DNA of 64,000 nt from an uncultured Alphaproteobacteria bacterium. Its GTDB lineage: Bacteria; Pseudomonadota; Alphaproteobacteria; CAAHEQ01; UBA3637. A program made the translations under genes and the position numbers. The stretch is from NCBI GenBank assembly GCA_947586835.1, contig CANPXT010000005.1, positions 3,327 to 67,326 on the forward strand, given 5' to 3'. Below, piece after piece: positions 1 through 64,000 of the stretch (its first letter is position 1; the number at the start of each line of letters is the position of its first letter). Below the pieces are notes generated by a model. The model was not told the origin of the DNA. It saw only the letters and a program-made list of their open reading frames with translations, and made no database searches.

Positions 1-642
1 GCTCATGCAATTACTGCACGAACAGGCATAGTTACATATTCTGGTCCACATTTTTCGACTTTTGGAATGGAAAAAGGATTGGAATATACAGTTGATTATT
101 TTAGACGTTGTCTTCTTTTAAAGGAAAAATATGAGATTATTTCTTCCGATACTTTTAGTGATGATCCATGGTACTTAAATCAAAAGAATAGGAAATTTAT
201 TCGTAATTTAGGTTGGAATGTTATTCATGATATTCCTCCAGAGGGGATTCAAGGACAATTATATGGAGGCAATCTAACAGCCTTGACTTCTCTTCAAGGA
301 ACGGCATATTATCCTAAAATAAATCGTTCTATTCTATTTATTGAAGATACAGAGGCTATCAATCCATGCAATTTTGACAGATTATTACAAACACTTCTTA
401 TTCAAAGTAACTTCAAGTCTATCAAAGCGTTATTAATTGGTAGATTTCAACTGAGATCTGGAATGAATGAGAATCTGCTTAAAGAAATAATTCACACAAA
501 AAAGAAGTTGCAAGGAATTCCTGTTATTTCTAATGTTGATTTTGGTCATACAACTCCAATTTGTACTTATCCCATTGGGGGAAAAGTTTCATTAAGTAAA
601 AAAATGGGGAAAATATGTCTAACTATAAAGGAAAGAGAATAA
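1..642 (+). CDS. S66 serine peptidase (LD-carboxypeptidase LdcA / microcin-C immunity MccF family), C-terminal part; 5' end lies outside the window
   Basis: The frame is open from base 1 (AHAITARTGIVTYSGPHFSTFGME...). It is collinear with the full-length paralog at 4225-5211 (AHAITSQTGMVTYSGPHFSSFGML, FSDDPW, LIGRFQ, GHTTPI.TYPIGG). Confidence 0.8.
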   Translation, partial: AHAITARTGIVTYSGPHFSTFGMEKGLEYTVDYFRRCLLLKEKYEIISSDTFSDDPWYLNQKNRKFIRNLGWNVIHDIPPEGIQGQLYGGNLTALTSLQGTAYYPKINRSILFIEDTEAINPCNFDRLLQTLLIQSNFKSIKALLIGRFQLRSGMNENLLKEIIHTKKKLQGIPVISNVDFGHTTPICTYPIGGKVSLSKKMGKICLTIKERE

Positions 643-650
643 GTCATTCC

Positions 651-1247
651 ATGAAATCTTTTGCGGAAAATAAATTTGAAGAAATATTGTTGGAAAAATG
701 CCGATCAGCTTTGTCGCTAAAAAATGATATTTCGCACGATATGGCGCATGCTTTACGAGTTATGAAATTGGCAAAATATATTTCCTTTTTTGAAGGGGGT
801 AATTTAAAAATTATCCTTCCTGCTGCTTTGTTTCATGATATCATCTGTTATCCAAAAGATTCGTTACAGACGAAAAATAGTACTACAGAAAGTGCCATTC
901 TCGCTGAACATATCTTAACTCAAGATAATTTACTTTTACCAACAGAAATTCTCGAGGTCAAAAGAATTATAAGTAATTGTTCGTTCTCTAAAAAAATTCC
1001 TTCCACATGTATAGAGGAGGAGATCGTAAGAGACGCAGATTTATTAGAGGCAAGTGGCGCAGTTTCTATTATGAGAACTTTTGCTTCTGCTGGTATAATG
1101 AATCACCCTTTTTATAACCTAACAGATCCTTTTGCAAGACACAGAGAACCAAACGATAAAAAATTATGCGTTAGATCTATTTTTTACACGTTTATTACAA
1201 GTTCGAAAACACTTAAAAACAATAACCGCCAAACAAATTCTAGATGA
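651..1247 (+). CDS. HD-domain phosphohydrolase (YedJ-like), N-terminal portion; the reading frame is lost at the A6T2 run 1158-1165
   Basis: Contains SHDMAHALRV ... ALFHDI ... RDADLLEASGAVSIMRTFA ... DPFARHREPNDK, the HD/YedJ pattern. An ATG at 651 follows an AAGGAAAGAG RBS. The tail after 1165 (LCVRSIFYTF...) is unlike the family. Confidence 0.7.
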   Translation: MKSFAENKFEEILLEKCRSALSLKNDISHDMAHALRVMKLAKYISFFEGGNLKIILPAALFHDIICYPKDSLQTKNSTTESAILAEHILTQDNLLLPTEILEVKRIISNCSFSKKIPSTCIEEEIVRDADLLEASGAVSIMRTFASAGIMNHPFYNLTDPFARHREPNDKKLCVRSIFYTFITSSKTLKNNNRQTNSR

Positions 1248-2070
1248 ACGTGAAGCTTTTTTGAATTCTTTTTTAAAACAGCTTGAAAAAGAAATTGAAC
1301 CTGAAAATGATCTGTTAGAACAAATCAAAGAAGAGGAAAAAAATTGGAGTAAAATTTTTGAAAAAGAAAAAAACAAGCCCTTTAAAAAATTTTCTTCATT
1401 TTGGTGGAAAAAATATTATTCACAAATAACTAAAACTTTGGGGAAATATATCCATCCGGACGACATTATCTTAGAAGCCGGTTCTGGTTCTGGAAAAGCG
1501 AGTTTTCTTCTCGCACCAAACAACAAAAAAATACTTTTGGACATATCTAAAAATGCCCTAAATTATGCAAAATTTTTAGAAAAACAATTAAATTCAAATA
1601 ATACAGAGTACATTATCGGGAATATTTTTAATATGAAAATAGCAGATGAATCTGTTAATTTTTGTTGGAATGTGGGAGTAATAGAGCACTACTCTCTAGA
1701 ACAAGTGAAACTCATTGTGAAGGAGATGTTACGTGTCACAAAAAATGGTGGCTATGTTGCAATTGGCTATCCTAATTTTTGGTCAGGACCTATTTTAAAA
1801 GCATGGCTTCTAAGTTTTCCTTTGTTTAGTAAGTTTCAGGGTTATAGATTGTCTTCTGAACATTTTTATCAAGACAAGAAATTGAAAAAGATTTGCAAAA
1901 TTGTTGATGACGGGAACAGAATTGAATGGGTTAAGACTATTAAAATAGGCAACCCTTTACCAATGGAAACTCCAAAATTAATATTAAAAATAATTGGCCC
2001 GATTTTAAATTTACTATATTACAACAGATTCTTGACATTTATTTTAATCAAAACCAATAAAAAAGGTTGA
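1132..2070 (+). CDS. Continuation frame: YedJ-like C-terminal helices fused to a class I SAM-dependent methyltransferase
   Basis: NYALDLFFTRLLQVRKHLKT.TAKQILDEREAFLNSFL matches the YedJ C-terminus (E. coli [13 protein letters not shown]...). Downstream, ILEAGSGSGKASFLL is SAM motif I (ExGxGxG), followed by LLDIS, GNIFNM and NGGYVAIG. Confidence 0.7.
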   Translation: MQDTENQTIKNYALDLFFTRLLQVRKHLKTITAKQILDEREAFLNSFLKQLEKEIEPENDLLEQIKEEEKNWSKIFEKEKNKPFKKFSSFWWKKYYSQITKTLGKYIHPDDIILEAGSGSGKASFLLAPNNKKILLDISKNALNYAKFLEKQLNSNNTEYIIGNIFNMKIADESVNFCWNVGVIEHYSLEQVKLIVKEMLRVTKNGGYVAIGYPNFWSGPILKAWLLSFPLFSKFQGYRLSSEHFYQDKKLKKICKIVDDGNRIEWVKTIKIGNPLPMETPKLILKIIGPILNLLYYNRFLTFILIKTNKKG

Positions 2071-2132
2071 CGTTTTCTTCAAATTTTGATATAAACTAGG
2101 TGTTCTTGTAATTCTCAACGTGGAGGATGCTT

Positions 2133-3149
2133 ATGACAACACAGATTCCCGCACCACAGTCTTGGAAAAATCCTGAAAAACATTTAGATATTTTATTACA
2201 AAATCCTTGGTATACAATATTAAATTCATTGTATTCAAGTGTTTTTAAGGCGACCCATCATTTTTATGAAAAAGAAGAAATTGAACCATCCCTGTTCCCA
2301 ATTACAACAGGTTCAATCAGTAGCCCTATAGGTTTGGGGAGTGATTCGTTGCCTATAAAAATACAATTGAATGGCCATGAAATCTATTTAGCTGATTCTA
2401 TGCAATTTTGTTTGGAAATTGGCGATCGTTTAAATAAAAAGGGGGCATACTATATTATGCCAACATTTAGGGGAGAAAAAACGGATGCGCGACATTTAAA
2501 TGAATTCGTTCATTCTGAGGTAGAAATAAAAGGAACTATCGACGACATTATGAACTTGGCTGAACGTTACATTAAATCATTAATTCAGTATCTCTTAGAC
2601 CATAATGCAAATGAAATTGTTGCTGTCGCAGGAACGATAGAGCATCTAAAAAAAGCGTTAATAACCAGCTTTAAAAGGATTTCTTATACAAATGCCCTCA
2701 TTGAATTACAAAATATTCCCAATGCCATAAAAATATTAGATGGTGGTTTGAAAGACATTACTCCTATTGGTGAAAAATATTTGCTAGAAAAATATGGAGA
2801 TTTTACTTGGCTGACGGGAATTCCATGGAAGTTAGTTCCTTTTTATCAAGCTCGTCAACCGGAAAATAACGATATTGCTTTTGCTTCTGATTTGTTAGCG
2901 GGTATTGGTGAAATTTTAGGTTCTGGGCAACGCGTGCTAACCGTTGATGATTTGGATATTTCATTAGCTGAGCATAACGTTGGGCAACAGGAATACTTAT
3001 GGTATAGAAGGATGCGTGAACTAAATACTGTCCAAACGAGTGGGTTCGGTTTAGGAATTGAACGTTTTCTCCTTTGGGTTTTGAAACATAATGACATAAG
3101 GGATTGTACTATTTTATTGAGAGATCATAATCAGATAAGCAGTCCCTAA
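2133..3149 (+). CDS. Class IIb aaRS catalytic-core paralog (AsnRS/AspRS-like) without an anticodon-binding domain
   Basis: Motif 2-like FRGEKTDARHLNEFVHSEVEI. AsnRS-type C-terminus GEILGSGQR ... YLWYRRMRELNTVQTSGFGLGIERFLLWVLKHNDIRD. There is no N-terminal OB fold. GGAGG lies 6 nt before the ATG at 2133. Confidence 0.65.
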   Translation: MTTQIPAPQSWKNPEKHLDILLQNPWYTILNSLYSSVFKATHHFYEKEEIEPSLFPITTGSISSPIGLGSDSLPIKIQLNGHEIYLADSMQFCLEIGDRLNKKGAYYIMPTFRGEKTDARHLNEFVHSEVEIKGTIDDIMNLAERYIKSLIQYLLDHNANEIVAVAGTIEHLKKALITSFKRISYTNALIELQNIPNAIKILDGGLKDITPIGEKYLLEKYGDFTWLTGIPWKLVPFYQARQPENNDIAFASDLLAGIGEILGSGQRVLTVDDLDISLAEHNVGQQEYLWYRRMRELNTVQTSGFGLGIERFLLWVLKHNDIRDCTILLRDHNQISSP

Positions 3150-3166
3150 AGTTTGTGAGGTGTATC

Positions 3167-4228
3167 ATGAAATTGAGTGATATTTCAACTTTTAAAAGGG
3201 AAGAAAGTCATGCATACATGGTTTGTATGATAAACGATTATCTTTCATTTTTTCAGGCCAAGGGATATCAATTACATGAGCCTGTTAAAATTGCTTCCAG
3301 AATAGATCCCACAGTTCAGTTTATTGGCTCTCACATAAGTGTACTAAAACCTTACTTCATGTCTCAGACTCTTCCTGAACCAGGATATGTGATGACACAA
3401 CCATGCGTTCGGACAAGAAATTTAAAAAATTACAACGATGATTCTTTTCTTCCTAACTGGGGATCAATGTTTCATAGCTTGGGGACATTAGCAAAATCTG
3501 CACATTTACAGGATGTAACTGCACAAACTTACAGTCTTTTAACCAATGTTTGGGGCTTAAAACCAGATGATATAAAGGTTCGTATTCAATCAATCGACGG
3601 TGATTTATATGAAATATCGAGTAAAGTTTTCTCTCCTTCTTCATTTGAAATAGATACCAAACCAGGACAGTATTATAGACATAAAGTTGGAATAGATGGT
3701 GTTTGGGGGCGCAATTATAATATTGCCATTAGAGAGGGAAAAACTGAAAATTTCAGTGATATAGGTAATGTTATCATTTTAGAAAATAAAGATACAAAAT
3801 TGGGTATTGAAATTGCTTTGGGTACCTCCACTATTCTTAAAATTAACAAAGGGTTATCTCATGTATTAGATTGCCATCCGCTTTTAGGGTTAGAAAAAAT
3901 TGAGAATCCCGCTCTTAAAATTAAAATGGAAGACTGTATTATAACGTCTATGGCCTTGTACCATGATGGATTGTTGCCTTCAAATGCGCATATTACAAAT
4001 CGTTTAATGAAAAAATACATGGATACATTAGCAAGGTTGTTACCCAAAACAGAGATGTCTATTGATACACTAGCGTGCATTTTGAATCGTTATGAGCATA
4101 GAGAATATGGTCACGCAAAACCTGTTTATGCACAACAAATGGTCTCATATTTAAATAAAACTTCCAAAGGAGCTCCTACTCCAACAATCCCAACAATGGT
4201 CGCGGGAAAAAGTAGAGAGAGATGTTAG
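3167..4228 (+). CDS. Class IIc aaRS catalytic-core paralog (AlaRS N-terminal domain-like) without tRNA-recognition, editing or C-Ala domains
   Basis: YLSFFQAKGYQLHEPVKIASRIDPTVQFIGSHISVLKPYF ... TQPCVRTRN ... FHSLGTLA ... GNVIILEN ... GIEIALGTSTI parallels AlaRS FLDFF..KGH, DPTLLFTNAGMNQFK, QRCVRAGG, FFEMLGNFSFG, IWNLVFMQ and DTGMGLERI. GAGGTG RBS lies before the ATG at 3167. Confidence 0.55.
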   Translation: MKLSDISTFKREESHAYMVCMINDYLSFFQAKGYQLHEPVKIASRIDPTVQFIGSHISVLKPYFMSQTLPEPGYVMTQPCVRTRNLKNYNDDSFLPNWGSMFHSLGTLAKSAHLQDVTAQTYSLLTNVWGLKPDDIKVRIQSIDGDLYEISSKVFSPSSFEIDTKPGQYYRHKVGIDGVWGRNYNIAIREGKTENFSDIGNVIILENKDTKLGIEIALGTSTILKINKGLSHVLDCHPLLGLEKIENPALKIKMEDCIITSMALYHDGLLPSNAHITNRLMKKYMDTLARLLPKTEMSIDTLACILNRYEHREYGHAKPVYAQQMVSYLNKTSKGAPTPTIPTMVAGKSRERC

Positions 4229-5211
4229 TGTTTAAGAACTATTATTATTGGCTCATCTTTTGATACGTCCACCTTAATTTCACCACCTATTGGATAGGTA
4301 ATAATAGGAGTCGTATGGCCTATGTCTAAGTTACCAATGATAGGAAGATGTGACAACTCTTTTTTTGCCACAATTTTTTCCAGCAATTTTCTTGTCATTT
4401 TCGTCTTATCTTGAAAACGTCCAATTAAAATTGCCTTTACGCTAGAAAAATCTTTTTGATGAATCAGTGATTGTAGCATGCGATCAAAAACTTCTGGAGA
4501 AACCTCCTCATCTTCCTCTAAGAACAAAACACTGTTTTCTAATCCAGGCCAAAACTTTGTCCCCTGAAGTGAAGCTATACAACGTACATGCCCTCCAATT
4601 AATTTCCCACTTACAATATCCTCTGATCCATGATTCAAAACCCAAAATGGATCATTTTTTCTGAAATCCCGCTTTTCTTGATCTAAAAACCAAGGATCAT
4701 CACTGAAGGTTGAAGAAGGGGATATTTGATAGGGTGCATCACTTAATAAACATTTTTTAAAATAATCAAAGGTATAATCAAACCCTTTCAGCATACCAAA
4801 ACTTGAAAAATGAGGTCCAGAATACGTTACCATTCCTGTTTGTGAAGTGATAGCATGGGCTAAACAAGTTATATCCGAAAAACCACATAAAATTTTGGGA
4901 TTACTTTTAATTAATTCATAATCCAACTTATCAATCAACTGATTGGTATTGAAACCACCAATTGCTGTTAAAATAGCATCTACGCTCGGATCCCTGAAGG
5001 CTTCATGTATATCATCCAAACGTTGTTGAATAGAAGAGGAACAAAAATCATCCATAACATTCACATTTTTAGAATAAGAAACCGAAATTCCCATTTCTTC
5101 GAATCTATCTTTGGCTATCTTACGACAATCCTCAGAAATGATAGCAAAACTTCTAGCTGGGGCTATAACTCGAATATGAGAACCTTTTGTTAATTTTTTA
5201 GGGTAAATCAT
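4225..5211 (-). CDS. S66 serine peptidase (LdcA / MccF family), full length
   Basis: 328 aa. Contains IRVIAPA, the GFSDITCL nucleophile motif and the DIGHTTP His motif. It converges on the AlaRS-like gene with a 4-nt overlap. Confidence 0.8.
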   Translation of the reverse strand: MIYPKKLTKGSHIRVIAPARSFAIISEDCRKIAKDRFEEMGISVSYSKNVNVMDDFCSSSIQQRLDDIHEAFRDPSVDAILTAIGGFNTNQLIDKLDYELIKSNPKILCGFSDITCLAHAITSQTGMVTYSGPHFSSFGMLKGFDYTFDYFKKCLLSDAPYQISPSSTFSDDPWFLDQEKRDFRKNDPFWVLNHGSEDIVSGKLIGGHVRCIASLQGTKFWPGLENSVLFLEEDEEVSPEVFDRMLQSLIHQKDFSSVKAILIGRFQDKTKMTRKLLEKIVAKKELSHLPIIGNLDIGHTTPIITYPIGGEIKVDVSKDEPIIIVLKH

Positions 5212-5283
5212 TTTCTCTCCTTAGGTTATTTTATCATGATTGTAGTATACACATTGTTTTTAAAAAGTCAACCATAAAACCAC

Positions 5284-5312
5284 TTGACTTTTGTCAAGTT
5301 TTATGGTAATAT
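5284..5312 (+). promoter_or_regulatory. Sigma70-like promoter for glyQS (TTGACT-17-TAATAT) embedded in a 37-nt nested inverted repeat (5271-5307)
   Basis: -35 at 5284-5289, -10 at 5307-5312. ACCATAAAAC (5271-5280) pairs with GTTTTATGGT (5298-5307). The inner palindrome is CTTGAC-TTTT-GTCAAG. Confidence 0.45.
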
Positions 5313-5342
5313 AACAACATTTCAATCAACGAAGGAGGTATC

Positions 5343-6773
5343 ATGGCTGTTCGTACTATGGAAGAATTGGTTTCTTTATGCAAGAAACGTGGTTTTGTTT
5401 TTCAATCATCTGAAATCTATGGTGGTTTAAGAGGGGTATATGATTTAGGTCCTCTTGGAGTAGAATTAAAGAAAAATATCCGAAATGCTTGGTGGCGAAG
5501 TTTGGTATATGAACGGGATGATATTGAAGGGGTGGAATGTTCACACTTATCACACAGATTAGTATGGAAACATTCTGGTCACGAGGATACTTTTTCTGAT
5601 CCTTTGATTGAATGTAAAACATGTCACTCTCGTATGAGACAAGACAAAATGAAAGATGAAACGAAATGTGATACTTGTGGTTCATCCGATTTAACAGATC
5701 CTAAAAAATTCTTATTAATGATGAAAACTAATATTGGGCCTGTGGATGATGGAAGTAGTTTTGCTTACTTACGTCCAGAAACAGCTCAAGGGAGTTATTT
5801 AAATTTTGAAAATGTTTTGCTTTCTATGGGGAGAAAACTTCCTTTTGGAATAGCTCAACATGGTAAATCTTTTCGCAATGAAATTACCCCGAAAAACTTT
5901 TTATTTCGACTAAGGGAATTTGAACAAGCAGAAATGCAATTTTTCGTTCCTCCTGAAACCGATATTGAATGGTGGGAAAAATGGAAAAATATTCGCCATC
6001 AATGGTGGCTTGAGCAGGGAATTCCTGCAGGAAAACTACGCTTTAAGGATCACGAACAACTTGCTCATTACGCGAAGTGTGCGACAGATATTGAATACGA
6101 ATTTCCGTGGGGGTTTGATGAAATTGAAGGAATTCATGATCGACAGGACTTTGACCTCGGTTCTCATACAAAATCTCAAGAAGATTTTAAAATCAACGCA
6201 AAAGTTCTGCCTAATAAAGATTCTACCACACGAATGTCTTATAGAGATCCGTTTACAGGGAAAGAATTCATTCCTTTTGTCATTGAAACTGCAGCAGGTT
6301 TGGATAGAGCCATGATTGCCTTGATCAATGAGGCTTATACAGAAGAAAAATTACCAAACGGAAAAACTCGTACAGTTTTGAAATTAAAGAAGCATCTCGC
6401 TCCTATCAAAGTTGCAGTTGTACCTCTGGCAAAAAATAATCCAGATATTATGATGACAGGTATGAAAGTTCGCCGTGTTTTAAGTGAACTTGGCATAGGT
6501 CGGGTTGTTTTTGAAAATAGTAATAACATAGGGAAAGCTTACAGAAGACATGATGAGATAGGCACTCCTATTTGTGTCACTGTCGATTTTGATACGTTGG
6601 AAAAAGAAAACCACCCAGTAACGGTTAGAGATCGGGATACAATGGAACAGGTTAGTGTTAATATTGCAGATATCGGAAAATATGTTAAAAAATTCTATTC
6701 TAGAGAAACACCTCAACAAGATGTTGAACGTTTATACCAATTTTCAAAAATGAAAGAAAAAGGAAGAGAATAA
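5343..6773 (+). CDS. glyQS: Glycyl-tRNA synthetase, homodimeric (alpha2, GlyQS) type
   Basis: MEELVSLCKKRGFVFQSSEIYGGLRGVYDLGPLGVELKKNIRNAWW. CxxC...CxxC insertion. RPETAQG, FRNEITP, REFEQAEMQFF, and a C-terminal anticodon-binding domain. GGAGG RBS. Confidence 0.9.
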   Translation: MAVRTMEELVSLCKKRGFVFQSSEIYGGLRGVYDLGPLGVELKKNIRNAWWRSLVYERDDIEGVECSHLSHRLVWKHSGHEDTFSDPLIECKTCHSRMRQDKMKDETKCDTCGSSDLTDPKKFLLMMKTNIGPVDDGSSFAYLRPETAQGSYLNFENVLLSMGRKLPFGIAQHGKSFRNEITPKNFLFRLREFEQAEMQFFVPPETDIEWWEKWKNIRHQWWLEQGIPAGKLRFKDHEQLAHYAKCATDIEYEFPWGFDEIEGIHDRQDFDLGSHTKSQEDFKINAKVLPNKDSTTRMSYRDPFTGKEFIPFVIETAAGLDRAMIALINEAYTEEKLPNGKTRTVLKLKKHLAPIKVAVVPLAKNNPDIMMTGMKVRRVLSELGIGRVVFENSNNIGKAYRRHDEIGTPICVTVDFDTLEKENHPVTVRDRDTMEQVSVNIADIGKYVKKFYSRETPQQDVERLYQFSKMKEKGRE

Positions 6774-6810
6774 TTTCGTTTCAATATACTCAATCCTTTA
6801 AGCAATTAAA

Positions 6811-7008
6811 AAGTGTAAAACGCTATCCGCGACCTCTCAGGAGATTTTGGCTTTGTTTGCAGAGAATTCACAGCTAGACATTGCGACCATTGTTCAAAAA
6901 ACTGGAAAGAATCGAGAAACTGTCCGCAAAGCGGTTCAGAGCCTTGTTAAAAAAGGATACCTAAACAAAATCGGCTCTACCAGAGGTGTGGTATATTTAC
7001 TATCTTAA
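6811..7008 (+). pseudogene. Remnant of a winged-helix DNA-binding protein (C-terminal about 65 codons, no start codon)
   Basis: The stop-to-stop frame reads ...ATSQEILALFAENSQLDIATIVQKTGKNRETVRKAVQSLVKKGYLNKIGSTRGVVYLLS*. There is no upstream ATG or RBS. Confidence 0.35.
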
Positions 7009-7027
7009 ATTTTTTCAAAAAGAAAGT

Positions 7028-7129
7028 TCAACTTGGGGGGGGGCGGTTTTTACCTTTTTTCTTATTTTTCAATACGGTTAAGAGTGTTGGCAAGATGATT
7101 TGTGCTAAGAGTTTAAGTTGTTTTTCCAT
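7028..7129 (-). CDS. Small 33-aa ORF, hydrophobic helix plus basic tail (type I toxin-like), carrying a C9 tract near its 3' end
   Basis: AAAGGAGAACAC-ATG. The peptide is MEKQLKLLAQIILPTLLTVLKNKKKGKNRPPPS. Hand-translated, and shorter than the ORF-track cutoff. Confidence 0.3.
   Translation of the reverse strand: MEKQLKLLAQIILPTLLTVLKNKKKGKNRPPPS
7035..7043. repeat. G9 (C9 on the minus strand) homopolymer tract
   Basis: Read directly from acttGGGGGGGGGcgg. Confidence 0.9.
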
Positions 7130-7317
7130 GTGTTCTCCTTTCAGTTGAGGGCATCACCATATATGCTCTTATTGACAGATTTATCAACTTATATTTTGAA
7201 AAGGCGCATTTTTGACGATAACCAACACTATTTTTACATACAAGTCATTTGCAAAATACCCCAAAAGCAAAGGACAAATGCCTACTTTTCGTTCAAAAAT
7301 CAAGTAACACCACCAAT

Positions 7318-7348
7318 AAAAAGAGAGTTTTAAAAGCTCTCTTTTTTT
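7318..7348. terminator. Bidirectional rho-independent terminator-like hairpin
   Basis: AAAAAGAGAG-ttttaaaag-CTCTCTTTTTTT. Confidence 0.4.
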
Positions 7349-7532
7349 GATATTCGACACTTTTTCCGTTTTCTTATTTCTTAAAGCATTTTTTTTCAAA
7401 ATTTATGAAAAAATCAAAAATATGCACCGTTTAATATATTTTATCACTTTATGAAGTTCTCAATCTTCAAAAGCTGAAATATTGAGTACCTTGAACAGCT
7501 GAAAAAAAATAACAAATATACCCCCGGGAGTC

Positions 7533-7787
7533 TTATTTTTCAGATAAAGCAAAATCAATGGCGCGTGCCAACTGATCAGCGCAGGAAGTGCCTTTTCCGC
7601 GGCAATCATTATGCCTTAAAATATCGGCAATTTCACGTGCATTTTTTCCTTCCGCCAGTTTGGAAAGAGCTTGTAAATTACCCGGACATCCGCCGATAAA
7701 ACAAATATTGTGAATCATATTATCTTCAATATCAAAACTAATTTGTTTTGAGCAAACACCTTGGGGTTCATATGTAAAATGCGCCAT
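7533..7787 (-). CDS. TSCPD-domain protein (TIGR03905-like small protein)
   Basis: GVCSKQISFDIED..I.N..F.GGCPGNLQA...L..G........L....C..KGTSCADQLARAI. Confidence 0.7.
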   Translation of the reverse strand: MAHFTYEPQGVCSKQISFDIEDNMIHNICFIGGCPGNLQALSKLAEGKNAREIADILRHNDCRGKGTSCADQLARAIDFALSEK

Positions 7788-7989
7788 TAAAATCTCCTTT
7801 TCAATTATAGAATAATCGTAAGATAAATTTTTAAAAAAATCAAGAAAGTTTTTTTCTTTGCTTGCAATTTTAAAACAAATAATATACTTTAAATGTATGC
7901 TAATAAAAAAAGTGTGTTTTCAAATACTCGTTATATTACTTTTTTTGTCATCACCGCCGTTATCAGCCCAAGAAACGAAAGGAAATTCC

Positions 7990-8802
7990 ATGCCGTACGT
8001 TACTCTTAACAATTCAAAACAAATGCCCGTTCTGGGATTAGGTACATGGACTTTTGATGATGATTTAGCCGCCCGAAGTGTTTATACGGCTTTAAAAAAC
8101 GGCTATCGCCTTATTGATACCGCCCGTTATTACGGCAATGAAACAGGTGTGGGAATCGGTGTTCGAAAAGCTATCGACGAAGGCATTTGCAAACGGGAAG
8201 ATGTGTTTATTACCACCAAAATCACACCGTTTTCTTTTGAAAACTATGATGCGCTTATTTCAGAAGCCGACAAAAAGCTGGGGTTGGGCTATATTGACTT
8301 AATGCTGATTCATCAACAAGGACAGGGAGATAAAGAACTTTATCGCGCCATTGAACGCGCCGTTCAAAAAGGGATTGTTAAAACGCTCGGCATTTCAAAT
8401 TTTTATACTTTGACCGATTATGAACGCATTACAAAAGAAGCTGATATTTTGCCGGCAGTTATTCAAAACGAAAATCATTTATATTATCAAAACACGGCAC
8501 TGCAACAAGCGCTTCAAAAAGACGGCGTAATTATTGAATCTTATTATCCCTTGGGCGGCAGAGAACACAATAAAGCATTGCTACAAAATGAAGTTGTTGA
8601 AAGGTTGGCAAAAAAATATCAAAAATCAGCGGCACAAATTATTTTAAGATGGCACATTCAAGCCGGTTATATTGCAATTCCGGGCGCCTCAAACCCCGAT
8701 TATATTGCAGAAAACATCAACATTTTCGATTTTCGTTTAACCGATGATGAAATGAAACAATTAGCTGATTTAAACACGGGGAAAAGATATGAAAACTGGT
8801 AA
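7990..8802 (+). CDS. Aldo/keto reductase (2,5-diketo-D-gluconate reductase-like)
   Basis: MPYVTLNNSKQMPVLGLGTW, GYRLIDTARYYGNE, DLMLIHQ, IGISNF, NQNENH, IPGASN. AAGGA RBS lies before the ATG at 7990. The ORF track extends upstream to a TTG at 7858. Confidence 0.85.
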   Translation: MPYVTLNNSKQMPVLGLGTWTFDDDLAARSVYTALKNGYRLIDTARYYGNETGVGIGVRKAIDEGICKREDVFITTKITPFSFENYDALISEADKKLGLGYIDLMLIHQQGQGDKELYRAIERAVQKGIVKTLGISNFYTLTDYERITKEADILPAVIQNENHLYYQNTALQQALQKDGVIIESYYPLGGREHNKALLQNEVVERLAKKYQKSAAQIILRWHIQAGYIAIPGASNPDYIAENINIFDFRLTDDEMKQLADLNTGKRYENW

Positions 8803-9307
8803 TAAAGAAATGCAATGTTCCGTCGCTGCTCCCGTCAAAGTGTTGTTTGTCTGTTTGGGAAACATTTGCCGTTCGCCCATGGCGGAAATGGTGTTTCGAC
8901 ATATGGTGAACGAAAAAAATCTGTCCGATTCTTTTGAAATCAATTCTGCCGGCACGGAAGAATATAATGCTTTAATCGGTGCAGGCATACACCCCGGCAC
9001 TAAAACTGTTTTACGGCAAAATCACATTCCTTTTACAGAACACACTGCCCGCCTTTTTACACTTGATGACTATCATTATTATGATTATATTTTGGTGATG
9101 GATCATCAAAACAAACGCGATATTTTCAATATCGTCGGCAAAGAGGCAAGTGATAAGGTTTTTTGTTTAATGGATTTTACGTCTCGCCCGAGTGATGTGC
9201 AAGATCCGTGGTACACCGGCCGTTTTGAAGAAACGTATAACGATGTTTTTGAAGGCTGTACCTGTTTTTTAAAATGGATTAAACAACAGAATCTTTTAAA
9301 GTTTTAA
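8789..9307 (+). CDS. Low-molecular-weight protein-tyrosine phosphatase
   Basis: VLFVCLGNICRSPMAE (CX5R P-loop) and a DPWY Asp loop. An alternative ATG lies at 8810. Confidence 0.85.
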   Translation: MKTGNKEMQCSVAAPVKVLFVCLGNICRSPMAEMVFRHMVNEKNLSDSFEINSAGTEEYNALIGAGIHPGTKTVLRQNHIPFTEHTARLFTLDDYHYYDYILVMDHQNKRDIFNIVGKEASDKVFCLMDFTSRPSDVQDPWYTGRFEETYNDVFEGCTCFLKWIKQQNLLKF

Positions 9308-9362
9308 TTTTTAAAATATATACTATGCTTTTTCTATCAATACTTAAATTAAGGAGAAAAAT

Positions 9363-9794
9363 ATGAAAAAATCAGTATCCGTTACAGAAAGAAATAAAGC
9401 CGTTATGCGCCGCTTTGAAATCATGATTAACACAAACGATAAAGTCTTGGCCGATAAATTGATCAGCCCCGATGCTTTGTTTCAAACACCTGTTTCTCCC
9501 ACGCCGTTAAAAGGGGGTACGGGGTATTTATCCGTTGTTGATTTTATGCGTTCCGGCTTTTCCGATGTTCAATGGAAAGCACAACAAATGATTGCCGAAA
9601 AAAACATTGTTGCCGTTCTTTGGCAATTGACCGGCACGCATAACGGCACGTTTCTGGGGGTGAAACCGACCCATCAAAAAATATCAACAACGGTTATGAA
9701 TTTTTATTATTTTAATGAAAACGGGCAAATTATTAATGATATTGCCGCTGAGGGTATGATCGGTATTTTGCGCCCGCTGGGATTATGTCAATAA
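9363..9794 (+). CDS. Ester cyclase / SnoaL-like NTF2-fold protein
   Basis: ERNKAVMRRF ... GTHNGTFLGVKPTHQKI ... NGQIIND pattern. GGAG RBS. Confidence 0.6.
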   Translation: MKKSVSVTERNKAVMRRFEIMINTNDKVLADKLISPDALFQTPVSPTPLKGGTGYLSVVDFMRSGFSDVQWKAQQMIAEKNIVAVLWQLTGTHNGTFLGVKPTHQKISTTVMNFYYFNENGQIINDIAAEGMIGILRPLGLCQ

Positions 9795-9893
9795 AATAAA
9801 ACAGCCCTTTGCAAACGCTTTTTTTAAATCTCATATAAAAAAAGTCTGGTAATTTTAATTCATTTTTGTTATAGTAAAAGAAAGGGCAGAAAA

Positions 9894-10343
9894 ATGACTG
9901 AAAATCAATATATTCCCGATATTTTCAAAAAAGCAACGCTGGGAACGGAAATCCAAACGGAAAATTTGGAAAAAAAAGCCGATCAAGTGATTCACGATTT
10001 AACAGGCACTTTTCTTTTAAGCGCAAAAGAAAATATTTCCCGTTTAAAAGAATTGCTTGTCCTCTTGCAACCGAAAAACAATTCGACAAACGACATAAAA
10101 GAAGAATTTTATCAAACGGCGCACAATTTAAAAGGACAAGGAGCAGTTTTCGGCTATCCTTTAATAACGGCACTCGGCGCCGATATATGCACTGTTTTGC
10201 AAAAAAACAAAGTTTTAACACATGAGGCGCTTCAAATTTTGGAACAAGATATTGCTGATATGGCGCTTGTATTGACTTTTCCGCCACATACGCAAAACAA
10301 AACATTACTTCATATTCAAAAACGACTGGATAAAAACTCATGA
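9894..10343 (+). CDS. Hpt (histidine phosphotransfer) domain protein
   Basis: TAHNLKGQGAVFGYPLI is an Hpt HxxKG motif. The stop overlaps the response-regulator start (ATGA). Confidence 0.65.
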   Translation: MTENQYIPDIFKKATLGTEIQTENLEKKADQVIHDLTGTFLLSAKENISRLKELLVLLQPKNNSTNDIKEEFYQTAHNLKGQGAVFGYPLITALGADICTVLQKNKVLTHEALQILEQDIADMALVLTFPPHTQNKTLLHIQKRLDKNS

Positions 10344-11023
10344 CGGATGTTAATAATAAACCGCACTTGCTTGTTATTGATGATGATACACGTTTGAGAA
10401 AGCTTCTCAACAAATATTTAAGCGAAAACGGTTTTCAAATATCACAAGCGGCCAATGCACTTGAAACAAAAGAACTTTTAACACTCTTCACTTTTGATTT
10501 ACTGATTATGGATGTGATGATGCCCGGACAAAACGGGCAAGATCTCACGAAAGAACTGCGTGCCTCGGGTTTTGATACGCCCATTTTAATGTTAACGGCC
10601 ATGGGAGATATAGACAATCGCATTTCGGGACTTGAAGCCGGCGCCGATGATTATTTAACGAAACCTTTTGAGCCGAAAGAACTCTTGTTGCGCATTAATA
10701 ACATTTTAAAACGACAAATACCGTTTAAAACAACCGATATTTATTTCGGCGCCTGTCGCTATAACACCCAAACGGGGCAATTATATAAAAATGACGAAGC
10801 ACTTTTGCTGACAAATACCGAGCATGATTTATTGAAAATCCTCATTCGTCATATCGGAAATCCCGTCACACGCGAAGCCATTGCCAAACAAATTCAAACA
10901 GAAAACGAACGTGCCGCAGATGTGCAAATAACGCGTTTGCGTAAAAAAATTGAAACGGACATTAAAAAACCGTTGTGTATTCAAACCGTGCGCGGTCAAG
11001 GTTATGTGTTGGTGCCAAAATGA
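10340..11023 (+). CDS. OmpR-family response regulator
   Basis: Receiver domain (LLVIDDD, DLLIMDVMMPG, LTA, KPF) plus a winged-helix C-terminus (RLRKKIE ... IQTVRGQGYVL). Confidence 0.9.
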   Translation: MTDVNNKPHLLVIDDDTRLRKLLNKYLSENGFQISQAANALETKELLTLFTFDLLIMDVMMPGQNGQDLTKELRASGFDTPILMLTAMGDIDNRISGLEAGADDYLTKPFEPKELLLRINNILKRQIPFKTTDIYFGACRYNTQTGQLYKNDEALLLTNTEHDLLKILIRHIGNPVTREAIAKQIQTENERAADVQITRLRKKIETDIKKPLCIQTVRGQGYVLVPK

Positions 11024-12462
11024 CAAAACAAAAATCTCACAAACGTAAAAAATCTTTTCGGCAAAAATTGCTGACTCGTTGGCAACAAAGTTTTTATCGA
11101 TATGTTTTTCAAAACATATCGGCATATGTGCGTTACGGCATTCGCCAGCTGAAACTGCATTTTATGCCACGCAGTTTATTTTATCGGTTTGTGCTGATTA
11201 TTTTATTGCCTCTCATTATTTTACAAACCATTTTGTTTATTTTCTTTTATGATCGTCATTGGGATACCGTCAGCCGTCGCTTGGCTGCCGACATTGCCGG
11301 TGAAATTCAAACCGTGGCCGATTATATACATTATCAAAATCCGACACCCGATGAATTAAGTATGGCACTGAAACGTATGCAAAAAAATTTAGGAATAAAT
11401 ATTTCTTTTTCGTATGATGCCAAACTGGAACAGCAAAATCTTTATTACCATGGTACGGCGTTTCACTTGGCCAGTGCCGTTTTGGCTCTTAAATATCCCG
11501 TGGATATGCACGAGCTTTCAAATCGATATCAACAAATATCTTTGCAACTGCCGAACGGCGTTTTAACAACCGTTGTACCGCGAAAACGCTTTTTCAGCTC
11601 AACCGTTCATGTGTTTTTAATCTGGATGGTCGGCTCATCCGTCTTGTTATTTTGGATTGCCTTTTTGTTTATGAAAAATCAGGTACGATCGATTGAACGA
11701 CTTTCCAAAGCTTCCGAATTATTCGGTATGGGACATGATGTTCCCTTTAAACCGGGCGGTGCAACGGAAGTCAGACAAGCCGGTTATTCGTTTATATTGA
11801 TGAAAAATCGTATTCAAAAATATTTAAGCGAACGAACAGCCATGCTGGCAGGTGTATCGCATGATTTACGAACGCCGCTCACACGAATGAAACTGCAACT
11901 TTCCATGATGAAAGATGATGAAACGGCGACTGATTTACAAACCGATGTTGCCGAAATGGAACAAATGCTTAACGGTTATTTGGCATTTGCCCGCGGAGAC
12001 GGACAGGAAGAACCGCAAAACATTAAGTTAGATGCGCTTTTGGAAGATTTAATAGAAAAGCAGCGAAAAATCGGGCAGAAAATTGATTTTCATACCGAAG
12101 AAAGTATTTGTATTTCAGCCCGTTTAAATGATATTTCACGCGCTATTACCAACATTTTAAGTAATGCCGATCGCTATGCTTCCAAAACAAGTGTATCGTT
12201 AGGGGTACGGGCACAAACGGCACGTATTATTATTGATGATAACGGTCCGGGTATTCCGGAAAACAAACGCAAAGCCGTGTTTAAAGCATTTTATCGGCTG
12301 GATGCTTCTCGGAACAAAGCAACGGGCGGCGTGGGTCTTGGTATGACCATCACACGCGATATTTTATTCTCTCACGGCGGAGATATTACGCTTTCAAAAA
12401 GTCCGCTCGGCGGATTACGCGTGATTATCACCATTCCGACATTGGTTGAGAATAAAAAATAA
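11020..12462 (+). CDS. EnvZ-like sensor histidine kinase
   Basis: Two TM segments, H-box GVSHDLRTPLTRM, N-box NILSNADRYA, DDNGPGIP, GGVGLGMTI. The ATG at 11020 overlaps the regulator stop. Confidence 0.85.
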   Translation: MTKQKSHKRKKSFRQKLLTRWQQSFYRYVFQNISAYVRYGIRQLKLHFMPRSLFYRFVLIILLPLIILQTILFIFFYDRHWDTVSRRLAADIAGEIQTVADYIHYQNPTPDELSMALKRMQKNLGINISFSYDAKLEQQNLYYHGTAFHLASAVLALKYPVDMHELSNRYQQISLQLPNGVLTTVVPRKRFFSSTVHVFLIWMVGSSVLLFWIAFLFMKNQVRSIERLSKASELFGMGHDVPFKPGGATEVRQAGYSFILMKNRIQKYLSERTAMLAGVSHDLRTPLTRMKLQLSMMKDDETATDLQTDVAEMEQMLNGYLAFARGDGQEEPQNIKLDALLEDLIEKQRKIGQKIDFHTEESICISARLNDISRAITNILSNADRYASKTSVSLGVRAQTARIIIDDNGPGIPENKRKAVFKAFYRLDASRNKATGGVGLGMTITRDILFSHGGDITLSKSPLGGLRVIITIPTLVENKK

Positions 12463-12559
12463 CACATCTTAACACTTTTTTAAAAAATGATTCAAAATTT
12501 TCTTTTTATCGACATTGTTTTTTTTATTTATTATTTTTGTCAATTTTTATTTTTATCTC

Positions 12560-12588
12560 TTGACATTTCTTTTGAAATCAGTTATAAT
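12560..12588 (+). promoter_or_regulatory. Consensus sigma70 promoter (TTGACA-17-TATAAT) for the ankyrin gene
   Basis: -35 at 12560-12565, -10 at 12583-12588. AGGAG at 12606, ATG at 12617. Confidence 0.55.
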
Positions 12589-12616
12589 GATACTTCATGA
12601 AATTTAGGAGAAAATA

Positions 12617-14122
12617 ATGGAAAAATTAATTTGGGAAGCCCTTCGTAAAAACCCTTTTACGGATGATTCGATGCAAAGAGTACAACTATTAAAACAAGCG
12701 CTTAATAACGGTGCAAATCCGAACGTTATTCATCCGAAAAAAGGCTTCACACCTCTTCTTTGTGCCATTTTCGGACATCAACCGCAAATGGTAAAAGTTC
12801 TCATTCAACACGGAGCCGACATTAACCTTGCCTGTCAGAAAATAACGCCTTTGGAAGCAGCCATTCAATCTCATTCGCATGATTGTTTGAGTTTATTGCT
12901 GCAAAATAATGTTCAGCTTTATCCGGATAATATGAATCCCATTACTTATGCAATCGCTCACCATAATTTAACGGCTGTCTGGCGCTTGGAAGATGCCGGT
13001 GTTGATATTAATAAACCGTCGGGTCTTGACCAAAACACACCATTAATGTGTGCCGTTTTATTTGAAGATGATGCCCGATATACTTATAACATATTACAAC
13101 TGAAACCCAACCCGAACATTGCGGATCGTGAGGGGAACACACCCCTTTTTGCGGCTATTTGCAAACAATCGATTGAAAAAATCGATTTACTGCTTGAAGC
13201 AAAAGCCAATGTTAATCACAGCAGCAATTTAGGCTTTACACCGCTTTTCTTTGCCGCATGTATCGGAAACGAACGTATTGTTTCAATGCTCCTTCATGCC
13301 GGTGCTGATGTGCATCATCGCGATCATAACGGTGAAACGGCTTTACATGTTACTGCCAATATGCAAATTGCCAATTTATTGATAAAAGCCGGTGCTGATA
13401 TAAAAGCCCAAAACAAACGCGGATTCACGCCGTTCATAACAGCCGTTCAAAACGGTGCTGACGATGTTGTTCAATACTATATACAACAGGGGCAAAATGT
13501 CAATATAAGAGATAACTTCGGAAATTCCCTTCTGATGACTGCCATTTCCCATCAACAACCCTCAGTTACGAAAACTTTAATTCGCGCACATATTAATCTT
13601 GATACGCAAAATCGAGACGGATATTCTCCGCTGATTTATTCCGTTATATCCAATCAACCGAAAATAACTTATCAATTAACAAAAGCGGGGGCAAATATTC
13701 ATTTAACCGATCGAAAAGGAAACAATGCCTTAATTTATGCGATTCAACAAAAAAGTTTGGCATCGGCAAAAGTTTTGCTGGAACACGGTTCCGATCCGAA
13801 CAGCTATGATTTTAAAGGCAGTTCCGCTTTAATGTTAGCTCTTGTCAACACGCCGGAAATTGTGCCGCTCTTAATTCAAAAAGGAGCCGATATAAATTGC
13901 AAAGATGATAACGGTTTTACACCGCTTATGATAGCGGCTTGCATGAAAGACAAACAAAACGTTAAGAATCTTTTAAATGCGGGCGCAGATGTTTCCGCTG
14001 TCAATCCGGCCGGACAAACTTTCCGAAACATCAGCAATTTCGGCGTTAAACTAACCTATTGTCAGCACATTCTGCCCCAAAAACTTAAATCTGTTTTTTC
14101 AAAGCAACAAAATCAACGATAA
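12617..14122 (+). CDS. Ankyrin-repeat protein (about 14 repeats)
   Basis: Reiterated G.TPL..A.......v..LL..GAd.n units across the full 501 aa. Confidence 0.9.
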   Translation: MEKLIWEALRKNPFTDDSMQRVQLLKQALNNGANPNVIHPKKGFTPLLCAIFGHQPQMVKVLIQHGADINLACQKITPLEAAIQSHSHDCLSLLLQNNVQLYPDNMNPITYAIAHHNLTAVWRLEDAGVDINKPSGLDQNTPLMCAVLFEDDARYTYNILQLKPNPNIADREGNTPLFAAICKQSIEKIDLLLEAKANVNHSSNLGFTPLFFAACIGNERIVSMLLHAGADVHHRDHNGETALHVTANMQIANLLIKAGADIKAQNKRGFTPFITAVQNGADDVVQYYIQQGQNVNIRDNFGNSLLMTAISHQQPSVTKTLIRAHINLDTQNRDGYSPLIYSVISNQPKITYQLTKAGANIHLTDRKGNNALIYAIQQKSLASAKVLLEHGSDPNSYDFKGSSALMLALVNTPEIVPLLIQKGADINCKDDNGFTPLMIAACMKDKQNVKNLLNAGADVSAVNPAGQTFRNISNFGVKLTYCQHILPQKLKSVFSKQQNQR

Positions 14123-14140
14123 TCTTGAATTTATTTGATA

Positions 14141-14175
14141 AAAAAAGGCTCTTACAAACAGTAAAAGCCTTTTTT
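14141..14175. terminator. Bidirectional terminator between the convergent ankyrin gene and leuS
   Basis: AAAAAA-GGCTCTTAC-aaaca-GTAAAAGCC-TTTTTT. Confidence 0.55.
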
Positions 14176-14182
14176 ATGTTTT

Positions 14183-16684
14183 TTATCGCACAACAAAATT
14201 AACCAATCGTTTCGGAACATATATTTCTTTGACAATTGTTTTGCCTTCTAAAAAGTTTTGAACGCTGCTCTGTTCTTTTGCCATTCGAATAACATCTTCC
14301 GCCAAAGCATCGGCAGAAACCGTTATCAACGCACGCTTTTTACCCATGACCTGCACAACAATATTCATCGTATCACAAAGCGTCATGGCTTCATCAAACA
14401 CGGGCCATGATTCATAAGCCAGCGAAGCGGTATGACCTAACCGTTCCCACAATTCTTCCGCAACGTGAGGTGCCTGCGGTGAAATCAGCAACACAAAAGT
14501 TTCCATATCGGCTTTTGAAACAGGTTCCGGCGACTTATAAACGGCATTTACAAACTCCATGAGCTTGGCAATAGCGGTATTATAGCTCATCCGTTCCATA
14601 TCTTCGGTAACGCCTTTAATTGTTTTGTGCATAAGTTTTGATAATTCACTGCTGCCCTGATCGGCAATTTTATCAGGCGTTTCAAAAATATTCCATATCC
14701 GACGAATAAAGCGATTAACACCGTTAATACCGTCATCAGACCACGGTTTTTCAGCTTCAATCGGTCCCATAAACATTTCGTATAATCGCATGGAATCGGC
14801 TCCGTAATCACGCACCACATCATCGGGATTAACAACGTTATAGCGTGATTTACTCATTTTTTCAACCTGTGTACTTACTTTTGTTTGTGTATTTTTGACA
14901 AACCACTCATTACCCTTGCGTTCCACTTCGGACGGATAATAATATTTTCCGTTTTCATCTCGATACGAATAAGCCAAAATCATTCCCTGATTGACTAATT
15001 TTTTAAACGGTTCATCACAGGAAACCAAACCGGCATCAAACAACACTTTCTGCCAAAAACGCGCATAAAGCAAATGCAAAACGGCATGTTCCACTCCGCC
15101 GACATAAATATCAACCGGCATCCAGTAAGATTCGGACTCTCGACTCCACGCCTCATGATGATTATGCGGATCACAATACCGTAAAAAATACCACGAAGAC
15201 CCTGCCCATTGCGGCATAATGTTTGTTTCGCGTTTTGCCGGCAACCCCGTTTCTTCATCTATGGTATTCACCCAATTTGTTACCCGTGCCAAAGGCGGCT
15301 CACCGTCAGCCGTCGGTTTAAATTCGGCCAATGGCGGCAATAAAACAGGTAAGTCTTTCATGGGTAAAGACTTGATGGTACCGTCCGCACAGTGAATAAT
15401 CGGAAACGGTTCACCCCAATAGCGTTGACGAGCAAACAACCAATCACGCAATTTATAGTTAACGGTTCCTTTTCCGCACTGATGCGCTTCCAGCCATTCA
15501 ATCATTTTGGCTTTCGATTCTTTCACATGCAATCCGTTTAAAAAATGCGAATTAACAAGGGCACCGTCACCTTCCCAAGCTTCTTTTTCAATATCGCCGC
15601 CTTCAATAACACGAATAATGGGAATATTAAATTTTTTGGCAAAATCATAGTCGCGCTGGTCATGTGCCGGCACAGCCATAATGGCACCGTAACCGTAATC
15701 ACCCAACACATAATCGGCAATATAAATCGGCAGTTTATTACCATTTACCGGATTAATTGCATAAGCACCCGTAAAAGCACCCGTTTTGTCTTTTACATCT
15801 GCCATACGCGCTTGCGCCGATTTATGCGCCGTCGCTTCGACATACGCCTCAACGGCTGCTTTTTGTTCGGGCGCGGTAATTTCTTTCACCAATGCATGCT
15901 CGGGCGCCAAAACACAATAAGTTGCACCGAACAATGTATCGGGACGCGTTGTATAGACCGTAAACTCAGCTTTTGTATCGGCAACTTTAAAACGCACATC
16001 GGCACCTGTTGATTTTCCGATCCATTCTCGTTGCATGGTTTTAATACTTTCCGGCCAATCAACTTTATCCAATCCTTCCAACAACTTTTCGGCATATGCG
16101 GTAATTTTAAGCATCCATTGACGCATGGGTTTTCGAATCACTTCATCACCCGTTTCAACATATTTACCGTCTTTTACTTCTTCATTTGCCAAAACGGTAC
16201 CAAGCTTCGGACACCAATTAACGGGCGTTTGCACTTCATAAGCTAACCCTCTGTCAAAAAGAATTTTAAAAATCCATTGTGTCCATTTATAATATTCCGG
16301 ATCGGTTGTATCAATTTCACGATTCCAATCATATGAAAAACCGACAGATTTTAATTGTTCCCGAAACTTTTTCGTATTCATTTTGACCACATCTGCCGGA
16401 TGCATACCCGTTCGCTCGGCATAACGCTCTGAAGGCAGACCAAACGCATCCCATCCCATCGGATGCAACACGTTAAATCCCTGCATTCGTTTGTAACGCG
16501 CTACAATATCGGATATGGTATAATTTTCCACATGCCCCACATGCAAACCCGCTCCCGACGGATAAGGAAACATATCCAAAACATAATATTTCGGTTTATG
16601 ATTTATTTCCGACCGAAAAGTTTGATTTTCTTCCCAATATTTTTGCCATTTTTTTTCAATTTCCAAATGATTATATTCGCTCAT
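14183..16684 (-). CDS. leuS: Leucyl-tRNA synthetase
   Basis: [12 protein letters not shown] (HIGH) and KMSKS motifs, 833 aa, collinear with bacterial LeuRS. Confidence 0.95.
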
Positions 16685-16924
16685 TTTTTCCTCTTCTTAT
16701 ATTTATAAAAAAAACTTTTTTTCTTATATCATATCTTTTTTTAAAATAAAAGAGGATTTTATGATTTTTATTGATTTTTTCCGAAAATTAAACATACCGC
16801 TCAACAACAGAGTAAAATGTTTAATTTATCTGACAAAATGTTGTTCAGCTTACGTTAAAAGCAGAAAAAATGAAATTTTTGAAAGCAACAAAAATGTTAT
16901 CACGCTGCTTTACAACAAAAGAGA

Positions 16925-17305
16925 TCAATGATTCATAGCGCACCCATCACCTTGCCAAAGGGCTTTGATAACGGTATCTGAGTGAACGACAAAGGTTGTT
17001 TGACAAAAAAGTTTACCTTGCGGTGCGGCTTGCGGATATCCGTCAATGAGTGTCATCGGTCCGACACCGACATCGCCCTCTTCATCTCCGAAAGTAAGAT
17101 TTTCAGCATTCATATAAATGAGATATTGAAAGCCGTCGTTATTAATCACTTGTGTCGGCGATCCCCACGCATTCATTAAAGCCATCGGTGATTCACCGAC
17201 CCAATTCGACGGATTTTCATTGGCATTAAATGTTTCCGTTATACCGTTCGAGTTGCATGCGGTTAAAGCAAGTGTCAAACATAAAAGGCAATTTGATTTT
17301 TTCAT
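16925..17305 (-). CDS. Lipoprotein of unknown function
   Basis: MKKSNCLLCLTLALTAC lipobox (LTAC). Confidence 0.6.
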   Translation of the reverse strand: MKKSNCLLCLTLALTACNSNGITETFNANENPSNWVGESPMALMNAWGSPTQVINNDGFQYLIYMNAENLTFGDEEGDVGVGPMTLIDGYPQAAPQGKLFCQTTFVVHSDTVIKALWQGDGCAMNH

Positions 17306-17309
17306 ACGT

Positions 17310-18284
17310 TTATTCTTTTTGTAAATCGGGAAATAAAGCGCGTTTCAAAACACTGCCGATTAAGCAAAATGCCAAGCGTGTGGGTGTTGTATGTGCCAAC
17401 GGCTGCAGCATTAAAAAGTCGTGAATGGTGCCGTTCATTCGAACGGAAACGGCATTAACACCGGCATCGGAAAGCTTACGGGCATAAGTTTCGCCATCAT
17501 CTCTTGTCGGATCATTTTCGGCAGTAATAATCAGGGTTTCGGGCAATCCTTTCAACTCATTTTCGGGAATAAGCAACGGACTGACCATTGCCTGATTGCG
17601 TAAAGAAATATCCGGTAAATAATTTTCCCAAAACCAACTCATAGTCGCTTTTGTCATCCACGGACCGCGACAAAAAGTTTCATAAGAGTCCATATTCACA
17701 TTTGCATCTAACGAGGGATATAACAGAAGCTGATAATTGACAAAAACCCCTTGTTTTCGGGCATAGTTTGTCAAGACGGCAGCCATGGCGGCACCGGTTC
17801 CGTCTCCGGCAATCACAATCTTATAGGGATCAACCCGATAAATACCGGGATTGTTTAAAATATGATTTAACGCTGTCCACAATTCTTCCAACTGTGTAGG
17901 AAAACGTGCCGTCGGAACGGGTGTATATTCGGGAAAAATAACGGCAGCTCCAGTTTCTTTTGCTAATTTTCTCAACAAGCGATCATATGTCATGGCATCA
18001 CCCGTTACCCAACCGCCGCCGTGAACGTAAAAAATAATCGGCAACCGATCGGTTTCTTCGGTTTTACGAACAATGCGCACGGGAATATATCCTTTAGCAG
18101 AAACAGGCACATCAAAATCGCTGCGTGAAACATCGTCTTTAAATGTTTGAGCAGATTGAATTTTTGAAATAAAGGCCCGCGCGGCTTCAAAGGTATCATC
18201 CTGCATGGGGCGTTTATCTTTCACGGAGTTGACAAACTCTTGAACGCCGTGTGCTAAATTCGGGTTTTCAAACGTTGCTTGCAT
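17310..18284 (-). CDS. Alpha/beta hydrolase, hormone-sensitive-lipase (HSL) family, with an atypical GDGTG in place of GDSAG
   Basis: HGGGW oxyanion motif, ENDPTRDDG, HDF. AAAGGA RBS lies before the ATG at 18284. The ORF track extends to 18383. Confidence 0.75.
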   Translation of the reverse strand: MQATFENPNLAHGVQEFVNSVKDKRPMQDDTFEAARAFISKIQSAQTFKDDVSRSDFDVPVSAKGYIPVRIVRKTEETDRLPIIFYVHGGGWVTGDAMTYDRLLRKLAKETGAAVIFPEYTPVPTARFPTQLEELWTALNHILNNPGIYRVDPYKIVIAGDGTGAAMAAVLTNYARKQGVFVNYQLLLYPSLDANVNMDSYETFCRGPWMTKATMSWFWENYLPDISLRNQAMVSPLLIPENELKGLPETLIITAENDPTRDDGETYARKLSDAGVNAVSVRMNGTIHDFLMLQPLAHTTPTRLAFCLIGSVLKRALFPDLQKE

Positions 18285-18410
18285 AAAAAATCCTTTCAGT
18301 GATGAAATAACTTTCCGAAAAAGAGGTATGAATTTATCAGCTGCAATGCAAGAAAAACACGACTTTTGAACAAAAAAAAGCATAGATTGATATTTTAATT
18401 AAATTTTTTC

Positions 18411-18439
18411 TTGCCAAAACGAAAAAAAGAGAGTATAAA
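18411..18439 (+). promoter_or_regulatory. Sigma70-like promoter for tRNA-Ser (TTGCCA-17-TATAAA)
   Basis: -35 at 18411-18416, -10 at 18434-18439. The tRNA starts at 18451. Confidence 0.45.
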
Positions 18440-18450
18440 AGCGTTTATCA

Positions 18451-18541
18451 GGATGGGTGGCCGAGTGGTTGAAGGCGCACGCCTGGAAAGTGTGTTTAGG
18501 TCTAAAGCCTAACGCGAGTTCGAATCTCGCCCCATCCGCCA
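18451..18541 (+). tRNA. tRNA-Ser (anticodon GGA), CCA encoded
   Basis: Hand-folded. Acceptor GGATGGG/CCCATCC, anticodon loop CTGGAAA, long variable arm, T-arm GCGAG-TTCGAAT-CTCGC. Confidence 0.9.
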
Positions 18542-18889
18542 TTATAAAAGCCTCTGTAAAAGAGGCTTTTTTTATGACGGATAAGAAAGTGAGTTCGAGC
18601 TCGCGTTATCAAGCGAGTTCGGAAGTTAAAAAAAGGCGGACAGAGACGCCGTTTTTGCTCTTGCAAAATTTTTTAACTTAATGGCGATTATCGCCAGCCC
18701 CTTGCGGGTGAGCCGATTTATCGGCGAATAATCTCGCCCCATCCGCCATTATAAAAGCCTCTGTAAAAGAGGCTTTTTTTATGACGGATAAGAAAGTGAG
18801 TTCGAGCTCGCGTTATCAAGCGAGTTCGGAAGTTAAAAAAAAGGCGGATATAAGACGCCGTTTTTGCTCCTTGCAAAATTTTTTAACTT
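18523..18889 (+). repeat. Two direct-repeat copies offset by 207 bp (18523-18679 and 18730-18889) covering the last 19 nt of tRNA-Ser, its terminator and about 115 nt downstream
   Basis: The copies align by eye and differ only by A7/A8, cagaga/tataaga and ctcttgc/ctccttgc. A 50-nt unique spacer holds two small hairpins (GGCGA-tta-TCGCC and GCCGA-ttta-TCGGC). Confidence 0.9.
18546..18573 (+). terminator. Rho-independent terminator after tRNA-Ser (duplicated at 18753-18780)
   Basis: AAAAGCCTCT-gtaaa-AGAGGCTTTTTTT. Confidence 0.7.
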
Positions 18890-18980
18890 TCTTTCATATT
18901 TTCATAAGATTTTTTTACTTTAAAAATATTGTTTTCAATCGTAAATTCAAAGATACAAATATTTAAATCATGATAAATCA

Positions 18981-19012
18981 AAAAAAGCGCCCTAAAAATA
19001 AGAGCGCTTTTC
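18981..19012 (-). terminator. Terminator downstream of the PPIase gene
   Basis: The minus strand reads AAGCGCTC-ttattttta-GGGCGCTT-TTTTTT. Confidence 0.5.
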
Positions 19013-19031
19013 CTTTTAAAAAAAATACCTT

Positions 19032-20150
19032 CTATTTTGCAGGTTTGTCATCTGACTTTTCCACTGCGGGTTCTGCTTGTTGAGAAACAGCTTCCGGCTT
19101 TAAAGCTTTATCAGCGGCTTGCGTAGCGGCATCTTGCGCTGCCAAATCTTCCATAGCTTCATTTTGCAATTGATCTACAGCTTCTGCCGAAGCTGCTTGC
19201 CGCGGCGCCGTTAATGAAGGCACCAACACCTTTACATCATGCTTGACTTCTTCTTGCTTTAAAATAACTTGCAAATTGCGTTCGACAAACATTTGTCGCA
19301 GTTGTTCTTGAACTGCTTCAAACGACGGCAACGGAGCTACTCTTCTGTCTTCAACCAAAACAATATGCCACCCGAACGGTGTTTTAATCGGTTTGGATAA
19401 CTGTCCTTTCTTTAAAGCAAAAACAGCTTCACCGAATTCCGGTATCATCATATTTTTTTGGAAATAGCCTAAATCACCGCCATTACCGTTTTCAGCATCA
19501 AGCGATTTTGTATTAGCTAACATTTGAAAATCAGCACCGGCTTCCAATTGCACCAAAATATCATTGGCTTCTTTTTCCGTTTGCACCAAAATATGACGGG
19601 CATGAACTTCATCGGAACGTTCCATGGTTTTGGTTTCGGCATCATATAATTCTTTTAATTTTTCAGGTGTTGCCAATTCATTAATTTTCTTTTCAAGATA
19701 AGCTTTGCTGATAATGGTATCATGCGCTTCTTTCAAAGCCAATTGAACAGTCGGATCTTTTTGCACATCGGACTCTTGTGCCGATTTATAAATAATTTCT
19801 TTCGTTAAATATTTTTGCAACAACTGCGGATAAATCATATCAAACGGTAAATCGGACAATTGCGGAATTTGATCAGCAACGGCCTTAATTTGCGATAAAT
19901 AAACATTTTTACCGTCAATCGTGGCAACAACCACATCATTTTTTTCATCGTGAAAATATTTTCCGAACAGCGATGCACCGCTATCGGGCGACATAGCCTT
20001 ATAACCTAAAATACCCCACACGGCAGCTGCACCCAATAACAACACACCCGTTATAATGGTGCTTTTCTTTAATTTACCTGTTTTTGTTTCCTCTTCGACT
20101 TCAACAGTTTTTTGTGCTGTTTTCTTGACTTGTTTTTTTTGATTGACCAT
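19032..20150 (-). CDS. Parvulin-type peptidyl-prolyl isomerase (SurA/PpiD-like) with an N-terminal membrane anchor
   Basis: ARHILV ... GGDLGYF ... FGWHIVLVEDRR. GGAGAATAAAC-ATG at 20150. The ORF track extends to 20258. Confidence 0.8.
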   Translation of the reverse strand: MVNQKKQVKKTAQKTVEVEEETKTGKLKKSTIITGVLLLGAAAVWGILGYKAMSPDSGASLFGKYFHDEKNDVVVATIDGKNVYLSQIKAVADQIPQLSDLPFDMIYPQLLQKYLTKEIIYKSAQESDVQKDPTVQLALKEAHDTIISKAYLEKKINELATPEKLKELYDAETKTMERSDEVHARHILVQTEKEANDILVQLEAGADFQMLANTKSLDAENGNGGDLGYFQKNMMIPEFGEAVFALKKGQLSKPIKTPFGWHIVLVEDRRVAPLPSFEAVQEQLRQMFVERNLQVILKQEEVKHDVKVLVPSLTAPRQAASAEAVDQLQNEAMEDLAAQDAATQAADKALKPEAVSQQAEPAVEKSDDKPAK

Positions 20151-20299
20151 GTTTATTCTCCTTCGGTTAATTGTATGGCTAAATGCATAATAGTTTCTTT
20201 TTTTTAAAAAAGCAATCACTTTTTTACATTCCGACGGAAGAAAATGAAAAAATATCATCTATTTCAAAAAATTTCAATGATGAAACTTAAAAAAAACCG

Positions 20300-20722
20300 T
20301 TAAATACTTTCATCACGCCGCCGCCGTAATCGACGGGATAATTCGCCGATAAATCCTTTTGCCAAAGAGGGATGAAGCGCCATAATCTGATATAACTTAT
20401 TGCCGCTGATTCGTAACACGGTTGTTTGCTCAACGGCCTTCAACCCATACGGAATAACGGCAGGACATAACACCGTCGTTTCACCGAAAAATTGTCTGGG
20501 ACCAAACTCCGTCATGGCACCTTTATCATCTTCGCAGTGAATCAAACCGCTTAAAACAATAAACAAATAATGGTTTTCAAGTGTGCGATTAATAATTTCT
20601 TCACCCGATTTATATGTTTTTTCTTCAGCAGCCATAATTAAATCGGATAACGCTGATTCCGAAACATTTTCAAATAATGCAACGTTTTTTAAAATTAAAA
20701 CTTTTTCAAATGTTCCCGACAA
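20300..20722 (-). CDS. Cyclic-nucleotide-binding domain protein (stand-alone; TTG start)
   Basis: FFGETTVL ... A.E.T.VLRI, a cNMP beta-roll pattern. AGGAGGAG RBS. It is in frame with the upstream ORF, separated from it only by a TAG. Confidence 0.7.
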   Translation of the reverse strand: MSGTFEKVLILKNVALFENVSESALSDLIMAAEEKTYKSGEEIINRTLENHYLFIVLSGLIHCEDDKGAMTEFGPRQFFGETTVLCPAVIPYGLKAVEQTTVLRISGNKLYQIMALHPSLAKGFIGELSRRLRRRRDESI

Positions 20723-20731
20723 TTTCTCCTC

Positions 20732-23515
20732 CTAAAATTTTAAAAGTTTATCCAACGGCAGTTTAATAATTTTCGTCGGTGGCAGTGATAATAAAATTCG
20801 CCGCGTCTCAACCGAATCGCCATTTAATCTGTCCAATGCCTGAACGGCCGTTTCCAACACCAACAAATCCGTACTGTTCAGAGCTGCTTTCACGGCAGGC
20901 AATGCCTCTTTATCATTCATTTTTTGCAAACAATAAAGTGCACTGGCAGTTATCCACGCCGGAAAAGCAAACTTGGGAATTAAAATCAAGTTTGATACGT
21001 CTTGCAAAGCCTCTTTTTTTGCAACCGCCGGTAAAACAACTTCTTTTTTATGCAAAAACGGATACTTTGCCGTTTCTTCAATTATTTGATATAAATCACG
21101 CGGTAAAATATCTTGTATCACACCTAATGCCGGCGGATAAGATTCATATTCATCCGATAACAATACGCGTACGGCTTTCTGAAAAAGCGGTGATTTTTTT
21201 AAAAGCAACAGTTCATAAAAAATAAGCTTTCTTGCCGCCGATGCTTCTTCACTCATGGCGCGCGTTAAAAACAAAAAGGCATCTTGCGCCGATAATGCCG
21301 GTGCCTGCTTATATTTTTCAACAAAATGATTTAAAAAACGAATCCGCTCCACATCTTGCAAAATACAGGTTTTCAAAAAAGCATATTTGTCTTTACCGTG
21401 CCAAAAAAGACCGCTGTCAATCATACTGCGAAGAACACTGTTTCTTAATTTACGATGACCGCTTTTTAACACGCGCAGTAGAATTTGCTGACTTTCATTA
21501 TCGTTCCTCTGCGCCAAAAACAAAATAAGCAATCGCTTTCGAACCAACGACGCAGAATCATCAAAAATACTCTTTTCTATGGCAGGATAGGCACGAATTC
21601 CATAACGATCAAGCGCCGTTAAAGCGTTTTCTTGAAAATCAACTTCATCAAGACTATGCAAAATAATCGGCAATGATTCGGGATGTTTAATCAATCCGGC
21701 CACCGATAAAGCCTCATTGGCTATTACGACATTCACACTTTTCAACAATGGCATCAATAAGCGAATTAAACCGACGGACGGCGCCTGTGCCATTACCTGT
21801 AATGCCGCTAATTTATCGCTGATCATTCTACTGTTTGCCAATTTTTGTAAGCCGTCCATTGCCAACAAAGCTTCATGCGAGCCAATGTTTAAAAAACCAA
21901 TCATAGCGCCTGTTTTTAAGCGTCTGTCATCTAAATAAAGCGCATATTTATTCAAAAGTGCCGTATCGTCTTCAGCCGCCGCAATTTGTATTAAAACGGC
22001 CAATGCCTGTGCTTGTACCGAGGCTGATTTATCGGTATTAAACACAAATTGAACCGATGAACGATACCTTAAAAAATTTTGCGATTGAAAAATACGTTTT
22101 AAGGCAAATAACCGAACGGCTTCCGAGGGATGTTTCAATGATTTCAATACCGATTTATAATATTCTTTTGTCGGCGCATTTTCCAAAATACGCAAAAAAT
22201 AAATAATTTCATCGGTAGAAGCGTGCTGCATTTCTTGCCGAATATAATCAATAACCCGACGAGACGTTAACATTAATTGACTGTCCGGCCATTCGCGTAA
22301 TTTTAATAATTTTAAAACAACATCTCCATAAAAAAAGGTAATAAACACCAATAAAATCATTAAAAGAGCACTTAATCCCGACAATAAATAAATCAAAAAA
22401 GACGAACCTGACAAATGTGCCATTAAAATACCGCCCAACATAAACCCGATCGGTTCTGTCAATATCATTCGCTTTTGATGAATACTTTGATTATCTCGTC
22501 TTAAAATAAGCGGTTTTAATAAAATAGTCATATATTCGTGATAACACAGATAATAAATCAGCGCAAAAGTTAAAAATGATAAAAACGACAGAACATAACT
22601 GGTCGATAATAAAGCCATACCTTGTCCCGCCACGGAAAGAATCATAATAAACAATGTACCCGATAATACATAAAACGAACGAGCACGAGCTAATAAAAGG
22701 ACCAAAAGAACTTCCGTCAATCCAAAATATGTCCACCATAATGACATCTGCTTTAAAATACCGAAACCGTTGTGCGTTTCAACCAAATATGCATAAAAAA
22801 CGGCATTCTGCAAACAAAAAGCCGTTAAAGTAAAAAAAGAAAAAACAAGTACGCTTCGGGTTAAACGCTTCGCCGTAAAATCTTGCGCTTCACCGCTGGA
22901 ACGAGAAAATCGTTCCGGCAAAACAGGCATCATTTGCGTCAACAAATAAATACCCGTATACAAAACCATTAAAAGCGCCATGGCATAATATAATAAACTG
23001 TATGCACCTACGGGAGCCACATATACAAACAATCCGCCACAAAAATAACCGCCGGCTTCCGCCGAAATTAAAAACAGATTTTTAAGCGAACGTCTGTCCA
23101 AGGGTACAAACCGAGTTGTTAAACTCCAAAAAACGGCATTGATTAAATAAAAATAGGCGTATTTCACGACAAACAAACAATCATAAACGCCGGGCCATTG
23201 ATATGCCGTTGCCATCACAAGGCCGGTTAATAATGCAATAAACAATGTGATGAGACAAAAACCGCCATAACCCTGATATTTAAAAAGATTTCTTGTTTTC
23301 CAACCGATAAAGGAAAGCAAGACGGATACAAAAATAAAATCAATACCAATACTCAAATGTCCCGTTTTGGTTAAATAAAGTTGCACGGATCCGATATCGG
23401 CAAAAACAAGCATAACGGATTTTAAAAACGCAAAAAATGTCAGACACATTAATAAGCCGATATTAAATGCCGGCAATTGTGAAACGCGTATAAAAAATTT
23501 TTTATAAAATCCCAT
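20732..23515 (-). CDS. Large membrane protein: N-terminal polytopic transporter-like domain (about 11-12 TM; MFS or ATP:ADP-antiporter-like) plus a C-terminal HEAT/ARM-like helical repeat region of about 500 aa
   Basis: Hydrophobic segments run through about aa 400. After that come leucine-rich helical repeats (ALxxL, AV.AL..L). The transporter family is assigned from overall architecture only. Confidence 0.5.
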   Translation of the reverse strand: MGFYKKFFIRVSQLPAFNIGLLMCLTFFAFLKSVMLVFADIGSVQLYLTKTGHLSIGIDFIFVSVLLSFIGWKTRNLFKYQGYGGFCLITLFIALLTGLVMATAYQWPGVYDCLFVVKYAYFYLINAVFWSLTTRFVPLDRRSLKNLFLISAEAGGYFCGGLFVYVAPVGAYSLLYYAMALLMVLYTGIYLLTQMMPVLPERFSRSSGEAQDFTAKRLTRSVLVFSFFTLTAFCLQNAVFYAYLVETHNGFGILKQMSLWWTYFGLTEVLLVLLLARARSFYVLSGTLFIMILSVAGQGMALLSTSYVLSFLSFLTFALIYYLCYHEYMTILLKPLILRRDNQSIHQKRMILTEPIGFMLGGILMAHLSGSSFLIYLLSGLSALLMILLVFITFFYGDVVLKLLKLREWPDSQLMLTSRRVIDYIRQEMQHASTDEIIYFLRILENAPTKEYYKSVLKSLKHPSEAVRLFALKRIFQSQNFLRYRSSVQFVFNTDKSASVQAQALAVLIQIAAAEDDTALLNKYALYLDDRRLKTGAMIGFLNIGSHEALLAMDGLQKLANSRMISDKLAALQVMAQAPSVGLIRLLMPLLKSVNVVIANEALSVAGLIKHPESLPIILHSLDEVDFQENALTALDRYGIRAYPAIEKSIFDDSASLVRKRLLILFLAQRNDNESQQILLRVLKSGHRKLRNSVLRSMIDSGLFWHGKDKYAFLKTCILQDVERIRFLNHFVEKYKQAPALSAQDAFLFLTRAMSEEASAARKLIFYELLLLKKSPLFQKAVRVLLSDEYESYPPALGVIQDILPRDLYQIIEETAKYPFLHKKEVVLPAVAKKEALQDVSNLILIPKFAFPAWITASALYCLQKMNDKEALPAVKAALNSTDLLVLETAVQALDRLNGDSVETRRILLSLPPTKIIKLPLDKLLKF

Positions 23516-24408
23516 TAAACATTAATCCGCTCATTATTCCCCAACAATGCATCAACATAGTCTGATGCCGTAAAGGTATTTAAATCATCAATTTGCTCTC
23601 CCACACCGATGGCATGTATCGGCAAATGAAATTGTTCCGTCAATGCTAACAAAATTCCGCCTTTGGCCGTACCGTCTAATTTTGTCATAATCAATCCCGT
23701 TACTTTTGTCATTTCCGAAAAAGTTTTCACTTGCGACAAAGCGTTTTGTCCGACAGTGGCATCTAAAACCAATAAAGCGGCATGCGGCGCCGTTTCATCC
23801 GTTTTTTGAAGCACACGAACAATTTTTTTCAACTCGTCCATTAAATCCGTGCGATTTTGAAGCCGTCCTGCCGTATCCACAAACAAAATATCATCGCAGG
23901 CCTTATGCGATGCCTGTACGGCATCAAAAATCAATCCGGCAGCATCACCATTCGGTTTTGTATAAACGGGACAGCCGAGTTTTTGCCCCCATGCCTGCAA
24001 CTGTTCGGTTGCCCCGGCACGAAACGTATCACCCGCCACAAAAGAAACCTGATACCCCTGCCGTTGAAACAAAGCACCGAGTTTACCGATGGTTGTTGTT
24101 TTTCCGACCCCGTTCACCCCCGTCATTAACACGATAAACGGCTTTTTATTCGTATCAATTTGAAGTGGTACGGCAACCGGTGTTAAAATTTCAATTAATT
24201 TTTCCCGAATGAGCGCACGCGTTTCCGCTTCGTCTTTCGGATGACGCTCTTTGAGTAAATTCAACAAACTTTCCGTAACCGGTAAGCCGACATCGGCCAT
24301 AATGAGCGATTCTTCCAATGCTTCCATTGAAGAAACATCCATTTTCACACCGCTTAAAATGCGAGCGGTTTTTTTAAGCCCGAACTTTAACTTCTCCAAC
24401 CAACTCAT
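23515..24408 (-). CDS. ftsY: Signal recognition particle receptor FtsY (NG domain only)
   Basis: GVNGVGKTTTIGKL, DTAGRL, TKLDGTAKGG. Confidence 0.92.
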   Translation of the reverse strand: MSWLEKLKFGLKKTARILSGVKMDVSSMEALEESLIMADVGLPVTESLLNLLKERHPKDEAETRALIREKLIEILTPVAVPLQIDTNKKPFIVLMTGVNGVGKTTTIGKLGALFQRQGYQVSFVAGDTFRAGATEQLQAWGQKLGCPVYTKPNGDAAGLIFDAVQASHKACDDILFVDTAGRLQNRTDLMDELKKIVRVLQKTDETAPHAALLVLDATVGQNALSQVKTFSEMTKVTGLIMTKLDGTAKGGILLALTEQFHLPIHAIGVGEQIDDLNTFTASDYVDALLGNNERINV

Positions 24409-25585
24409 TTTCAATCCTTTTTGTTATAAGCACCTGTTCAATTTTTCCCTCTGATGTTGATGACGTATGCACTTTTAAATAATTATCCGTATAACCGCTG
24501 CCGTTTTTTTCAATCAATACCGGATGAACGGTTCCGACGGTTTTATCCAAAAGCTTTTGCTCTAACTTTAATCCCGTCTGACGCAACCGTGCGGCTCGTT
24601 CTTTGCGAACACCGATTTCCACTGCCGGCATTTTGGCTGCCGGTGTGCCGGGACGTGCCGAATAGGGAAATACATGCAATTGTGTAATATTCGCCTCTGT
24701 AACAAAAGTCTCCGTTTGCAACGCCTGCTCTTCCGTTTCGGTCGGAAAGCCCGTAATAAAGTCGGCGCCGAATACAATATCCGGTCGCACTGCTCTTAAT
24801 GCCTGACACGCTTTTAAAACCTGCTCTGCCGTATGACGCCGACCCATACGTTTTAATATTAAATCATCACCCGATTGCACCGATAAATGCAAATGCGGTT
24901 GAAGAACGGCATAAGTTCCCATCAAATCAATAAATTCTTTATCAAGTGCCGTCGGATCAAGCGATCCGAATCGCAATCGTTTTAAACCAGATACCTTTTC
25001 GGCAATCAAGCGCACCAGCCGATTAAAACCTTGCGGATAAGAAGCAATATCAACGCCGGTCAACACAATTTCCGAAAAGCCGTTTTCAACAAAAAGTCGC
25101 GCCTGCTCCAACACTTTTTCGGGCGGTAATCCTTTATTGCGCCCGCGCGCCTGATGAACAATACAAAATGTGCAGGCATGATTGCATCCTTGTTGAATTT
25201 GTAAAAAAGCACGTGTGTGTCCTTCAAAATCCGTCACGGGTTTCAGCACTTCAAAATCAAACAAATCTACATCACCGACACAAACTTTTTCCGTTGTTTC
25301 ATAAGCAGTACGCGTTAATTTTTCGCGATTGCCCAACACCCGAAAAACCTCGGGCATAGCAGCATAAACTTCCGGATTTAATTGCGCAGCACAACCTGTC
25401 ACGATAATTTTTGCTGTCGGATTCTCCCGATAAGCCTTGCGAATTGCCTGACGACACTGTCGCTCGGCTTCTCCCGTCACGGCACAGGTATTTACGACAA
25501 TCACATCATTTAAATCGGCACCGATTTTTTCAATCAGACGTGTTTCAAAAGCATTTAATCGACAACCGAAGGTAATGACTTTCAT
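24374..25585 (-). CDS. mtaB: Radical-SAM methylthiotransferase MtaB (tRNA ms2t6A)
   Basis: [19 protein letters not shown] radical SAM cluster, TRAM-like C-terminus. Confidence 0.8.
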   Translation of the reverse strand: MKVITFGCRLNAFETRLIEKIGADLNDVIVVNTCAVTGEAERQCRQAIRKAYRENPTAKIIVTGCAAQLNPEVYAAMPEVFRVLGNREKLTRTAYETTEKVCVGDVDLFDFEVLKPVTDFEGHTRAFLQIQQGCNHACTFCIVHQARGRNKGLPPEKVLEQARLFVENGFSEIVLTGVDIASYPQGFNRLVRLIAEKVSGLKRLRFGSLDPTALDKEFIDLMGTYAVLQPHLHLSVQSGDDLILKRMGRRHTAEQVLKACQALRAVRPDIVFGADFITGFPTETEEQALQTETFVTEANITQLHVFPYSARPGTPAAKMPAVEIGVRKERAARLRQTGLKLEQKLLDKTVGTVHPVLIEKNGSGYTDNYLKVHTSSTSEGKIEQVLITKRIENELVGEVKVRA

Positions 25586-26511
25586 GTGCGTTTCTTTTTT
25601 TCACCCGAATGATTTTTTTTGTGAAAAGAGAAGCGTTTTGTCGAACTGATTTGTTTTTTCACTTCTTTTAATTGTTTAAATTGTGTAATTTTCACTTTTT
25701 TCACATGACGCGAATCGGCATCAATCACTTCAAAAATCAATCCGCTCGCGTGCGAAACCGTATCACCGATTTTCGGTAATTTTCCAGCCAAATGGGAAAC
25801 AAGCCCCCCAATGGTTTCAAGCTCTTCTTCTTTTTCATCAGACGTTAAAAACGCTCCGATTCTATTTTCCAAATCAACCAATCGAATCCGCGCATCGGCT
25901 TGAATCACACTATTACCGATTCGATGTAACACAGGCGGTGTATCAAGCGCATCATGTTCATCTTCAATTTCGCCGACAATTTCTTCCAATAAATCTTCCA
26001 AGGTAATTAACCCGTCCGTGCCACCGTATTCATCAACCACTACAGCCATCTGCGTTTTTTTTGCTTGCATATCGCGTAACAAATCAAGCGCGCGCATGGA
26101 TGACGGAACAAACAGAACATTGTTTGTCATAACTTCCCGAACCGTTACCTCTTCACGCTCCAAAACGGCACATAACAAATCTTTCACATGAATAACCCCG
26201 ATAATATCGTCCAGTGATTTTTCATAAACGGGTAACCGCGTAAATTTATCGGAAATTACAATTTTTTTTAGCTCTTCCAACGGTGCATCTACCTGAATAC
26301 CGACAATATCAATGCCGGGAATACAGACCTGACCGGCTCGAATATCTTTAAGCTTAAATAAATTTTTAAGCAAGCCCAATTCATCGGGATCTATCAGTAC
26401 TTTATCCCCTCTTTCTTCCCGCTCATCCATAATTTCTTCAATCGTTTCAATAACCTGATCTTCTTCCGGATGCTTGGTAAAAGCCGATTTAATTCTATAA
26501 AATAAATTCAT
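25582..26511 (-). CDS. corC: CBS-pair / CorC_HlyC domain protein (CorC/TlyC family)
   Basis: CBS pair followed by [28 protein letters not shown] and a transporter-associated domain. Confidence 0.85.
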
Positions 26512-26975
26512 TCCGTCATATCCTTATAGGGATTCTCATATCCTAATTGCTTTAACATTTTAATTTCAAGAGCTTCCATTTTTTCCGCCTCTTCCGATGT
26601 TTGATGATCATATCCCTGCAAATGCAAAGCACCGTGCGTTAATAAATGCGCCAAATGGGCATCAAACGTAATGTTTTGCTCTTTCGATTCCGATACCAGC
26701 ACCTGATAAGCGGTAATAATATCACCGGCAGCCCATATATCTTTTTTTCCCGTGGGACAAAAACCCGATTCAAATGATAAAACATTTGTCGGACGATTGA
26801 TATTGCGATATTTTGAATTAAGCTCTTGCACGGTTTTATTATCGGCCAACAAAATCGAAACTTCGGCAGGCTCGCGACTAATCCAAGCATTTTGAATCAC
26901 TTGTTTGCAAAATCGTGTGATACCGCTCAGCCGATAATAACGCTTGTCTTTTATACTCACATAAACATTAATCAT
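26508..26975 (-). CDS. ybeY: rRNA maturation endoribonuclease YbeY
   Basis: [15 protein letters not shown] zinc motif. Confidence 0.9.
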
Positions 26976-27673
26976 TTTTCTTCTTTTGCCTGTTCGTATG
27001 CTTTAACAATTTTTGAAACGAGCCCATGTCGAACGACATCTTTTTCCGTAAAAGTAACAAAGGCAATATCCGAAACGTTTTTTAACACTCGAACGGCATC
27101 GGCTAACCCCGATTGAACACCGCGCGGCAAATCGGTTTGCGTCAAATCTCCGTTGATAATCATACGCGAGCCGACACCCAAACGCGTTAAAAACATTTTC
27201 ATTTGCATGGCGGTCGTATTTTGAGCTTCATCCAAAATTACCACGCAATGACTTAACGTTCGCCCGCGCATATAGGCAAGCGGAGCAATTTCAATTTCAC
27301 CGCTTTCCAGTTTTTTATCAACAATATCAGCCGGTAACATATCATATAACGCATCATATAACGGCCGCAAATACGGATCGATTTTCTCTTTTAAATCTCC
27401 CGGCAAAAAGCCTAAATTTTCTCCCGCTTCCACGGCAGGACGCGTTAAAATAATTCGATCAACCTTTCCCTCCAACATTTCACTCACGGCTTTTGCAACC
27501 GCCAAAAACGTTTTACCCGTACCAGCAGGACCTAATCCGAAAACCATTTCATGCGTATTCATGGCTTCAATGAATGCTCCCTGTGTTTGGGTACGCGGAT
27601 TAATTTGCCGTTTTTTTGTTTTCAGTGTCAATGCCGATGCGGCGTAAGTTTCTTCTTGTTCAGTTGTTACCAT
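26972..27673 (-). CDS. phoH: PhoH-like ATPase (YbeZ)
   Basis: [12 protein letters not shown] Walker A, ILDEAQN, and operon position. Confidence 0.9.
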
Positions 27674-27696
27674 TTTGTTTTCCTTTCAATAACAAT

Positions 27697-29028
27697 CTAT
27701 TTTTTATTTATATCATAAATTAATTCGCCTGACAAGGAGGTGGCGCTTGCTTTTTTAATTTTTAACGGAACGATTTGATTAAGACAGGCATTATCTGCTT
27801 CAACGTGAACCGTTTGCAGATAAGGCGTATAGCCGATCAACTGTCCTTTCTTCTTGCCTTTTTCCGTTAACAATACATCCATTGTTTTTCCGACGGTTTT
27901 TTCATATGCTTTTTTTTGTTGATCCAATAATAAAGCCTGCAAACGCATTAACCGTTCCGTTTTAACCTCTTCCGGCACTTGATTTTTCATTAATGCCGCC
28001 GGCGTTCCCGGGCGCGGACTGTATTTAAACGAATAGGAAGACGCATATTCCACTTGACGCACCACTTCCAGCGTTTGTTCAAAATCTGCCTCCGTTTCCC
28101 CGGGAAAGCCGACAATAAAATCAGAGGAAACGGCAATATCGGGACGCGCTTTTCGAAATTGCTCGACAATATCGATATATTGTTCCGCCGTATACTGCCG
28201 ATTCATTGCCTTTAATATAGCATTACTGCCTGATTGAATCGGCAAATGAATATAGGGCATTAAATTTTCGATTTCGGCATGCGCTCTGATCACGCTTGAG
28301 GTAATTTTGGAGGGGTAAGATGTGGTATACCGCAATCTTTTTAATCCTTCCACCTGTGCGACCAAATAAAGTAATTCGCCAAAATTCGCCGCACCGTTGC
28401 CGTGCCAACAATTTACGTTTTGCCCCAAAAGCATAATTTCTTTGGCACCGGTGTCAACCAATTGACGTGCTTCATCAATAATCTCGGCAGCGGAACGGGA
28501 ATATTCGCATCCGCGCGTATAAGGCACAACGCAATAAGTGCAAAAATTGTCACATCCTTCCTGAATGGCCAAAAAGCTGGAAGCCGAAGTTGCCTTTGTT
28601 TTCGGCAGATAATCAAATTTAGATTCGGCAGGAAAATCAGCTTTTAACACTCGCCCGTTTTTTCGATGAAACCGCGCAACCATTTCCGGTAATAAATGAT
28701 AATTTTGCGGACCCACGGCAATGTCCACCGCATGTGATCGCTTTAAAATTTCGCTTCCTTCCGCCTGAACAACACAACCGCAAACAATAATTAACGTTTC
28801 TTTTCCCTGCCGAGACCGTTCTTGCTTAAAAGCATTTAATCGTCCGATTTCAGAAAATAACTTTTCCGATGCTTTTTCCCGAATATGACATGTATTCAAC
28901 AATAAAATATCTGCCTCTTCAGGCGCGGTTGTTTCTTCATATCCCAGTGTCCCCAACGCATCACGAATACGCGCGGAATCATAAATATTCATTTGACAAC
29001 CGAATGTTTTAATAAAAATTTTACCCAA
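27697..29028 (-). CDS. miaB: tRNA-i6A37 methylthiotransferase MiaB
   Basis: FIKTFGCQMN, CDNFCTYC, TRAM C-terminus. Confidence 0.9.
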   Translation of the reverse strand: MGKIFIKTFGCQMNIYDSARIRDALGTLGYEETTAPEEADILLLNTCHIREKASEKLFSEIGRLNAFKQERSRQGKETLIIVCGCVVQAEGSEILKRSHAVDIAVGPQNYHLLPEMVARFHRKNGRVLKADFPAESKFDYLPKTKATSASSFLAIQEGCDNFCTYCVVPYTRGCEYSRSAAEIIDEARQLVDTGAKEIMLLGQNVNCWHGNGAANFGELLYLVAQVEGLKRLRYTTSYPSKITSSVIRAHAEIENLMPYIHLPIQSGSNAILKAMNRQYTAEQYIDIVEQFRKARPDIAVSSDFIVGFPGETEADFEQTLEVVRQVEYASSYSFKYSPRPGTPAALMKNQVPEEVKTERLMRLQALLLDQQKKAYEKTVGKTMDVLLTEKGKKKGQLIGYTPYLQTVHVEADNACLNQIVPLKIKKASATSLSGELIYDINKK

Positions 29029-29040
29029 TCAAAATCTCCG

Positions 29041-29793
29041 TTATTTTAAATATTCTTCCACACGCTCTTTCAATTGCGTTATGGCTTGCTGACGCGCAAA
29101 TGCATCGGCATTACCCTTTTTCGGATAAACCGTATCCATAAAGGTATTATACGCATCAACCGTTAAGACTTCACGCGCCGTTTCTTGCATTTTGCGCTGT
29201 TTCCAAAGGCTGCCCGTTTTCATCAAAGATGCTTTCTTTTCGGGGGGAACTTGATACGTTTGTAAAATAACACGCGCTTCATTATCTGTTTTATGAACGG
29301 TCGGATAATACCATTTTTGAGCAGCATCTTCCTGTGCTAAAGTTAATAACACATACGGATGCAACATTTCACCTTTAAACGGCATGTTTTTTTCTTTCAT
29401 CACAGCTTGTATTTGATCCATGTATGATGCCAACGTTTCACGTTCGGATTCTTCGGAATCCATTTTCAACAAAACTTTTGCCAATGCTACCTGAGCGGTG
29501 GCATTTCCGTTTTCTGCCGCCAAATGATAAAACAACAACATCTTCATAACATCTTGATGGCTTTGATTTTGCTTATTTTGATAAAAACGCGCCAACCAAA
29601 ATTGCGATTCTTCATCATTTTCATTTACGGCACATTGAGAAAAATCGGCAATTGCCTGTTTCTGATTTCCCTGACTTAATGCCTTTTGAGCTGCAACACA
29701 TTGAGCATAAGCAGGAAAAGCAAATACGCTTGAAAAAATAATTCCAATCGATAAAAGACGGCAGAACGTAAAAATATATTTTATTTTATTCAT
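29041..29793 (-). CDS. Secreted Sel1/TPR-like repeat protein
   Basis: Signal peptide ending AYAQC. Sel1-type units are present (A..W.A..Y, AAENGNATAQVALAKVLL). Confidence 0.65.
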   Translation of the reverse strand: MNKIKYIFTFCRLLSIGIIFSSVFAFPAYAQCVAAQKALSQGNQKQAIADFSQCAVNENDEESQFWLARFYQNKQNQSHQDVMKMLLFYHLAAENGNATAQVALAKVLLKMDSEESERETLASYMDQIQAVMKEKNMPFKGEMLHPYVLLTLAQEDAAQKWYYPTVHKTDNEARVILQTYQVPPEKKASLMKTGSLWKQRKMQETAREVLTVDAYNTFMDTVYPKKGNADAFARQQAITQLKERVEEYLK

Positions 29794-31672
29794 CAAAAAC
29801 AACCTCCACATGACTTACTTGTTCCGGTGCCGGAACAACACTTGAAAAAAAGGCTTGAACGGAATTACCGTCAATTTCCGGTTGAGATAAAATAATGCGT
29901 TTTCGTGCAACCGGCATATCATTTTGATCATAAACAACAGCTTTTAGTTGCGGAATCACAACTTTTGTCAATTCCGTATTGACAACAACGCCTTTAATCA
30001 TCAGACGCAAAACACCTGCTTCATTTTGCGAGATTTCATAAGCAATATCTTGTATTTTTAAAATACGATTTGCTTCGGTTGTGTTGAGTTGTTTAGCTTT
30101 TATCGGCTCACCGACCGTAAAGACAGGATTATTTTCCGTTTCAGTCGTCAATGCTTGCTGTTGCATCGGTGCTTGTATGGATTGTTGCAAAGCTTGCTGC
30201 GGTGTCGGAGCCGACTGCTGCGCCTGTTCTGACTGAGGCACCGCTGCTTGCGGCTGTGCTTCTTGCGACGGCTGTAGCGTCGGCTGTGGCGTCGGCTGTT
30301 GTTGAGGTTGTTGTGCCGAAGATGACGGTTGCAACGACTGTGGCATCGGTTGTTCCGAAACTTTCACCGGTTCCGATGTTGCCTGATCTTTCGAAGGTGA
30401 TTCTTCCGCTGTTTGAGCATTATTTTCCGATGAAGTCGGCTCAGATTCCGATGTTGCTGAGGCTTCACTTAATATGGCTCGCGACAAATGATGTTCGGCT
30501 GCCAATGCAGCTACTTCATTTTCCAAGTTTTCTTCCGCTGCCCCTTGTTCCAATTGTTCATCCAACAATTTCGCTGCTGTTTTTGCTTGTTCGGATGAAT
30601 TTTCCGAATTTAAAGATGTCGGCTGTTGCACCTGTTCCGAAACCGGCTGTTGCGCCTGTTCCGATTGTGACGTCGCTGCTTGCGGTTGTTCTGCTGCTTG
30701 CGACTGTTCTTCTTGCGCCGATTGTTGCGCTTTGGCTTGTTGAGCCATTAATCGGGTTGGCTTCGGTGCTTGTGCCATTTGTTGATTCATGGCCACTTGC
30801 GGAACTGGCTGAACTGCCGATTCCGACTTTGATACCGATTTTGTATCCGCCGGTTGCGTTTCTTGGGCAGACTCTTTGGCACTTGATTGCACTTTTTCTT
30901 CACCGGCTGTCGGTTTTTCCGACTTTATCGGCGGAAGCGACTGAGACTGATCACCCGAATTATTTTGAATCTGTTGAGATGTTTTCGACGTCGGTTGCAA
31001 ATCTTCGGCTTGATTAATTTTGTTATTTTTTTTGACCGAAACAGTTTTTTTCTCTTTCGAAACATAATTTTTATCTAATTTCGAAACGATAAAATCTTCC
31101 GTTTTTTCCATAAACGGATATTGTGTCAACAAATAAAGGGAACCGTAACAAATACCGCCTGCCACACATAACCAGAAAAGCGCACTGATAACGGAAGTTT
31201 TTTTCTTTTTTGTTTCCACCGGTTTAAAAGCTTCCGGCAATGCATCTAACCGATCGGAATCCTGTGGTGTTTCATTGGCCAACAAAGCAAGCGAATCGGC
31301 ATCGGAAAAAATCGGATCCGCTCTTTTGACATTTTGATTTGACTCCGAAAGAGGCGGATTTATATTTTCATTTACTTTATTCGATTCGTTTTTCTCATCA
31401 ATTTTTTCATCGGATTCGGTTGATGATGAATTTATTTCAGGCACCGAAACCATTTCTTCATACTGCCCGCCTGCTTCATTCATCACGGCCGAAACGGTGG
31501 GAATTTCCTCATCTTCCGAGGAAGCATCATCGCCGTAAAACCCAGTCTGACGCTCACTTCTTAAGGTAAAATAGTTTCCACAGGCAGAGCAATGAAACTT
31601 TTGTCCTTCGGGTACTTTAATCTCATCTGAAATGACATATTGTGTAAAACATTTTGGACATATAACTAACAT
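29786..31672 (-). CDS. ZitP-like protein: MJ0042-type zinc ribbon, one TM helix, long Q/P/S/E-rich low-complexity region, DUF3426-like C-terminus
   Basis: MLVICPKCFTQYVISD...FHCSACGNYF (CPxC...CxxC). TM helix VISALFWLCVAGGICYGSLYLL. C-terminal beta-rich domain LRLMIKGVVVN...VEVVF. Confidence 0.6.
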   Translation of the reverse strand: MLVICPKCFTQYVISDEIKVPEGQKFHCSACGNYFTLRSERQTGFYGDDASSEDEEIPTVSAVMNEAGGQYEEMVSVPEINSSSTESDEKIDEKNESNKVNENINPPLSESNQNVKRADPIFSDADSLALLANETPQDSDRLDALPEAFKPVETKKKKTSVISALFWLCVAGGICYGSLYLLTQYPFMEKTEDFIVSKLDKNYVSKEKKTVSVKKNNKINQAEDLQPTSKTSQQIQNNSGDQSQSLPPIKSEKPTAGEEKVQSSAKESAQETQPADTKSVSKSESAVQPVPQVAMNQQMAQAPKPTRLMAQQAKAQQSAQEEQSQAAEQPQAATSQSEQAQQPVSEQVQQPTSLNSENSSEQAKTAAKLLDEQLEQGAAEENLENEVAALAAEHHLSRAILSEASATSESEPTSSENNAQTAEESPSKDQATSEPVKVSEQPMPQSLQPSSSAQQPQQQPTPQPTLQPSQEAQPQAAVPQSEQAQQSAPTPQQALQQSIQAPMQQQALTTETENNPVFTVGEPIKAKQLNTTEANRILKIQDIAYEISQNEAGVLRLMIKGVVVNTELTKVVIPQLKAVVYDQNDMPVARKRIILSQPEIDGNSVQAFFSSVVPAPEQVSHVEVVFDE

Positions 31673-31761
31673 TTATCTTTTCCTTTTCAAAAAAATGGTG
31701 TAAGTATTATATATACAATTTTTAAAAAAGTTACAACTTATTTTTAAAAAAGGATGAAAAC

Positions 31762-32493
31762 GTGTTTGAAAAAAATAAACTTTCCACACCCATTGCCGAA
31801 TTTAACGGCGTTTCTTTTCGATACGGAAGCGGCAGTGATGTTTTAAAAGACATTCAAGTAACTTTACAACCGGGGTCGTTTCATTTTATGACGGGGGAAA
31901 GCGGTGCGGGCAAAACTTCATTACTCGGATTGCTGTATATGAATCATTTACCAACACGCGGACGTGTTCGTTTGTTCGGCAAGGCGGTTGATACGCTCTC
32001 TCGTGCCGAAAAATCACAAATTCGGCGACAAATCGGTGTTGTGTTTCAAGATTACCGCTTGCTCAATCATTTAAACGCTTTCGACAATGTTGCGTTACCG
32101 TTACGCATTGCCAATGTGAAAGAAACCGAAATTAAACGACATGTGAGCGAACTGTTAGCTTGGGTCGGATTGGAAAAACAGCTTCGCGCTTTTCCGCCCG
32201 AACTGTCCGGCGGCGAAAAGCAACGGATTGCCATCGCACGCGCCGTGATTAATCGACCGCAGCTGCTTTTGGCAGACGAACCGACCGGTAATGTTGATGA
32301 TGCCATGGCTAAACGTTTGCTTTATTTATTTTTAGAACTCAATAAACTGGGGACCACCATTGTCATTGCCACGCACAATCAAAGTTTAATCAAGCACTTT
32401 AAATTTCCGCAACTTCATTTATCACACGGACGTTTAGAACATATTGCAACCCCTGCTGCGCGCAGCAATAATTTTACGGAGAACAAAGAATGA
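31762..32493 (+). CDS. ftsE: Cell-division ABC ATPase FtsE
   Basis: GESGAGKTS Walker A, LSGGEKQR signature, LLLADEPTGN. GTG start. Confidence 0.88.
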   Translation: MFEKNKLSTPIAEFNGVSFRYGSGSDVLKDIQVTLQPGSFHFMTGESGAGKTSLLGLLYMNHLPTRGRVRLFGKAVDTLSRAEKSQIRRQIGVVFQDYRLLNHLNAFDNVALPLRIANVKETEIKRHVSELLAWVGLEKQLRAFPPELSGGEKQRIAIARAVINRPQLLLADEPTGNVDDAMAKRLLYLFLELNKLGTTIVIATHNQSLIKHFKFPQLHLSHGRLEHIATPAARSNNFTENKE

Positions 32494-33383
32494 CAAAAGC
32501 TGCCGATATTCCTTTTGCTCAAGATTCATCCACTTTTTTTATTTGTTGGATTAGTATGTTAATGGTTTTTTTATCCGTTCTGACATTGGCTTTTTCTCTG
32601 GTAACGCATACATCCGTACAAAGCTGGTATAAAAATATTGCCGGCTCAATGACAGTTCAAATTCCAACTTTTACTGCCGATGGAAAAGAACGCAGTGAAT
32701 TGGTACAAACGGATATTGATGCCGCTTTGGGGATTTTGCTTTCCACCGACGGCGTGATTGATGCACAAGTTTTAAGCGAATCGCAAATGGATTCGTTAAT
32801 GGCACCATGGATGGGCGACAATGCCTCAACGGCAGAATTACCGCTTCCGAAACTGATTGATGTGAAAGTTGATACCAATCATTTGCCCGATTTAGATCAA
32901 ATCAAAGCCGATTTTGCCGAACAAGTGCCGTTGGCCGTGTTAGACAGTCATCGTATTTCTTTGGCAGAGTTGGTAAAACTGGCGCAAAATTTAACGCGTC
33001 TGACCGGTTTAATTTTGCTTTTAATGCTGACAAGTATGGCATTTTCCATTATTTTTGTGACAAAATCGGGGCTAAAAGTACATCGACAAGTGATTGCTTT
33101 GATTCATATGATGGGAGCCGGTGATTTTTACATTACGCGTCAGTTTGCCAATCGCAGCGGCGGATTAGCTTTCAGCGGCGGATTAATCGGATTTATGCTG
33201 TCATTACCCGTTATGGCATTTATTGCTTATTATTTAAGCGACTTAACGGGCGGATTTATTATTCAGGCCTCATTAAGCACAATGCAGTGGCTGCTTTTGT
33301 TATCCGTTCCATTAATTGCATCATTATTAGCCTATTTAACGGCAGCTTACACGGTCTTTTCGGAATTAAAAAGAAGTTTGTAG
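32490..33383 (+). CDS. ftsX: Cell-division permease FtsX
   Basis: Four-TM topology with a large first periplasmic loop. Translationally coupled to ftsE. Confidence 0.8.
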   Translation: MTKAADIPFAQDSSTFFICWISMLMVFLSVLTLAFSLVTHTSVQSWYKNIAGSMTVQIPTFTADGKERSELVQTDIDAALGILLSTDGVIDAQVLSESQMDSLMAPWMGDNASTAELPLPKLIDVKVDTNHLPDLDQIKADFAEQVPLAVLDSHRISLAELVKLAQNLTRLTGLILLLMLTSMAFSIIFVTKSGLKVHRQVIALIHMMGAGDFYITRQFANRSGGLAFSGGLIGFMLSLPVMAFIAYYLSDLTGGFIIQASLSTMQWLLLLSVPLIASLLAYLTAAYTVFSELKRSL

Positions 33384-33384
33384 T

Positions 33385-33975
33385 ATGAAACAAAAGCATA
33401 TTTCGCATTTAATTTTATATTGTCTGGCATTAACCTTTTCCGTCTGGTTAATCGGGTTTGCCATATTTTGCGTTTATGCTTTATCTTTGCAATCGGAGAG
33501 CAACAAACCAAAAGATGCGGTCGTTGTGTTAACAGGTGGCAACAATCGAATCGGCACCGCGTTAGATGTTTTTAAAAAACATCATGCAAAATACATGCTT
33601 ATATCGGGCGTTAATAAAAAAGTTACAAAAGAAAAACTTTTAAGCAGTATTTCCGTATCCGAACAGGAAAAAATCACACTCGGATATGAAGCCGAAGACA
33701 CCGTCGGAAATGCGCGAGAAATTAACAATTGGATTCAAGATAAAGATATTTCTTCCATTTTACTGATTACCAGTTTTTATCATATGCCGCGCAGCATTTT
33801 TGAAATCGGACGAAAAAATCCCACCCTTAAAATTGCGCCGTGGCCTGTGTTTCCGACAGAGTTTGATCAATCAGTCGAATGGATTAAAACACGCTATGCA
33901 TGGCAATTGTTGTTAGAATATCACAAATTTATTTTTGTTCAAGTTAAATCACTCATACAATCCGGAGGTTTTTAA
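33385..33975 (+). CDS. DUF218 / YdcF-ElyC family protein
   Basis: N-terminal TM helix, VVVLTGGNNR, LISGVN, ITSFYHMPR. Confidence 0.7.
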   Translation: MKQKHISHLILYCLALTFSVWLIGFAIFCVYALSLQSESNKPKDAVVVLTGGNNRIGTALDVFKKHHAKYMLISGVNKKVTKEKLLSSISVSEQEKITLGYEAEDTVGNAREINNWIQDKDISSILLITSFYHMPRSIFEIGRKNPTLKIAPWPVFPTEFDQSVEWIKTRYAWQLLLEYHKFIFVQVKSLIQSGGF

Positions 33976-33976
33976 G

Positions 33977-34717
33977 ATGTATCAGATTGGTTTATGGATT
34001 CGTTCTGTTTTATTTCTCATAATATTATATGTCGGCACCTTTATTTTATTCTTCGTTTTTATACCGACACTGTTTTTTACCCGAAAAATGTCGGGTTGTT
34101 TTCCGCGTTTTTGGGCAACGGTTATGCCCAAAGCGTTACGTTTTGTTTGCGGAGTCAAACTCAATATTGAAGGTTTGGAAAATTTACCGAAACTAAACGG
34201 CTATATTATTGCGTCCAAGCATCAATCTGCTTTTGAAACAATGGTATTTCACGCCATTGTACCGAACGTGTTTTATGTGTTAAAAAAAGAATTGATGTAT
34301 TTGCCCATTGCCGGCATTTATTTTTTAAAAACAGGGTGTATTCCCATTGACCGTAAAGGCGGCGCTAAAACAATGCGTCATATGTTAGCGGGTGTTAAAA
34401 CTCGCTTACAAGAAGGAATGAACTTAATTATTTTTCCCGAAGGCACACGCACAAAACCGGGAACAAAAAAACCTTATACGCCGGGTGTTGCGTTTTTGTA
34501 TGAGCAATGCAACGTGCCGGTGGTACCGGTGGCTCTCAATACGGGTTATTGCTGGCCCAAAAACAAAGTGAAGAAATATCCCGGTCAACTGACCATTCGT
34601 TTTTTACCGCCTGTTGCTCCGGGATTGGATAAACGTGTTTTTCTGAATACGCTTTATGAACAAATTGAATCGGCACAAGATTTACTGCCCGATCCCTTTC
34701 GAAAAGAGGTAAAATGA
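33977..34717 (+). CDS. plsC: 1-acyl-sn-glycerol-3-phosphate acyltransferase
   Basis: SKHQSAFET (HX4D-type block) and FPEGTR. GGAGG RBS lies before the ATG at 33977. Confidence 0.85.
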   Translation: MYQIGLWIRSVLFLIILYVGTFILFFVFIPTLFFTRKMSGCFPRFWATVMPKALRFVCGVKLNIEGLENLPKLNGYIIASKHQSAFETMVFHAIVPNVFYVLKKELMYLPIAGIYFLKTGCIPIDRKGGAKTMRHMLAGVKTRLQEGMNLIIFPEGTRTKPGTKKPYTPGVAFLYEQCNVPVVPVALNTGYCWPKNKVKKYPGQLTIRFLPPVAPGLDKRVFLNTLYEQIESAQDLLPDPFRKEVK

Positions 34718-35811
34718 TTATTGAGCAAAAAACCGCCGTCGGAATTTATTCGGATTCCGGTTTAAACTGCGTTGAAGTGGCACTTTTACAAACGGACGGG
34801 CTTGATCTGTTCGGAGAAAATGAGCAACTCATTCGCCCCTATCCTGCCGATTTACGGGAAAAAGTATTCAACTTTATTTTAAAAGGCGATTATACCCGCA
34901 CGCAAGAAATGATTGATATTGATACGGCTTTGACAGACTTTCACTTATCCGTTTATCAAGAATTTCGCACGCAAACCAAACGAACCTATCCCAAAATTGA
35001 TGTAATCGGTTATTCGGGGCATGTGGTCTACCATAAACCGAAAGAAAAAATCTCCATTGCACTCGGAAATCCGCAAACGTTAGCAAATCAGACCAAAACA
35101 ACGGTTGTTTCCCGCTTTATTCAATCTGATTTAAAGCAAGGCGGTCAAGGCGGACCGTTATTCGCCTCGTATTACGGAGCTTTAACGCAATCCATTGAAA
35201 AGCCGCTGGGGATTTTATCAATCGGCGGCATTATCACGTTAACGGTTATCGGTCCGCTCGGAGAATTACAAGCATTTGACGTGGGAATCGGAACGGCTTT
35301 ATTGGATTATTGGATGATGCGCCGAACCGGTGCGGAAATGGATTTTGACGGCACGACAGCCGCTAAAGGAACCGTTGATGAGCGATTGGCAACGCGGTTA
35401 TTAAAACAAAAATATTATGCCGTTCATCCGCCGAAAACGGTGAATAAAAATGATTTTATTCCGCTGTATTCGCAGGTGGAAGGATGTTCTGTCGCCGACG
35501 GAGCAGCAACATTAACGGCAGTCATTGCCCGCAGTATTCAAGAAGCGCGCGCTTATTTAACCATGCAACCCGTTCAATGGATAATAATCGGCGGTGGAAC
35601 GTATAATCCCGAAATTGTGCGACAGATTAAAAATATCTTACCTGAAAAAACCGTTTTGGGTAAAGATGTCGGTTGGAAAAATGACACTTTAAATGCACAA
35701 AGTTATGCTTTTTTAAGCGTGCGTTCTCTGGCCGGTCTTCCGATCAGCTTTGAGCAAACAACGGGCGTAAATATCCCCACAACGGGCGGTCGCCTGTTTT
35801 TACCCGAATAA
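34714..35811 (+). CDS. anmK: Anhydro-N-acetylmuramic acid kinase
   Basis: GGQGGPLFASYYGAL, SIGGI, FDVGIGTALLDYW. The N-terminal phosphate-1 motif is divergent. Confidence 0.75.
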   Translation: MIIEQKTAVGIYSDSGLNCVEVALLQTDGLDLFGENEQLIRPYPADLREKVFNFILKGDYTRTQEMIDIDTALTDFHLSVYQEFRTQTKRTYPKIDVIGYSGHVVYHKPKEKISIALGNPQTLANQTKTTVVSRFIQSDLKQGGQGGPLFASYYGALTQSIEKPLGILSIGGIITLTVIGPLGELQAFDVGIGTALLDYWMMRRTGAEMDFDGTTAAKGTVDERLATRLLKQKYYAVHPPKTVNKNDFIPLYSQVEGCSVADGAATLTAVIARSIQEARAYLTMQPVQWIIIGGGTYNPEIVRQIKNILPEKTVLGKDVGWKNDTLNAQSYAFLSVRSLAGLPISFEQTTGVNIPTTGGRLFLPE

Positions 35812-35854
35812 ATATTTTGTTTAATAAGGCTTCGCAAAAGCTTTAAGTGCTCAT

Positions 35855-36607
35855 CTATTTCAACGGACGCACCAAATCGGTAATAACGCCGTGCAGCGTT
35901 TTTATTTCCGAATGCGTCAGCGGCAAACGCGTAAAAATATTCCGTAAATTATTTTTCATCCGCTCTTCTTTATCCGGAAAACGAAAATATCCTCTCAACC
36001 GTAATTCTTGTTCCAAGTGCGTCAGAAAAGAGTCCACTTCTCCCTTGTTTGCCAAAGCGGAACCACCGGTGTTATAATGCGAACAATCACTGAAATGTCG
36101 TTTTTGAAACAACTCATACCCGATCAGTAATACCGCTTGTGATAAATTTAATGAACAATGCGCCGGATTTAAAGGAATTTCAATTATTTTGTTTGCACAA
36201 ACAATTTCTTCATTTTCAAGCCCTGTTCGCTCGGCTCCGAATAATACTGCCGTTTTCTGCTCTTGATTTTCTGCCTGCCACAGCTCCTCAACGGCTTTCA
36301 CGGGTGATAAAACAGGTTTTGTCATATCCCGCGGACGAGCCGTTGTGGCAAAAATAAGCTGACAATCGGCTACGGCATCCGACAAAGAGTCATAAACAAC
36401 TGCTTTTTCCAAAATTTCCTGCGCACCCGATGACGCTGCCAATGCTTTTTCCGACAAATGATTATCTCGCGGCATCACAAGCCGTAAATTCGACAATGCA
36501 CAGTTCATCATGGCACGCGCGACCATTCCCATATTTTCAGCTAACTGCGGTCGTACCAAAATAATACTCGGTGCCTTTTCAAAAAACGCACATTTGACTT
36601 TTTTCAT
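35855..36607 (-). CDS. SpoU/TrmH-family RNA 2'-O-methyltransferase (TrmJ-like)
   Basis: ILVRPQLAENMGMVARAMMN, LFGAERTGLENEE, IEIPLNPAHCSLNLSQAV. Confidence 0.8.
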   Translation of the reverse strand: MKKVKCAFFEKAPSIILVRPQLAENMGMVARAMMNCALSNLRLVMPRDNHLSEKALAASSGAQEILEKAVVYDSLSDAVADCQLIFATTARPRDMTKPVLSPVKAVEELWQAENQEQKTAVLFGAERTGLENEEIVCANKIIEIPLNPAHCSLNLSQAVLLIGYELFQKRHFSDCSHYNTGGSALANKGEVDSFLTHLEQELRLRGYFRFPDKEERMKNNLRNIFTRLPLTHSEIKTLHGVITDLVRPLK

Positions 36608-36610
36608 TTT

Positions 36611-37321
36611 TTAATTGAATGTATCCGGATTCAATGCATAAGACTTCACACCCAACCGCTTTTTCGGCTTTGCCGTCAGTGCACCGCTTGTCGGACGCAA
36701 AGAAATACTTCCCACCGATTGAACAGATCGGCGATTATTATTGGCTACCCCTGTCGGCAATGATTGTTGTGCTTGTTGCGCCTGCGGTTTTGCATTCGGA
36801 TGCGATGCAGCAGCTTGCGTTTCTTCTTCGGGGGCTTTCTTTTTCAATTGTTGCGGTAAAAAGGCTTTATTAATCGAGACCGACGAAGTCAAATCGCTTA
36901 ATGCTTGCACCGGATTGCCATCAATGGATGGAACAAAAGTATTGACTTGATTTTCCGATATTTGATAATTTATCGGCACTTGCTTATTGTCATACAAATC
37001 CGCTGCCTGTTGCAATTGACTGTCATCATATTTAAACGTGTCGGCCATTTGCTTTAAAGTTCCTGTTTTATTGTTTTGGTTATGCTTACTTTTTAACATT
37101 TGCCGATAAATTAATTTTGTTTCGTACGGACCGAAATTCGGATTTTTTTCAAATACTTTTTGAAGTGATTCCGTTAAGCGCGGATCACTTTCCGCCTCAG
37201 TATTTGCCGAAGCCGCTGACGCCGAAGCACCTGCCTGTTGAGCCGAAGTTGCCGCTTGTTGTGCCAAAGCCGGAAAACATACGGAACCGACAATCAAACC
37301 GACTAAAAGTTTTTTAAGCAT
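36611..37321 (-). CDS. Secreted protein of unknown function (signal peptide, Q-rich)
   Basis: MLKKLLVGLIVGSVCFPALAQQ. No motif recognised. Confidence 0.5.
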   Translation of the reverse strand: MLKKLLVGLIVGSVCFPALAQQAATSAQQAGASASAASANTEAESDPRLTESLQKVFEKNPNFGPYETKLIYRQMLKSKHNQNNKTGTLKQMADTFKYDDSQLQQAADLYDNKQVPINYQISENQVNTFVPSIDGNPVQALSDLTSSVSINKAFLPQQLKKKAPEEETQAAASHPNAKPQAQQAQQSLPTGVANNNRRSVQSVGSISLRPTSGALTAKPKKRLGVKSYALNPDTFN

Positions 37322-38108
37322 TTTTTTCTCTCCCCTCTGTTTTTCTTAATTTTAAAAACCATCCGATTCCGATTGGAATGGAAATTAAATAACAAATACC
37401 CAATAAACTGAGTGTAATCCATGGCATTGAAACCAATCCCGCCAAAACAAAAATGGTAATAATCAATAACAATGACGAATATTCTGCCGAAATATGCACA
37501 TGTTTTAAACAAAACGTCGGGATTTTGCTGGCCATCATCACGCCGCTTAAAATTAAAAATGCACCGGCAAATAAGGGATGCCGAAAAAATTCAATATTCG
37601 TTGCCAACCAAAAAATAAGCGGCAAAATTGTTAAATAGGCACCCGCCGGTGCGGGAACCCCCATAAAAAAATGTTTCCAATACGGCGGTTGTTCCGTATC
37701 AATCAACGAATTAAACCGCGCCAATCGAGTCGCACAACACATGGACACAAACAACACCAATGCCCAATAAATACCAATGGCTTCACTGCGTCCGGCCTGA
37801 TGTTGCAAAACACTGATTCGCGTCTCGGCATCCATGGTCCATAAATACATTAAAAATGCCGGCGCTACACCAAAACTGACAAAATCCGATAACGAATCCA
37901 ATTCGGCGCCGAAACGAGAGGAAACATTCAACATACGTGCAATTTTTCCGTCCAGAAAATCAAAAACACCGGATAAAGCAATAAAAACGACAGCAAATGT
38001 CCAATGTCCCCAAAAGGCCATATTAACCGAGGAAACACCGAATGCCAACGCCGTCATGGTCACGGCATTCGGAAACAACGGACGAATGTTAATTTCTTTT
38101 TCTGACAT
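37314..38108 (-). CDS. pssA: CDP-diacylglycerol--serine O-phosphatidyltransferase
   Basis: DFLDGKIARMLNVSSRFGAELDSLSD (CDP-alcohol transferase motif). Confidence 0.88.
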   Translation of the reverse strand: MSEKEINIRPLFPNAVTMTALAFGVSSVNMAFWGHWTFAVVFIALSGVFDFLDGKIARMLNVSSRFGAELDSLSDFVSFGVAPAFLMYLWTMDAETRISVLQHQAGRSEAIGIYWALVLFVSMCCATRLARFNSLIDTEQPPYWKHFFMGVPAPAGAYLTILPLIFWLATNIEFFRHPLFAGAFLILSGVMMASKIPTFCLKHVHISAEYSSLLLIITIFVLAGLVSMPWITLSLLGICYLISIPIGIGWFLKLRKTEGREKNA

Positions 38109-38119
38109 TTTTCATCCCG

Positions 38120-38869
38120 CTATTCACTCATATCTGCCAAAACGGTTTCACCCGCCACGCAAACTTGCCCGAGCAACACTTTCGGCTCAACTCCTTTCGG
38201 CAAAAATACATCTAATCGACTGCCAAATCGAATCATACCGAAAATTTGACCGGCTTTCAACTGATCACCGATTTGCAACGGACAGTATATCCGTCGTGCG
38301 ATTAAACCTGCAATCTGCACAAACCCGATACGTTTTTTATTTTCGGCAATCATACAAATTTCTTGGCATTCATTATCTTCACTGTCTTTATCTGCCACAC
38401 TGACGAACTTGCCCGGGCGATAAAACAACGCATCAACCGTTCCGCTCACGGGTGCACGGTTGACATGAACACTGAATACGCTCATAAAAATGCTGATGCG
38501 TAACAACGGTTCTTCGCCGAGTGATAATTCTTTGGGCGGAACAACATATTTAATATTGCTGACAAGCCCGTCGGCCGGTGCAATGATAAAATTCGGATTT
38601 TGCGGCGTTTCACGCGTGGGATTCCGAAAGAAATAATAGGAAAACACAAGCGTCGGCAAACCGATAATCCAACTCCATTCATCGGTCAACATCCCCAACA
38701 GGCAAAAAATAATCAGCATACCGCCTAAAATAGGCCATCCTTGCGGATGAATAGCCGGCAACAAATATCGCTGCCATGAAGTATCAACATGATTTTCGGT
38801 CGGCACTTGATATGTTGACTTTTTCGATGAGCGCGCTGTTTGTGATAAAGTTTCTTTTTTTGTTTTCAT
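38120..38869 (-). CDS. psd: Phosphatidylserine decarboxylase proenzyme (short type)
   Basis: FGSRLDV self-cleavage GS site. Adjacent to pssA. Confidence 0.85.
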   Translation of the reverse strand: MKTKKETLSQTARSSKKSTYQVPTENHVDTSWQRYLLPAIHPQGWPILGGMLIIFCLLGMLTDEWSWIIGLPTLVFSYYFFRNPTRETPQNPNFIIAPADGLVSNIKYVVPPKELSLGEEPLLRISIFMSVFSVHVNRAPVSGTVDALFYRPGKFVSVADKDSEDNECQEICMIAENKKRIGFVQIAGLIARRIYCPLQIGDQLKAGQIFGMIRFGSRLDVFLPKGVEPKVLLGQVCVAGETVLADMSE

Positions 38870-38977
38870 AAAAAACTCCTTTTTTTGTTATCATAAACCA
38901 TCTTTCAAAAAAATTCAAAGATTTTTTTAAATATCGGTTCAAAAAAACATTTTTAAAAGGCGTTTCAAAAAATTTAC

Positions 38978-39006
38978 TTGACAGAAACAATTTGTTTTTA
39001 TATGAT
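38978..39006 (+). promoter_or_regulatory. Sigma70 promoter for tRNA-Leu (TTGACA-17-TATGAT)
   Basis: -35 at 38978-38983, -10 at 39001-39006. The tRNA starts at 39017. Confidence 0.55.
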
Positions 39007-39016
39007 AATGTCGCTT

Positions 39017-39103
39017 GCCCGAATGGCGAAATTGGTAGACGCGCCAGCTTCAGGTGCTGGTACCGTAACAGGTATGGAGGTTCGAGTCCTCTTTCGGGCA
39101 CCA
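39017..39103 (+). tRNA. tRNA-Leu (anticodon CAG), CCA encoded
   Basis: Acceptor GCCCGAA/TTCGGGC, anticodon loop TTCAGGT, long variable arm, T-arm GGAGG-TTCGAGT-CCTCT. Confidence 0.9.
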
Positions 39104-39112
39104 ACTTTGTCG

Positions 39113-39137
39113 AACGCCTTTTTTCGGCGTTTTTTTT
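39113..39137 (+). terminator. Rho-independent terminator after tRNA-Leu
   Basis: AACGCC-ttttttc-GGCGTT-TTTTTTT. Confidence 0.65.
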
Positions 39138-39217
39138 ATGCCGTCAAAAATGTTTTTCGTTGCTTTTTAAAAACAAATGTTGTATAAGGATATATTATTT
39201 ATAAAAAGGGATAATAA

Positions 39218-39829
39218 ATGAATCAAATTTCTGTTTATCAAGGCGATTTGCCTGCCGATATTGAATTTTCCGATGCGGTAGCCGTTGATACCGAAACAAT
39301 GGGCTTAAATTTACATCGTGACAGATTATGTCTTGTCCAACTTTCGGCCGGTGACGGAACAGCTGTTTTGGTGCAAATTTTGCCGCAAACGGATTGCCCG
39401 AATTTAAAAAAATTGCTGACAAATAAAAATATTTTAAAAATTTTTCATTTTGCGCGATTCGACATTGCCAAAATTAAGCACGATTTAGGTGTGATTACCA
39501 CGCCCGTTTATTGTACGAAAATTGCCTCAAAACTTGCTCGAACTTCATCACCTTCGCATAGTTTAAAATCGCTTTGCCACGATTTATTAAATATTGATTT
39601 GCAAAAAGAGCAACAAACATCCGATTGGGGTGCTGCAAGCTTAAATGAAGAACAAAAAAAATATGCGGCAAACGATGTTCTTTATTTACATCAACTAAAA
39701 GAAATAACAGAAAATCTGCTCAAACGCGAAGGACGCTATGAGTTGGCTCAAGCCTGTTTTCACTTTCTGCCGATTCGCGCCGAACTTGATTTGCAAGATT
39801 TTAACGATCCTGATATTTTTGCACACTAA
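39218..39829 (+). CDS. DEDDy 3'-5' exonuclease (short RNase D-like)
   Basis: VAVDTETMGL (ExoI), FHFARFD (ExoII), YAANDVLYL (ExoIII). Confidence 0.8.
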   Translation: MNQISVYQGDLPADIEFSDAVAVDTETMGLNLHRDRLCLVQLSAGDGTAVLVQILPQTDCPNLKKLLTNKNILKIFHFARFDIAKIKHDLGVITTPVYCTKIASKLARTSSPSHSLKSLCHDLLNIDLQKEQQTSDWGAASLNEEQKKYAANDVLYLHQLKEITENLLKREGRYELAQACFHFLPIRAELDLQDFNDPDIFAH

Positions 39830-39844
39830 ACAAGGAGTTATTTT

Positions 39845-40813
39845 ATGCAAGCAACCGAAATTATCAACAGTGCCGTTCGGGCAATCGATGCGGAAATTAA
39901 AGGCTTGGAGGCCATGAAATCTACCTTCGGAGACTCATTTGTAAGTGCCGTTCAAAAAATTGCCGGCATCAAAGGTCGCGTTATCATTTCCGGCATGGGT
40001 AAAAGCGGGCATATCGGTCAAAAAATTGCGGCGACCATGTCTTCTACCGGCACACCGGCATTTTTTGTTCATCCGGGAGAAGCCAGTCACGGTGATTTAG
40101 GTATTTTAACGGAAGATGATATTTTAATTACCATCTCGAATTCCGGCGAAAGTAAAGAAATGGGCGATATTATTTCTTATTCTCGTCGTTTCGGTATTCC
40201 CATGATTGCCATAACCAGCAATCCCGATAGTTCCATGGCAAAAGCTGCCGACTTAACGTTACTTATTCCCGATAAAAAAACGGCACCGGAAGCTTGCCCG
40301 CTGGGATTAGCGCCCACAACTTCCACAACAACGACATTAGCTATGGGAGATGCTTTAGCCGTGGCACTTATTGAACAAAAAGGTTTTTCCGCCGATGATT
40401 TCAGACAACGGCACCCGGGCGGAAAACTCGGCAACAGCTTACTGCGCGCCAAAGATATTATGGCAACGGGCGATGAATTACCGCTTGTCACGGAAGACAC
40501 ACCCATGTCGGAAGCATTAATTGTCATGACGCAAAAAAGCTGGGGTTGCTTGGGTGTAACAAATCAAAAAGGCGAACTTATCGGCATTATTACCGATGGG
40601 GATTTACGTCGTCATATTGTTGATATTATGTCCAAAACGGCACGCGATATTATGTCAAAAAACCCGAAAACCATTATTCCCGATATGCTGTGCGCCGAAG
40701 CACTTCACATTATGAATACAAAAAAGATTACGTCTTTGTTTGTCATTAACGGTGAAAACAAACCTTTAGGGTTGTTGCATATGCACCCGCTTTTAATGGC
40801 CAAAATTGCATAA
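39845..40813 (+). CDS. kpsF: Arabinose-5-phosphate isomerase (SIS + CBS pair)
   Basis: GRVIISGMGKSGHIG, VHPGEASHGDLG, CBS pair. Located upstream of the lpt genes. Confidence 0.88.
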   Translation: MQATEIINSAVRAIDAEIKGLEAMKSTFGDSFVSAVQKIAGIKGRVIISGMGKSGHIGQKIAATMSSTGTPAFFVHPGEASHGDLGILTEDDILITISNSGESKEMGDIISYSRRFGIPMIAITSNPDSSMAKAADLTLLIPDKKTAPEACPLGLAPTTSTTTTLAMGDALAVALIEQKGFSADDFRQRHPGGKLGNSLLRAKDIMATGDELPLVTEDTPMSEALIVMTQKSWGCLGVTNQKGELIGIITDGDLRRHIVDIMSKTARDIMSKNPKTIIPDMLCAEALHIMNTKKITSLFVINGENKPLGLLHMHPLLMAKIA

Positions 40814-40822
40814 AGGAAACAA

Positions 40823-42439
40823 ATGTTTACACCCCGGCTGCTGAAACTTAAAATACATTCTCAACGCGTTTCCGTTTTCAAGCGCCTTTTGCCGATTTGC
40901 GCTTTTTTATTAACGAGTGTTATGATTGCATGGCCGGCATTAAAAGAACAAAAAGATACTTTTACTGTAGCGGTTCCTTCCAAAAATACTTTAAAAGATG
41001 CTCAAAATGATATGGAGCAAGTGCGCTTCTTTTCAAAAGACAACAATCAAAATCCGTTCACCGTTGTAGCCGAAAGTGTGCGTGAAACAGATCCGGCTCG
41101 ACAAATTGTTTTAATGGAAAAACCAACAGCCACATATCGCATGAAAAATAATACGATTCTAACGGGAATGACACCTTTCGGGATGGCTTTCCAACAAGAA
41201 CATTATTTGTATTTCGAAGAACCGGTTGATATTACTTCAACCGATGGTTATCAAGGTCTTTCATCGAAAGTAATTTGCGAATATGAAAAAGGTCGACTGG
41301 GCAGCGATTCAGATATTTTTGTGAAAGGACCCGCCGGAATGCTGACGGCACAAGGATTTTTTGTCAAAGATAACGGTGATTACATTCATTTTAAAAATCA
41401 TACGGAAAGTTTATTATTTCATATTCCGAAAAATATTTCTGAAATCGATTCGCTTCAATATACAGCCATGCGCGATTATTTAAAGCAAAACGAACAAAAT
41501 ATTTTTATAACATCCGATAACGGTTTAATCATTAATCAGGCACAACAAACGATTACCGCTTTAAAAAATGTAAACATCACCCAAGGAAACGGCTTGTTAA
41601 CCGCTCCCGAAGTTATTCTGACCTATCAAAAACGCAAAAACGGTGAAACGGTGATAACAAAACTTCAAGCCGAAAATAAAGTGCACATCACGAAACCAAA
41701 TCAAAAAGCAACGGCTCAAAAACTCACTGTTTATAAAGATTCAAATGAAATTAACATCTATCTTCAAGAACAAACATCATTTCCGGAGCTGAAAACAACG
41801 CAAAATATCGGTCAAATAATTGTTTTGTCGGGACAAGCCGTCTTACAAGATAAAGAAAACTCTTTGAAAGCCGAGTATATTACGGCCATTTATGAAAGCA
41901 CCGGTAACAAAATCGAAAAAGTAATTGCCGATCAAAATGTGATTGCCGTACAACAAGACAAAATGCTTTCGGGCAACCGATTGACCATTTATCAAAATCC
42001 GGAAGAAATTCAAACCGTTTTAAAAACTTTACCTGCTATAAAAGAATTAAATACGGCTCAGGCACCGGGACAAATCATTGTGATTGACGGAAATGCTGAA
42101 GCTTACGAAAAACCTAACAAACTATCAGCCGATAAATTATATGTATTCTATGATTCAAAAGGAGAAAAAATTGAAAAAAGTGTTGCCGTCGGAAATATGG
42201 TTGCGCAAAACGAAACACAAAAAATTCAAGGCGAATATGGTGTTTACACAACGGCAACCGAAGTGGCAAGCGTTTATAAAAATGTTATTTTATCCGAAAA
42301 AGACAGTGTGTTAAAGGGCAGTTATGCCTCATTAAATATGAAAACGGGTATCAGTTCTTTAACAACACCGAAACAGAAAAACGGACAAAAGGGACGTGTC
42401 AAAGGAAGCATTGTTCCGAACAATTTTAAAGGAGAGTGA
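40823..42439 (+). CDS. LptC-like membrane-anchored protein fused to two tandem LptA/OstA-like modules
   Basis: N-terminal TM helix plus an LptC-size beta domain, then two units of about 85 aa (KLTVYKD...GQIIVLSGQAVL...AEYITAIYES.GNKIEKVIA and RLTIYQN...GQIIVIDGNAEA...ADKLYVFYDSKGEKIEKSVA). It sits between kpsF and lptB. Confidence 0.6.
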   Translation: MFTPRLLKLKIHSQRVSVFKRLLPICAFLLTSVMIAWPALKEQKDTFTVAVPSKNTLKDAQNDMEQVRFFSKDNNQNPFTVVAESVRETDPARQIVLMEKPTATYRMKNNTILTGMTPFGMAFQQEHYLYFEEPVDITSTDGYQGLSSKVICEYEKGRLGSDSDIFVKGPAGMLTAQGFFVKDNGDYIHFKNHTESLLFHIPKNISEIDSLQYTAMRDYLKQNEQNIFITSDNGLIINQAQQTITALKNVNITQGNGLLTAPEVILTYQKRKNGETVITKLQAENKVHITKPNQKATAQKLTVYKDSNEINIYLQEQTSFPELKTTQNIGQIIVLSGQAVLQDKENSLKAEYITAIYESTGNKIEKVIADQNVIAVQQDKMLSGNRLTIYQNPEEIQTVLKTLPAIKELNTAQAPGQIIVIDGNAEAYEKPNKLSADKLYVFYDSKGEKIEKSVAVGNMVAQNETQKIQGEYGVYTTATEVASVYKNVILSEKDSVLKGSYASLNMKTGISSLTTPKQKNGQKGRVKGSIVPNNFKGE

Positions 42440-42445
42440 GGATAA

Positions 42446-43180
42446 ATGATTATTTCCGAACAAGGATTGGCAGTTAAAAACTTAAATAAAAGTTATAAAA
42501 AACGATCTGTTTTACAAGATGTTTCGTTGGTTGTCCGTCAAGGAGAAGCCGTCGGGTTATTAGGTCCGAACGGCGCCGGAAAAACAACCTGTTTTTATTG
42601 CGTAACGGGATTAATTTCACCCAACTCGGGAAAAATTCTCTTAAACGGCATTGATATTACGCAATTTCCCGTTTATCGGCGGGCACGATTAGGTATCGGT
42701 TACCTGCCGCAGGAAGCTTCTATTTTTCGGGGATTAAATGTTGAAGACAATATTCGCGCCGTCTTAGAAATTGTTGAAAAGAATAAAGATAAAAGAGAAC
42801 AGGAATTAGATTCACTTTTAAAAGAATTTTCCATTGAACATTTGCGTTATTCGCCATCACGGGCATTATCGGGCGGTGAGCGACGTCGATTGGAAATTGC
42901 AAGAGCCTTGGCATCAAAACCGTCCTACATTTTGTTAGATGAGCCTCTTGCCGGAATTGATCCGATTGCGGTCGGAGAAATTAAAGAGCTTGTCGGACAA
43001 CTCAAACACAGAGGACTGGGTGTTTTAATAACGGATCACAACGTGCGTGAAACGTTAAGCATTATCGATCGGGCTTATATTTTACATGACGGGGTTGTTT
43101 TAAAACACGGCACACCCAAAGAAATTATTTCTGATGAAAATGTGCGAAAAACGTATCTCGGCAAAGATTTTACATTATAA
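42446..43180 (+). CDS. lptB: LPS export ABC transporter ATPase LptB
   Basis: GPNGAGKTT, LSGGERRR, LLDEPLAGIDP, and the TYLGKDF C-terminus. Confidence 0.92.
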   Translation: MIISEQGLAVKNLNKSYKKRSVLQDVSLVVRQGEAVGLLGPNGAGKTTCFYCVTGLISPNSGKILLNGIDITQFPVYRRARLGIGYLPQEASIFRGLNVEDNIRAVLEIVEKNKDKREQELDSLLKEFSIEHLRYSPSRALSGGERRRLEIARALASKPSYILLDEPLAGIDPIAVGEIKELVGQLKHRGLGVLITDHNVRETLSIIDRAYILHDGVVLKHGTPKEIISDENVRKTYLGKDFTL

Positions 43181-43202
43181 TACGAAATAACGGAGGAGTA
43201 AA

Positions 43203-44291
43203 ATGAAAGAAACAAAAAAAATAGGAATATTAACCAGCGGCGGTGATTGCGCCGGTTTAAACACTGCCATTCGAGGGGTTGTATTTGCAGCTACATTTAA
43301 AGGCTGGGAAGTCATTGGCATCAACGAGTCAACGGACGGACTTTTTTCACGTCCGATGCGTTATAAAGCACTGAATATTGCTGATTTTGACTTTCCCTAT
43401 GCGGCACTGGGCGGAACCATGCTCGGCAGTAACAACACGGGAAATCCGCATATGCAACGTAAGGCCGACGGTTCCATGGAAGAATTAACCGATGACGAAT
43501 TGGATCAACGTTTTCAAGACGGCATTAAAGAATTGGGTATTTCGGCATTAGTTGTTGTCGGGGGAGACGGCTCTATGGCCATTGTCAGCAAATACTGCAA
43601 ACGCGCGGGCATTTCCATGATCGGCATTCCGAAAACCATTGATAACGATGCGCCGGGTACCGACTTGGCTATCGGATTCGAAACAGCCGTAAGTGTGGTA
43701 ACCGATGCCTTGGACAAACTCACGACAACCGCCACGTCGCACAATCGAATTATGATTGCGGAAGTGATGGGACGCGGTGCCGGTCATTTGGCATTAACGG
43801 CCGGTATCGCCGGTTTTGCCGATGTGATTTTAATTCCGGAAATTCCTTATACATATGAAGGTGTCGTAAAAAAGTTACACGAAGTCCAAGCCAAAGGAAA
43901 GCGGTTTGGGTTAATCGTCATTGCGGAAGGAACACGCAAACCTGACGGGCATCATTCTTTTGCCGGCAACGGAAAAACATTCCGCGGTATATCCGATTAT
44001 TTCACGCAACGCCTGTTAACTGACGGATTTAACGTGCGCGGTAATGTATTGGGGCATATTCAACGTGCGGGTAATCCTGTTCCGGAAGATCGCTTGTTAG
44101 CCACACAGTTTGCCGTCCGTGCCGTTGATTTAATTGCTGCCGGCAAATCGAATCGGGTTGTTGTTTGGGACAAAGGCACTCTTCGGGATGTAGCATTAGA
44201 CGACGTTTTAAAAATTGCCAACACACCGGTTAATCCGGAAGGCGAATTGGTAAAAACCGCTCGTCAACTCGGCATTTACATCGGCGATTAA
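43203..44291 (+). CDS. pfk: 6-phosphofructokinase (phosphoryl donor not assigned)
   Basis: GILTSGGDCAGLN, GGDGS, GIPKTIDND, MGR. Confidence 0.85.
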   Translation: MKETKKIGILTSGGDCAGLNTAIRGVVFAATFKGWEVIGINESTDGLFSRPMRYKALNIADFDFPYAALGGTMLGSNNTGNPHMQRKADGSMEELTDDELDQRFQDGIKELGISALVVVGGDGSMAIVSKYCKRAGISMIGIPKTIDNDAPGTDLAIGFETAVSVVTDALDKLTTTATSHNRIMIAEVMGRGAGHLALTAGIAGFADVILIPEIPYTYEGVVKKLHEVQAKGKRFGLIVIAEGTRKPDGHHSFAGNGKTFRGISDYFTQRLLTDGFNVRGNVLGHIQRAGNPVPEDRLLATQFAVRAVDLIAAGKSNRVVVWDKGTLRDVALDDVLKIANTPVNPEGELVKTARQLGIYIGD

Positions 44292-44350
44292 AAATAATTG
44301 CTTTTTCAAATAAAATGAATTATAATAAAATTGTTAAAAAGGAGAATACC

Positions 44351-44521
44351 ATGGAAAAATTAGAAAAACACTTAACCGCATTAAAAGCGAAACATGCAGA
44401 ATTAGATGTCAAACTTCTGGAAGAAGAAGCCAGACCTTTGCCTGATACACTGAAAATTCAAGAATTGAAAAAACAAAAACTGGCCGTTAAACAAGAAATT
44501 GAAAAAATTGAAAAAAAATAA
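44351..44521 (+). CDS. DUF465 (YdcH-like) small coiled-coil protein
   Basis: L...H.ELD..L..EE.RPLPDTLKIQELKK.KL..K.EI. GGAG RBS lies before the ATG at 44351. Confidence 0.65.
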   Translation: MEKLEKHLTALKAKHAELDVKLLEEEARPLPDTLKIQELKKQKLAVKQEIEKIEKK

Positions 44522-44540
44522 ACGGCAATTAAAAATTTAA

Positions 44541-44570
44541 AAACTCCCCGTAAATACGCGGGGAGTTTTT
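44541..44570 (+). terminator. Rho-independent terminator
   Basis: ACTCCCCG-taaatacg-CGGGGAGT-TTTT. Confidence 0.7.
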
Positions 44571-44603
44571 ATTCAATAAATACGTATTCAAGCATTTTAT
44601 ACC

Positions 44604-44632
44604 TTGACTTCATACACAAAAAACCTTACAAT
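44604..44632 (+). promoter_or_regulatory. Sigma70-like promoter (TTGACT-17-TACAAT) for the MFS gene
   Basis: -35 at 44604-44609, -10 at 44627-44632. Confidence 0.45.
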
Positions 44633-44666
44633 GGCGACATAGCGTATAATAAGGGGATAGGGACAT

Positions 44667-45938
44667 ATGATTAAAATTGCTCCGAAAAAAATTTTTTGTA
44701 AATCTGATGATCATTCATTAGGAATTTTTAATTTTTCCACTTTTTTACAAACACAAATATTAATGTTGCCGGTTTTGTTACTTTTTTATCAGGAAAACGG
44801 GCTGACTGCCGGCGATTTATTTTTATTTCAAGGCATTTTTAACATTACGGCCTTATTATTTGAAGTACCGGCAGGGTATATCGGTGATATTTTTCCGCGA
44901 CGAAACGTTCTTATTTTCTCTTATCTTTTATTTTTGGCACGTTTATGTTTATGGTCGCTTTTCAAGGGCTATTGGATTGTTTTGGCGGGCGAAATTTTAT
45001 ATTCGCTTTCAAAAGCCTTTTATTCGGGTGTTGCCGACGGTTATGTTTATGATTACTTAAAATCAAAGCATAACACATCGAAAATGTTGCACGGATACGG
45101 TAAGCTCAATTTTTTCATGAGTATCGGAACGGCGCTGGCTTCGTTGGTCGGCCCTGTTTTATATGAGCATTTTAACAGTTTTATGGTTTTAATCGTGATT
45201 GAAATGATTTTAAACACATCTGCCATTTTATTATTGTTATTATTGCCGAAAGTGCCGTCGGTTCATCATAAAACGAAAGGGATTAAAGAAAAATATATCG
45301 AATCATCACAAATCATTAAAGACACGCTTTCGAACCCTCTTTTAAAACCCTATATCATTTATTCGGGCATATTGGTGACAGCCACTTTAATTTTCGTGTG
45401 GAGTTTTCAGCCTTTAATGGTATTGATGAGTATTCCGACAGCCATGTTCGGCATTGTTTATTTTTTCAATCATGCCTTTCGGGCAGCAGCAGGGCTTTTG
45501 TTACCGCATACCATTCATTTTGTACCGCTTGAAAAATTAGGAAAATTAACTTTTATTCTGTTTATTTGCGCTTTTTTATCGGTTATTTTCATAACGCATT
45601 TTCATTCTGCCGTTATCGGTATGGGCTTATTGATTTTCATTTGTTTTGTTATCGGCTGTCAGCTTTCGTTTACCATGGCAAGCGTTTCCCGATTACATGC
45701 CTTAACGCCGTCGGCCATTCGCTCGACAACTTCATCGGTAAACAATATGGTTTCACGAGCTCTTGCGGGTTTTATGCAAATTATGTTTAAGTTTGTGCTT
45801 GACGGGTTTGATTTATCGCAATCATTCATCATTTATTTAATTGCTTTTTGCTTGAGTATCATTCCGTTATATCAAATACTCAAACTGCCGAAAGCGAAAG
45901 AAGAAACACAGCGTTTAAAGCAATTGCAAGCGGCTTAA
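44667..45938 (+). CDS. MFS transporter
   Basis: About 12 hydrophobic segments and a GDIFPRR loop 2-3 motif. Confidence 0.7.
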   Translation: MIKIAPKKIFCKSDDHSLGIFNFSTFLQTQILMLPVLLLFYQENGLTAGDLFLFQGIFNITALLFEVPAGYIGDIFPRRNVLIFSYLLFLARLCLWSLFKGYWIVLAGEILYSLSKAFYSGVADGYVYDYLKSKHNTSKMLHGYGKLNFFMSIGTALASLVGPVLYEHFNSFMVLIVIEMILNTSAILLLLLLPKVPSVHHKTKGIKEKYIESSQIIKDTLSNPLLKPYIIYSGILVTATLIFVWSFQPLMVLMSIPTAMFGIVYFFNHAFRAAAGLLLPHTIHFVPLEKLGKLTFILFICAFLSVIFITHFHSAVIGMGLLIFICFVIGCQLSFTMASVSRLHALTPSAIRSTTSSVNNMVSRALAGFMQIMFKFVLDGFDLSQSFIIYLIAFCLSIIPLYQILKLPKAKEETQRLKQLQAA

Positions 45939-47203
45939 TCAATTCGTTTTAAGTTTTTAAATGCATTTGTGATTGGCAAAAACAAAATGAATGTAAGGAA
46001 AAACAAACCGTACCAATTTCCGTTCGGCACGGAAAACATTTGCGATATTTTTGCAGCAATTGTCATAAAGCTACCGCCCGCAACCGAACCGATCGCACCG
46101 CAAAAAGCAATAACGGAAGAATTAACCGCCAAATAAACTACGGCCGAGCGTTTGGGAATAAACAACAACGACAGATTATTCGAACCGAGCGCAACGGCCG
46201 CCTGCCCCACGCCTAAACAGATATGCGCCGCAATTAAAAGGGTCCAAAAAAGAACAACCGGCATTTTTACGGTAAAAAGAAACACAAAACATGCCAACAC
46301 AACCGGATAACTCGGCAATAAAATCGTCATCATGCGCGGCAATCCTTTGGAATCGGAAAGTGCACCGATTTTTTTAATGGCAATCACATAAACCACTTGC
46401 GGAAAAAGAGTTAAAAACACAACGGTCGGCATGGAAAGATTGAGTTTTTGCAACAAAAAGACGGTTAAAAACGGTGTGACAAAATTAACAACAAAGTTTA
46501 AACACCCCAGCACCGTCATTAAATGCACAAACTCTTTTTTTTTCATACACATTTTTATTTTTTGAACAAAACTCATTTTTGAGGGCGTGGAAACTTTCAC
46601 ATCGGCAACTTGTGTAGTGGTATAAACACCGAAAACGGAAATAAGAAACGAAAGCAACAACAAATAAAAATAAGCATGCAATTCCTGCGCGGGAAAATAG
46701 CGACGATAATATTCCAAAATGAGCCAACAAAAAGCAAAACACACGATTTTGGCAATCATCATTCCTTTAAAACGACTGCTGAAAAATGATCCCATTAAAC
46801 GATTCGGCACCAAATTTTTCATCCACGGACGCCATGCACCGCCGGCAATATTTCCGATGGAATAAACCATTAACAAACAGCAAATTAAAGTGGGCACAAC
46901 CCAATCGGAACGGGGAAAAAATGCCAAAACGGCAGCCACCAAAAAAAACGGACGGGAAACGGCGGACGTAACAATCGATAATTTTTTAACCGAAAAGCCT
47001 TTTTCCAACAAAAACGCTGCGAAAATATGCATTAAATTCCCGATAAACGGCACGGCGCCCAATAAACCGATGGCAAAATCCCCCGCACCCAATAACAAGG
47101 CATAAGCGGTAATGAGCGTACCAGTTGCAAACGTATCTGTCGCCGATTGTGCAATACCGCCCCAATAAACCCAATTCAGAGATTTTCTTAAAACATCGGT
47201 CAT
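45935..47203 (-). CDS. MFS transporter
   Basis: About 12 hydrophobic segments. Converges on the previous MFS gene with a 4-nt overlap. Confidence 0.65.
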   Translation of the reverse strand: MTDVLRKSLNWVYWGGIAQSATDTFATGTLITAYALLLGAGDFAIGLLGAVPFIGNLMHIFAAFLLEKGFSVKKLSIVTSAVSRPFFLVAAVLAFFPRSDWVVPTLICCLLMVYSIGNIAGGAWRPWMKNLVPNRLMGSFFSSRFKGMMIAKIVCFAFCWLILEYYRRYFPAQELHAYFYLLLLSFLISVFGVYTTTQVADVKVSTPSKMSFVQKIKMCMKKKEFVHLMTVLGCLNFVVNFVTPFLTVFLLQKLNLSMPTVVFLTLFPQVVYVIAIKKIGALSDSKGLPRMMTILLPSYPVVLACFVFLFTVKMPVVLFWTLLIAAHICLGVGQAAVALGSNNLSLLFIPKRSAVVYLAVNSSVIAFCGAIGSVAGGSFMTIAAKISQMFSVPNGNWYGLFFLTFILFLPITNAFKNLKRID

Positions 47204-47350
47204 TTATTATTCCCTTGTTCAAACGAAAAAGAGTTTATCAAAAAAACGAAAAAAAGGCAATGGAAAATTAAATCGAAAAGACAAGAGGCATCAGTGTTAA
47301 AAAAATGCACTTAAAAAAATACGCCGGGGGTATCAAAATGATGAATAACA

Positions 47351-47384
47351 AAAAATCACCCGTCAATTAACGGGTGATTTTTTT
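47351..47384 (-). terminator. Terminator downstream of the CC-repeat gene (bidirectional hairpin)
   Basis: AAAAA-ATCACCCG-tcaattaa-CGGGTGAT-TTTTTT. Confidence 0.65.
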
Positions 47385-47416
47385 ACAACCGAGTGATTTT
47401 GCCCGAAAAGTCGTTA

Positions 47417-49393
47417 TTAATAACACATCGTAGTTGACTGTCTCACCTCTTTTTTCGCGCAACACCAGCTGCCTTTCCATTCGCCATTGGCATTCTCACA
47501 ACATTCTTGTCTTCTCTTCTTGGTTAAAAAATCCTTGGATGAGTCCTTTTCACAACAAATGTTTGATTTTGAGTTCCATGAGGCAGTTATATTTGCTTCA
47601 CAACATTCTTTATCTGGCTTGCCATCATAACTCTTCCCGTTGTTGCAACAGTTTTCTGTATCTATTGCTCCGGTGGAAACATTTATCGACCCAGAGCAAC
47701 AAGTATAGTTGCGACCTATCGAACCAACACCTTTAGTGCAACATTGTGTAGTATACTCTTGAGTTTGCATATTGCGACCCTTATTATCGCAACAAGTACT
47801 TTCAACCCACGTACCGTCTTCAGCGTTACAGCATTTCTCATCAACCATACCAGTTGCTACATTTTTGATACCTTCACAACAAACACCATCATGCCAATTG
47901 CCTTTAGGACAACATGTTTCAGCAGGTTCATCCGTTGCTTGATCAATGATTCCCTGACAACAAATCTGCTCTTGTGCATGCCATTCACCATCACAACAAT
48001 TCTGATCTAGTTGACCGGTCTCTACATTAACACCATCCTTACAACAAGTCTCATTAATCACCGTAGCCTCTTGATCCACTTTCTGACAACATACCGGATC
48101 AACAGTATCTGTTCTCAAATTTTTTATGCCTATACAACAACTCAGAGAGTCCTCCAGCCACGTGCCACCACCAGGATACTTTTCGCAACACTCTTTAGTA
48201 GGCTCTAAAGTAGACGCATCCTTACCTTCACTGTTACAGCATGTAGTACCACCCCAATAATTTGTTGATGTCTCATCTTGCTCACAACACCATACACTCT
48301 GCTGATTTGTATACAAATTAATAGCTGAGTTTTCTTGACAACAAACCCCCGCGTCCTCAATATAAGTCCCACCGTTTTCTTTACAACAAGTACCGTCATC
48401 CTCCAAATCATGATGGGAAACACTTCTTTTCGGTTTATAACCATCACAGCAACCGGCCTTATCAATCTGACCTGTATACACATTCATTGCATTATTGCAA
48501 CAATGCCAACCGGTCCACACGCCACCATAATCTCGACATTTCTTAATATTGTACGGCTCATCATCGGGATCCGAATCATCGGGGTCCGAATCATCGGGAC
48601 CGCCCGGGTCGTCCGGATTATCAGGGTCGCCCGGGTCGTCCGGATCATCCGGGTCATCAGGATCACCCGGGGTATGGCTTTCAAGAGGCACACGTTCATA
48701 TCCCGGTCCCGTTCCGTCATCATCAGCCACACCAAAAGCTTCAGCATAATATAACACCAAAGCATTATGCCCTGCATCTTTAAAATTCACCGTTGATGTT
48801 TTTTCGTTCTTGCCGATTTCTTCTTGCAAAGCTGACCGGCGCACAAACCCGCTGTGAGCATTTTCAAATTTCATACAGTCTAAGTTTTGTAATGCAACAC
48901 AATCCGGCGTCGGATATAAAGTTGTTCCGTTTTTGTCAATACCGGCACAGGTTTCACCCCAATCGCCGCTCTTAATGCTCTCGCAAACTTCTCTCGAAAT
49001 ACCGCGAATTCGAACCGTATATCCCCTATCGTCTTCAATTCGCACCTGAACCGGCGAGCCGATTGCCGTTGTAAAATCATCTTCACGCGTATCATATTTT
49101 GTGGAAACAACCGAGTTCGGCTTGACAACACAGGGGGTTTGAGGAAAACCGTCACACTTATAAACATAATTTTGCATTAACTCAGCCGTTCGGGCACCGG
49201 CCGTTGCCACGCTGAATGCGTGAACCGTTTCATTTTCTTTATAAATTTGCATGGCATACTGTATGCCGACAACACCAATAACGGATAACACGCCGATAAT
49301 CGCCAAAACGCACAGCATTTCAACCATTGAGCGCCCTCTTTCAATTAAATAGATACCGCTCTTCTTTTCGCGTTGATATTCCGACTTTTTCAT
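47417..49393 (-). CDS. Prepilin-like N-terminus + globular domain + Asp/Pro linker + 373-aa CC (vicinal cysteine) repeat array; novel surface protein
   Basis: The ATG at 49393 gives MKKSEYQREKKSGIYLIERG/RSMVEMLCVLAIIGVLSVIGVVG, with Gly at -1, Glu at +5 and a hydrophobic helix. There are 23 CC dipeptides at 9-20 aa spacing, bounded by single Cys residues. Confidence 0.7.
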   Translation of the reverse strand: MKKSEYQREKKSGIYLIERGRSMVEMLCVLAIIGVLSVIGVVGIQYAMQIYKENETVHAFSVATAGARTAELMQNYVYKCDGFPQTPCVVKPNSVVSTKYDTREDDFTTAIGSPVQVRIEDDRGYTVRIRGISREVCESIKSGDWGETCAGIDKNGTTLYPTPDCVALQNLDCMKFENAHSGFVRRSALQEEIGKNEKTSTVNFKDAGHNALVLYYAEAFGVADDDGTGPGYERVPLESHTPGDPDDPDDPDDPGDPDNPDDPGGPDDSDPDDSDPDDEPYNIKKCRDYGGVWTGWHCCNNAMNVYTGQIDKAGCCDGYKPKRSVSHHDLEDDGTCCKENGGTYIEDAGVCCQENSAINLYTNQQSVWCCEQDETSTNYWGGTTCCNSEGKDASTLEPTKECCEKYPGGGTWLEDSLSCCIGIKNLRTDTVDPVCCQKVDQEATVINETCCKDGVNVETGQLDQNCCDGEWHAQEQICCQGIIDQATDEPAETCCPKGNWHDGVCCEGIKNVATGMVDEKCCNAEDGTWVESTCCDNKGRNMQTQEYTTQCCTKGVGSIGRNYTCCSGSINVSTGAIDTENCCNNGKSYDGKPDKECCEANITASWNSKSNICCEKDSSKDFLTKKRRQECCENANGEWKGSWCCAKKEVRQSTTMCY

Positions 49394-49459
49394 AGACCGT
49401 CCCTTTCGTCTGTTCCTTTTAAACGGGAATTTACAATTTTCCCCATATACCTGATTTGT

Positions 49460-49488
49460 ATAATAACAAATTCTGAAAGAAACGTCAA
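49460..49488 (-). promoter_or_regulatory. Sigma70-like promoter (TTGACG-17-TATTAT on the minus strand) for the CC-repeat gene
   Basis: -35 is the reverse complement of 49483-49488. -10 is the reverse complement of 49460-49465. It lies in the 137-nt gap after uppS. Confidence 0.45.
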
Positions 49489-49530
49489 TGCTTTTTTTCA
49501 AAAAAAATAAATGTTTTTTTCTTTTTTTAC

Positions 49531-50247
49531 TCAAACTTTTTGTTTATTTTCTAAACCGCCATAGCGCCGTTGGCGTTTTTGATACGATTCCAACGCTTCA
49601 TCAAATGCCGTTTCATTAAAATCCGGCCATAAAACAGGCGTGAAATATAATTCCGCATATGCCATTTCCCACAGTAAAAAATTACTGATTCGCTCTTCAC
49701 CGCTCGTACGAATCACCAAATCAGGCGCGGGCATACGAGTCGTTGACAAATGCGCCGCGAAAGTTGTTTCGTCAATATCATCGGGCGTCATCTGCCCGCT
49801 CGCTGCTTTTACCGCCAGTTGACGCGCGGCATTGATTATATCGTCTCGCGCTCCGTAACTGATTGCCAAAACAACGTGAAAACCTTGAAAATCAGCCGTT
49901 TGACTTTCTAATCGATTCATTTGTTCTCTTAAATCAGGCGCCAACTTTTCGCGCGCACCGATAAATGAAACCCGAATGCCCTTTTTTACCAATTCTTTCA
50001 CGTCTTCTTTCAAATAAGCGCGAAATAAATCCATTAACGTTTGCACTTCTTCTTTCGGACGTTTCCAATTTTCCGATGAAAATGCAAAAAGCGTTACAAC
50101 TTCAATGCCTTTCTTTTGCGCATATGTTAAAACTTTTTTTAAAGTTTCGGCGCCCGCTTTATGTCCTGCCGTTCTTGGTAATCCGCGCTTTTTCGCCCAA
50201 CGCCCGTTTCCATCCATAATAATCGCTATGTGCTTTGGTAAATTCAT
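49531..50247 (-). CDS. uppS: Undecaprenyl-diphosphate synthase
   Basis: HIAIIMDGNGRWAK, AFSSENW, RTSGE.R.SNFLLW. Confidence 0.92.
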   Translation of the reverse strand: MNLPKHIAIIMDGNGRWAKKRGLPRTAGHKAGAETLKKVLTYAQKKGIEVVTLFAFSSENWKRPKEEVQTLMDLFRAYLKEDVKELVKKGIRVSFIGAREKLAPDLREQMNRLESQTADFQGFHVVLAISYGARDDIINAARQLAVKAASGQMTPDDIDETTFAAHLSTTRMPAPDLVIRTSGEERISNFLLWEMAYAELYFTPVLWPDFNETAFDEALESYQKRQRRYGGLENKQKV

Positions 50248-50371
50248 GTGAAAAAAACCTATTTCATCATAAACGGTACCGAAGAAACAACATCAGATAA
50301 CCGAATGCCGATCATTAATAACGCAATCATAATAAAAAAAACGGAAAAACGACAATTTTGCCGAAAATATT

Positions 50372-50791
50372 TCATGACAGCCTCAATTCATTTAATGCGT
50401 TCAATAAATCGCGCTCCGTTTCCGATAAATCTAAATCATTCACGTTCGGAATCTGCTCCGGCGCCAAGGACGAGCGCTTAGTCTTGGCATAATCCATTAA
50501 GTGCGTTTTTTGATCAATTTTTTCCAATAAACGCGTTAACTCTTCCTTCATCACGGTGGCTTTATCTATTTGATTCATTAACTCCTGATGCATTTCACGC
50601 TCGGCATTTTGTACCGTCGTTAATTCTTCCTGCACGTTTTGCGAAACTTGATAAAATTGTTCAATTAAATGCGCTAACTGACGATAATTTTCTTTCGTTG
50701 CCGATAAATGCGAATCCAAAATAACGGCATAAATAATCGCCGCAACCAACAGCGTTATGATAACAACATCGAAAATGACGGTTATCGACAT
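50372..50791 (-). CDS. N-terminally membrane-anchored coiled-coil protein, unknown function
   Basis: TM helix ITVIFDVVIITLLVAAIIYAV followed by heptad-rich sequence. C-terminal SETERDLLNAL. Confidence 0.5.
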   Translation of the reverse strand: MSITVIFDVVIITLLVAAIIYAVILDSHLSATKENYRQLAHLIEQFYQVSQNVQEELTTVQNAEREMHQELMNQIDKATVMKEELTRLLEKIDQKTHLMDYAKTKRSSLAPEQIPNVNDLDLSETERDLLNALNELRLS

Positions 50792-51002
50792 TTCTTCCTC
50801 CTTGTTTTGATACTATACCCGACAATTCTTAACAAGAAGTTATCAAATGATAAAAAGAATTAAAATATTTGCAAAATATTAAATTTCTCCCGCCGAAATA
50901 AAATTTTTTTGTCTTTTTTCAAAAATAATGCTTTTCATTATCGTTATTTTGTGATAAAATATTATCAGAACAAGAACGAAATACAACAAAAAGGAATAAA
51001 AA

Positions 51003-52208
51003 ATGGGAACATATAAACAACCTGTCGGCATCAGAAACAATAACCCCGGTTGTATTCGCGGAAAAGGCGGCAAAGGTTATGCCAATTACCCCACAGTTGA
51101 AGAGGGTTACAACCATTTAATCAATTTATTAATTAAGCGATACAATGATAAAACGGCATACCAAATTTTAAAAGTCTATGCCCCTTACAGCGATGGGAAT
51201 AATTCTAAAGCTTATGCCAATTTTCTTGTCGGGCGATTGCAAAAAATCGACCCGAGTATCAATGCTTCTACCAAGTTGAATATGAGGGATCCCCAAATTC
51301 TAAAGGCTGTATGCATGTCCATCAGTCAAATGGAATGCGGTAAAATTTTGGATCCGACTGCACTGGAAGCAGCTTTGGCAACCAATTACAGCAAACTGAC
51401 ACCTCAACCGACTTTGGTCGCTCAACCACAAAAACAAGCAAAACCCTCTTTTTGGAAAAGATTGTTTTCACGCAAAAAAAAGGCCGTTGCTGCTGCTTCT
51501 CCTCAAAAAGTCATATCTTCCGTTAGAGCCAAAACAACAGCCAATTCAAAGCCTTATCCGGCTCTTGTTAAATTGTATTATGAAAAATTACGTTCCATGA
51601 ATGCCATCAATCGGAAAAAAACACCGTTGCGTTGGCGACAAGCTCAACAAGGTATCATTTCCAATGTCAATATACCGCGTCTGAAAGATTCGTTTGAAAA
51701 TAACGCTGTTCACACAATGGCAACAATAGAAGACTTTATTTCGTCAAATTCACATCTCGCTCTTCAACAGCAAATACCAACAATTTTTGCCATCCAGGCA
51801 CAATTGATGAAAAATGATATTTTGGCAAAAGATCCGCGCTGTCAAGAGACTTTAATCTCAATGACAGGCGCTGCCATGGTAGAAATTTATCAACGTCAAG
51901 GAAAAAATTTAACACAGGAGGAAGTAAATAAATTATATAACACCGCGCATGATTTGGTTTCCAGTTCCTGTTTGCAGAAAGATCCGTCTCGCTTTTTGGC
52001 ACAATGCAATAATATCCTTACTCCTACCAATATTAGTCCCGCCGGTAATACACCACGTTTGAAAAATCGGTTGGCTCATGCAGAAACATCCCTCATAGCG
52101 GAGCAGTTGGCTCAAGCAGAAACCGTCCATAAGGAGATGTCCTACTCAGAGTCTGAGGCGATGTGGAAACGAGTTGTTAACAGAGCTAATAAAAACAGAA
52201 TCAGTTAA
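51003..52208 (+). CDS. Hypothetical protein with an N-terminal RNNNPG-motif domain
   Basis: GIRNNNPGCIRGKG..GYANY.T.EEGY..L..L. The remaining 280 aa or so have no motif I recognise. Confidence 0.45.
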   Translation: MGTYKQPVGIRNNNPGCIRGKGGKGYANYPTVEEGYNHLINLLIKRYNDKTAYQILKVYAPYSDGNNSKAYANFLVGRLQKIDPSINASTKLNMRDPQILKAVCMSISQMECGKILDPTALEAALATNYSKLTPQPTLVAQPQKQAKPSFWKRLFSRKKKAVAAASPQKVISSVRAKTTANSKPYPALVKLYYEKLRSMNAINRKKTPLRWRQAQQGIISNVNIPRLKDSFENNAVHTMATIEDFISSNSHLALQQQIPTIFAIQAQLMKNDILAKDPRCQETLISMTGAAMVEIYQRQGKNLTQEEVNKLYNTAHDLVSSSCLQKDPSRFLAQCNNILTPTNISPAGNTPRLKNRLAHAETSLIAEQLAQAETVHKEMSYSESEAMWKRVVNRANKNRIS

Positions 52209-52224
52209 TACAATTTCAGTCAAT

Positions 52225-52258
52225 AAAAAACCGGAAGATTGTTCCTTCCGGTTTTTTT
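52225..52258. terminator. Bidirectional terminator between the convergent hypothetical gene and secA
   Basis: AAAAAA-CCGGAAG-gattgtt-CTTCCGG-TTTTTTT. Confidence 0.7.
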
Positions 52259-52271
52259 ATAAGCCTTGTTC

Positions 52272-54962
52272 TTATTTGATGGCTCCGTGACAATGCTTAT
52301 ATTTTTTGCCCGATCCGCAAGGACACGGTGCATTTCGGGGAATTCGTTCGTCAATCCCGTCAAACGAATTGCCGGAAGTTGCTTGCGCCCACATGGAATC
52401 GCTTTGCGGATTCGACCGAAACGGCGTTTCCTGTTGCGCTGCCACTGCCGATTGCGGCAACGGGTGACTTTCTTGTGTTTGAACCGGCGCACGTTCTTGA
52501 ATTTGAAATTGCATGTGGCAAATCACCTGCGTAACTCTCTCGCGCACGCGCGATAACAGATTCTCAAACAAAATAAATGCTTCCCGTTTATATTCATTCA
52601 ACGGATTTTTTTGCCCGTATGCCCGTAAATTAATGGCTGTTTTCATAAAATCAAGCGTTTGCAAATGTTCTTTCCATGATTGGTCAATCACCTGAATTAA
52701 AATGCTTTTTTCCAAATGATGGCGCACATCTTCGGGCAAAATTTTCATCTTTTCCGCAACCGACTTATCTGCTTCGCTTTGTAACCGTTCCACCATGGTT
52801 TCGGGAATCATGCCCGGTTCTTTAATCCAAGCGGCAAACGGAACATCAATGCCCAACAAACGTCGTGTTTGATTCTCTAAATCTGTCGCGTTCCAATTTT
52901 CGGGAACGGATCGACTCGGCGCCAATGCATAAACCATATTCTCAATGCAATCATCGCGCATTTCTTTTAACGTTTCCGTTACCGATTCAGCCACCATCAA
53001 TTCTTTGCGCTGTTCATAAATTACTTTACGCTGATCATTCATCACATCATCGTATTTCAACAAATTTTTACGCACGTCAAAGTGATATGATTCCACCTTG
53101 CGTTGTGCAACGGCAATGCCTTTGCTTAAAAACGAATGCGCCAACGCTTCCCCTTTTTTCATACCCATGGTTTTTAGCATTTGTTGAATGCGTTCGGAAC
53201 CGAATATGCGCATCAAATCATCTTCCAGAGAAATATAAAATCGCGATAAACCCGGATCACCCTGACGACCTGATCTTCCGCGCAACTGATTATCGATTCG
53301 CCGACTTTCATGCCGTTCGGATCCCAACACATACAATCCGCCGGCAGCCAAGGCAATTTCTTTTCCTTTGGCAATTTCCGCCTTAATTTTGGCAGATAAT
53401 TTTTCTTTATTTGCCGTCGGATTTTTTTCCAATTCTTCCGCCAAACGCATTTCAAAGTTACCGCCCAACTGAATATCCGTTCCGCGTCCCGCCATATTCG
53501 TTGCAATGGTCACGGCACCCGGTACGCCGGCTTGCGCTACGATTTTTGCTTCCTGCTCATGATGACGAGCATTCAACACGTTAAATTGAATATCGGAGCG
53601 TTTGCGTAGCAAATCTGCTAAAATCTCCGATTTTTCAATCGACGTCGTACCGACTAAGATCGGCTGTTTTCTTTCATGCGCGGCTTTAATTTCTTCAATA
53701 ATGGCATCATATTTTTCTTCTGCCGTGCGATAAATCACATCGTTTTCATCTTTTCGAGCTGATGGCTTATTGGTTGGAATTTCAATCACTTCCAAATGAT
53801 AAATACTGTCAAACTCACCGGCTTCCGTCATAGCCGTACCCGTCATACCTGCCAATTTCGGATACATTCGGAAGTAATTTTGGAACGTAATGGAGGCCAA
53901 TGTTTGATTTTCAGCCTGAATGGTCACACCCTCCTTGGCTTCAATGGCTTGATGCAAACCGTCGGAATAGCGCCGACCTTCCATCATACGCCCCGTAAAT
54001 TCATCAATAATAATAACCTGGTCATTTTTCACGATATAATCTTTATCCCGCGTGAATAAAACATGCGCTTTTAAAGCCTGATCCACATGATGTACAAAGG
54101 CAATATTTTGCGTATCATATAATGAACCTTGGATTAATCCCGCTTCCTGCAATAAACCCTCAACAAACTCCGTACCGGCTTCCGTCAACGTTGCAGTACG
54201 GTGTTTTTCATCTTTTTCATAATGCTCGGGACGTATGGAGCGCATCAGCCTGTCCACTGCAATATACCGTTCGGACGAATCTTCCGCCGGACCGGAAATT
54301 ATCAAAGGCGTTCGGGCTTCATCAATTAAAATCGAATCGACTTCATCGACAATGGCATAATAAAACGGCCGTTGCACCATATCTTTTAATTCAAAGCGCA
54401 TATTATCCCGCAAATAATCAAATCCCAACTCATTGTTGGTGGCATAAGTTATATCTGAATTATATGCGGCACGTCGTTCTTCAACAGTTAAATCATGAAC
54501 GATACAACCGACACTTAATCCCAAAAAGCGATAAATCTGCCCCATCCATTCACTGTCACGTTTAGCCAGATAATCGTTTACCGTCACCACATGAACGCCT
54601 TTTCCCGTTAAAGCATTTAAATAAACCGGTAACGTAGCAACCAATGTTTTACCCTCACCGGTACGCATTTCGGCAATTTGCCCGTTATTCAAAATAATAC
54701 CGCCCAACAGCTGCACATCAAACGGACGCAGACCCAATGTTCTTTTCGCTCCTTCCCGAACGCTGGCGAAGGCTTCCGGCAACAGGCTTTCCAACGATTC
54801 GCCGTTTTGAATGCGCGTTTTATATTCTTGCGTTTTATCACGCAATTGATCATCGGTTAATTTTTCATAAGAGGCTTCCAATTCATTAATTTTGGCGATT
54901 GTTTTTTTAAATTTGCGCAAATATCTGTCATTTGCCGACCCAAACAGTGATTTTAATATCAT
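52272..54962 (-). CDS. secA: Preprotein translocase ATPase SecA
   Basis: [39 protein letters not shown]-terminal [14 protein letters not shown] zinc finger. Confidence 0.95.
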
Positions 54963-55077
54963 TTCCATCCTTTCATATTTCAATTGATTTATATGAAATA
55001 ATCTATTTTTAGCCGAAAGTCAACCCTTGAACGATATATTTTGCATATTATTCAATGCAGCCGCTGTTAAATTAATG

Positions 55078-55860
55078 TTACCGATTTTTCAAATAAGAAA
55101 CCAAAGCTTCAATATCTTGAACTGCCGGTGAATCGGGATAAGTCGTTAAAAACGGCACCTGTTGACGCACACATTCTTTAATATGCGATTCCTGATGAAT
55201 AATTCCTCCCAAAGACAATTCGGTATTTAAAAAATTTTGACAAGCTTTTAAAAGCGTTTGATATGTTCGTTCCCCCTCTTTTTGCGTGTTGGCCATATTG
55301 ACCACCACACTAAACCGCGGCGGTTTCGGTCGTTCAGACAAATATTTCACCAGCGTATAAGCATCGGCCAACGAAGTCGGATCCTCCGTACACACAATAA
55401 GAACCGTCCCCGCCGAACTGCCTAAAAGTGTAATTGTTTTTTCAATCCCCGTTCCTAAATCAATAAAAACATAATCATAATGTTGCGCCAAAATATATAA
55501 ATCATCTCGCAATAATTGTAACTGACCATCGCCTAAAAATGTTGTCGCCGACAGACCTAAATGACCGGATAATACATCACATCCGATGGCAGGGACAAAA
55601 GAAACGGCTTGATTCATCGGTGTTTTGCCCGTTAGCACCTGACCTAAATCATAAGTTGTGTTTAAACCGAGTTGAATATCAATATTGGGTAAACCCAAAT
55701 CACCGTCGACCAACAAAACTTTTTCTCCGCTTGTTGCAAAAGCATGGGCCAACGTGACGGATAAAAACGTTTTACCGACTCCTCCTTTACCGGAAGCTAC
55801 AGCAATAATGTTTTGTCCGTCCAAACGCTCATAAATATTTGAAATATTTTCTTGTGCCAT
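55078..55860 (-). CDS. flhG: MinD/ParA-family ATPase FlhG (FleN)
   Basis: Deviant Walker A SGKGGVGKT, DGDLGLPN. Lies immediately downstream of flhF. Confidence 0.75.
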   Translation of the reverse strand: MAQENISNIYERLDGQNIIAVASGKGGVGKTFLSVTLAHAFATSGEKVLLVDGDLGLPNIDIQLGLNTTYDLGQVLTGKTPMNQAVSFVPAIGCDVLSGHLGLSATTFLGDGQLQLLRDDLYILAQHYDYVFIDLGTGIEKTITLLGSSAGTVLIVCTEDPTSLADAYTLVKYLSERPKPPRFSVVVNMANTQKEGERTYQTLLKACQNFLNTELSLGGIIHQESHIKECVRQQVPFLTTYPDSPAVQDIEALVSYLKNR

Positions 55861-56820
55861 TTAATCATCCTCTCGTTTGTAAAGCATTCCTCGAATAATG
55901 TTATTTAATGTACCACTGCCGGCCTCCAAAAGATAATCCGTTAATTTATTGCTTTTACTCCATCCGCCCCATTGATACGATCCGAAAAGCGCCGTCTGTA
56001 ATAAGCCGCCGACAGAGTGTGCCAAATCTAATTTCGTTCCCAGCAAAACCGTACACCCCGCTTTCGCAAACAATGCACCTTGTGTTTCGGCTTCCTTGCA
56101 ATCAAGACCCGCCTGTTGCGTATAAATCATTTCCGCATCCGAAAGCTGTGTTTTAATTTCGTTAATTTGCGCCAAATCTGCCGGATTATAGGGATTATAA
56201 GCCGGCGTATCAATTAAAATCACATCATGTGATAATCTTAAAACGGTTACGGTTTCATTAAGTCTTGCCAAATCATTCAAACATGTGCAAACAATATTCA
56301 TCCAACCGGCCGATCGTTCCAATTCGGCCGCACCGCATACCTTTTGCCGATCCAGTGTGATACATGCCACTTTTAAGCGGTTGGATTTTGCTTGAAAAGC
56401 CGCTTTGATAAGGGCGGTTGTTTTTCCGCTGCCGGCCGATCCCAAAAAAACATAAACATCATTTTTTTTAAGAGGTGCAATTGATTTATAAACATACATT
56501 TCTTCCAAAGCGGTTACCAACCACTTTTCTTCCGTTAATTTAACGCTTTTACGCGAAAGAGCATTTAAAAGTCGTTCATAATATGAATCAAAAACACCGT
56601 GGGATGCCAACAAATTTTGAAAATAAGCCGCTCGCTTTTGTCGAATTTCTTGATCAAGCGAATTTTGTTCCGGATTATTTTCTTCAATGGCAACAACTAA
56701 CCGAACTTGATGATTGGGCAAACGTCCCGATGAGATAATGACGGCATTTTCGCCGAATGTTTGTTTAACGGCCATCATGGCTTCGGGAATGTTGTCGGCA
56801 AAAAATGTTTTCAGTTTCAT
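55861..56820 (-). CDS. flhF: SRP-type GTPase FlhF (divergent G3 motif)
   Basis: N-terminal MKLKTFFADNIPEAMMAVKQTFGENAVI, G1 GSAGSGKTT, G4 TKLD. The G3 position reads DTPA instead of DTAG. Confidence 0.7.
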   Translation of the reverse strand: MKLKTFFADNIPEAMMAVKQTFGENAVIISSGRLPNHQVRLVVAIEENNPEQNSLDQEIRQKRAAYFQNLLASHGVFDSYYERLLNALSRKSVKLTEEKWLVTALEEMYVYKSIAPLKKNDVYVFLGSAGSGKTTALIKAAFQAKSNRLKVACITLDRQKVCGAAELERSAGWMNIVCTCLNDLARLNETVTVLRLSHDVILIDTPAYNPYNPADLAQINEIKTQLSDAEMIYTQQAGLDCKEAETQGALFAKAGCTVLLGTKLDLAHSVGGLLQTALFGSYQWGGWSKSNKLTDYLLEAGSGTLNNIIRGMLYKREDD

Positions 56821-58700
56821 AACATCTTTCCTTTACATTTTCGGGTATCAATTAACAATTGCGCCCGTTGAATTATTTTGGCTTGAGCTTCTTCGGTTTT
56901 TTGTATGTTTTCAATACCGAAAGCCGTTGTTTTTTGTAAGATTTCAACCCATTTTTTCGGCTCAATCACGCGAACAAAAGCTTCTTTAACGTTATCTCCT
57001 GCCTGACTTAACGCAGCGACCAGCGTTTCTTCATCAATGTGTTTTAAAAGAGTTTTTAAATCTGTTTCGCTCCAAAAGGAAAAGTCATCAAACGTGATGA
57101 GTCGCTTCGACAATATTTCGGCTGTCTGCGGAGCCGTTTGCGCCATATATGACAATAATTTTTTGCGCCGAATTATCTCCGTTAAACTCAAAATGGCAGC
57201 TGCTTTTATTTCACCCGAAGAAACCGGTTTTAACTTTTCATCAATCGAGAAAAAAGAAAAAACAGGCGATTGAAAATCTTCATTATTAAAAGCGCTGATT
57301 CGCAACAAAATTTCTGCCGCCAATCGAAAAGACAACGGCTTTAACACACGCGTTGCTTTTTCTGTTGACAATCGATAAAGAAGCTCAGCCGATGTTTGCG
57401 GATATTCATGCGATAAAAAAGCGCTTATTTTGCTATCAGGCACTTTATTTAATTTTTCCCACAACGATTTTCCGAAAACAGGCTTATTTAACTCTTTAAT
57501 TAAGGCTTGGGCGCGTTCTTTCGTTAAGTTTGCACGCAAAAGCGCTTTTGTTTGTTCTTGAGGCGGAACAATATCTTGCGGATGAAGCATTTGTCGATAA
57601 AAGCGCATTAAAATCGGATGAATATCAATGGCTTTGACACTACCTAATCCGGCTATGATATGTAAAAAGGTTTTCATTTCGGCATCACTCATTTGCTTAA
57701 ACATAAGTTGAACGCACTGATCCCCCAAACAAAGCAAAATAATGGCGGCTTGTTGCGCCGGAGAAAACAAGCTGTCATGGTTTGACTTAAAAGATGAATG
57801 ATCATACAATCGACAGCGCAATGCATTCACGGCAATTTCCGGCATTTGAACACAAACCGTTTGAACACGTGAAATTAAATTTTCTTCAAGATCTCCGATT
57901 ATTTGATGACGAAACATATTATTCGTTTCTTTAGGACGAACAAGTGAAAAATTCATTTTTTTCCGATAATGTCGCATCAGCCACAGCCAACACGCATATA
58001 CCAGCATGACTAATCCGGCAACGGTTATTAAAGCTACTGCGATTATTTGCCGATATTGAATTTTTTGAAAAGCAATCGGCGCAAATGACAAGGCGGACGG
58101 GAAGTCAACAACTTGAAACGTATCTCCTCTTTGCGGATTATACCCAATCATCATTTGCACATTTTTCAACAAATTGTTTTTTTTGAGCTGAAAAAATTGA
58201 TTACGTTGTTTATCAGTCGTTTCTGCAAAAAAAACAAACGCATTTAACTTTTTAACATGATATTTTGTGACTTGCGTCACGATTTTCCGACTTGTCTGAC
58301 CGGGCAATGAATAATTTTCGTTTACCTCATCGACCGACACAGTGGGTGTTACTTTTTCTTCAATCGTTTTCTTTTTTTGAATCTCTAATTCCGCCCGAAC
58401 CACCGCTTTGACGGATTCTTCCCCCAGAAAAGGCACAAAAACGGCTTGAATTTTTTTTTCGAGATACGAATCATATTGCGATTGCAGTAATGTATTTTCT
58501 TTAGGCAGTGATTTTTCGACAATTTGATGAATAAATTTATTTTGTTGAGCAACCGAAGGGACTTGATACCGCAATGACGGCGAAAAATAGCCGATACCGG
58601 CGACAACAAATGCACCGAAAACAATAAAAAAATATTTAACAAGCTTTTTTGACAAAGCGCAATCCCTTAACCAAATTTGATTGCGTATATTTTCGCTCAA
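56817..58700 (-). CDS. Fusion of a truncated FliF (MS-ring, C-terminal periplasmic part plus TM2) with full-length FliG (rotor/switch)
   Basis: FliF-like: YLEKKIQAVFVPFLGEESVKAVVRAELEI ... GYNPQRGDTFQVVDFP ... TM helix. FliG-like: AAIILLCLGDQ, FLSHEYPQTSAELLYRLS..KATRVL, LKTLLKHID.ETLVAALSQAG, EEAQAKIIQ. Non-ATG start (TTG at 58700, or TTG at 58655 after AAGGGA). Confidence 0.65.
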   Translation of the reverse strand: MSENIRNQIWLRDCALSKKLVKYFFIVFGAFVVAGIGYFSPSLRYQVPSVAQQNKFIHQIVEKSLPKENTLLQSQYDSYLEKKIQAVFVPFLGEESVKAVVRAELEIQKKKTIEEKVTPTVSVDEVNENYSLPGQTSRKIVTQVTKYHVKKLNAFVFFAETTDKQRNQFFQLKKNNLLKNVQMMIGYNPQRGDTFQVVDFPSALSFAPIAFQKIQYRQIIAVALITVAGLVMLVYACWLWLMRHYRKKMNFSLVRPKETNNMFRHQIIGDLEENLISRVQTVCVQMPEIAVNALRCRLYDHSSFKSNHDSLFSPAQQAAIILLCLGDQCVQLMFKQMSDAEMKTFLHIIAGLGSVKAIDIHPILMRFYRQMLHPQDIVPPQEQTKALLRANLTKERAQALIKELNKPVFGKSLWEKLNKVPDSKISAFLSHEYPQTSAELLYRLSTEKATRVLKPLSFRLAAEILLRISAFNNEDFQSPVFSFFSIDEKLKPVSSGEIKAAAILSLTEIIRRKKLLSYMAQTAPQTAEILSKRLITFDDFSFWSETDLKTLLKHIDEETLVAALSQAGDNVKEAFVRVIEPKKWVEILQKTTAFGIENIQKTEEAQAKIIQRAQLLIDTRKCKGKML

Positions 58701-58805
58701 AAAAATGAAAATTCCGTTAATAAAAAACGATTTTCATAAAAATGATAAAAAAAATGGTGACCAATAAACTTTTTTCATCTTCAAAAACGATTTTAAATGT
58801 TTTTT

Positions 58806-59144
58806 TTAATGTAATTGAATCACGGTTTGTAAATACCCCGTTTGCGGATAAATCACGAAAACACGACTTTGTTTATCAGCATTTTTTGTAATCAAACACA
58901 TATTATCGCCACAAGCAAAAGCCGTTAAAACTTCTTCATCGGGCATTAAAACGGAAAGTTTAACATTTTCGTTGGGAATCGCCGGTATTTGTGTCGTTTC
59001 GGACAAAGAAATAACCGGTGATTGTGTTTTTATCTTGCTTTGTAGTCCGGTATCTGCTATCCTATAAGCAATAAAAGTAAAACCTGCCAACAACAAAATT
59101 GAAAAAATGAAGACTAAAAATTTTAAAAACAATAAGGCTTTCAT
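58806..59144 (-). CDS. Small membrane-anchored protein, unknown function
   Basis: MKALLFLKFLVFIFSILLLAGFTFIAY plus a soluble domain of about 85 aa. The ORF track extends to 59228. Confidence 0.45.
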   Translation of the reverse strand: MKALLFLKFLVFIFSILLLAGFTFIAYRIADTGLQSKIKTQSPVISLSETTQIPAIPNENVKLSVLMPDEEVLTAFACGDNMCLITKNADKQSRVFVIYPQTGYLQTVIQLH

Positions 59145-59176
59145 TTGTTTTCTCTCACCGAACAGAAAGGATTTAA

Positions 59177-60181
59177 ATGCCTGATTTTCTTTCAGACGAA
59201 ACATTCTCTGATGACATATTATATACACAAAATGAAAATTTTGTCACGCAAAAAGTAACGGCAGAAACAAAAAATATGCGTCTTGATAAATTTTTGGTTT
59301 TATCTTTTCCGCAATATTCGCGCAATCAACTGATTCGTTTTATTGAAAGCGATTGCGTTAAAAACCAAAATCAAGAAATAATCGATAAAGCCGATTATCG
59401 TGTTCGATCTGACGAGTTTTTCAGCATTTTTCCGCCTCAAGCGCAACCCGCCGTTCCGCAACCGGAAAAAATCGCGTTGGATATACTTTATGAAGATAAT
59501 GATGTTTTGGTGGTGAACAAACCGGCGGGAATGGTGGTTCATCCGGGTGCGGGAAATATGAGCGGAACTTTGGTCAATGCGCTTCTGTACCATTGCCAAG
59601 ATTCGCTTTCGGGAATCGGCGGCGTCATTCGCCCGGGCATTGTACATCGCATTGATAAAGATACCAGCGGTATATTGGTTGTGGCAAAAAACGATATGGC
59701 GCATCAACGGTTATCGAAGCAATTTTCGGCTCACACGATTGAACGGATATATCAAGCATTTGTTTGGCAAAAAGTATTAAACGAAACGGGAATTGTTACC
59801 GGTGCCATCGGGCGCAGTCCGACAAACCGGCAAAAAATGTCTATTGTCAAGGTTAACGGAAAACCTGCCGTTACGCATTATGAGCGCATTGCCGTATATC
59901 AAACGGGACCGGCCTCTTATATTCGTTGCGTATTGGAAACGGGACGCACGCATCAGATTCGCGTGCATATGGCCTCTGTTAATCATTCCTTAATCGGGGA
60001 TACGATTTACGGCATTATTCCCAAATCGGCGCCGGAATATTTGCGTTACTTTCCGCGACAAGCCCTGCATGCCGGATTTTTGGGATTTATTCATCCGATG
60101 ACGGGAAAACATTTGTCATTTGAAGTCCCGCTCCCTTCGGATTTAACGGAACTTAAAAATTTTTTGGAAACAAACGGATAA
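59177..60181 (+). CDS. rluD: 23S rRNA pseudouridine synthase, RluA/RluD family
   Basis: S4 domain (RLDKFL), HRIDKDTSG, RTHQIRVH. Confidence 0.88.
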   Translation: MPDFLSDETFSDDILYTQNENFVTQKVTAETKNMRLDKFLVLSFPQYSRNQLIRFIESDCVKNQNQEIIDKADYRVRSDEFFSIFPPQAQPAVPQPEKIALDILYEDNDVLVVNKPAGMVVHPGAGNMSGTLVNALLYHCQDSLSGIGGVIRPGIVHRIDKDTSGILVVAKNDMAHQRLSKQFSAHTIERIYQAFVWQKVLNETGIVTGAIGRSPTNRQKMSIVKVNGKPAVTHYERIAVYQTGPASYIRCVLETGRTHQIRVHMASVNHSLIGDTIYGIIPKSAPEYLRYFPRQALHAGFLGFIHPMTGKHLSFEVPLPSDLTELKNFLETNG

Positions 60182-60185
60182 AAAA

Positions 60186-60217
60186 ATACGCGACGCCCAA
60201 GGATAAACGTCGCGTAT
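60186..60217. terminator. 10-bp perfect hairpin between the convergent rluD and OMP gene
   Basis: ATACGCGACG-cccaaggataaa-CGTCGCGTAT. Confidence 0.5.
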
Positions 60218-60242
60218 GCCCCAGTATTTTTAAGAGAATATC

Positions 60243-60830
60243 TTAAAAATAGTATCTGGCCGAAAGTTTCACATCATTCGACCGCATATCGCTTTTGGTC
60301 TGTCCGATGTAATCTTCTTTATATTTTACACGGGCTTGACCTAAATCTGTATAACGATAGCCTAAATCAAATGAAAGACAGGTATTGACATAATAGTCAA
60401 GACCAACTCCCGCCGTCCAAGCAAAATTAGATTTTGTAGCACCTTTGGCTTCGGGCAAACTATCCGTTTTATTCCAAGCCATACCTAAACCGCCCATACC
60501 GTAAATACTGATATTGTCATAAACAGGATACGTCAAATATAAATTGGCTAAAACAGGCAAAGACCATACATCTGTTTTTCTTTGACCTTCACTTTTCATA
60601 TTTACATCACCCCAACCACGATAGCCGACCGTTATGTCGCCCCGAGCAAATTCATTGAAGTGATACCCCATGCCAACACCTAATAATCCGGCATCTCCGG
60701 TGTTTTTAATACCGAATGAATAACCGGCTTCACCCACGATATAAGGTTTGCTGAAATCAATAGCTTGCGCACCGGCAGAATACATCATTAAGCCGGCGAT
60801 TGCCAAACCTGATAATAAATACTTCTTCAT
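60243..60830 (-). CDS. Outer-membrane beta-barrel protein (OmpA-like_N / OmpW-size porin family)
   Basis: Signal peptide MKKYLLSGLAIAGLMMYSAGAQA, alternating beta pattern, C-terminal ...LSARYYF. GGAGAATAAC-ATG at 60830. Confidence 0.75.
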   Translation of the reverse strand: MKKYLLSGLAIAGLMMYSAGAQAIDFSKPYIVGEAGYSFGIKNTGDAGLLGVGMGYHFNEFARGDITVGYRGWGDVNMKSEGQRKTDVWSLPVLANLYLTYPVYDNISIYGMGGLGMAWNKTDSLPEAKGATKSNFAWTAGVGLDYYVNTCLSFDLGYRYTDLGQARVKYKEDYIGQTKSDMRSNDVKLSARYYF

Positions 60831-61118
60831 GTTATTCTCCTTTCTTAAAAATATACGAAGCCTACTAACAATAGGAATGGGAAAAGCACTTGTCCAGCTT
60901 TTCACACTAAAATATTTAAAAATAAATATTCCGGTATGCCAAAAACATAAAATTTTATGTTTTCAATTAATTATTTCAATCATGATTTCAAAAAACGCTT
61001 ATTTTGACACCCCGTCATACTCGCACGATTCATTATATATATCGGCACTATCAATCGGACAGCAATGACGCCTCAACCTCGCATTCGAATTGATTAAATT
61101 TTACGAAAGCCGAATTTT

Positions 61119-62573
61119 TTACTTAACAATTTTAGAACATATACATTGATCGTTTCCATAAAAGGCAATCGACCCTTCCGGACAATTGATTTCATCGGCA
61201 CACCGGTGTTCACACACTTTACCAAACACGTTTTCCGGACATTCACATGCGCAGACTCCGTTTTTATAAACAGCTTTTCCGCCATTAATGCAATTAATTT
61301 GATTGGCGCAATTCATTTCGCATGTATCACCAAAATAACCGCTGTAACATTCGCATCCGCAGGCTCCGTTTTTATAAACGGTATAACCGTAATTACAGGT
61401 ATTTGTACATTTTTGAGAACAATCTTCGCCATAATAGCCGTTATAACATTCGCATCCGCATCCTTCCGGTTTATAGACCCGATATCCCGACTTGCAAACA
61501 TTTAAACATTGAAAAGAACAATTCTCGCCGAAATAACCTTGATTGCATTGACAAAAACTCTGTCCGTTTAAATAAACGCGTTGCCCTTGCGGTGCATACT
61601 GAGACGTACCGCACGGCAACAGAGCCATAGATTGCTCACAATTTTTTCCGAAAAATCCCTCTGCGCACTCGCAAAAACCGTACCCGTGTATTTCACCGTG
61701 TCCGCTGCATTCCTGACTTTTATCCGTTAATTCACAACGCCGACCGTAAAAGCCCTCTTGACAATCGCATCCGCCCCCCAGTTTACTTTCTACCGAAGCA
61801 TTATACCAATAAAAATCTTTTCCGTGTCCGTTACATACATCTCCGCTCGGATCAAACTGTTCGCAATGTTCGCCGAAATAACCCATCATGCATCTTTGGC
61901 AACTGCATGTCGGATTAAATTCGACGGCAGTGGCATGTCCGTTACAAAAAGTATCAATCGTACATAATTCCCGCTGAGCCGACACATAGCACCTACCGTT
62001 TGAATCTTGGCTGTCATAACCGGCTGCGACATCGCATTTTTGACATCTGTTTCCGGTATATCCCGGCTCACAAACACATTTTTCACCGTTCCATGTACCG
62101 AAAATCGTACATCCTTCAACATCAGCATCAGCATGTGCGGAAAGATTATTTTTAAACGAGTAAGTAATTGATTCGCACTTTCTGTTCACGATATTCGGCA
62201 AAACTTCATAGGGCAAAGACCAATTCCACGCGGCTAACTTTCGACATTCGTTTAACGACAAACCCTTAATTTGAATCGTAAAGTGATCTTCATACCCTAC
62301 GGCCGTATAATAGTAGCCTGATTTTAAATTTGCGCCTTTTTCCAACACGCTTCCTTCCGTGGGAATCATAGCCATTTGTTGCATACGAATTGAAAAATCG
62401 TTTGATAAAAATTTCAGCTCATCGATTACATTATCACAATGCCGATAAGTCATAAAAAAACTATATGCCCACCAACCAAAGAACAAAACAGCAAACCAAA
62501 TCGCAACCGTACGCACAAAATCTTTGGCAGTCATACCCAATTGTTCAGATTGTTTTTTAAATTGCGCTTTCAT
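61119..62573 (-). CDS. Membrane-anchored protein with eight tenascin/teneurin-type EGF-like repeats (eukaryote-like)
   Basis: AAGGAG RBS lies before the ATG at 62573. TM helix VAIWFAVLFFGWWAYSFF. Repeats: CVCEPGYTGNRC, CDCQEGFYGRRC, CECAEGFFGKNC, CQCNQGYFGENC, CECYNGYYGEDC, CECYSGYFGDTC, CECPENVFGKVC and CSCQRCMMGYFGEHC, several preceded by C.GHG. Confidence 0.75.
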   Translation of the reverse strand: MKAQFKKQSEQLGMTAKDFVRTVAIWFAVLFFGWWAYSFFMTYRHCDNVIDELKFLSNDFSIRMQQMAMIPTEGSVLEKGANLKSGYYYTAVGYEDHFTIQIKGLSLNECRKLAAWNWSLPYEVLPNIVNRKCESITYSFKNNLSAHADADVEGCTIFGTWNGEKCVCEPGYTGNRCQKCDVAAGYDSQDSNGRCYVSAQRELCTIDTFCNGHATAVEFNPTCSCQRCMMGYFGEHCEQFDPSGDVCNGHGKDFYWYNASVESKLGGGCDCQEGFYGRRCELTDKSQECSGHGEIHGYGFCECAEGFFGKNCEQSMALLPCGTSQYAPQGQRVYLNGQSFCQCNQGYFGENCSFQCLNVCKSGYRVYKPEGCGCECYNGYYGEDCSQKCTNTCNYGYTVYKNGACGCECYSGYFGDTCEMNCANQINCINGGKAVYKNGVCACECPENVFGKVCEHRCADEINCPEGSIAFYGNDQCICSKIVK

Positions 62574-62834
62574 ATGCGAACTCCTTATAAACACCTGTTA
62601 TATTCCGTTATATTTGCAAAAAGTATAACACTCATTGGAAAGAGAATCAACAATATATTTCAGAAATCATCATTTTTTTATAACAAAAGCGGAATCAACA
62701 ATTGAATTTTCACGAAAAATCTGTTTTTTTTAAGAATAATCACTGTCTAAAAAGACAGCATACCGAAAATGCATTCGTGATTTTGATTTTCAGTAACAGG
62801 GCACCCGTGCGTTACGATTTTGACAACAACAAGA

Positions 62835-63887
62835 TTAAAACCACCACCAACTTGTTGTCTCTGCCGTTGTAGCCGGAGTGTGCGTAGTTGTGTTGATCGG
62901 CATTGTCTGATTATTATTCGTTGTTGTATTGGTTGTCGTGGTCGTCGTCGTTTTACCTGTAGTAGTCGTTGTGCCCTTTGAATTTGTCGTCGTTGCCCGC
63001 GTGGTCGTTGTTGCCCGCGTGGTCGTTGTCGCACGTGTAGTTGTTGTAGTCGTATGCGTGGTTGTTATCGGCGTCGGCGTTCCCGTTGTCGTTATTGGCG
63101 TCGGGGTTTGCCTGCTCCTCGTTGTAGTCGTATGCGTGGTTGTTATCGGCGTTGGCGTTCCCGTTGTCGTTATTGGCGTCGGTGTCTGCGTGCTCGTTGA
63201 CGTTGGAGTCGTCTGTTCCGGCGTCGTCTGTATCGGTGTTGTTACCGATGTCGTCGATGGCGTCGTAGTCGTCGTTGTCCATGTCGTAGTCGTCGGTGTC
63301 TGCGTTGTTGACGTTGATGTCAGTGTTGACGTTGACGTCGGCGTTTGCGTTGTTGACGTTGATGCCCGTGTTGACGTCGACGTCGGTGTCTGCGTTGTTG
63401 ACGTTGATGTTAGTGTTGACGTCGACGTCGGTGTCTGCGTGGTCGTTGACGTTGGAGTCGTCTGTTCCGGCGTCGTCTGTACCGGTGTTGTTGACAACGA
63501 TGTCGTCGTTGGCGTCGTAGTCGTCGTTGTCCATGTCGTGGTCGTCGGCGTCGGCGTTGTTGACGTTGATGTCCGTGTTGATGTCGACGTTGGCGTCGGG
63601 GTCTGTGTGCTCGTCGTTGATGTCGACGTCGGCGTCGGTGTCTGCGTGCTCGTCGTTGTGGTAGACGTCGGCGTCGGTGTCTGCGTGGTCGTTGACGTCG
63701 GAGTCTGTGTACTCATCGTTGTGGTTGTTCCCCCCGGAGTTGTGGTTATGGTTGTACATTTCCCGTCATAGAATACGTCACCAAGTTCCTTTACTTTACA
63801 ACACTCGTCTAAGCTGTCATAATCATGCTCCTCCGGGTGTTTCAGAACATAGTCGCAATATTCTATGATCAATTTTAATGCTGTCAT
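62835..63887 (-). CDS. Thr/Pro/Ser-rich mucin-like repeat protein (no evident signal peptide from this ATG)
   Basis: The longest frame over the repeat DNA has a non-repetitive N-terminus (MTALKLIIEYCDYVLKHPEEHDYDSLDECCKVKELGDVFYDGKC), then about 300 aa of T/P/S repeats ending SWWWF. Confidence 0.55.
   Translation of the reverse strand: MTALKLIIEYCDYVLKHPEEHDYDSLDECCKVKELGDVFYDGKCTTITTTPGGTTTTMSTQTPTSTTTQTPTPTSTTTTSTQTPTPTSTSTTSTQTPTPTSTSTRTSTSTTPTPTTTTWTTTTTTPTTTSLSTTPVQTTPEQTTPTSTTTQTPTSTSTLTSTSTTQTPTSTSTRASTSTTQTPTSTSTLTSTSTTQTPTTTTWTTTTTTPSTTSVTTPIQTTPEQTTPTSTSTQTPTPITTTGTPTPITTTHTTTTRSRQTPTPITTTGTPTPITTTHTTTTTTRATTTTRATTTTRATTTNSKGTTTTTGKTTTTTTTNTTTNNNQTMPINTTTHTPATTAETTSWWWF
62995..63720. 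repeat. Nested imperfect tandem repeats (units of about 15, 45, 78 and about 250 bp) inside the Thr-rich gene
   Basis: 15 bp x3 near 62995-63040 (TTTRA x3). 78 bp x2 from about 63043 and 63121. 45 bp x3 at 63303-63437 (QTPTSTST.TSTSTT). Long copies of about 105 bp at about 63198 and 63448. Confidence 0.8.
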
Positions 63888-63975
63888 TTGTTATCACGGC
63901 CATAACTTGCGGATGAATGTATTTGTAAAACCATAAAATCCAAGAAAATATTACCGTTCCGAACAGAATCCACAT
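63823..63975 (-). CDS. Possible 50-aa TM ORF overlapping the start of the Thr-rich gene in another frame (possible frameshifted N-terminus)
   Basis: Hand-translated as MWILFGTVIFSWILWFYKYIHPQVMAVITNDSIKIDHRILRLCSETPGGA*. The frame stays open to the window edge (KPVIFYPQ...). Confidence 0.25.
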   Translation of the reverse strand: MWILFGTVIFSWILWFYKYIHPQVMAVITNDSIKIDHRILRLCSETPGGA

Positions 63976-64000
63976 TTGCGGATAAAATATAACAGGTTTA

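Follow-up and report, generated by a model that had tools for sequence, protein, structure and literature searches.

TcpB of V. cholerae, CofB of ETEC and PilV of the R64/Salmonella thin pilus are each encoded by a single gene inside a pilus operon, and their C-terminal domains are beta-rich folds; the PilV C terminus is shufflon-variable, changing by DNA inversion. All three join a T4b-class N-terminal module to a large C-terminal extension, the arrangement also seen in the protein described here. Modular pilins, in which an adhesive module is grafted onto a pilin, include Streptococcus sanguinis PilB (a vWA module) and PilC (a lectin module) as well as ETEC CofB (Raynaud et al. 2021, PMC8179133). 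An EGF architecture is mentioned neither in the text nor in the supplements of that paper, and our literature search on EGF-bearing pilins, or on pili in gut RF32 Alphaproteobacteria, did not turn up any specific report. On the side of the repeats, the closest described systems are the contiguous tandem arrays of metazoan teneurins and tenascins (Pfam EGF_TEN PF25024, EGF_Teneurin PF23106 and EGF_2 PF07974) and those of Myxococcota surface proteins.

Here we describe a 484-aa protein, encoded in a 64-kb window (the whole stretch of alphaproteobacterial DNA that was analyzed), in which a diverged type IVb pilin-like module is followed by an array of EGF-like repeats (Table 1). Its gene is real and under selection: orthologs with 72–79% identity lie on syntenic contigs (L001–L003 and L021), synteny is kept in four related assemblies, with the same gene neighborhood retained in L002, L003 and L021, and a dN/dS of 0.11–0.12 indicates purifying selection. 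Entry P0001 of the public collection is identical to the 484-aa protein. The gene is flanked by a Thr/Pro-rich ORF on one side and by an OMP gene, rluD and flagellar genes on the other, and is isolated among housekeeping and flagellar genes, outside any pilus biogenesis operon, which sets it apart from TcpB, CofB and PilV and also from S. sanguinis PilB and PilC. The flagellar genes of the window distinguish it from the reduced-genome Rs-D84 relatives of PMC12306168, which are non-flagellated. A reading of the gene as an artifact or pseudogene was ruled out by the intact ORF, the strong ribosome-binding site, the conserved synteny and the dN/dS of 0.11. A scan for promoters and terminators around the gene gave no more sites than expected from shuffled sequence, and an NCBIfam scan of the 484-aa protein, four orthologs and the neighboring gene returned no usable match.

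Table 1. Features of the EGF-array gene, in coordinates of the 64-kb window, and another pilin-like gene from its superfamily; a slash marks the putative prepilin cleavage position here and in the text.
Feature	Position	Strand	Description and basis
EGF-array pilin-like gene	61119..62573	minus	Complete ORF, 484 aa; ATG at 62573, stop codon 61119-61121
Sigma-70-like promoter candidate, TTGATT-17-TATACT with extended TG	62622..62650	minus	Tentative; consensus scan
Shine-Dalgarno sequence AAGGAG	62581..62586	minus	7 nt upstream of ATG; direct sequence reading
Basic leader MKAQFKKQSEQLG, residues 1-13	62535..62573	minus	Ends in Gly13; putative prepilin cleavage site G13/M14
Alpha1 helix, residues 14-66	62375..62534	minus	Asp18 at +5, hydrophobic stretch 22-41; aligned to canonical G/RSMVEML pilins
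Globular head, residues 67-150	62124..62374	minus	Five-stranded sheet, short helix 107-114, Cys110-Cys133 pair
Five irregular EGF-like units, residues 151-352	61518..62123	minus	27-60 aa, 4 or 8 Cys each; unit dissection
Three regular six-Cys units and a truncated terminal unit, residues 353-484	61122..61517	minus	33-36 aa each; unit dissection
Second pilin-like gene of the superfamily	47417..49393	minus	Canonical G/RSMVEMLCVLAIIGVLS N terminus, acidic Pro/Asp linker, di-Cys galaxin-like repeats; motif scan

The first-pass annotation had described the N terminus as a TM helix followed by a domain of about 110 aa. Both exist, but profile comparison and the canonical paralogs indicate that together they form a diverged type IVb pilin-like module and not a generic anchor with a domain attached. 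The prepilin-type signal of the 484-aa protein is degenerate (G/MTAKDFVR, with Lys at +4, Asp at +5 and Arg at +8). Gly13 is nevertheless invariant in all alignments made, and the six close orthologs keep Gly at −1 and an acidic residue at +5 (Asp in the 484-aa protein, Glu in the orthologs) while the neighboring residues vary. Paralogs have leaders of 9–32 aa that end in G and are followed by RSMVEMLGVLA, giving the canonical signal G/RSMVEMLGVLAIIGVLS, and in all of the more distant relatives the leader has Gly as its last residue and RSMVEMLGVLAIIGVLSVGG comes next. Four residues of the head, Cys110, Trp118, Pro121 and Cys133, do not vary within the family.

To place this module among known pilins, we relied on profiles. 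The 484-aa protein itself matches N_methyl (PF07963), PilS or Bundlin neither in Pfam nor through any model in NCBIfam, and its paralogs reach 13.5–13.8 bits against N_methyl, where the cut-off is 21.2. A profile search with the N-terminal domain recovered more than 6,500 proteins, mostly of 150–330 aa, many of them with PilS or Bundlin Pfam domains; among 67 aligned members of the N-domain family, Pfam found PilS in 22 (best 1.8e-18), Bundlin in 21, N_methyl in 12 (best E 4e-4) and TcpA in four. Aligned by hhalign to PilS/bundlin-positive short pilins, the N-terminal domains of the EGF family matched with a probability of 93.8% and an E-value of 1.7e-7 over 112 columns that run into the globular head and include the head motif F-x-I-x-x-x-G-[LI]-x-x-x-E-C ... 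W. The short-pilin profile in turn matched the solved structure of BfpA (1zwt) across its globular domain with 2.6e-16, and it also matched PilS (1q5f, 2.9e-5), TcpA (3.1e-5) and CofA. These comparisons indicate that the N-terminal module is homologous to PilS/bundlin-type pilins beyond the helix, through a link that is transitive and not direct. An AF2 model of the domain (pLDDT 84.5) has a 51-residue helix at 16–66 (pLDDT >90), five strands and a helix at 107–114. Foldseek found nothing significant for this model, the best pilin being C. difficile PilW (7t31, E 0.14, probability 0.84); it is the sequence profiles, not fold search, that support the pilin assignment. Because the N-terminal module is pilin-like, the likely mode of display of the EGF array changes.

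The remaining 334 residues are EGF-like, built of non-canonical units that have either four Cys or six Cys with a CxCxC core. All eight Cys strings quoted in the first-pass annotation are present, at residues 166, 223, 269, 301, 341, 374, 407 and 443, as are CNGHA at 210, CNGHG at 247 and CSGHG at 289. The strict motif C-x-C-xx-G-[FYW]-x-G-xx-C holds for six of the eight, but not for CSCQRCMMGYFGEHC, which has a 3-residue insertion, or CECPENVFGKVC, where V-F stands at the G-[FY] position. Six occurrences are far beyond chance (mean 0.002, maximum 1, in 20,000 shuffles of residues 150–484, a stretch with 46 Cys and 45 Gly). The "exact" tenascin pattern C.GHG.C..G.C.C..G[FWY].G..C, by contrast, occurs in none of the copies: the Cys after GHG and its partner C1 are absent, and residues 238–352 therefore form four-Cys units. 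The element C-x-G-H-[GA] is found in three of the five units at 151–352. The six-Cys units at 353–454 have the spacing C-x3-C-x11-C-x-C-x-C-x8-C, and the canonical six-Cys EGF spacing (C1–C3, C2–C4, C5–C6) is found neither there, given the CxCxC spacing, nor at 238–352, where C1 and C3 are missing. The CxCxC unit type is also present, 32 times, in the Patella vulgata protein P0131.

Profile searches agree with an EGF-like array of teneurin/tenascin flavor. For the whole protein, EGF_TEN scored 50.6 bits (E 2.6e-13), below its gathering cut-off of 65, and EGF_Teneurin 15.5 bits against a cut-off of 24.3. When residues 151–352 were searched alone, three models passed their cut-offs (EGF_Teneurin 29.2 against 24.3, EGF_laminin 28.3 against 21 and EGF_2 22.9 against 22.1), and residues 353–484 alone matched EGF_TEN with an E-value of 1.5e-4. 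Paralogs scored 76–156 bits: 75.9 bits on EGF_TEN for the one at locus L004 and, for the one at L010, which has nine EGF_Teneurin stretches, 156 (EGF_TEN), 130 and 77 bits on EGF models. A direct PDB sequence search with the full protein gave weak EGF matches only (WIF-1, E 0.003; teneurin-2, E 0.005). Foldseek matched the full-length AF2 model to the EGF arrays of DLL1, Notch1, Jagged-1, NELL2, Del-1 and WIF-1 (E 6.7e-9 to 1e-3, probability up to 1.0), consistent with an EGF fold in a shallow model whose pLDDT is 58.8 overall and below 50 at residues 143–340; residues 353–484 are its best part, with repeated beta-hairpins, and values of 65–87 are reached only at 340–480. The array is rare, with 95 of 1.84 billion representatives matching at E<=1e-3.

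The array thus shares with the metazoan teneurin/tenascin arrays the C-x-G-H-G ... C-x-C-xx-G-[FY]-x-G-xx-C signature, the contiguous tandem units and the Foldseek matches to EGF arrays. It differs from them in that the middle units have four Cys and no C1–C3 pair, the C-terminal units shift one Cys into the CxCxC strand, the full-length Pfam score stays under the gathering cut-off and the context is bacterial and periplasmic. Myxococcota EGF_Teneurin surface proteins share the four-Cys unit, C-x-G-H-G-x6-7-C-x-C-x8-C, in long tandem arrays (EGF_Teneurin 137 bits in the Polyangiaceae protein MCL2779095, P0139). Unlike the 484-aa protein, however, they combine a Sec signal and a C-terminal sorting tag with beta-helix or RCC1 N-terminal domains, have no pilin module and come from another lineage and habitat.

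The pilin-like module and the array evolve separately in the paralogs. Among seven paralogs in the MAG SIG53, identity is 94% across the first 150 residues of the mature protein and 35% across the remainder; the carrier is held constant while the cargo varies. By the definition of PMC8179133, a modular pilin combines a pilin module with an independent, non-pilus domain, and in the 484-aa protein these correspond to residues 1–150 and 151–484. The product of the second pilin-like gene of the window aligns with the N-terminal module, has a weak N_methyl match and scores 51.8 bits on Galaxin_repeat (cut-off 28). A constant N-terminal module with variable C-terminal parts is also what PilV variants show, although here the variation comes from a dispersed multigene family and not from DNA inversion. 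With S. sanguinis PilB and PilC, the 484-aa protein would share the logic of a pilin that acts as a carrier and shows a binding module on the filament, while it differs in its cargo, an EGF-like repeat array, in its T4b-like module with a degenerate signal and in belonging to an expanded family with many paralogs per genome.

We looked for the machinery that such pilins would need. No pilus machinery or prepilin peptidase was found in the 64-kb window, on the ortholog contigs or in about 170 kb of SIG53, and motif scans for the secretion-ATPase Walker A and for prepilin peptidases found nothing in the window or in the first 24 loci (about 424 kb). Among later metagenome loci only the ATPase motif was positive, with no peptidase motif: in 11 of 79 metagenome loci, a family pilin has a gene for a 560-aa secretion ATPase upstream of it, at a distance of 3.5 kb. 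This ATPase is assigned by NCBI to Alphaproteobacteria MAGs and Proteobacteria bacterium CAG:495, and JGI names it bfpD. Locus L043 encodes TcpQ, a secretin, PilO, T2SSE, T2SSF, two PilS-type pilins and a second T2SSE; Pfam did not find Peptidase_A24 in this cluster or its flanks. PilS/bundlin-type pilins thus sit in T4b pilus clusters of related gut Alphaproteobacteria, a link to the machinery that comes from contigs of other members of the lineage and not from the genome of the 484-aa gene.

Taken together, we consider it moderately probable that the 484-aa gene encodes a modular type IVb-type pilin, with a diverged carrier (residues 1–150) and an EGF-like cargo (151–484) presented as an adhesive array on a pilus; cleavage, pilus incorporation, tip location and adhesion are the steps that we infer. 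Alpha1 would insert the protein into the inner membrane, and the array would then fold oxidatively in the periplasm, as is reasonable to expect for a domain so rich in Cys. A prepilin peptidase would cleave after Gly13, and the pilin module would become part of a type IVb pilus; its most plausible place there is the tip, where it would be a minor pilin of low abundance. The cargo, which we picture as a stiff rod with about 23 disulfides in some nine EGF-like units, would project from the filament and could act as an adhesin toward surfaces of the host or of microbes; a role in host interaction is plausible. Several observations speak against pilus display: a rigid cargo of 334 residues would need to pass through the secretin, the class III signal is degenerate, the gene is isolated and neither the window nor the ortholog contigs contain machinery.

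The degenerate signal, which the subfamily shares and which has no N_methyl match, the solitary position among housekeeping genes and the missing machinery would also fit a pilin module exapted purely as a membrane anchor. The protein would then be a bitopic inner-membrane protein with an uncleaved helix and a periplasmic EGF-like rod, for example an envelope spacer or binding scaffold, that never enters a filament; the hydrophobic stretch WFAVLFFGWWAYSFF is rich in Trp and Phe, like ordinary TM anchors. We regard this as rather unlikely, since a plain anchor has no need of the Gly at −1 and the acidic residue at +5 that all six orthologs retain despite changes in adjacent positions; the entire globular pilin head, disulfide pair included, is conserved as well, and the canonical paralogs clearly resemble prepilins.

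EGF repeats in a bacterium invite another explanation, and the first-pass annotation had considered them eukaryote-derived, possibly acquired from the host. In its full form, this explanation holds that the 484-aa protein was horizontally acquired and mimics host EGF-repeat ligands, manipulating host signaling. EGF_TEN/EGF_Teneurin-type repeats, which score in the protein, are overwhelmingly eukaryotic in Pfam; relatives of the organism inhabit animal guts, and the window also codes for a large ankyrin-repeat protein besides the galaxin-like repeat protein. Moreover, the best match outside the family is metazoan (Patella vulgata XP_055957938, E 6e-37). However, that match has 34% identity, comes from a limpet and not a mammal and is driven by Cys/Gly spacing, and the units of the 484-aa protein have no canonical C1–C3 disulfide. 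The nearest relatives form a paralogous family in gut Alphaproteobacteria; outside it, the best matches are the limpet protein and Myxococcota proteins, none mammalian and none close, and four-Cys arrays that are just as similar are present in Myxococcota proteins whose tails are MYXO-CTERM-like. The comparison with neighboring genes that had been proposed as a check gave no compositional signature of transfer, as GC (41.5%) and GC3 (36.7%) match those of the neighbors. With native GC, synteny in four assemblies, a dN/dS of ~0.11 and no close eukaryotic donor, acquisition from the host is not supported, and we judge the mimicry explanation improbable. An ancient transfer is possible and is required by none of the tests made. 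Given comparable Myxococcota arrays and a native-looking gene, eukaryote-like EGF repeats found in bacteria do not necessarily imply a recent transfer from the host, which corrects a tempting over-interpretation.

It is very improbable that the pilin resemblance is coincidental and that a secreted or outer-membrane-anchored structural protein reaches the surface by another route (Sec and a surface-anchoring system): Foldseek found no significant pilin match for the N-terminal domain and no curated model matches it directly, but the profile-profile link to PilS/bundlin pilins extends beyond the helix, intermediates run continuously from canonical prepilins to the 484-aa protein and neither a Sec-type cleavage site nor a lipobox can be recognized in MKAQFKKQSEQLGMTAKDF.

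Returning to the modular-pilin reading, the 484-aa EGF protein may be one diverged member of a larger, previously undescribed adhesin-repertoire system in gut RF32-like Alphaproteobacteria, which we put forward tentatively. In such a system, dozens of dispersed genes per genome would combine a near-constant type IVb pilin carrier with divergent, eukaryote-like disulfide-rich cargoes (EGF-like arrays, galaxin-like repeats and other Cys-rich tails), and one T4b pilus machine could carry exchangeable binding rods at its tip. Such a repertoire would parallel the PilV shufflon, with a multigene family in place of DNA inversion.

If the 484-aa protein is indeed a modular pilin, tandem EGF-like repeats would constitute a new and unusually large class of cargo for these proteins. 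It would also mean that uncultured and poorly known gut Alphaproteobacteria invest in an expanded set of pilin-carried, disulfide-rich surface modules, and would provide a testable handle on how common, unstudied gut bacteria attach to mucus, epithelium and other microbes.

The gene for the 484-aa protein is real and native. An AAGGAG motif can be read in the sequence 7 nt 5' of its ATG, and the public collection holds an identical entry (P0001). Orthologs at 72-79% identity occur on four contigs, three from MAGs of rabbit-gut Alphaproteobacteria and one from Logan, all of which keep the gene order EGF protein, small OMP, rluD, FliF-FliG fusion, flhF, flhG and secA. Against two orthologs, dN/dS is 0.11-0.12 overall (0.15-0.19 for the N-domain, residues 1-150; 0.09-0.10 for the Cys-rich part); it is 0.026 for SecA and 0.06-0.19 for the other neighbors. 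GC content (41.5%; GC3 36.7%), which the first-pass annotation had proposed comparing with the neighbors, is the same as in surrounding genes (window mean 39.7%). Between the window and the rabbit-gut MAG locus L002, adjacent genes evolve at strongly uneven rates: SecA is 97% identical, the EGF protein only 78% and the FliF-FliG fusion, which is kept in L002 and L021 at 617 and 611 aa, only 65%. A nearby mucin-like ORF (53% GC, with stop codons directly 5' of its ATG) has no Pfam or NCBIfam match, and the equivalent position in L002 holds a different repeat protein.

Features of the window and of related contigs
Feature	Coordinates	Strand	Description
EGF pilin-like protein	ORF 61119..62594; ATG at 62573 (gene 61119..62573)	minus	484 aa; ORF list
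Array unit	residues 151-177		27 aa, 4 Cys; array dissection
Array unit	residues 178-237		60 aa, 8 Cys; array dissection
Array units	residues 238-352		three 4-Cys units, 32-43 aa; array dissection
Array units	residues 353-454		three regular 6-Cys units, 33-36 aa, C-x3-C-x11-C-x-C-x-C-x8-C; array dissection
Array unit	residues 455-484		truncated terminal unit; array dissection
Second pilin-like gene	47417..49393 (longer span 47417..49534)	minus	canonical signal, Gly (-1) then RSMVEMLCVLAIIGVLS
SecA	52272..54983
FliF-FliG fusion, apparent	56817..58700	minus	627-aa single ORF: FliF C-terminal segment plus FliG N, M and C domains (Pfam)
Mucin-like ORF	62835..63887	minus	350 aa, Thr/Pro-rich, TQTPTSTST repeats, WWWF at end
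Repeat protein, position equivalent to mucin-like ORF	L002 5809..6303		164 aa, NSLPPTP repeats
Ankyrin-type repeat protein	12617..14122	plus	501 aa
Zinc-ribbon-like/low-complexity protein	29786..31672	minus	628 aa
EGF-type pilin paralogs, at least 8 in one MAG	L004, L007, L009-L013, L017		MAG SIG53, SUUT01
Type IVb pilus cluster, complete-looking	L043:1356-11736		human gut metagenome contig OPXC01000105

All eight Cys-motif copies quoted in the first-pass annotation were located (residues 166, 223, 269, 301, 341, 374, 407 and 443), as were its three C-x-G-H-[GA] motifs. Six of the eight strictly fit C-x-C-xx-G-[FYW]-x-G-xx-C, a motif that 20,000 composition-preserving shuffles of residues 150-484, a stretch with 46 Cys, yielded 0.002 times on average and at most once. 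The motifs are thus present far above shuffled expectation, and the observation stands with one correction: the full tenascin signature claimed for the copies is absent from every one of them, because C3 (the Cys after GHG) and its partner C1 are missing. EGF profile searches, suggested as a check, divided by region: the full protein matches Pfam EGF_TEN at E 2.6e-13, yet its 50.6 bits lie below the cut-off of 65, whereas residues 151-352 alone pass EGF_Teneurin (29.2 bits; cut-off 24.3), EGF_laminin (28.3 bits; cut-off 21) and EGF_2 (22.9 bits; cut-off 22.1). Paralogs from other MAGs score as unambiguously EGF-type, with L010 reaching 156 bits for EGF_TEN, 130 bits for EGF_Teneurin over nine stretches and 77 bits for EGF_2, and L004 76 bits for EGF_TEN. 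The full-length AF2 model, from an alignment of only five sequences, is poor overall (pLDDT 58.8) and acceptable at residues 340-480, where it predicts repeated beta-hairpins; the top Foldseek matches are all EGF-array proteins (DLL1, Notch1, Jagged-1, NELL2, Del-1 and WIF-1; E 6.7e-9 to 1e-3). The C-terminal two thirds of the protein are EGF-like.

Our main new finding is that the N-terminal third is a predicted pilin module. In all the more distant relatives (MAGs SIG53, RGIG7750 from buffalo rectum and human SGB_6327), a basic leader of 9-32 aa ending in Gly precedes RSMVEMLGVLAIIGVLSVGG; with its Glu at +5, this is a classic prepilin (class III) signal. The signal of the window protein has diverged, with QLG before the putative cleavage site and MTAKDFVRTVAIWFAVLFFGWW after it, and orthologs carry MAVKEL or LTVKEL after the Gly; across six orthologs Gly(-1) and an acidic +5 are invariant while adjacent residues vary. 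An N-domain profile search retrieved more than 6,500 proteins, mostly pilin-sized (150-330 aa) and many with precomputed PilS/Bundlin domains, and all those with a source name come from Alphaproteobacteria MAGs. Scanned singly, 67 aligned members matched PilS (22/67, best 1.8e-18), Bundlin (21/67), N_methyl (12/67) and TcpA (4/67); the window N-domain itself matched none of these models directly. In profile-profile comparison, six EGF-family N-domains aligned with 21 PilS-positive short pilins over 112 columns (93.8% probability, E 1.7e-7), spanning the globular head and its conserved Cys, and the short-pilin profile in turn matched solved pilins: bundlin BfpA (2.6e-16, across the globular domain), PilS (2.9e-5) and TcpA (3.1e-5). 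The AF2 model of the N-domain (67 sequences, pLDDT 84.5) combines a helix of 51 residues with a sheet of five strands and a second, short helix, a predicted pilin 'lollipop' layout. Foldseek returned no significant PDB match for this model (best pilin, C. difficile PilW, E 0.14), and the pilin assignment therefore rests on the profiles.

Carrier and cargo vary separately. Seven SIG53 paralogs share 94% identity over the first 150 mature residues and only 35% over the Cys-rich remainder; in this MAG the sequence directly 5' of the start codon ('KGCIM') is kept as well, a sign that the 5' part may recently have been duplicated or undergone gene conversion. Several additional pilin-like genes lie in SIG53 loci, as many as four in 20 kb, and other family members bear different Cys-rich tails. 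The second pilin-like gene in the window continues through a long acidic Pro/Asp linker (DPDDPDDPDDPGDPDNPDDPGGPDDSDPDDSDPDDE) into some 350 aa made up of di-Cys ('CC') repeats, matching Pfam Galaxin_repeat (51.8 bits; cut-off 28), a repeat of the coral skeletal-matrix type. This pattern, in SIG53 and in the window, fits the modular pilin concept, in which a pilin module carries a grafted, probably tip-exposed functional module, as in S. sanguinis PilB and PilC, with CofB and GspK also discussed (PMC8179133). We consider it moderately likely that the window protein is a modular T4b-type pilin that presents a disulfide-rich rod of EGF-like units and probably serves as a minor adhesin at the pilus tip.

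No pilus machine was found among the translated ORFs of the 64-kb window, read by eye (aminoacyl-tRNA synthetases, SecA, FtsY, FtsE/X, LptB, Pfk, an ankyrin-repeat protein and the Pfam-confirmed flagellar FliF/FliG fusion); the ortholog contigs and some 170 kb of SIG53 yielded none either. The main rival, which we hold to be unlikely, is that in this diverged subfamily the pilin module has been exapted simply to anchor the protein in the inner membrane. Scanning metagenomes with short pilins as seeds gave 79 loci, 11 of which have a 560-aa ATPase 3.5 kb upstream of the pilin (per NCBI, in Alphaproteobacteria MAGs and 'Proteobacteria bacterium CAG:495'; JGI label bfpD). One locus, L043, is a type IVb pilus cluster, ordered TcpQ-like, secretin, PilO, an unassigned 479-aa protein, T2SSE, T2SSF, a pair of PilS/Bundlin pilins and another T2SSE of shorter length; no Peptidase_A24/prepilin peptidase was found in it or its flanks. 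Its neighbors are a thioredoxin/redoxin-like gene and a trio of VWA, PP2C phosphatase and protein kinase. These genes, on other contigs, indicate that T4b pili in the lineage are made of pilins from this family; the window's own organism may have such pili too.

As for the cargo of the proposed modular pilin, residues 150-484 were compared exhaustively by phmmer with 1.84 billion representatives, of which just 95 matched at E<=1e-3 and no more than 7 reached E<=1e-30. Pilin-EGF relatives account for six of these seven; the remaining one (34% identity, E 6e-37), from Patella vulgata, is 2,007 aa long, bears the automatic name Notch and has 32 CxCxC-type units. Weaker matches mix eukaryotic proteins with Myxococcota proteins bearing MYXO-CTERM-like tails, for example Polyangiaceae MCL2779095 (EGF_Teneurin 137 bits). 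The array type is thus rare, as the first-pass annotation had held for bacteria, yet not restricted to host-associated ones. Host-derived mimicry is improbable and the recent acquisition from a host proposed earlier is unsupported, since no close donor emerged and the composition of the array gene is native; the array may reflect ancient transfer or convergence. Another eukaryote-like repeat protein in the window is the ankyrin-type protein, by eye almost all repeats, and the 628-aa protein follows an N-terminal zinc-ribbon-like CxxC...CxxC with several hundred residues of Gln/Pro/Ser/Ala-rich low complexity. PMC8179133 and those of its supplements that were examined make no mention of an EGF architecture. 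EGF arrays would represent a cargo class for modular pilins not described before, in a family that is expanded in uncultured gut Alphaproteobacteria.
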